In this document: in pieces, positions 1 to 20,000 of the stretch
How the letters are laid out: every line of letters begins with the position of its first letter
Position numbering within the stretch: position 1 is the first letter of the stretch
The notes under the pieces: model-generated
The model's input: the letters and a program-made list of their open reading frames with translations, nothing else
The model's database searches: none
Told to the model about the DNA's origin: nothing
Assembly (NCBI RefSeq): GCF_038025025.1
Contig: NW_027117344.1
Location: forward strand, 2,154,830 to 2,174,829
Origin: Phyllosticta citribraziliensis
Lineage: Eukaryota
Direction: 5' to 3'
DNA length: 20,000 nucleotides
Program-made: the position numbers and the translations under genes

Positions 1-265
1 GGTGTTTTCGTGATGATGGGTCTGTGGTGTTGTCGGTGGTGGGTCAGCCAGGGGCTAAATTTAGCGCGTCGGCGACGATCAGTCAGGGCAGGGCACCCCC
101 GCGCAGGGGTGTCCTCTTCTGGCCTCCCCGCCAAAAACATCCTCCGACCTCTTCTTCTCTTCTCCCACCTCCTCCAACTCTGTTCCTGTATACAGCCCTT
201 TGTCCCTGTTACACTCTATCCCTCCTCTGCCTCCTCCTTCACGCCCGCTTTTGACTTTGCATTCG

Positions 266-370
266 GTACACATCTGTCCCGTACTTGCCTGCCTCCTTGC
301 TCCCAACCTAAATCCCCCGCCTCTCCACCACCTCGACTGTGCCTCCTTTTCTGGAGCGCCTGATCACCAG
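266..370 (+). other. Possible intron in the GNA1 5' UTR
   Basis: Donor-like GTACAC (266; alternative GTACTT at 281), pyrimidine-rich body, CCTGAT branch-like site at 359-364 and CCAG ending at 370, within a CT-rich leader. The donor is weak. Confidence 0.35.
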
Positions 371-454
371 CATCGACTCTTTCGACCGTGTTCGCTATCC
401 GACCAGACGACCTCAGCTCCATCCCCACCGCCTGCGACCAATTGACCTCCCAAA

Positions 455-1079
455 ATGTCGATCCTCTCCGACCCCAACGCCCCCCTCTTCAGCACCGAGC
501 TCATCTCGCCGACCGTTCTCTCCGCCCTGCCGCAGGGCTACACATGCCGACCGATTCGGCGCAGCGACTACCACGCGGGCTTCCTCGACGTGCTGCGCGT
601 GCTGACGACGGTCGGCGATGTGAGCGAGGCGCAATGGAACGAGCGCTACGACTGGATGAGCCGCCGCAACGACGAATACTTCCTCATCTGCATCATCGAC
701 GACAGCGGGCGCATCGTGGGCACGGGCGCTTTGGTCGTCGAGCGCAAATTCATCCACGGCCTGGGCCTCGTCGGACACATTGAGGACATTGCCGTCGCCA
801 AGGACCAGCAGGGCAAGAAGCTGGGCCTGCGCGTCATCCAGGCGTTGGACTTTGTCGCCGAAAAGGTGGGCTGCTACAAGGTGAGTTTGTGCTCTCCCCT
901 TCTGTGCGCGTTTTACCGTATGATCGCGGCGCTCACTGGCGGATTCGATCGGTGCTCATATCGTCGACCCCCAGACCATTCTCGACTGCTCCGAGGCCAA
1001 CGAGGGGTTTTACGTCAAGTGCGGCTTCAAGCGCGCCGGCCTCGAGATGGCGCACTACTACGACACGCCCAAGGCTTAA
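455..1079 (+). CDS. GNA1: Glucosamine-6-phosphate N-acetyltransferase (GNAT family), 176 aa; exons 455-880 and 975-1079
   Basis: CAAA-ATG start. Protein motifs GFLDVLRVLTTVG, ERKFIHGLG.VGHIEDIAV...QQGKKLG, GCYK. Intron 881-974 (GTGAGT...GCTCAT...CCAG, phase 0) restores the family C-terminus TILDCSEANEGFYVKCGFKRAGLEMAHYY; stop TAA at 1077-1079. Confidence 0.96.
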
Positions 1080-1576
1080 AAGACATCTTCCTGGATATAC
1101 TGTTGTCGGATTATATTCCGTCAAGACTCAATTGCGTGCATGGGATTGGGAACGATGAACGATTAGCGAGGCTACCTCTGGCCGCGGATTCCATAGAGAG
1201 AAGCGATTCACGACGGGCGTTGGGAGAATGTCAAGACCTATCTAAACGAGATTTAAATCTTGTGCGTGTCAGCCACATGCCCTTGTTCTGGTTGCGCTTG
1301 ACGTGCTGCAGGGCACAAATGTCGCACGCGTTGATAAGGACTGGTCACACGCGTGGCATCCACGCGCTCTATCTAATCTCTGAACCTCTGTTTAAAAGGA
1401 CAACCTACTCACGGAACCACTGTCGATTGATCTGAAATTCAGCACTGACATTCGAGAACACTTTCGCGCAGCAACAGCTGCAAATCAATCCGGCGACGAC
1501 ACCTCCTGCGACCAGACAGCAGAGCATTACAGTGGACCACCATGGCCGAAGAGCCGTGAAGCAGATCCTCTCCTGT

Positions 1577-1595
1577 GGGGGGGGGGGGGGGGGGG
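1577..1595 (+). repeat. G19 homopolymer
   Basis: 19 consecutive G read directly. Confidence 0.95.
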
Positions 1596-3649
1596 ACTAG
1601 GGGATGAATCGAGCCCCTCTATGCTGCCTGTCAATGCCACTCCAGAACGAGATCGGAAGAAGGTCTAGCACATCCTATCATAAAGGCCTTCAGAACGACA
1701 CGACCACAAGGAGCGCTATCCCGTTGGACACCCAATGTGCATATATTTGAATACTACAACTCTACCAGCCGCGAACGCAGACATGGAGAAAGATCCCAAA
1801 GTTCGAGACTACAGAGGAACAACTCCACAGCCGGCCGCGGCCTTTCTCAACGCAAATACTCCACAGAGACAACGGGAGAATCGGCATTGGCATCTCTCAA
1901 TCCTTGGTTTAGAGCCTTGAAAACTCACAGAGAAGACGCGTGCATCGATCGTCGGCAAACTCGCTCTACATCATCATCCAAAGAAGTCGCGGAAGAATCC
2001 GTCTCACCCTTCAACATGCGCATGCTCCTCCTGCCTCTCGGTGTTTCTGATCAGACCACGGGGTGAACAGGCTCTACAGCTCTGCAGCCCAGCAAAAGAA
2101 AAGAGACAGCAGGTAGGGAGCGGAACGGTTCGGCAGTGACCAGGAACAATGCTGAAGCGAACCTGGTTGCTGACCGCAGGAACGATCGATGCCGCCAAGC
2201 CATGGCATCGTCTTGCTGCGGCACTGCGCCGACGCGTTGGCGAAGGCTTGCTTCCAAAATTCTTCCTTCCATGTCGTAGCTAATAGCTTGTACAGCAAGC
2301 CGAGGCTGATTAACGCGCCATCACTTTCCGTCGTCCGTGTGGAGCCACTTACCAAGAACGCATGAGACGGAAAGACCATCATCCTCGCCCTGTTCTCCTG
2401 TTGCTGTTGGGCAGCTTGGACCAGGACGCCTTGACGTCTACACCTGAATGTTGCAGCGGCACGGCAAAAGACAATGCGTTCCAGCAGGCATATGAGCATG
2501 CAGGACAAGAAAGCGTCGAAGACGGCTCATAGCACGTTCAGCTTCTTGGGCGTTCTATTTGGGTGATGGAATCCTCCAACCCTTGAAGGTAAGACTAAAT
2601 CTCTCCACATGGCAGCGCACTAGAGCATGTCATCTGCGTGCCTTGCGTAGGATGTTTCTCAGCCGAGGAAAAGCAAAGTATCTCGTCTATTTACTCCTCT
2701 TCGAACCAGTCTGCCGAACGATGCCGACAATGCGTGGAAAGCTCTCTCGTCTCGCGTGGATCAGAACCACTCATTCGCACCGCCAGTGACACGAGAGAAG
2801 AGGCTGTAGCCCTACAGTTTCTCCAGCTGAAAGCAAACACTGGCCATTTTAGTTCATTCACCCCATCTCAGCCTTGGAAATGCTCGACATGGCGGCACCT
2901 TCCGATTTCGTCTCTGGAGCTACCAGCAATCCAACAGCAGCCGCCTTGGGTGTTTTTCAGCGTTCCTGCTAGTCAGGTCGGCCCCAGCCGCTGTTTCTGG
3001 GGCCCATGACTTTTTGTCCATGACTTTTGGGCCCATTGCCGTGGAAGCCAACCAGCCACGCAGAGCTCCGCCATTGCGGGCGGAGCGTTCTTGCCCTGCA
3101 ACGCAGACTTAGGTGGTTGTTGATCATCGTGATGAAAATAGTGACGGCGCAGAAGCAGAAGACGCGCGGCTTGGATCGCTTCCTCTTCGTCGTTCAGCCC
3201 TTCGCGTCACGGCGCGGCGCTCGCTCCGATCACGCACCAAAGTCAGCGGCAAACAAGGCTGATGCAGAGCATGCATGTCGCCTTACCTGTTCATCTGCCG
3301 ACATGCAAGCAGCAGCAGCAGCCGTAGCGTCGGCAGCGGCGGCGGCGACAGCGGTAAAGTAAGGCAGGTTACCAGGGGTGGAAGGGTCAGGACAAAAGCC
3401 AGAAGCCGAACCAAAAAGAAAAAAGTGCAGAACGTCGACAAAGCCAAGGCCCGCGCCCAAGAACAGCTCCGCTTTCCCGTTCCGGCCAGGCCATGTGGCA
3501 TGGGGCGGCGCAAGGCTTGTCCAGGACGGGCTGTGCAGGGGCGCGTGTGGCAGGCATGGCTGTCGTTCCCGCCTCCGCGTTGGGGAAGAAGGCGGTGGTT
3601 GCTTACGCCGCTTTTTGCGTGCTGGCTCGCTAGGCGCCTGCAAACTGGC

Positions 3650-3669
3650 GGGAGGGAGGGAGGGAGGGA
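3650..3669 (+). repeat. (GGGA)5 microsatellite, fits the G-quadruplex pattern
   Basis: GGGAGGGAGGGAGGGAGGGA: five G3 tracts with 1-nt loops. Confidence 0.9.
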
Positions 3670-4056
3670 AGGATTCGGTCCGAGATGAACATGATTGTCT
3701 TTTTCTGAGCTTACTTGGACGTGTTTTGTTTCGAGTGAGTGTCTGTGGTCACTTCTCGAATGCTGCCTTTGAAAAGGAAAGACGAATTTCATTTTGTTCA
3801 TATATCGTAAGAAGAGTATCCACACCCTCGTTCCCTCTCAAAGTGTGAAGGAATGCCCTCTCGTAGTGTTTGTTGGTTTGTCCAAATTGACAAATTGACA
3901 TGCCGCTAGGCCGTGTGCATTAAGGATAGACAGTTACCACTTCCTCCAACCAAAGCTCAAAATCAGAAGATGAACCCCCCCATTCCCCGTATGACAAAGT
4001 GCTCCGCGAAGATTCCATTTGGCAGATCGATCTTGTCGAGGCGGGCGGCGGCGTGC

Positions 4057-4422
4057 TTAGTAGTCCTTGCACTTGTCGTCGTATTTGCTCTTGTACTCGT
4101 TGTACTTCTTGTAGTAGTCGTCGCACTTCTTGTAGTCATACTCGTGCTGGTTCTTGCACTCCTTATCGATCTTCTTCTTGTAGTCCTCGTACTTGTCCTT
4201 GTAGTCGTCGCAATCCTTCTTGTCCTCCCTCTTGTACTTGTCGTCGTCGTACTTCTTCTCGTCGTACTTCTTGTCGTCGTACTTCTTCTCGTCGTAGTAG
4301 TCATTGCCAGCGTCACGCACTTGGATCTTTTGACCAACGGCGTTTTCAGCGGCGACGGGACTGGCCACAGCCGATGTGAGGAAGAGGGCCAGGACAGAAG
4401 TGACTGCGATGAGGGAACGCAT
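4057..4422 (-). CDS. Small secreted Asp/Lys/Tyr-rich repeat protein, 121 aa, intronless, function unknown
   Basis: CAATCACC-ATG context at 4422. Signal peptide MRSLIAVTSVLALFLTSAVA/SP, pro-segment ending IQVR, then YD[DE]KK repeats and two Cx17C units. Codons strongly C/G-ending (GAC, AAG, TAC). TATAAA 130 nt upstream. Confidence 0.9.
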   Translation of the reverse strand: MRSLIAVTSVLALFLTSAVASPVAAENAVGQKIQVRDAGNDYYDEKKYDDKKYDEKKYDDDKYKREDKKDCDDYKDKYEDYKKKIDKECKNQHEYDYKKCDDYYKKYNEYKSKYDDKCKDY

Positions 4423-4551
4423 GGTGATTGATTTTGATTGATATGAGGGAAGATGGTTCAGTAGTTGGATGATTGGTGTGAAAGATGATTGAGAGGGTAG
4501 ACGATTGAATTGGCACTGCTGGCTTATTGTCTTCAGCGGTTTCTGGAAATA

Positions 4552-4557
4552 TTTATA
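4552..4557 (-). promoter_or_regulatory. TATA box of the D/K/Y-rich secreted protein gene
   Basis: GGTATAAATA on the minus strand, 130 nt upstream of the ATG and followed by a C/A/T-rich leader. Confidence 0.6.
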
Positions 4558-6999
4558 CCTTTCAAAATGATCTTGCCAAGTCAGTCCGCTCCGTCCGTCT
4601 CCACAGATCTTTGGCTCAGCAATGATCCTGTCCAGGAATCTTCTTGTCTGTCTAGTCAGTCCTCCCGCTTCCGTGCGCCTCTGGCTGTGCACTTGCGCCG
4701 CCCAGAAACATGGACGGCGGCCTCAGGGCGAAGCGAATAACCTCACCTGAAAGACTCTGACTCCGTTCTCCCGTCCCTACATCCACAAGCCCCCGCCTCC
4801 TCCATTACTCGGCCAAAATACGAGGCTGCTTACCAGCTGTTTGCAGATGCACATGGACTGTGAGCCAATCTAGAATGGGAAGTTGGAACAGAAGTCTGAC
4901 ATCGAAGACAGAACTGCCGTAGGCCATTTCCTTGCCAACGGCTGTTCAAACCATGTAGGAATTCCGTTTCAGCTTGAAAATGTGTTCAGCTATTGTTAGC
5001 CAGAGATTTGGACTAAGGAATTGATGACGTTAATTCATTGGGTGACGTTGACCGCGCCACAAACACTGCGCTCAGAAAACACCGCCGGCCTTAGCAAACA
5101 CGATACTTTCGGCCTTTCTCCATGACAAAGTGCTTACACGCGGAATCGGCTTTGTTGGCAACGCGCGCGCATGGCTGTGCAGGAAAATCGCAAATCTAAG
5201 GCAGACAGATGGGCATTCCAAGAAAGACATCCTCACGTACCATGTACCTTTACGGGGGTCAAGCGAGCGGACGTCTTGCCCGTAAGCATAACCCGCCTTC
5301 GGCCTTGGCAACCAAAAGCAAAGAGGCTTTTGGGTAGATCTGCAGACAAACACAGTGTGGCCGTCGGCCGCCGCGCAGCGCGCATGCTAAGCTTAGAAGG
5401 TTCTGCCGGTAACTCTCTTCCCTAGAGATATGCATAAGCTGAAACGTTTTTCAAATTTCTAGAACAAGCGCGATGGAAACGTCATCCAAAAGGCTTGCTG
5501 AGGTCGGGTTTGCCGCCTGAACCGAACCTTATGCCAAAGGCAGGCATTTGGCTGAGAAACGGTTGGACGCGAGCTTCTGATTCTGCGGCGCAGCTCGTTC
5601 AGCAAGTCAGCCTTGGAGCCAAGGAAACAAGGGCCCTTTCAGTGACGCGTTGGCGCTCTATTTTGCGGCTGCAGTGAGGCCGCTCAAGAGAATTCGCTCA
5701 CCAAATCCGACACATTTTGCAGGCAGCTCTCCACGGACGAATTTGTCTCCGGAAAAGCGAGGCAGACAAGTCCGGAAGCTGAGGGCTTGGAAGACTGACT
5801 CGCGAGAGATGGCTAGCACACTGACTGCTCTCGCCAACCCAATGCATCCTCCACATTACTTGAATCTGGTGGAATAGCGCGGATCGGCTGTGGAAGACTC
5901 GGTCACTGTTGCAAACTCTCTTTGGAGAAGAAATGAAGAAAAGAGAATGCGATTACAACCCACCCGAGGGAACGTCCCAACGCGAATGTTGGCCCGAAAA
6001 GTCAAAGCAGCGGACCAGCGTCTTTCGTTTGGTATACGAGCAAGCCCGACGTGTTCAAGTCTTGCGCGTCATTCCTTGGTCGGAACTCAGAGCCATGCAG
6101 AAGAGTCTTGTTGTCTGAAGATTGGACGAGATGTAGTAGGGATAAAGATGTTAGAAGTGCACCGTGCGGGAGCGCCCCCGCCTTCCCGTTACGGTTAGAG
6201 CTTACGTGGACATGCGCCTTCTCGCCCTCCCACGTGATTTGTCAAAACCCTGGGAGCAGCGCTGGTCTACGTTCTGTCGAGGGCGTACATCATTTTTTGA
6301 GAGCTCAATTGTCTCTTCTCACTTGCATATTGCAAGATCGGTAGGAATAGAAAGTAAGAGCCAAGCCCGTGTTCTTACAAAGAGCTTCAATTACTCAAAT
6401 CCACCATTCCGGGTGCTTCTTTTCCGCACAGCATGCAGAGAGAACTGCTAGACTCCGACACACATATGTAACCTCTGCTGTGCGGATCCTCCTATCGCGG
6501 CAAAAACGAGGCGCTTTTGACAATTGGCGGAAAGTGTGAAACTTTGTCTGGTATTTGAGAACTGCTCGTCTCTTGGTTTGAATGGGTGAAGTCTGAGGGA
6601 AGAGGCTCCTGAGCTGAAGTCTGCAAGGTACTTCGCATCCGAAATTTAACTCCGGAGTGTATACACAATCGAAATTCGGGTGTTGCAGGATCAGTTGGAT
6701 GATTGGGGTCCGCCAGTCTTGAGGGCGCTTTCAAAGATTGGGAGTGCTTTTGGTCCTCAAACTTGTAGGTGTATTCCGAATGACTTTTTGGCTCCGATTT
6801 CGCTTCACAAAATTGTCCCATGCAAAGCACATCCAGAAAATGGTAGAATCATGAGGCTCACCATCTAGGGAGCGGATTGGGATATTTTCTGTTGAAATCA
6901 TGACAGTTTGAAGAGACTCCGGGGGACTGACAAGATCACATATTCGACTAATGCAACAGATCCTCAAATTGAACATTTTTGCCATTAACCACGTGCAGT

Positions 7000-7879
7000 C
7001 TACCACCGCTGGCGGAACTTCTTGCGCGCTGCTTGCGCATCTGCTGCCTGCTGGCCAGCTTGTTGTCCAGCCTGTTGTCCATTCTGACCCTCTTGCGCCT
7101 GGGCCTGGGGCTGGCCCGCTGCTGGTGGTTGTTGCTCGGCCTGAGCAGGCTGCGCCGCTGGCTGGGCGGCTGGCTGTTGTCCGGCTTGCGGCTGCTGAGC
7201 CTGGGCGTTCCCTTGGCCGGCAGCATTTTGACATGCAGACAGGGCCTGAGTTGTCAGTGTGGGTGACGCTAATCGACGAGTCAAGAAAACTTACTGCCTG
7301 TTGGTTCTGCTGGTTCTGCGAAATTCCACCCGAAAAGGCCGTGAGCAGTTGGTCGATGACGGGAAGGTCTTTCTGCGGATCGCCCGTCAGACTTTGGGCC
7401 AGGGACATTTCCTGCATTTGCGCGTTTGCCACAGTCTGCAATCCCGAGGCGGCGGGGTTACTCTGACCAGCGATGCCCTGGTTCGTCTGGCGGATTGTAA
7501 TTCCAGAGCCGACGACGGTGATGAGATTGCTCTTGAGGCTGCTGAAAAGGTTCTGGTCTCCAACGTCGTTGCTCTTCAAGAAAGACTGAATTGCCGTCGT
7601 GCTGAGTTGTTCGTTCTGTTGTACCAAAATGTTGGAGCCGATTCCATTGAAGAGAGCAGGCGCGATTTTGCAGGCATCGCCAGGCGCCTGTCCTGCCGCT
7701 TGTGGAGCGGCTCCAGCTCCTGCTCCTGCTGCACCTGCACCAGCCCCAGCTCCAGCGGCCTGAGGGTTTGCACCAGCTGCAGTGGTGTTGTCGGCACGAA
7801 TAGAAGGGAAGTGTGGCCCATAAGCCAGGGAGAAAGGGACGAGGGCTAGAACAAATACCGAACCGATTTTCGAAGGCAT
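7000..7879 (-). CDS. Secreted protein, 276 aa: Ala/Gly-rich N-arm, Cys-flanked predicted helical core, Gln/Ala/Pro-rich tail; exons 7879-7295 and 7245-7000
   Basis: Signal peptide MPSKIGSVFVLALVPFSLA. A 49-nt phase-0 intron 7294-7246 (GTAAGT...ACTGAC...TCAG) joins ORF 6731..7879 to ORF 7000..7284, giving ...QNQQNQQA|ALSAC...RKKFRQRW*. Confidence 0.88.
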
Positions 7880-10435
7880 TGGGACGACTAGAAATTATTC
7901 GCGAATGTGGTTGCGGGTCTCCAGGACATGTACAAAAGCGACCGACACGCTCGCGAGAATTAAGATCAACTTAACCAGGCGTGGAAAGGAATGACGAGGC
8001 AGCGTGACTTCACGCTTTTGCGGGAAAGCGTTCAAACCAAGTTCGACCAAAATTTGAGCCACAACGGTGCTGGTGAGGAACATCTTGAATATAAAGCTGG
8101 CAAGACGGTGGAGCTTTCAAGCACAGCCCTGTCCAGAGCGGGCCATACCCAACGGAGTCTCGGTGGTTTTCGATTTTTTCGCCCTATCTGGGTTTCATCT
8201 GCGGCAGCAGACAGTGGTTTACAAATTCGTGTGGTGCGAGATTTTGGTGTCTCAGCTATGAGACGCTAAGCTGCGGTTCCTCGCCGGCCGACTCAATCAG
8301 ACCGCTTGAGACGGGTGTCAAGGGGCTTGCCATAATTCGCGAGTAGAATGCCTTTGAGTTGATCTGACCGATGCTGAGGCATTGTTGTAATGAGGAAGAT
8401 CAAGTGGCAAGGCCCACGAGCCGAACGTCTGCATGTGGCCTGCGGGGAGAAATTTCGGCGCTCTCGGATTGCTCGAAATCCAAGTTGGTGAGAAATGGAC
8501 CCTTGTTTGAAATAGTTTGAGGATTGACCACCAGGAGTGATCCGGCGTCGCGATAGGCGCATCCATCTTTATCCATGATCTGGCTTCGGGTTCGCTCCGA
8601 ACAAAGACGTACCAGTGGGCGCTGTCATTTGCCAGACGGTCGAGACTTTCGCATAGCCAAAGGCAGCCAGAATGCCAAGTCGCTGCTCGCCACTTCCATC
8701 GCGCAACTTTAGTCGGTTGATCCGCAAGAAGCTGCCAACAGCAGCGGGGATGAATGAGGCTGCTGTCGTTGAAGATGCAAATGACTGTCTTACATATATT
8801 GGCAGCATCAAAAGCCTTGATTCAATGTCAGAGGAAGAACTGCCAAGTTGTAGTCAAGGTCATAGTTTTCGGGATATAGCACTGCGTGGTCAGCAGCAAG
8901 CATTGTTCAGTCGGTCATCAGCCAAGCTGTCGAACCAGCCAAGCGCTGCATCGGTGGTTCTTATTTGCCCAAGTCCCACATCTTGCACTTGGTGATAGCT
9001 TCCTGGGCCCCGTGGCAGGTTGGCATTGAATCCCAGCTCAGCCCCGTGCAATGCGGAGCTCGTGGTGTGTGATGCAGGGGCAGGAACCAAAGCTTAGCCA
9101 CAGCTTTGGAGTCGACGGCTTATTTGACACGTGCGACCAGGCGCAGTGCAAAGCAGTCTGGCGTGCTCCACTACTGTTCCGGCTTTCGGCTGCGGGTTTA
9201 ACAGATAGCCGTTTCTGGAGCGTCGCGGACTTGATCGGATCCATAGCTTCCATATAGGCACAAAGCACCTACCGTAGGTTTCTAGCATGGGGAATCTGCG
9301 CCAATAGGCACTCGTTTTGAGCAACATTCAGAGCTGCACTGGTTCCTGACCAGACTTCGCAGGAAACAACCCGAGTCGCGGGAATACCGATATCGCGATG
9401 GCGTTCCCTACGCTCGAAAATGCGCGTTAAAAACCGGACTCCCGCGGCATGTCGTTGGAACTTGGGGTTGGACAAGGCCAGCGAGTACATAGCTACTTGG
9501 CTTGTGCCGTGTTGCTGAGCAGAAGGATCGGAGCGCAAAGTCTGATGCCTAAGGTCAGTCAGTCGAGGAAAGGAGGATTGTCCTGTGCTCAAATGGTAGA
9601 CCAATCCGCATCCGAAGTCTACGGATCACACCTGAACCATTTTGCGGCACATCGGGAGAGATGGTGGCTTATGCCTCAAAACACCGAGGCCGACATAGAC
9701 GTGTTGACTTTGGTTAGCAGAAGGTACAGGCGACGGACACCGCCGTTGTTGCCGCAAGGCCCAAGGCCTCGAACCGGTTCTCAACAAACGCTTGGAAACT
9801 GTCGCGGCATTCAAGTATCACAACCCTTGGATGAATCTCTGTTTTCAGTTTGGCGTATCCGACGTGTCTTAGGTAAAGCTTTGACTCGAGAGCCTGGCCG
9901 TTGAAAGCGTGATGCCATTGTTGATGCTATCCGTTACGGGCTTCTGGGTCAACGGTCCGCTCGGTTCCCACTACCTAGCTGATACCATGCGTGGTGCTCG
10001 TACTTACCGCATTATGGAAGCACCAGTCTTCTTCCAATTTCATCGAGTTTGTCATTCTTCCGGCTCCGGCACTTTGCAGGTCAAACTTCAATCTCCACAA
10101 CAAGATCGATTCTCTGTGCTTCTGTTCGATAGAGTCCTTGCGAAGAAATTTCCATCTCCCTCGGGTGTGTGATCTCCTCGAGAAGAAAGTTGAGATTTTG
10201 GAGTGACCAAGAATGTTGGCTTTCTGGCCGGACAGATACCTCAGACAAGCTCTGCTATGTTCGCAAGGACAACCATGAAGTCATCTGGCCGGCACGGCCA
10301 AGATAACCAGGCTGTCGTTAAACTTTGCCATTCGTTTTGTCATCATCGGTTCTGTTCAGCCTTCACCAAGCCCGGTCGGATCCAAAAGTCTTCGCGAATC
10401 TTGGCCGTCGTTTCGACATTCCTCCGTGTCATCGT

Positions 10436-10481
10436 CTAATAGCATCAGCCCAGGTTGATCAAGGGAGGTAGGGGAACTTAT
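10436..10481 (-). other. Terminal 46-nt intron-like element with non-canonical AUAAGU 5' splice site (spliceosomal 3'-end cleavage signal)
   Basis: ATAAGT (10481-10476), pyrimidine tract, branch GCTGAT (10449-10444), TTAG ending at 10436. Size is comparable to the 49-57 nt introns elsewhere in the window. Confidence 0.82.
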
Positions 10482-10488
10482 AAAAAAT
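10482..10488 (-). promoter_or_regulatory. Sm-binding site AUUUUUU at the TER 3' end
   Basis: AGAUUUUUU directly follows a GC-rich hairpin and abuts the AUAAGU site. Confidence 0.8.
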
Positions 10489-10662
10489 CTTGGGCCACCT
10501 CCCCGAGTTGCCTCGGAGAGGCGGCTAGGGCTCCTCGCCCTCCTCCCAGTCTTACCCAACCGCTCATCCCCTGAGTGGCATCCACCACCAAATGCCCCTC
10601 ACTCGCCCACGCATGCATTTCCACAAGATCGCAACCACAGCGTCGAAGCCGCACCCCGGAAT

Positions 10663-10727
10663 GTCAGCCAGCAAGCTCAAACCTAGTCCCGGCCCTTCCG
10701 CCAACCCATCCAAGGGTCCAGACTAAC
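10663..10727 (-). other. Candidate CR4/5 three-way junction (P5/P6/P6.1) of TER
   Basis: GUUAGUC (10727-10721) pairs with GGCUGAC (10669-10663) and encloses a UGG-CCCUU/AAGGG-CCG hairpin plus the short hairpin AGGUUUGAGCUU (10684-10673). Located ~180-245 nt from the predicted 3' end. Confidence 0.6.
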
Positions 10728-11201
10728 GGAGGTGGAAAACGTGAATGAGAGGATGGAAATAAGCCGGCAGCCGCCGTAGGCAGACAAGTCGTAACTTTGA
10801 GCCTCACTCTGGAGAGGTCCTGCCTATTGCCACTGGAACCCGGCCGCAAGCCATCGTATTCTTCCACGAAACCCGGCCTCTGCTGGAATGGCTGTGGTTT
10901 GTCGGCAAGTCGGGACTGTCGAGTTTGCGATTTTGTTGCTGCGTACCAGAAGAAAGCTTTGAAACTGGGTCGACGAACAGTGTCGAAACAACGAGGTTTG
11001 TAAAGAGCAGTTGTTCGACTTTATGGACTCGAGTTCTGTAAGATTCGCAGCGATTGTCAGCCCTGGCCATTGCCACAAACCTCGGTCGGCTTCTCCATTG
11101 CTCCCGCAGAACCGCCAACGGCACTGCCCCGCTTCATCCAAACCTCGATGCCTTGCACCAAGAAGTCATCTCTCTGTTGTTGTTGCAGCCATCCCAGAGA
11201 C

Positions 11202-11282
11202 ACGTTTTTGTTTCCCTGTCGCCACCTGTAGGTAGCGCCGAGGGCGATATTCAGCGGACAAATAACATCATCAAAAACCGCT
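11202..11282 (-). other. Telomerase RNA pseudoknot with U-rich loop and A-rich strand
   Basis: Stem 1 AGCGG (11282-11278)/CCGCU (11257-11253); loop UUUUU (11277-11273); stem 2 AUGUU(A)UUUGU (11268-11258)/ACAAAAACGU (11211-11202). The connecting loop holds a hairpin CGCUACCU/AGGUGGCG. Confidence 0.8.
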
Positions 11283-12361
11283 TCCATCTCCACGCGTGTG
11301 CAGAGGTATTTTCGTACCCAGATGAAAACCCAGGCCGACAGGCTCGGCGCTCACCAGGATTCCCATCGCTGTTCGTTGGGACTGATGATTATCACGGCTG
11401 GTCGGACGACACCACATGGTGACAATGCAGATGGCGGGTGCCGTTGCAAAGGCTGGAGACTGTGCTGGCTGATATGCACTCCAGCAAGATTGGACAGGGT
11501 AGAGCATCAGGTTCGCTGAGCATTTCTGCTTGCGGAGTTGGAGAGCTGCTCGTGATCTTCACCACTGCCGGAATGGCAAGACCAAGTCAAGATTGCCGAG
11601 CCTTTGTGCGTATTGGATCCGCCTGCATTTTTTGAGAATGTCGACCCACACCCACGTTCGCCATGAAGAAGTGGACCCCCAATAAGCCCTTGGGGCACCT
11701 GACGACAGACCTGCAGACTGTCGATGGAACAGCATGCCTAACTCCCTCTGTGTGGTGCTTGCAGATGTCGCTGCACGCAATGCGTGGTTCTGACGATACT
11801 GTCTGGCAAATGGTGGTGGAGGCGAGGGGCATGCGTTCTGTTGTCAGACAAGGGCGGTAGCCGTCAAGACTGCGACCAATCAGGTGACACCGGCCAGGTA
11901 TATTGGTGATGCAACCACATGGTGGAAGCGGACAGCACCGAAGCTGCTTGTGAGGATCGAGGCAACTTTTCAGAAGCCCAAGACGGAATCTAATGTTGCA
12001 GGATCAGCAGCCCGACTGGCCTCATATAAGTTTGACAGAGGACGAAAATCCCATCGACAACCCGTAAAGGTCGCCCGGCAGCTCCCACCTGTGCTATTCC
12101 GGCATTCTCGCTAGGCACTTTGCCTCAAAGCCGTCCATGTAGACCAGAGTCTGCTGTCCGGATTGATGAATCGACGCGCGTCCCTTTCGAGGATCTTACC
12201 AAAACGACGCATGAAACCTCCCCAAGACCACGATTCTCGCTTTGACGACCCTTCCAACAACCTTCGTCCCGGCCGAAGCACACGGGCACATCGGGATGCT
12301 TCCAGGTGCTAGTCACGAGGTCGGCAACTGCGCTGAGGCCCGTGAGACTGAAACCGAAAAT

Positions 12362-12372
12362 GGTTAGGGTTA
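12362..12372 (-). other. Telomerase template 5'-UAACCCUAACC-3' (specifies TTAGGG)
   Basis: Plus strand reads GGTTAGGGTTA, about 1.8 telomeric repeats, in single copy. Confidence 0.88.
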
Positions 12373-12799
12373 AGTTCCGAATCCAATCCTCCCCATCGCG
12401 TCTCCCAGAAGGGCAGCACCGCAACGACCAAGCCACAGACACCGTGAGACCGTGCTGAGAGGCTCGAGTGAAGGACCGGCATCGCAAGCACCAACGCAAT
12501 GGAGTGTCGTTAAACATCCCTACTCCACCGTGAGGTGTTTCGGGGGACGGGAGACGGCGCTGTTATGGGAGGGAGCTGCATCGGTTGTGTTGACGCGGTC
12601 GCGCGAGAGAATGGTGGATGAAGAGAGGCGCGTGCCGTGGGGCCCACAATTGTCAACTTCGTTGAAGACCGGTACGACGGTTTTGAAATTGATGGACAAG
12701 TCGAATGGATGCGAATTTGGAGAGCGAACAGGAGTGGTTCCGCAAAGTCGTTGGTGGTGGAGTTGGAGAAGGGAGACGAAACGGTGGAGGTTGGGGACT

Positions 12800-12860
12800 T
12801 GGGAGACGCGTTTTCGGTTAGTAGCGCGTTTTGGGAAAATACGTGGATGACGTAAGACCG
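12800..12860. promoter_or_regulatory. Compact divergent promoter between TER and RTP1 with MCB-like and CRE-like motifs
   Basis: ACGCGTTTT (12806-12814), GCGCGTTTT (12824-12832) and TGACGTAA (12848-12855). A CT-rich tract runs away on the minus strand, and the RTP1 ATG is at 12938. Confidence 0.45.
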
Positions 12861-12937
12861 GCAGCTCCAGTCACCACGGCATCATCGAAAATATTCCTCC
12901 ACTGAACAACACCACGCCTGTGCTCTATTTTATCGAC

Positions 12938-15900
12938 ATGTCGGCGCTCAGGGGGGCACTCGATGCGGCCAACGCCTTCCTTGCGCCTGCATGGGAGCCT
13001 GGTAATGCCATCGGGCTTATCCGCTGTTCCTGAGTCTGACTAATGAGAAGCAGGGACTGAAGGCATTCTGGATCGCCTCTGTCAACATGTCGGACACGAT
13101 GGCAGCTCAAACATTTCTTCTGTTGTGGTTGAAGTGGCCTTGCAGCATCTTGTGCGGATTCACGAGGCAGATATCGCCAATGAAAGCCAAGGCAGAATAA
13201 GCAACGAGGAAGGCGAATACGACGGAGACTCGAGGACGACGCTTTACGGCCTCCTGGATCTGCTGGCCATTTGTGGAATTCTCCCAGCGCTCTCTCCTGG
13301 TGTCTCAATCAGGAAACGACCTAAATCTCTCATCGGTGGCCTGCAGGAGCCCAAAGAGTCGGAGCGGAGCTTTTCTCAGAATGCCCCGCTGTTAACCCAA
13401 ATCATCGACAGCTTGAGTGAGATTATTTCTGATCCTACACAGGGTCTCGCTCCACTGGTTCGAGAGAGAATTTTGACGGATGTTGTGGCTGGTGCAGCTC
13501 AACTTGCGTTCTCTCCGGAATCCGACTTCAAAACTCAGACAAGGTACAGGGAAGTGTTCGAGAGAATCGTTGAAAAGTAGGTATCCATTTTCTTCATGCT
13601 CCTATCATCCCTCTTCTCGGTTTCATTTGCCCTCAAAATGAGCATGAGCTCATCGTTGCCAGAATTCAAACGTCATCTGCTTTGCCTCTCTTTACCTATT
13701 TGATCCACCCTGAGACTCCTCAGTGGCTCAAACCTCAACTGTCAAACGCGCTCTCTGCGGTACCTTTACGTCCGCATGGTGTTCGATCAACCATCGAGTT
13801 CATTGCATCCTCGTATCCCACACCGCCAATGCCAGCGAATGAGCGTGAACGAAGTGCTCAAAAGGGGCCCGCGTTGCCGCTCGAAGCCATCAGTCAAGCC
13901 TCAAAACTTCTTTCTTCAGTTCCAAGTTTCATGGAGCCGGAGCGCTATTTCAGTGCGCTGGCGCCGCAGCTCCTTGGCATGCTGGATGGAATCGAAGGGC
14001 CAGATTTCTCCAAGGCTGCTGCCCTCGTCATTGGTAGTGGTATTTTGGGCAAACGCGCGACTGGTGCACCAGGAAGTATAGGGTGGAGATTATTTGCTGA
14101 GCCATTGCTATTTGACATTGCTCCGCCCGCCCGTGGGAAATCGACCTCAAAGAATACCCCAGGTGTACTTGTCCCAGAAGATCGTCTCAAGCGCGCTTTG
14201 TCCCGTCTTGCGGCATTGCTCTCCTCACATCCTAACCCAGGGCTGACCAGCCGTCTATTGGGAAACCTCATGATGCCCTTGTGGGCACTTCTGGATCACG
14301 CAAAATCAAGACCCATCGCGCGCTTCTGGTCCGATAATGCCCGCAGGCTGCTCTTGACTTACTTTCGACTTGGGGCTGGAGCAAACCAGCTCGAAAGACT
14401 TGCCACAAACCTGCTCTGGAATGGACCAGATGCTTGGGAATATGGACCGGGCAGCGAAGGTGGGGTCGAAGTCAGACATCGACAAGCAAGCGTTGAGGAC
14501 GAGGGGATTCTCGAAAAAATGGCGATGATGGAGCAGAGGCTGGAAAGCTTTCAAGCCATCTTGACAAGCGACTCGATCGAGGACCATGATATTGGGGAGC
14601 TGTTTGTGAAACTAACCAAGCGATGGCTGCTTCCCAAAACCATATCCACAGAGCCAGGAAAGAGAATAAAGCTCGAAATTGGCGACGAGCAAGACCCACT
14701 CCAGTCACTCATCATCGCCAAGATCGTCATGGTTATGTTGGAGGATTTTAAAGATAAACTCACGTCAAATCCTGATAATCTCATTGAGTTGGTAGCGCAG
14801 CTTCTGGGTCAATGGGTCGAGGACGACAGGGCGAAGAGAAAGAGGAGCAACGATCTGAAGAGGGCCAACTACGCGGGACTATCAAACATTGTCCAGACTG
14901 GAGCGAGGCAGTCGAAACCTGGACAGAAAGACGTTGATGAGCCTGCACAAGTCGAAGCAGGAGATATCGTCCCAGTCGCCCTCAGTCTGCTCAACACGCT
15001 CATTTCCGCTGAGAACTTCAAACCTACCGTTCAAACATCTGCAACACTCTCCGCTATCTTGCCCACACTCGAACTACTCCGCAAGCCGCCGCCTGGCTCC
15101 GATTTACCCGCTTCTGTCTCCATGACGGCCTCGAATCTGACCTCTCAACTGTCGTCACTTCTCAACATACCCGCCAGTCCAAGCAAGGCTGCAGCTACTT
15201 CCTCAAAGCCCAGCGTCATTTCAGACCACGACCGTCAAACTCTTAACACGGCTCTGAACGACCTGACCCAGTCTGAGCACCCTCCTATCCGCGCCGCAGC
15301 CCTCTCCTCAATTGCATCGCTCGCTGCCGCCCAATCACCGTTCCCCGACCTTCCTGGACTGACCTTGTTCCTCCTGCGCACTGCGCTGCCTGATCCCGAC
15401 GGCTTTGTCCATCTGCACGCCATCAAGACGCTAGTCGCCTTGTCTGCGCGCGACCCGCCGCTCATTACGCGCCTTCTTACGGATGCATTCCTCGATCCGA
15501 AGGAAGAAGCCGTAGGGGAGGCAGGACTCGAGGGGCGCCTCAGGGTCGGCGAGTCATTGGGCAAGATTGTCGGCGAAGTGCGCGACGCGTCTGGTTCTAG
15601 CAGCAACCCAGGCGCCATAAGCAACGACGCTCGCGTCGTTTTGGGCAACATTTCGCGCGCAGCCGTGACGGTGGCTGGACGGCGTGGCAAGCGGCCGCGT
15701 GACTTGAAGCAGAGACAACGGGCGGCGATGGTGGAGCAGAGGAAACAAAGAGAGGCGGAGAAAGCGTGGGGAGGCGCGGTGCCGGACATACCCGGCATCA
15801 ACGCCGCCGAGGACGACGAGGATGAGAAAGATGGAGCGAATGCTGCCGAAATTGAGGCCCTCTCGCGCATTGTGACGGGTTGGTCTGAGACGGGGATTTC

Positions 15901-16426
15901 GGAAGACTTGAGGCTGCGCGCGCTGGCCCTCTCCGTCCTCTCGACAGCCGTTGAGGCTCCTGTCACGTTGAGCATGCTCCTGCGCGGGAGTGACACGCAG
16001 AGAGTGGTGCCCGAGGCGGTGGACGTGGCGCTCAAAGTGCTTGTGCTGGAGCAGGAGGAGCGACACGTGATTTTGAGACGTGCGGCACTCATTGTGCTGT
16101 GGAGTCTGATCAAGGGCGTCGACAGCAACGAGGACGGCAACGGGCTGGCCGGCTTTTTGCCGCCGGCTACGTGGGAAGAGATTGAAGGCGTGGCAAGGTG
16201 GGTGCAGGACACGGAGGCTGATGTGCTCGCGAAGGGACACGCAGGGGAGGTTCTGGTGGCTCTTGAGGAGCGGAAAATGGGACGGGCCTTTGGCGCAACC
16301 CCCATGGATGTCGGTATCTTTCCAACAGGCATGACGAGCAACCTGGGTTTGGGAGAATTGAAGGGACTCAGCTTGAATCCTGACAAGAAAGAGGGCAAAA
16401 GGATGGTTATCGAGGAAATTGAGTAG
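12938..16426 (+). CDS. RTP1: RTP1/Tango6-like HEAT/ARM-repeat protein (RNA polymerase II assembly/nuclear import factor), ~1116 aa; exons 12938-13001, 13054-13576, 13663-16426
   Basis: Introns 13002-13053 (GTAATG...ACTAAT...CAG) and 13577-13662 (GTAGGT...GCTCAT...CAG) join ORFs 13125..13580 and 13682..16426 in frame. C-terminal motifs LNDL...PPIRAAAL, DPDGFVHLHAIKTL, RLRVGESL, EDLRLRALALSVL and ILRRAALIVL resemble the RTP1_C1/RTP1_C2 domains, recognised from memory. Confidence 0.85.
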
Positions 16427-16876
16427 AAGGACTGTAGAGATCCTCTGCTTGGTCATCTTTAATAAATCATGGATTGTCCAGTGTTGTGTTGGTCATTGGG
16501 TGAACAGGACTTGCAGTTGGTATCTTGATCTTTCAGAATAACTCCATATCCATGCCAAAGGTCGCTGTACCGAGCGCATTTCGCTCAAGACAACCTCGCT
16601 GCTGCATCAAATATAGACAGCGCTTCGTCGTCACAAACGCCTTCGCAAATCCACGCTTTTCCAGGCGACTCAGGTGAAGATGAACACCAGTCTCACCTTG
16701 TTTATTTCCCAGAACATGTCGAAGCACACACTGACCGAAACCCAGGAAGCTCCGGCAGCGCGTGCGATTCCGGTCGTTGCTCCACTGGCTGATGGCGAAA
16801 TACGCAAGGTCTCGTGTCCTGGACCAATCTTCCTTTACCCGACAATTGTGCTCGCGATGTCTTCAATCCAAATTCA

Positions 16877-17409
16877 TCAACCGCTCATTTCCACGTCAGG
16901 CTTGCTGGTCATTAAAGGTGGGTCGGATGAGTCTTTTTCGGCGATCCAAAGGACGTTGTTGCAGCTGTTTGGCATGTCAGTGCCAGTCACACCCAAACGC
17001 GGGCGCAGCATTGCGGCGAGCAACGAAGCGCAACAGAGTTCCAACGTACCGGATCAGAACCTGACCGAGAGTACCGGTGCTCTTTCCATCAATGTACTCC
17101 TCGGTGTTGGCAAGCTGCAGGTTCATGTAGCTGTCGGCGCTGACGAGACCTCCAGTGTACTCCGTGTTGCCCCACTTCAACTTGATGCGGACCTCCTTGC
17201 CGACGCTATCAAACAATAAGTCAGCGGGACGAGCTCCAATTTGGCCGAATGTAAAAGTAAAGCGGTAGGAACGCGTGCGGGCGGTGCGGTGTGGAATCGA
17301 CGTACAGCGAGACGAGCAGCGGGCGCGGGTTGAGAGGCACGAAAGCCTGGATGAGGGATTAGCAAGGTCGAATGTGAGCAAGAGCACGCCAGGGTAATCA
17401 TACTGCCAT
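16877..17409 (-). CDS. SMX3: Small nuclear ribonucleoprotein F (SmF), 96 aa; exons 17409-17404, 17346-17306, 17205-17050, 16964-16877
   Basis: Spliced product [78 protein letters not shown]...EMSG has the SmF signatures (NPRP, KLKWG.EY.G.LVS.DSYMN, LIRCNNVL). Three GT-AG introns with GCTAAT/GCTGAC/ACTGAC branch sites. Confidence 0.96.
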
Positions 17410-17612
17410 GATGCGAAAGTCCTGTTCTTTGGTGGAGGTGTTTCGGTGATGCGGCGTTGGGAATGCGGCGAGTTCGTGATGTCGTTACGCGCGCCTTGAG
17501 CTCCCGAAAATTAAGCTATGGCGCCGACTTTCCCTCTTTGGGCTTAGTGGCGCCGCTTGATCTGCAATCACAGATTTAGTGGGGCGTCTGTGTACGTAAT
17601 TTGATCATGTGA

Positions 17613-17796
17613 TGAGGGGAAGATATTATCTTATCCATTTAACTATCTACTATCTTAGCTACTTATATAGAAGTAAATTAGGTACTTATAAAACTAGTTT
17701 ATCTACTTATTTATTACCTTATAATTACTAAATACTTAGAATTTATAGTATCTACTTAGTATTAAGCATATATAGTAGGGCGGATTATATAATTTA
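17613..17796 (-). repeat. Possible 3' LTR (~185 bp) of the Copia element
   Basis: Follows a polypurine-tract-like AGGGGGG (17803-17797, minus). Starts TA (RIP product of TG) and ends CTCA at the AT/GC boundary. The partner LTR is not in the window. Confidence 0.4.
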
Positions 17797-19984
17797 CCCC
17801 CCTAGAATAGAAAGATTCTAATACCTAAGAAATATAAGAACTCCTTAAAAATAAAGCTATAGTCTTAAGATAAGCTTTTATTAGATTTATAAGGTTTCTT
17901 ACTAGTAATAAAGTAGTAAAAGTAATATCTAATCTTATTATAATTACTATAAAGTTAATTAAGCTAATTTATCCTTAAAAAGCCTTAATCTCTTAATAAG
18001 TAGTAATATAGCTATTAGGGACTAAAAGATTAAGATCTAATAGAAGTAGTAAATAAGGTAGCCTAGTAGAGAGTTTAATAATATATTAAGTAGCTATCTT
18101 CTTAATATAGGCTTCTTAATTAATCTAAAGGGTATATTTAGTTCTATCTCTAGTAATCTTTATATTTAAGAACTAGTAGATAGAAGTACCTCCTATAATC
18201 TTAATCTTCTTTTTAAGTCTTACTTTAATCTAGCCTATATAAGATAAGTCTTTACTAAAGTAGACTATATAGAAGTTATTAATATAGAAGAAGATATATA
18301 TAATATTATCTATAAAGAGGTACTCTACTCTAGGGACTTATTTAAAGCTAAGCTTTTAAAGGATAGCTATAAAGTAGATTTACTAGAAAAGAGAAGCTTC
18401 TTTAAGGCTATATAGGGCTTAATAGATTTATAATACCTTTTAGCTAGGATAAATAATTCCTTTAAGTAGCTAGATATATAGAGAGTATAGAAGAGTTATA
18501 TTAAGAAAGGTATTAATAATATCCTATTACTTATATTCTATATTAAACTCTATAATAATAGCTATTAAGGCCCTAAAGACTCTTATAGCTAGTATTAAGG
18601 TATATATTTTATATATTATACTTTATAGATCTCCCCTTATATAGAGATATACTTTATAGTATTCTAGGAAAAGATCTATATTAAGCTTATACTTAAAGAT
18701 CTAGATAAGAGGAATTAGAATAGTATCTTAAGACCTTTCTACCTACTTAAATATACTAGTATCTATTACCTTTTTAAATTTCTTATATATTATATCTATA
18801 AAAAGATCTTTATAAGGGTACTAGAGTATTTACTTATATCTATATAGCTCTAGAGGGAGCTAGTTATAGTAGAGGATAGCTTATATAGTAATTTATATAA
18901 TTAAAGTAAGAGAGATAGCTAGAGTAAGTATTAGGTAGAAGCTTTATATAGTTAGGTTAACTAAGTAAATTATAAAAGGCTTAAGATTAAGGTACTATTA
19001 TTTATTATTTTTAGTTTTAGTATATTATAGGAGTAGTAAGAGAGATATATTTTTAAGTATTATTAATAGCTTATTTAGTACATTTATTATCTATATTAGT
19101 AAGACTACTACTTATTATTTTAGTATAAGTATTATTAGTAGCATATTTATTAGTATTACTAATATAAATATTATTAGCTATACTAGTATAAATAGTATTT
19201 ATTATACTTATAGAAATATTACTATTTTTAGCTTATTTTAAGTAGAAATCCTATCTATAAATAGTAGTTCTCCTATATTATCTATAAGATTTAGCCTCTA
19301 GGTTATAGGATCTATTTAAATTAGTAGGAGATAAAGTAAGTCTATTATACTCTATAGTACTACTAGAATATCCCTAACTAGAAAGATTATTTTATACTAA
19401 AAGTTATCCTAGTTAATAGGGCCCTAAGTATCCTAAAATAGCCTATCTATTAGTAGCTTTTAAGGGTTATAATAGGGCTCCTAGAACCTTAAAACTTTCT
19501 CTTTAGAATTTAAAATACCTATAGCTAGAAGGAACTTATAATACTAGTCTAGTAGATAAGGATCTAGTATAGATAGTAAGTCTACTACCTATTAATCCTT
19601 AAGTTAACTAGAGTAATATTACTAATTCTTATTAAAGAGAATATTCCTTATTCTAATAATCTTATTAGTAAATAGGATCTAGATCCTTATAATTAAAGTT
19701 AAATTCTACTTAACTAAGTATCTAATATCTACTCTTAGCTCTAGTTTATAGGTTTTATATAATTTACTTTTACCTATCTTATAGATATAGGCCTTATAGC
19801 TATATAAGTAAATATAAGTAAGGTTTAGTTTATAACTAGTAGCTAGCTTAAATAGAGTCTTCTAGTAAAGGTACTATATTAGAGTATAGTTAATAAGATA
19901 TATAGTAGCTATATAAATTTCTAGCTAGAGGTCCTCTAGAAGATTAGTATAAAGCCTTATTAAGTATACTATCTAAATAATTAC
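17613..19984 (-). mobile_element. RIP-inactivated Ty1/Copia LTR retrotransposon remnant (integrase C-terminus followed by reverse transcriptase)
   Basis: Abrupt switch to AT-rich, TpA-rich, CpA/TpG-poor sequence. Reversing C->T/G->A changes on the minus strand recovers LPEDLWPE (~19942-19919), KLEPRA.IGYLV...RIWIP (~19747-19675), RGDLQ (18637-18623), NAFLN (18514-18500), ALYGLKE (18418-18398) and YVDD (18286-18275, now TAT ATT AAT AAC). Integrase upstream of RT is the Copia order. Confidence 0.9.
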
Positions 19985-20000
19985 TGTCACGATAGGCATA
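19985..20000. mobile_element. Probable terminus of a second LTR element nested in the Copia integrase region
   Basis: TGTCACGA is a typical fungal LTR end and contains TG/CA dinucleotides nearly absent from the preceding 2.3 kb. Only 16 nt are visible. Confidence 0.45.

Follow-up and report, generated by a model that had tools for sequence, protein, structure and literature searches.

A very probable telomerase RNA gene of the Pezizomycotina type, with a relocated three-way junction and candidate spliceosomal 3′-end signals

Telomerase RNA (TER) genes of filamentous ascomycetes are of a kind often missed by automatic annotation. The locus studied here raises the question of whether the minus strand of the window (the whole stretch of DNA that was analysed, 20,000 nucleotides long) carries such a gene between ~12760 and 10482. 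A sequence-only reading had named this stretch the TER locus of the species and had claimed seven features in it. Our analysis supports that identification, since profiles built from other TER loci match the template region and the junction with E ~1e-18 and an apparently discrete ~2.2 kb unit is covered by cDNA-derived contigs. Six of the seven features hold; the exception is the three-way junction, whose position was wrong and whose true site lies ~100 nt upstream. As read from the sequence, the elements that define Pezizomycotina TERs are all present on the minus strand in the correct order and with the correct spacing (Table 1). We consider it very likely that the locus is a TER gene of the Pezizomycotina type, that is, of a filamentous ascomycete.

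Table 1. Features of the TER locus, in window coordinates
Feature	Position	Strand	Remarks
TER/RTP1-like intergenic stretch	12766..12910	.	Short; neighbour divergent, on the plus strand
Mature telomerase RNA	10482..12760	-	~2.28 kb; 5′ end approximate; 3′ end probably at or just inside the U tract
Conserved 5′ element CUCGAGCCUCUCAGCACGGUCUCAC	12444..12468	-	High-confidence block in the nhmmer match 12476-12340; upstream of the template
Core-closing helix, 5′ strand, UUCGGA	12376..12381	-	Ends 3 nt before the template
Template UAACCCUAACC	12362..12372	-	Unique in the window; lines up with TAACCCTAA, invariant in 30 loci
Conserved template core UAACCCUAA	12372-12364	-	9 nt
H-type pseudoknot	11199..11282	-	RF02462 local match; alignment A2 and pair counts
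Pseudoknot S1	11282-11278 with 11257-11253	-	
Pseudoknot U-rich loop	11277-11271	-	
Pseudoknot S2	11269-11258 with 11211-11199	-	One A-A mismatch, 11263 with 11206
Core-closing helix, 3′ strand, UCUGGG	11193..11198	-	Directly after the pseudoknot
Three-way junction (CR4/5-like)	10766..10835	-	RNAalifold consensus, 17 sequences
P5	10826-10820 with 10783-10777	-	
P6	10819-10799	-	
Invariant A between P6 and P6.1	10798	-	
P6.1	10797-10794 with 10789-10786	-	4 bp, loop UACG
3′-terminal hairpin	10494..10525	-	14 bp, GCAA loop
AUUUUUU, Sm/Lsm-like U tract	10482..10488	-	Abuts the 5′ splice site; putative protein-binding site
Processing "intron"	10436..10481	-	46 nt; sequence
5′ splice site AUAAGU	10481-10476	-	
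Branch site GCUGAUG	10449-10443	-	Branch A 10445
3′ splice site UAG	10438-10436	-	
C/D-snoRNA-like element	10357-10233	-	125 nt downstream of TER; C box, D box, terminal stem

The H-type pseudoknot of the sequence-only reading was recovered on the minus strand. An alignment of 42 sequences preserves its pairing: 93.7% of the pseudoknot cells pair, the 5′ strands being partly fixed by the search pattern. Three of the six S1 pairs show covariation, and covariation over the pseudoknot was no better than in shuffles on two measures (double-change pairs, 207/500; pair types, 467/500). The interior contains a CCCU/AGGG helix and an inserted hairpin. Pezizomycotina TERs are expected to have a pseudoknot with U-rich strands for U-A-U triples, and here S1 and S2 both form, with one mismatch; the strands may be able to form a U-A-U triple helix. 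Comparison with fungal telomerase RNA models, which had been proposed as a check, gave a mixed result. The Rfam model RF02462 (Telomerase_Asco) matched 11281-11199 with E 0.0029 (model positions 1285-1381), which speaks for a TER, but the score of 19.1 bits falls below the gathering cut-off of 30 bits, a score limit of one model and not a biological feature. A weaker, collinear RF02462 match placed model positions 1646-1690 on 10829-10786, inside the junction. At the gathering threshold no Rfam match was obtained in the whole window, so that the locus is not a member of RF02462 by score; RF02462 matched neither of the two narrower stretches scanned, 10440-10900 and 12200-12800, and the weak match at 10829-10786 was absent.

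Related loci were collected by using a degenerate pseudoknot pattern as a metagenome query, which fetched 66 loci. The RF02462 cut-off was reached by 18 of the 20 loci tested; three of them matched the full model (677-1229 bits) and 15 passed via local matches only, mostly to the pseudoknot. Because the whole model matched in just three of 20 related loci, RF02462 seems to fit one clade well and the others at the pseudoknot only. The nearest relatives of the window scored 44.5 (L028), 40.9 (L060) and 37.9 bits (L035), compared to 19.1 bits for the window itself. Of the 39 loci with enough upstream DNA, 34 carry TAACCCTAA on the same strand at a distance of 794-1301 nt upstream (1092 nt in the window), and a U tract followed by ATA[AC]GT was found 540-996 nt downstream in 28 of the 38 loci with enough downstream DNA (799 nt in the window). 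BLASTN of the window against the loci returned three collinear islands, at 12394-12351, 11293-11168 and 10824-10779. The profiles of the template region and of the junction each matched the window once; the two matches are collinear, and their spacing agrees with that in the loci.

The template claim likewise stood: TAACCCTAACC occurs at 12372-12362 as the sole copy in the window, and at least one copy arose in 5 of 200 shuffles. This site has what is expected of a Pezizomycotina template, namely complementarity to ~1.5 TTAGGG repeats, through UAACCCUAA, and a conserved flank. An HMM of the template region, built from 30 loci with the window left out, gave a single match in the window (nhmmer; 12476-12340, E 3.3e-18). 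The conserved CUCGAGCCUCUCAGCACGGUCUCAC element within this match may belong to the boundary helices or to those enclosing the core. In the available text of PMC3592445, the N. crassa template is given as 5′-UAACCCUAA-3′. Telomere complementarity extends over 11 nt here, two beyond the 9-nt core, unlike in the 29 unique loci compared, none of which shows this extension by two.

A long-range helix closing the core had also been claimed, and all six of its pairs form in the window (12381-12376 with 11198-11193), at the place of the core-enclosing or boundary helix of Pezizomycotina TERs. In the same register, 27 unique loci were compared: six of six pairs form in seven and five of six in 11 (at least five in 18/27). 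The remaining nine have at most four pairs, and six of these nine make up one clade, which appears to use another helix. The UUCGGA strand, or the helix as a whole, probably also sets the template boundary. Longer RNAduplex duplexes of the 150-nt flanks were implausibly long and were rejected; the innermost helix alone was kept and tested separately.

The three-way junction had been placed at 10727-10663. This position has no match in relatives and folds poorly (z -0.84, with 44 of 200 shuffles folding as well); the conserved junction is at 10835-10766. Junction model R1, built from 16 loci with the window left out, matched there with 54.2 bits and E 7.2e-18, the next best match having E 1.6, and a single-sequence fold reproduces the junction at the same place. 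In the junction alignment 95.6% of cells pair, double changes occur in 11 of 20 pairs, and the covariation score was reached by none of 500 shuffles. The compact P5/P6/P6.1 junction with an invariant A that is expected of Pezizomycotina TERs is thus located at 10835-10766. The P6.1 loop is UACG in the window, compared to mostly YUAG in relatives. A wider stretch around the position first proposed, 10760-10640, folds worse than shuffles (z +1.74). The AGAG...CUC hairpin at 10811-10799, considered as P6.1, was rejected: it carries uncompensated changes at alignment columns 37 and 44, and RNAalifold puts those bases in P6 and its loop.

At the 3′ end, the AUAAGU, branch site and UAG signals named by the sequence-only reading are all present. 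The same geometry recurs in 19 of the 22 unique 3′ regions of homologous loci, where the branch site follows the 5′ splice site by ~35-46 nt and the YAG lies ~9-11 nt later. With the U tract they make up the arrangement expected at a Pezizomycotina TER 3′ end (U tract, AUA(A/C)GU, branch site, 3′ splice site), which here occupies 10488-10436. The Sm-site claim agrees with the sequence, in which U6 at 10487-10482 is preceded by A10488, and a U tract immediately 5′ of ATAAGT recurs in the metagenome loci. The GCAA hairpin was also confirmed, with a folding energy of -30.3 kcal/mol (z -4.05) that none of 200 shuffles equalled. A stable hairpin occurs at the same place in 19 of the 22 unique homologous 3′ regions, and one relative's contig, inspected by eye, keeps the stem via an A-U to G-C change. 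In A. niger TER, AUAAGU blocks the second splicing step and leads to first-step-only cleavage, according to the available text of PMC4299874. From the AUAAGU 5′ splice site, we infer that the mature 3′ end is at or just inside the U tract.

RNA-derived sequence covers the locus. Of the runs X1 to X7, the analysis of cover used X1, X3 and X5, whose contigs derive from RNA, because they contain intron-skipping GT..AG joints in the neighbouring gene. In three studies, the gene body appears in cDNA-derived contigs as a unit of ~2.0-2.2 kb; these contigs merge overlapping transcripts and therefore give neither strand, nor RNA ends, nor a single molecule. The X1 contig spans 10543-12747 (2206 nt, identical to the window), the X5 contig 10663-12667 (2007 nt) and the X3 contig, from organism B, 10023-12765, past the TER 3′ end into the next gene. 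Relatives at ~96% and ~93% identity are found among the RNA-derived contigs and keep the whole TER unit. X1 has no listed cover of 10472-10542, a stretch spanning the proposed 3′ end, and X1, X3 and X5 have none of ~12766-12910, though a coverage hole proves nothing in either case. The contig ends near 12747 and 12765 are a weak hint to the TER 5′ end. The stretch 12766-12910 would be a promoter region shared by TER and the RTP1-like gene. The contigs of this neighbour, spliced at 13000/13053, begin with adapter letters at 12911-12913, and the neighbouring ORF (13682-16426) contains the Pfam domains RTP1_C1, RTP1_C2 and ARM_TANGO6. A Pfam search of 21 ORFs in and around the region gave matches for the RTP1-like and GNAT neighbours only, with no family for ORFs inside the TER region and no match in the region downstream of TER.

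The sequence elements, with their conservation and covariation, and the RNA-derived coverage of the locus are observed; the mechanism, from the strand and exact ends of the RNA to telomere synthesis, is drawn by homology with the TERs of N. crassa and Aspergillus. A precursor extending past 10436 would be made from the minus strand by RNA polymerase II, and in it the spliceosome would recognise AUAAGU, the branch site GCUGAUG and UAG. With an A as the first intron nucleotide the second step would be blocked, so that splicing would stop after the first transesterification and the released RNA would end at the U tract that follows the stable terminal hairpin. The long-range helix would close the template-pseudoknot core and probably set the template boundary. 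TERT would be bound by the pseudoknot and, separately, by the P5/P6/P6.1 junction, and UAACCCUAA(CC) would be copied into TTAGGG repeats.

The RNA class is already known, and the locus adds one to a family whose description dates from 2012-2013 (PMC3592445, PMC3603654). The available text of Qi et al. 2012 (PMC3592445) deals with 72 Pezizomycotina TERs and gives lengths of 2049 nt for NcrTER and 2425 nt for the M. graminicola TER. Like NcrTER and the other TERs of that set, the RNA proposed here would be a long Pol II-type RNA with the UAACCCUAA template; long-range helices close the template-pseudoknot core, the pseudoknot contains an inserted helix, and P5, P6 and P6.1 make up a compact three-way junction (PMC3592445). 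Unlike these TERs, its sequence aligns in islands only and its P6.1 loop is UACG; unlike the RF02462 model, it gives no full-length alignment. It shares with Aspergillus TERs, as presented in the available text of Kuprys et al. 2013 (PMC3603654) and Kannan et al. 2015 (PMC4299874), a U-rich Sm-like tract followed by AUAAGU, a branch site and a 3′ splice site. The same texts give the Aspergillus branch site as GCUAACU or GCUGACU, compared to GCUGAUG here, and the boundary element as a local helix, whereas the template-adjacent helix here is long-range. Loci with a full-length RF02462 match have GGAGG or CGGGG between the U tract and AUAAGU, whereas here U6 abuts AUAAGU after the 14-bp hairpin.

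Likenesses extend beyond the filamentous fungi. As in the vertebrate CR4/5 domain described in the available text of PMC4993307, an invariant adenosine separates P6 from a P6.1 of 4 bp within a three-way junction, the P6.1 loop having 4 nt here and 5 in vertebrates. Unlike vertebrate TER, the RNA has no H/ACA 3′ domain, and its 3′ end would be formed by the spliceosome. In this it would resemble S. pombe TER1, whose 3′ end arises via spliceosomal first-step cleavage adjoining an Sm site (available text of PMC4299874). S. pombe TER1 has a canonical GU 5′ splice site and a different second-step stalling, in contrast to the filamentous-fungal AU site of the window.

For this fungus and those closely related to it, the annotation of a telomerase RNA gene is now well supported, and the map of the essential three-way junction is corrected. 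The locus offers reagents for telomere work in the form of template mutants and 3′-end processing mutants. It is also an example of a curated Rfam model passing over a genuine member of its family, with small domain profiles from environmental sequences finding the TER at E ~1e-18, a recipe that could annotate TERs across Pezizomycotina genomes. The biology of the locus fits existing knowledge and raises no new question, except for possible co-transcription with the snoRNA-like element downstream.

Other readings of the locus were weighed against the TER gene. That the locus has nothing to do with telomerase, and is a long non-coding RNA or an untranslated region carrying a telomere-like motif by chance, is extremely improbable. 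A single 11-mer does arise in 5 of 200 window shuffles, but three conserved domains are matched by profiles of other TERs, collinear and correctly spaced, two of them with E ~1e-18, and family-specific 3′ processing signals are present as well. A duplicated or decaying TER copy, with the working telomerase RNA encoded elsewhere in the genome, is very improbable. The A-A mismatch in S2, the unusual P6.1 loop and a pseudoknot score below those of L028, L060 and L035 could be read as signs of decay; against this, all core elements are intact and correctly paired, the 3′ processing signals are complete, RNA-derived contigs occur in three studies and the relatives at ~96% and ~93% identity keep the whole unit.

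A further reading is compatible with TER identity and differs in gene architecture only. In it, TER is no free-standing gene but opens a longer minus-strand transcription unit that also gives the snoRNA-like element and perhaps the next spliced RNA, with spliceosomal cleavage separating the products; we regard it as unlikely. A single RNA-derived contig of organism B extends from 12765 across the TER 3′ end as far as 10023 and then further into the downstream region, with 12 other letters in place of 91 (9932-10022). An X1 contig has its start at 10471, within the processing intron of TER by 10 nt, and extends to 10008; its mean depth is 1634, compared to 654 for the TER body. The 10482/10435 exon-exon joint is seen in no contig. 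The snoRNA-like element lies on the same strand as TER and has a C box, a D box and a terminal stem, but its Rfam snoRNA matches are all far below the cut-offs, and a search of the DNA downstream of TER in other loci, covering 25 unique regions, found no such element. Moreover, the merged contigs show neither a single molecule nor a strand, and a separate promoter near 10471-10540 would explain the data equally well. It is more doubtful still that TER and a C/D box snoRNA come from one Pol II precursor, in which first-step spliceosomal cleavage at 10482/10481 frees TER and the downstream product is the precursor of an abundant snoRNA (~10357-10233). This downstream product would start in the processing intron and may even run on into the next spliced RNA. 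If this were true, forming the TER 3′ end would leave a second functional RNA as its by-product, and telomerase RNA output would be coupled to snoRNA output. The C/D-snoRNA-like element downstream is the sole oddity of the locus.

The minus-strand locus is very probably a telomerase RNA (TER) gene, as the sequence-only reading had proposed: six of its seven features were confirmed and the seventh, the three-way junction, was relocated. In the search with fungal telomerase RNA models that it had called for, the whole window gave no match at Rfam gathering thresholds. An E-value-reported scan of 10200-13000 against all 4227 families ranked RF02462 (Telomerase_Asco) best, at 11281-11199 (minus strand, 19.1 bits, E = 0.0029), across model positions 1285-1381, which correspond to the pseudoknot. 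A second, weaker and collinear match at 10829-10786 (11.3 bits, E = 0.71) covered model positions 1646-1690. The family cut-off is 30 bits, which neither match reaches; scans restricted to the template region and to the 3' part returned nothing further.

A degenerate pseudoknot pattern, which the window satisfies as does the Rfam consensus, was run over a metagenome collection and yielded 66 loci. For 39 of these, the upstream sequence extends to 1350 nt or more, and 34 of the 39 carry TAACCCTAA there on the same strand (missing from L010, L016, L017, L049 and L051), 794-1301 nt from the pseudoknot (1092 nt in the window). Downstream sequence reaches 1000 nt or more in 38 loci, of which 28 contain a U tract followed by ATA[AC]GT there (missing from L002, L014, L016, L017, L021, L023, L029, L050, L055 and L056), at 540-996 nt (799 nt in the window). 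RF02462 matched 18 of 20 loci scanned at gathering thresholds, L007 and L029 giving no match. Together, TAACCCTAA, the 3' signals and the RF02462 matches identify the loci as telomerase RNA genes. Three of the 66 (L016, L017 and L038) have neither the pseudoknot 3' strand nor any other TER element, and look like chance or unrelated matches to the pattern. The whole 1858-position model was matched by only three of the 20 (L018, 1229 bits; L021, 1213; L005, 677), and 15 had local matches only, mostly to the pseudoknot. RF02462 thus describes a single clade well, with only local fits in others, which explains the below-threshold score of the window; the model seems to under-detect TERs outside that clade. 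BLASTN of 12900-10300 (minus strand) against the loci gave three collinear islands, at 12394-12351, 11293-11168 and 10824-10779.

Coordinates of features in and around the proposed TER gene (window positions)
Feature	Position	Strand	Basis or remark
GNAT acetyltransferase ORF	455-1435		flanking gene
UAG	10438-10436	-	sequence
GCUGAUG (branch motif)	10449-10443	-	sequence
AUAAGU	10481-10476	-	sequence; then 26 nt to branch motif
AUUUUUU tract	10488-10482	-	sequence
Linker CCAAG	10493-10489	-	sequence
14-bp hairpin, GCAA loop	10525-10494	-	sequence, fold
Pseudoknot stem S2	11269-11258 with 11211-11199	-	42-sequence alignment
U-rich loop	11277-11271	-	between 5' strands of S1 and S2
Pseudoknot stem S1	11282-11278 with 11257-11253	-	42-sequence alignment
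Template 11-mer	12372-12362	-	direct sequence reading
RTP1/TANGO6-like ORF	13682-16426	+	nearest protein clusters ascomycete

Around the template, the minus strand reads ...GGAUUGGAUUCGGAACU-UAACCCUAACC-AUUUUCGG... The 11-mer TAACCCTAACC lies where the template had been placed and is the sole copy in the 20 kb eukaryotic window; it was present in 5/200 dinucleotide shuffles. A template-region profile HMM, built from 30 unique loci with the window left out, gave one match in the window, at 12476-12340 (minus strand, 59.6 bits, E = 3.3e-18); within it, upstream of the template, lies a conserved block (12468-12444). The motif GUCUCAC(GG) flanks the template on both sides (12340-12349 and 12444-12451, minus strand) and is kept in the loci at both sites, and the 42-sequence pseudoknot alignment has a conserved ACAGAGAGA about 25 nt past the pseudoknot. 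These elements may form further core-enclosing helices.

The H-type pseudoknot, first placed at 11282-11202, was recovered at 11282-11199 by the RF02462 match and by the pairing of 42 aligned sequences, in which 93.7% of 798 cells pair, the 5' strands being partly set by the search pattern itself. The long loop after S1 contains a CCCU/AGGG helix and an inserted hairpin. S1 covaries at 3/6 pairs. S2 hardly varies: only one of its pairs covaries (UA 18, CG 13, other 11), and in the window it has a single A-A mismatch. The covariation score was 0.184 versus 0.093 in shuffles (reached by 0/500), with no excess over shuffles in double-change pairs (207/500 reach) or pair types (467/500 reach). The long-range helix closing the core, claimed without coordinates, could be located: UCUGGG at 11198-11193, directly past S2, forms 6/6 pairs with UUCGGA at 12381-12376 (minus strand), which stops 3 nt short of the template. 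Checked in that register, 27 unique loci gave 6/6 pairs in seven cases, 5/6 in 11 and at most four in nine. Six of these nine belong to one clade, which seems to use an AAUUGG/CCAGUU helix instead.

The three-way junction was aligned over the window and 16 unique locus sequences and folded with RNAalifold. The consensus was a three-way junction made up of stem P5, hairpin P6 (6 bp, invariant), an invariant A and hairpin P6.1 (4 bp). Of 340 cells, 95.6% pair, and both sides have changed in 11/20 pairs, a count equalled by 3/500 shuffles. The covariation score was 0.441 compared to 0.229 in shuffles (0/500 reach); slid partners scored no more than 0.160. In P6.1, two of the four pairs covary (GC 9, AU 8; CG 7, UA 7, UG 2). 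R1, a covariance model for which only the 16 loci were used, matched the window at 10835-10766 (minus strand, 54.2 bits, E = 7.2e-18; next best E = 1.6), and the minimum-energy fold of this segment alone is the same junction (z = -2.21). The junction was earlier proposed at 10727-10663, where R1 gave no match and the sequence folds like shuffles (z = -0.84, 44/200 as good). We therefore place it at 10835-10766, at the third BLASTN island. This layout agrees with the fungal CR4/5 as described (PMC4993307, PMC3592445), in which the helices are short, P6.1 has 4 bp and an invariant A separates P6 from P6.1.

The proposed 3' elements were all found. The GCAA hairpin folds at -30.3 kcal/mol (z = -4.05); by eye, the contig of a relative (X8) keeps the stem, with one A-U pair replaced by G-C and one G-C pair by G-U. 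The 3' regions compared were 22 unique ones, the window's and 21 from loci. A YURAY branch motif and then YAG occur in 19 of them, mostly spaced as in the window (branch at 36, YAG 9 nt later), and a stable structure just upstream in 19. These signals fit Aspergillus TERs, in which AUAAGU is accompanied by a U-rich Sm-like tract and the branch site reads GCUAACU or GCUGACU (PMC3603654); AUAAGU was shown to keep the spliceosome from going beyond the first step (PMC4299874). Qi et al. 2012 (PMC3592445) report no canonical Sm site for their TERs, and we therefore term the U tract, previously called an Sm site, Sm/Lsm-like only. Differences from described TERs are small: the P6.1 loop reads UACG, the pseudoknot carries one mismatch, and telomere complementarity is 11 nt, not 9, an extension by two seen in 0/29 unique loci. 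With an inferred length of about 2.28 kb, the RNA lies towards the top of the size range reported (2049 and 2425 nt; PMC3592445).

Eight sequencing runs contain parts of the locus, and contigs of four were compared over 9600-13600. X1 (identical to the window) and X3 (about 96% identical) carry an 'RNA?' label that is a guess; X5 (about 93%) is RNA-Seq on record. In all three runs, contigs of the plus-strand RTP1-like gene skip a GT..AG intron (52 nt at 13001-13052, joined 13000/13053, in X1 and X3; joined 13006/13054 in X5) and, in the two studies X1 and X3, start at 12911-12913 with Illumina adapter letters. The three runs are thus RNA-derived, and the contig starts make the TER and the RTP1-like gene divergent neighbours about 150 bp apart. 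The TER locus is covered by a discrete 2206-nt contig in X1 (10543-12747), a 2007-nt contig in X5 (10663-12667) and, in X3, a contig from 12765 to 10023 that runs on downstream. Contigs give neither strand nor exact ends nor abundance, but they establish transcription of the locus in three studies and two relatives. An exon-exon joint spanning 10481-10436 is absent from the contigs of X1, X3, X5 and X8. In X1, 10472-10542, predicted 3' end included, lacks listed cover, and such contig holes prove nothing. The four longest ORFs inside 10436-12760 contain no Pfam family.

On the same strand, 125 nt downstream of the TER, we observed a C/D box snoRNA-like element at 10233-10357. Its C box, (A)UGAUGA, occupies 10346-10340 and its D box, CUGA, 10245-10242; the terminal stem, ACAGAACC/GGUAUCUGU, is present in the MFE fold. 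Five of its seven weak Rfam matches are C/D box families, all far below cut-offs. It was not found downstream of the TER in other loci. The element lies within an X1 contig (10008-10471) of higher mean depth (1634) that begins 10 nt inside the TER processing intron. TER and snoRNA may share one precursor, an arrangement not described in the titles and abstracts searched. Further downstream, X1 contains the spliced joint of an 81-nt GT..AG intron at 9927-10007 (minus strand; CT..AC on the plus strand). This intron is part of a minus-strand transcript continuing to about 6990, whose ORFs contain no Pfam family. X3 has 12 other letters in place of 91 nt at 9932-10022, which may be the same splice.

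Follow-up and report, generated by a model that had tools for sequence, protein, structure and literature searches.

The window, by which we mean the whole stretch of 20,000 nucleotides that was analysed, carries on its minus strand the telomerase RNA (TER) gene of a filamentous ascomycete. The gene body, of about 2.28 kb (12766-10482), was delimited with contigs of four public runs, termed X1, X2, X3 and X5, which were compared over 9900-13200; its 5' limit is approximate and its 3' limit is a predicted cleavage site, as only contigs were compared, from which neither RNA ends nor RNA levels can be read. The body is covered by contigs of X1 (10543-12747), X3 (10023-12765) and X5 (10663-12667), as well as by pieces from X2 that reach up to 12766, and the minus strand between 8000 and 13000 holds no ORF longer than 130 aa. 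These runs derive from RNA, since their contigs skip introns, namely, one on the plus strand at 13001-13052 (X1 and X3) and one on the minus strand at 10007-9927 (X1). For X2, RNA is on record only as a guess, and its contig likewise skips introns.

Three elements of a TER core were located in this body, all of them on the minus strand, with the following results. First, the 9-nt template UAACCCUAA (12372-12364), possibly extended by C12363, is complementary to TTAGGG repeats and occurs as a single copy in the window when both strands are searched, at a distance of 1552 nt from P6 on its upstream side. The same nine nucleotides form the template of the 2049-nt TER of Neurospora crassa, printed as 3'-AAUCCCAAU-5' (Qi 2013, PMC3592445), and the core architecture is common to both RNAs. 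Second, a putative pseudoknot block at 11281-11199, with a U-tract CGGUUUUUGA followed by GGAAACAAAA, gave a local match to the Rfam model RF02462 (Telomerase_Asco) at 11199-11281, with 19.1 bits and an E-value of 0.0035, as compared with a gathering score of 30; this match spans both the U-tract and the A-tract, and coincides with a block that BLAST finds conserved in metagenome TER loci, as it does other blocks of the TER body. Third, a three-way junction at 10826-10777, consisting of P5 (GGCAG/CUGCC), P6 and P6.1 (AAGU-UACG-ACUU), was recognised by folding, by a local match to RF02462 (10786-10829, 11.3 bits) and by an exact match to the P6 pattern at 10820-10795. The segment folds as P5/P6/P6.1, but its z-score of only -0.56 is not significant when taken alone.

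At gathering thresholds Rfam reports zero matches in the window. However, the RF02462 model extends over 1858 positions and TERs diverge fast, so that a score below threshold weakens only the formal Rfam call; what is annotated here is the TER gene of a Phyllosticta-type fungus that Rfam misses at its threshold. Two other candidates from a permissive Rfam scan, the snoRNAs ceN28 (E 4.8) and sR36 (E 8.5), are chance-level matches. No paper on Phyllosticta and telomerase RNA appeared in the literature searched.

The neighbouring gene, on the plus strand, encodes an RTP1-like protein (ORF at 13829-16423), which is 100% identical to a protein of Phyllosticta citribraziliensis, 86% identical to that of P. 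citricarpa and 81% to that of P. capitalensis, which assigns the window to the first of these species or to a strain nearly identical to it (Dothideomycetes). Its transcript has an intron at 13001-13052. Contigs of this divergent gene start at 12911-12913, with sequencing-adapter letters attached, and those of the TER stop at 12747 (X1), 12766 (X2) and 12765 (X3); from these contig starts, a promoter region of about 145 nt is seemingly common to both genes.

The terminal module and its relatives in metagenomes

A sequence-only reading of the window had proposed that the RNA ends, as TERs of the Neurospora and Aspergillus type do, at a hairpin and an Sm-like site fused to an A-first splice donor, within 10436-10525. 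The type of 3' end is borne out by the template, by the local matches to RF02462 and by the presence of the module in homologous loci, and every coordinate given in that reading, for the hairpin, CCAAG, AUUUUUU, AUAAGU, GCUGAU and UUAG, is right on direct reading of the minus strand. The terminal hairpin (10525-10494), which was also recovered by folding, consists of a 5' arm GCCGCCUCUCCGAG (10525-10512), a GCAA loop (10511-10508) and a 3' arm CUCGGGGAGGUGGC (10507-10494), which form 14 pairs, two of the 14 being G-U. It is followed by a CCAAG spacer (10493-10489) and by an Sm/Lsm-like U-tract, AUUUUUU (10488-10482), which adjoins the A-first 5' splice site AUAAGU (10481-10476), with cleavage predicted between U10482 and A10481. 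The branch site GCUGAU (10449-10444) has its branch A at 10445, 36 nt from the donor, and the canonical, conserved acceptor UUAG (10439-10436) lies 9 nt past the branch A, which makes a candidate intron of 46 nt (10481-10436). The layout is therefore that of an A-first intron, in which an A at position +1 opens an otherwise consensus donor, right after a U-rich Sm-like site and with a branch and an AG downstream. Taken together with A10481 the U-tract reads AU6A (AU6R), lacking the G of GR when compared with the canonical Sm site AU4-6GR, and in the predicted fold it is unpaired, directly after the stem.

The 64-nt stretch at 10545-10482 folds at -39.4 kcal/mol (z = -4.78), and none of 200 dinucleotide shuffles was as stable. 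The 13-mer AUUUUUUAUAAGU, with at most one mismatch allowed, occurs once on the two strands of the 20-kb window, where 0.01 occurrences are expected and where 3 of 200 shuffles had a match. The module stands 313 nt downstream of P6/P6.1 and 1.9 kb downstream of the telomere template, on the same strand, which is also its location in homologous TER loci. On all these counts, the module is more than chance.

To obtain these homologous loci, the 18 P6/P6.1 positions common to the window and the Rfam consensus were used as a query and scanned over JGI metagenome contigs. The scan returned at least 114 stretches, 80 of them with up to 2 kb of flank; among the matches listed, about four of the 114 have no P6.1-like continuation and are probably false matches. 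The commonest P6.1 in this set, AAGC-UUUG-GCUU (30 of 114, among the matches listed), differs from that of the window (10781-10795, minus strand) by a compensatory change from C-G to U-A. Both have a loop of 4 nt, in contrast with the 5-nt NUNGN loop of N. crassa, and such 4-nt loops are seen in many metagenome TERs. Of the matches listed, 43 extend 1900 nt or more to the upstream side of P6, and in 38 of these UAACCCUAA stands on the same strand, 1064-1852 nt before P6; the controls on those loci, namely, the reverse complement of the template upstream and the motif downstream, both gave zero.

The module itself was counted in the 52 loci whose sequence continues for 400 nt or more past P6, the 62 loci with less than 400 nt being excluded. 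In 45 of these 52 loci, among the matches listed, a U-rich tract, an A-first donor and a CURAY branch follow one another 173-399 nt past P6 (313 nt in the window), the donor and the branch being required by the search itself. Such conservation makes the module of Phyllosticta one ordinary instance of a strongly conserved and already published arrangement of hairpin, U-tract and A-first intron, nearly universal in the TER loci from metagenomes, and the P6/P6.1 pattern together with the module thus works as a practical TER finder. Across the 45 modules the donor hexamer is AUAAGU in 41, AUGAGU in two (L005 and L048), AUACGU in one (L055) and AUAGGU in one (L076). Seven loci, each with at least 400 nt downstream (L009, L028, L033, L037, L061, L068 and L072), have, by the criteria of this search, no A-first module within 100-500 nt past P6; these TER-like loci may use another type of donor or a longer 3' arm.

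After removal of duplicates, 38 unique modules remained, or 39 with that of the window, and the parts of the module could be compared among them. A hairpin of at least 8 bp was found in all 39, ending no more than 25 nt from the 3' end of the folded segment, with segments that stop 7 nt before the donor and were folded sequence by sequence; its z-score is below -2 in 33 of the 39, and hairpin sequences differ widely. The branch, mostly GCUAAC or GCUGAC, lies at +24 to +61 in the homologues, and the first AG falls 7-15 nt past the branch A in 38 of the 39 unique modules. At 8-16 nt past the branch A, an AG is present in 36 of the 39 and an AC in eight, any other dinucleotide reaching at most 28.

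The junction between the U-tract and the donor is more variable. The U-run adjoins the donor in 18 of the 39 unique modules, as in the window, and an Sm-like site of the AAUUUUUGGGG type stands 3-5 nt before the donor in 13. A second layout was also observed, in which a small CCCC/GGGG helix (CCCCUCCAAUUUUUGGGG) holds the U-tract in its loop and AUAAGU follows directly; it occurs in 13 of the 39 unique modules (L013, L014, L017, L019, L026, L027, L031, L036, L042, L049, L053, L054 and L057), and its Sm-like site is canonical (AU5GG), yet predicted to be partly paired.

Splice joints in contigs of public runs

A contig of X2, 1550 nt long, with a word depth of 82.7 and at least 99% identity to the window, joins three segments of the minus strand, namely, 11776-11318, 11035-10482 and 10425-9900. 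The joint 10482|10425 is unambiguous (both = 0, side 255) and removes A10481 through C10426, that is, a 56-nt AU..AC intron (10481-10426, whose ends read GT..AT on the plus strand). Its acceptor, AC at 10427-10426, lies 10 nt beyond the conserved UUAG, which is bypassed. Since the same contig skips a GU..AG intron elsewhere, it is RNA-derived, and the joint means that the predicted bond, between U10482 and A10481, is exactly where the donor is used. The spliceosome thus recognises AUAAGU, in agreement with its proposed role as a splice donor, and the conserved AG is unusable for ligation.

Two further claims of the sequence-only reading are upheld in part. The signals of a 46-nt A-first intron are all present at 10481-10436, but the ligated form that was seen is of 56 nt and uses the AC acceptor. 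Likewise, that the donor permits the first step of splicing only agrees with the block of the second step by A1 published for Aspergillus TER (PMC4299874); however, a ligated AU..AC form exists here, and since the sole joint at the donor is a completed splice, restriction to the first step is not absolute in this organism. That the AC was taken, and not the nearer AG, is accounted for by AT-AC being the best junction pair after GT-AG, as reported for yeast, where it is the most efficient after GT-AG (PMC6726248, citing Parker and Siliciano 1993). We found no description of the use of an AC acceptor in a TER intron among the matches listed in the literature searched.

The AC acceptor is not conserved. 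Another organism, termed organism B and about 4% divergent, has a U at 10426, with donor, branch and AG unchanged; among the rows listed it shows no difference in 10436-10508, whereas the flanks differ by about 5.5-8%. Its hairpin carries the change A10513>G, which keeps the pair as G-U, and its loop becomes GCUA. Given that the AC is unconserved and that the conserved acceptor is the AG, use of the AC looks opportunistic, as leakage would.

The AU..AC termini also called for a comparison with introns of the minor spliceosome. The consensus of U12-type AT-AC introns is AUAUCCUU for the donor and UCCUUAAC for the branch; AUAAGUUC as donor and GCUGAU as branch, as read here, do not fit this type.

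The second joint of the same contig, 11035/11318, removes an internal GU..AG intron of 282 nt (11317-11036, minus strand), with a GUACGA donor, a CUGAC branch and a CAG acceptor. Its removal deletes the whole pseudoknot block, and from this it follows that the ligated RNA in X2 cannot be the catalytic form. This splice was seen in X2 only, the intron being retained in the contigs of X1, X3 and X5. The donor at 11317 has no conserved counterpart among the 15 other unique TER pseudoknot contexts, and a donor-like hexamer of any kind is present in three of the 16 unique contexts, none of them at the position found in the window. This splice could be noise, or could yield an inactive isoform.

The remaining contigs around the terminal module bear less directly on its use. 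The contig of X3 runs unspliced through the site (12765-10023), and represents precursor or contaminating DNA, not cleavage. Contigs of X1 leave a gap at 10472-10542, between 10543-12747 and 10008-10471, that of X5 stops at 10663, and those of X2 have holes at 11777-12143. An RNA end near 10482 would be consistent with these gaps, which are nevertheless evidence neither way, since contigs cannot show ends. The same holds for the back-joining, lariat-type junction, none of which is listed among the contigs of the four public runs. Contig depth in X1 is 654 upstream and 1634 downstream, and such depths cannot rank RNAs.

A probable spliceosomal route to the 3' end and its alternatives

The use of the spliceosome for making the 3' end of a TER has precedents. 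A Sm-like site, an AUAAGU donor and a GCUAACU branch have been described at the 3' end of 13 Aspergillus TERs (Kuprys 2013, PMC3603654). In the case of the A. niger TER sequence expressed in Schizosaccharomyces pombe, RNAs end within the Sm-binding site and the cleaved form dominates (Kannan 2015, PMC4299874). The AUA(A/C)GU donor of Aspergillus TER blocks the second step, and when its A1 is changed to G the cleaved form drops more than 10-fold, splicing becomes dominant, telomerase activity is lost and telomeres are short; in A. niger, the spliced form is barely detected (PMC4299874). Reviews that cite the Neurospora work of Qi 2015 (Nat Commun 6:6105) attribute spliceosomal cleavage, with a distinct donor, to all known filamentous fungal TERs (PMC4993307 and PMC9564094). 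The mechanism is therefore not new, as the donor was noted in 2013, the block of the second step was shown in 2015, and the reviews treat it as general for filamentous fungi.

When compared with Aspergillus TER1, the window has in common the 3' arm of a hairpin (where Aspergillus has its CGGC element), a U-rich Sm-like tract and then an A-first donor, as well as a branch of the GCUAAC/GCUGAC type with a nearby AG. Also common to both are an RNA of about 2 kb, a CCCUAA-containing template, a pseudoknot (in the window a predicted one) and a vertebrate-like P6.1. The window differs in the fungal class indicated by the Dothideomycetes neighbour gene, in its branch, which is GCUGAU instead of GCUAACU, and in the ligated AU-AC product. 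TER1 of S. pombe resembles the scheme proposed here in that its Sm site overlaps or adjoins the donor, that the first step of splicing gives the 3' end (Box 2008; Kannan 2013, 2015), and that precursor, cleaved and spliced forms coexist. However, S. pombe TER1 has a canonical, G-first donor, and its second step is blocked by a strong branch site and a long distance from branch to acceptor (PMC4299874), whereas this distance is only 9 nt in the window, with the block expected from the A at +1.

On these grounds, we consider it very probable that the module is the 3'-end processing signal of the TER, with the spliceosome acting as a 3'-end nuclease whose second step is blocked by A1. RNA polymerase II would transcribe the minus strand from about 12766, through the template, the pseudoknot and P6/P6.1, and past 10482 into an intron-bearing 3' exon. 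The spliceosome would then assemble on the terminal intron, by means of its AUAAGU donor, GCUGAU branch and UUAG acceptor, and the first step would cut between U10482 and A10481. An A at intron position 1 would be unable to make the contact of first and last nucleotides with the G of the AG acceptor, so that the second step would be blocked and the intermediates discarded. The released 5' exon, ending in hairpin, CCAAG and AUUUUUU, would be the mature TER or its immediate precursor; we thus infer a mature end at 10482, as the sequence-only reading had suggested. A hairpin and a putative Sm or Lsm ring bound to the U-tract would stabilise the released end. As for which ring, the end of S. pombe TER1 is trimmed until Lsm2-8 binds, the final protector being Lsm2-8 and not Sm (PMC13303942). 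As a minor leak, splicing may be completed to the nearest AC, a dinucleotide able to pair with A1, giving a ligated by-product.

The single ligated form that was seen passes over the AG at 10436, which fits a block of the second step; yet ligation to an AC did take place, and from contigs no ratios can be read by which the block could be weighed as the productive route, a role that the Aspergillus precedent suggests for it. It is conceivable, but quite improbable, that the locus makes a long polyadenylated non-coding RNA from which the terminal intron is completely removed, like any other U2-type AU-AC intron, with the ligated RNA being functional or the end being made elsewhere, and with no part for the spliceosome as 3'-end nuclease. 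After all, the only joint at the donor, at the depth of the X2 contig, is a complete AU..AC splice, and the major spliceosome can work with AT-AC as a pair (PMC6726248). Moreover, U2-type AT-AC introns (Wu and Krainer 1997; Parker and Siliciano 1993, via PMC6726248) have in common with the window their AU..AC termini and an otherwise standard donor. However, these introns are spliced productively, whereas here it is the AG that is conserved as acceptor and not the AC, for which organism B has a U while keeping donor, branch and AG; the counts of AC and AG past the branch in the unique modules, 8 against 36, point in the same direction. Furthermore, the very contig that documents the ligation is devoid of the pseudoknot, and in the Aspergillus experiments it is the cleaved form that is abundant and active (PMC4299874).

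That transcription terminates and exonucleases then shorten the RNA as far as the hairpin and Sm site, as happens with TLC1 of Saccharomyces, the downstream intron being incidental, seems to us very improbable. A stable hairpin and a U-tract could by themselves stop a 3'-5' exonuclease, and Saccharomyces does use a Nrd1-Nab3-Sen1 pathway (PMC4993307). But if the intron were incidental, 45 of 52 loci, from very different fungi, would not have retained an A-first donor, a branch and an AG with fixed spacing; the spliceosome demonstrably recognises the donor here, as shown by the X2 joint, and in Aspergillus TER the A1G change abolishes function (PMC4299874). Lastly, although the 56-nt and 282-nt gaps are known from the X2 contig, it is hardly credible that they are genomic deletions of another strain or assembly artefacts, given that their borders fall precisely on AU..AC, starting at the predicted donor, and on GU..AG with a CUGAC branch, that the contig otherwise agrees with the window at 99% identity or more, and that X1, another run of the same organism, retains 11036-11317.

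Returning to cleavage by the first step of splicing, what is modestly new is the leak to an AC acceptor together with an internal intron that removes the pseudoknot, both found in one run and both of them possibly splicing noise. The AU-AC form implies that, when the second step does take place with an A-first TER intron, an AC serves as acceptor and the conserved AG is passed over, as the rule of first and last nucleotides predicts (PMC4299874, PMC6726248). It is tempting to speculate, though we regard it as unlikely, that the A-first terminal intron is not a pure dead end, and that escape to the AC and internal splicing, if regulated, set the level of active telomerase RNA. If so, cleavage would compete with unproductive AU-AC and internal splicing, whose ligated RNA, presumably polyadenylated, is also devoid of the pseudoknot owing to a lineage-specific internal intron, and the locus would offer a natural, in vivo demonstration of the rule of first and last nucleotides choosing an acceptor.

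Other joints and the precursor tail

Two further features of the X2 contigs lie in the 5' half of the gene. Just downstream of the template, at 12167-12212 (minus strand), a contig of low depth (10.7) skips 46 nt whose ends, AU..CA on the minus strand, are non-canonical; the shorter side of this joint is 23 nt, and it may be an artefact of reverse transcription on a structured RNA. Nine loose letters at the contig end at 11776 match nowhere in the window, and may mark either a joint with sequence from beyond it or a chimeric contig end.

On the 3' side, the X2 contig links TER exon 1 to the region downstream, so that the precursor extends at least 580 nt past the cleavage site. The 3' exon of this precursor (10425-9900 on the minus strand, and running further) is also represented by an X1 contig (10008-10471) and by the X3 contig. 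Within it, a GU..AG intron at 10007-9927, with GUAAGU and AG read directly, is documented by spliced (joint 9926/10008) and unspliced contigs of X1. Further on, the minus strand from about 10435 to about 8000 is free of ORFs longer than 110 aa, and these 2.4 kb or so may be filled by the precursor tail or by another non-coding RNA.
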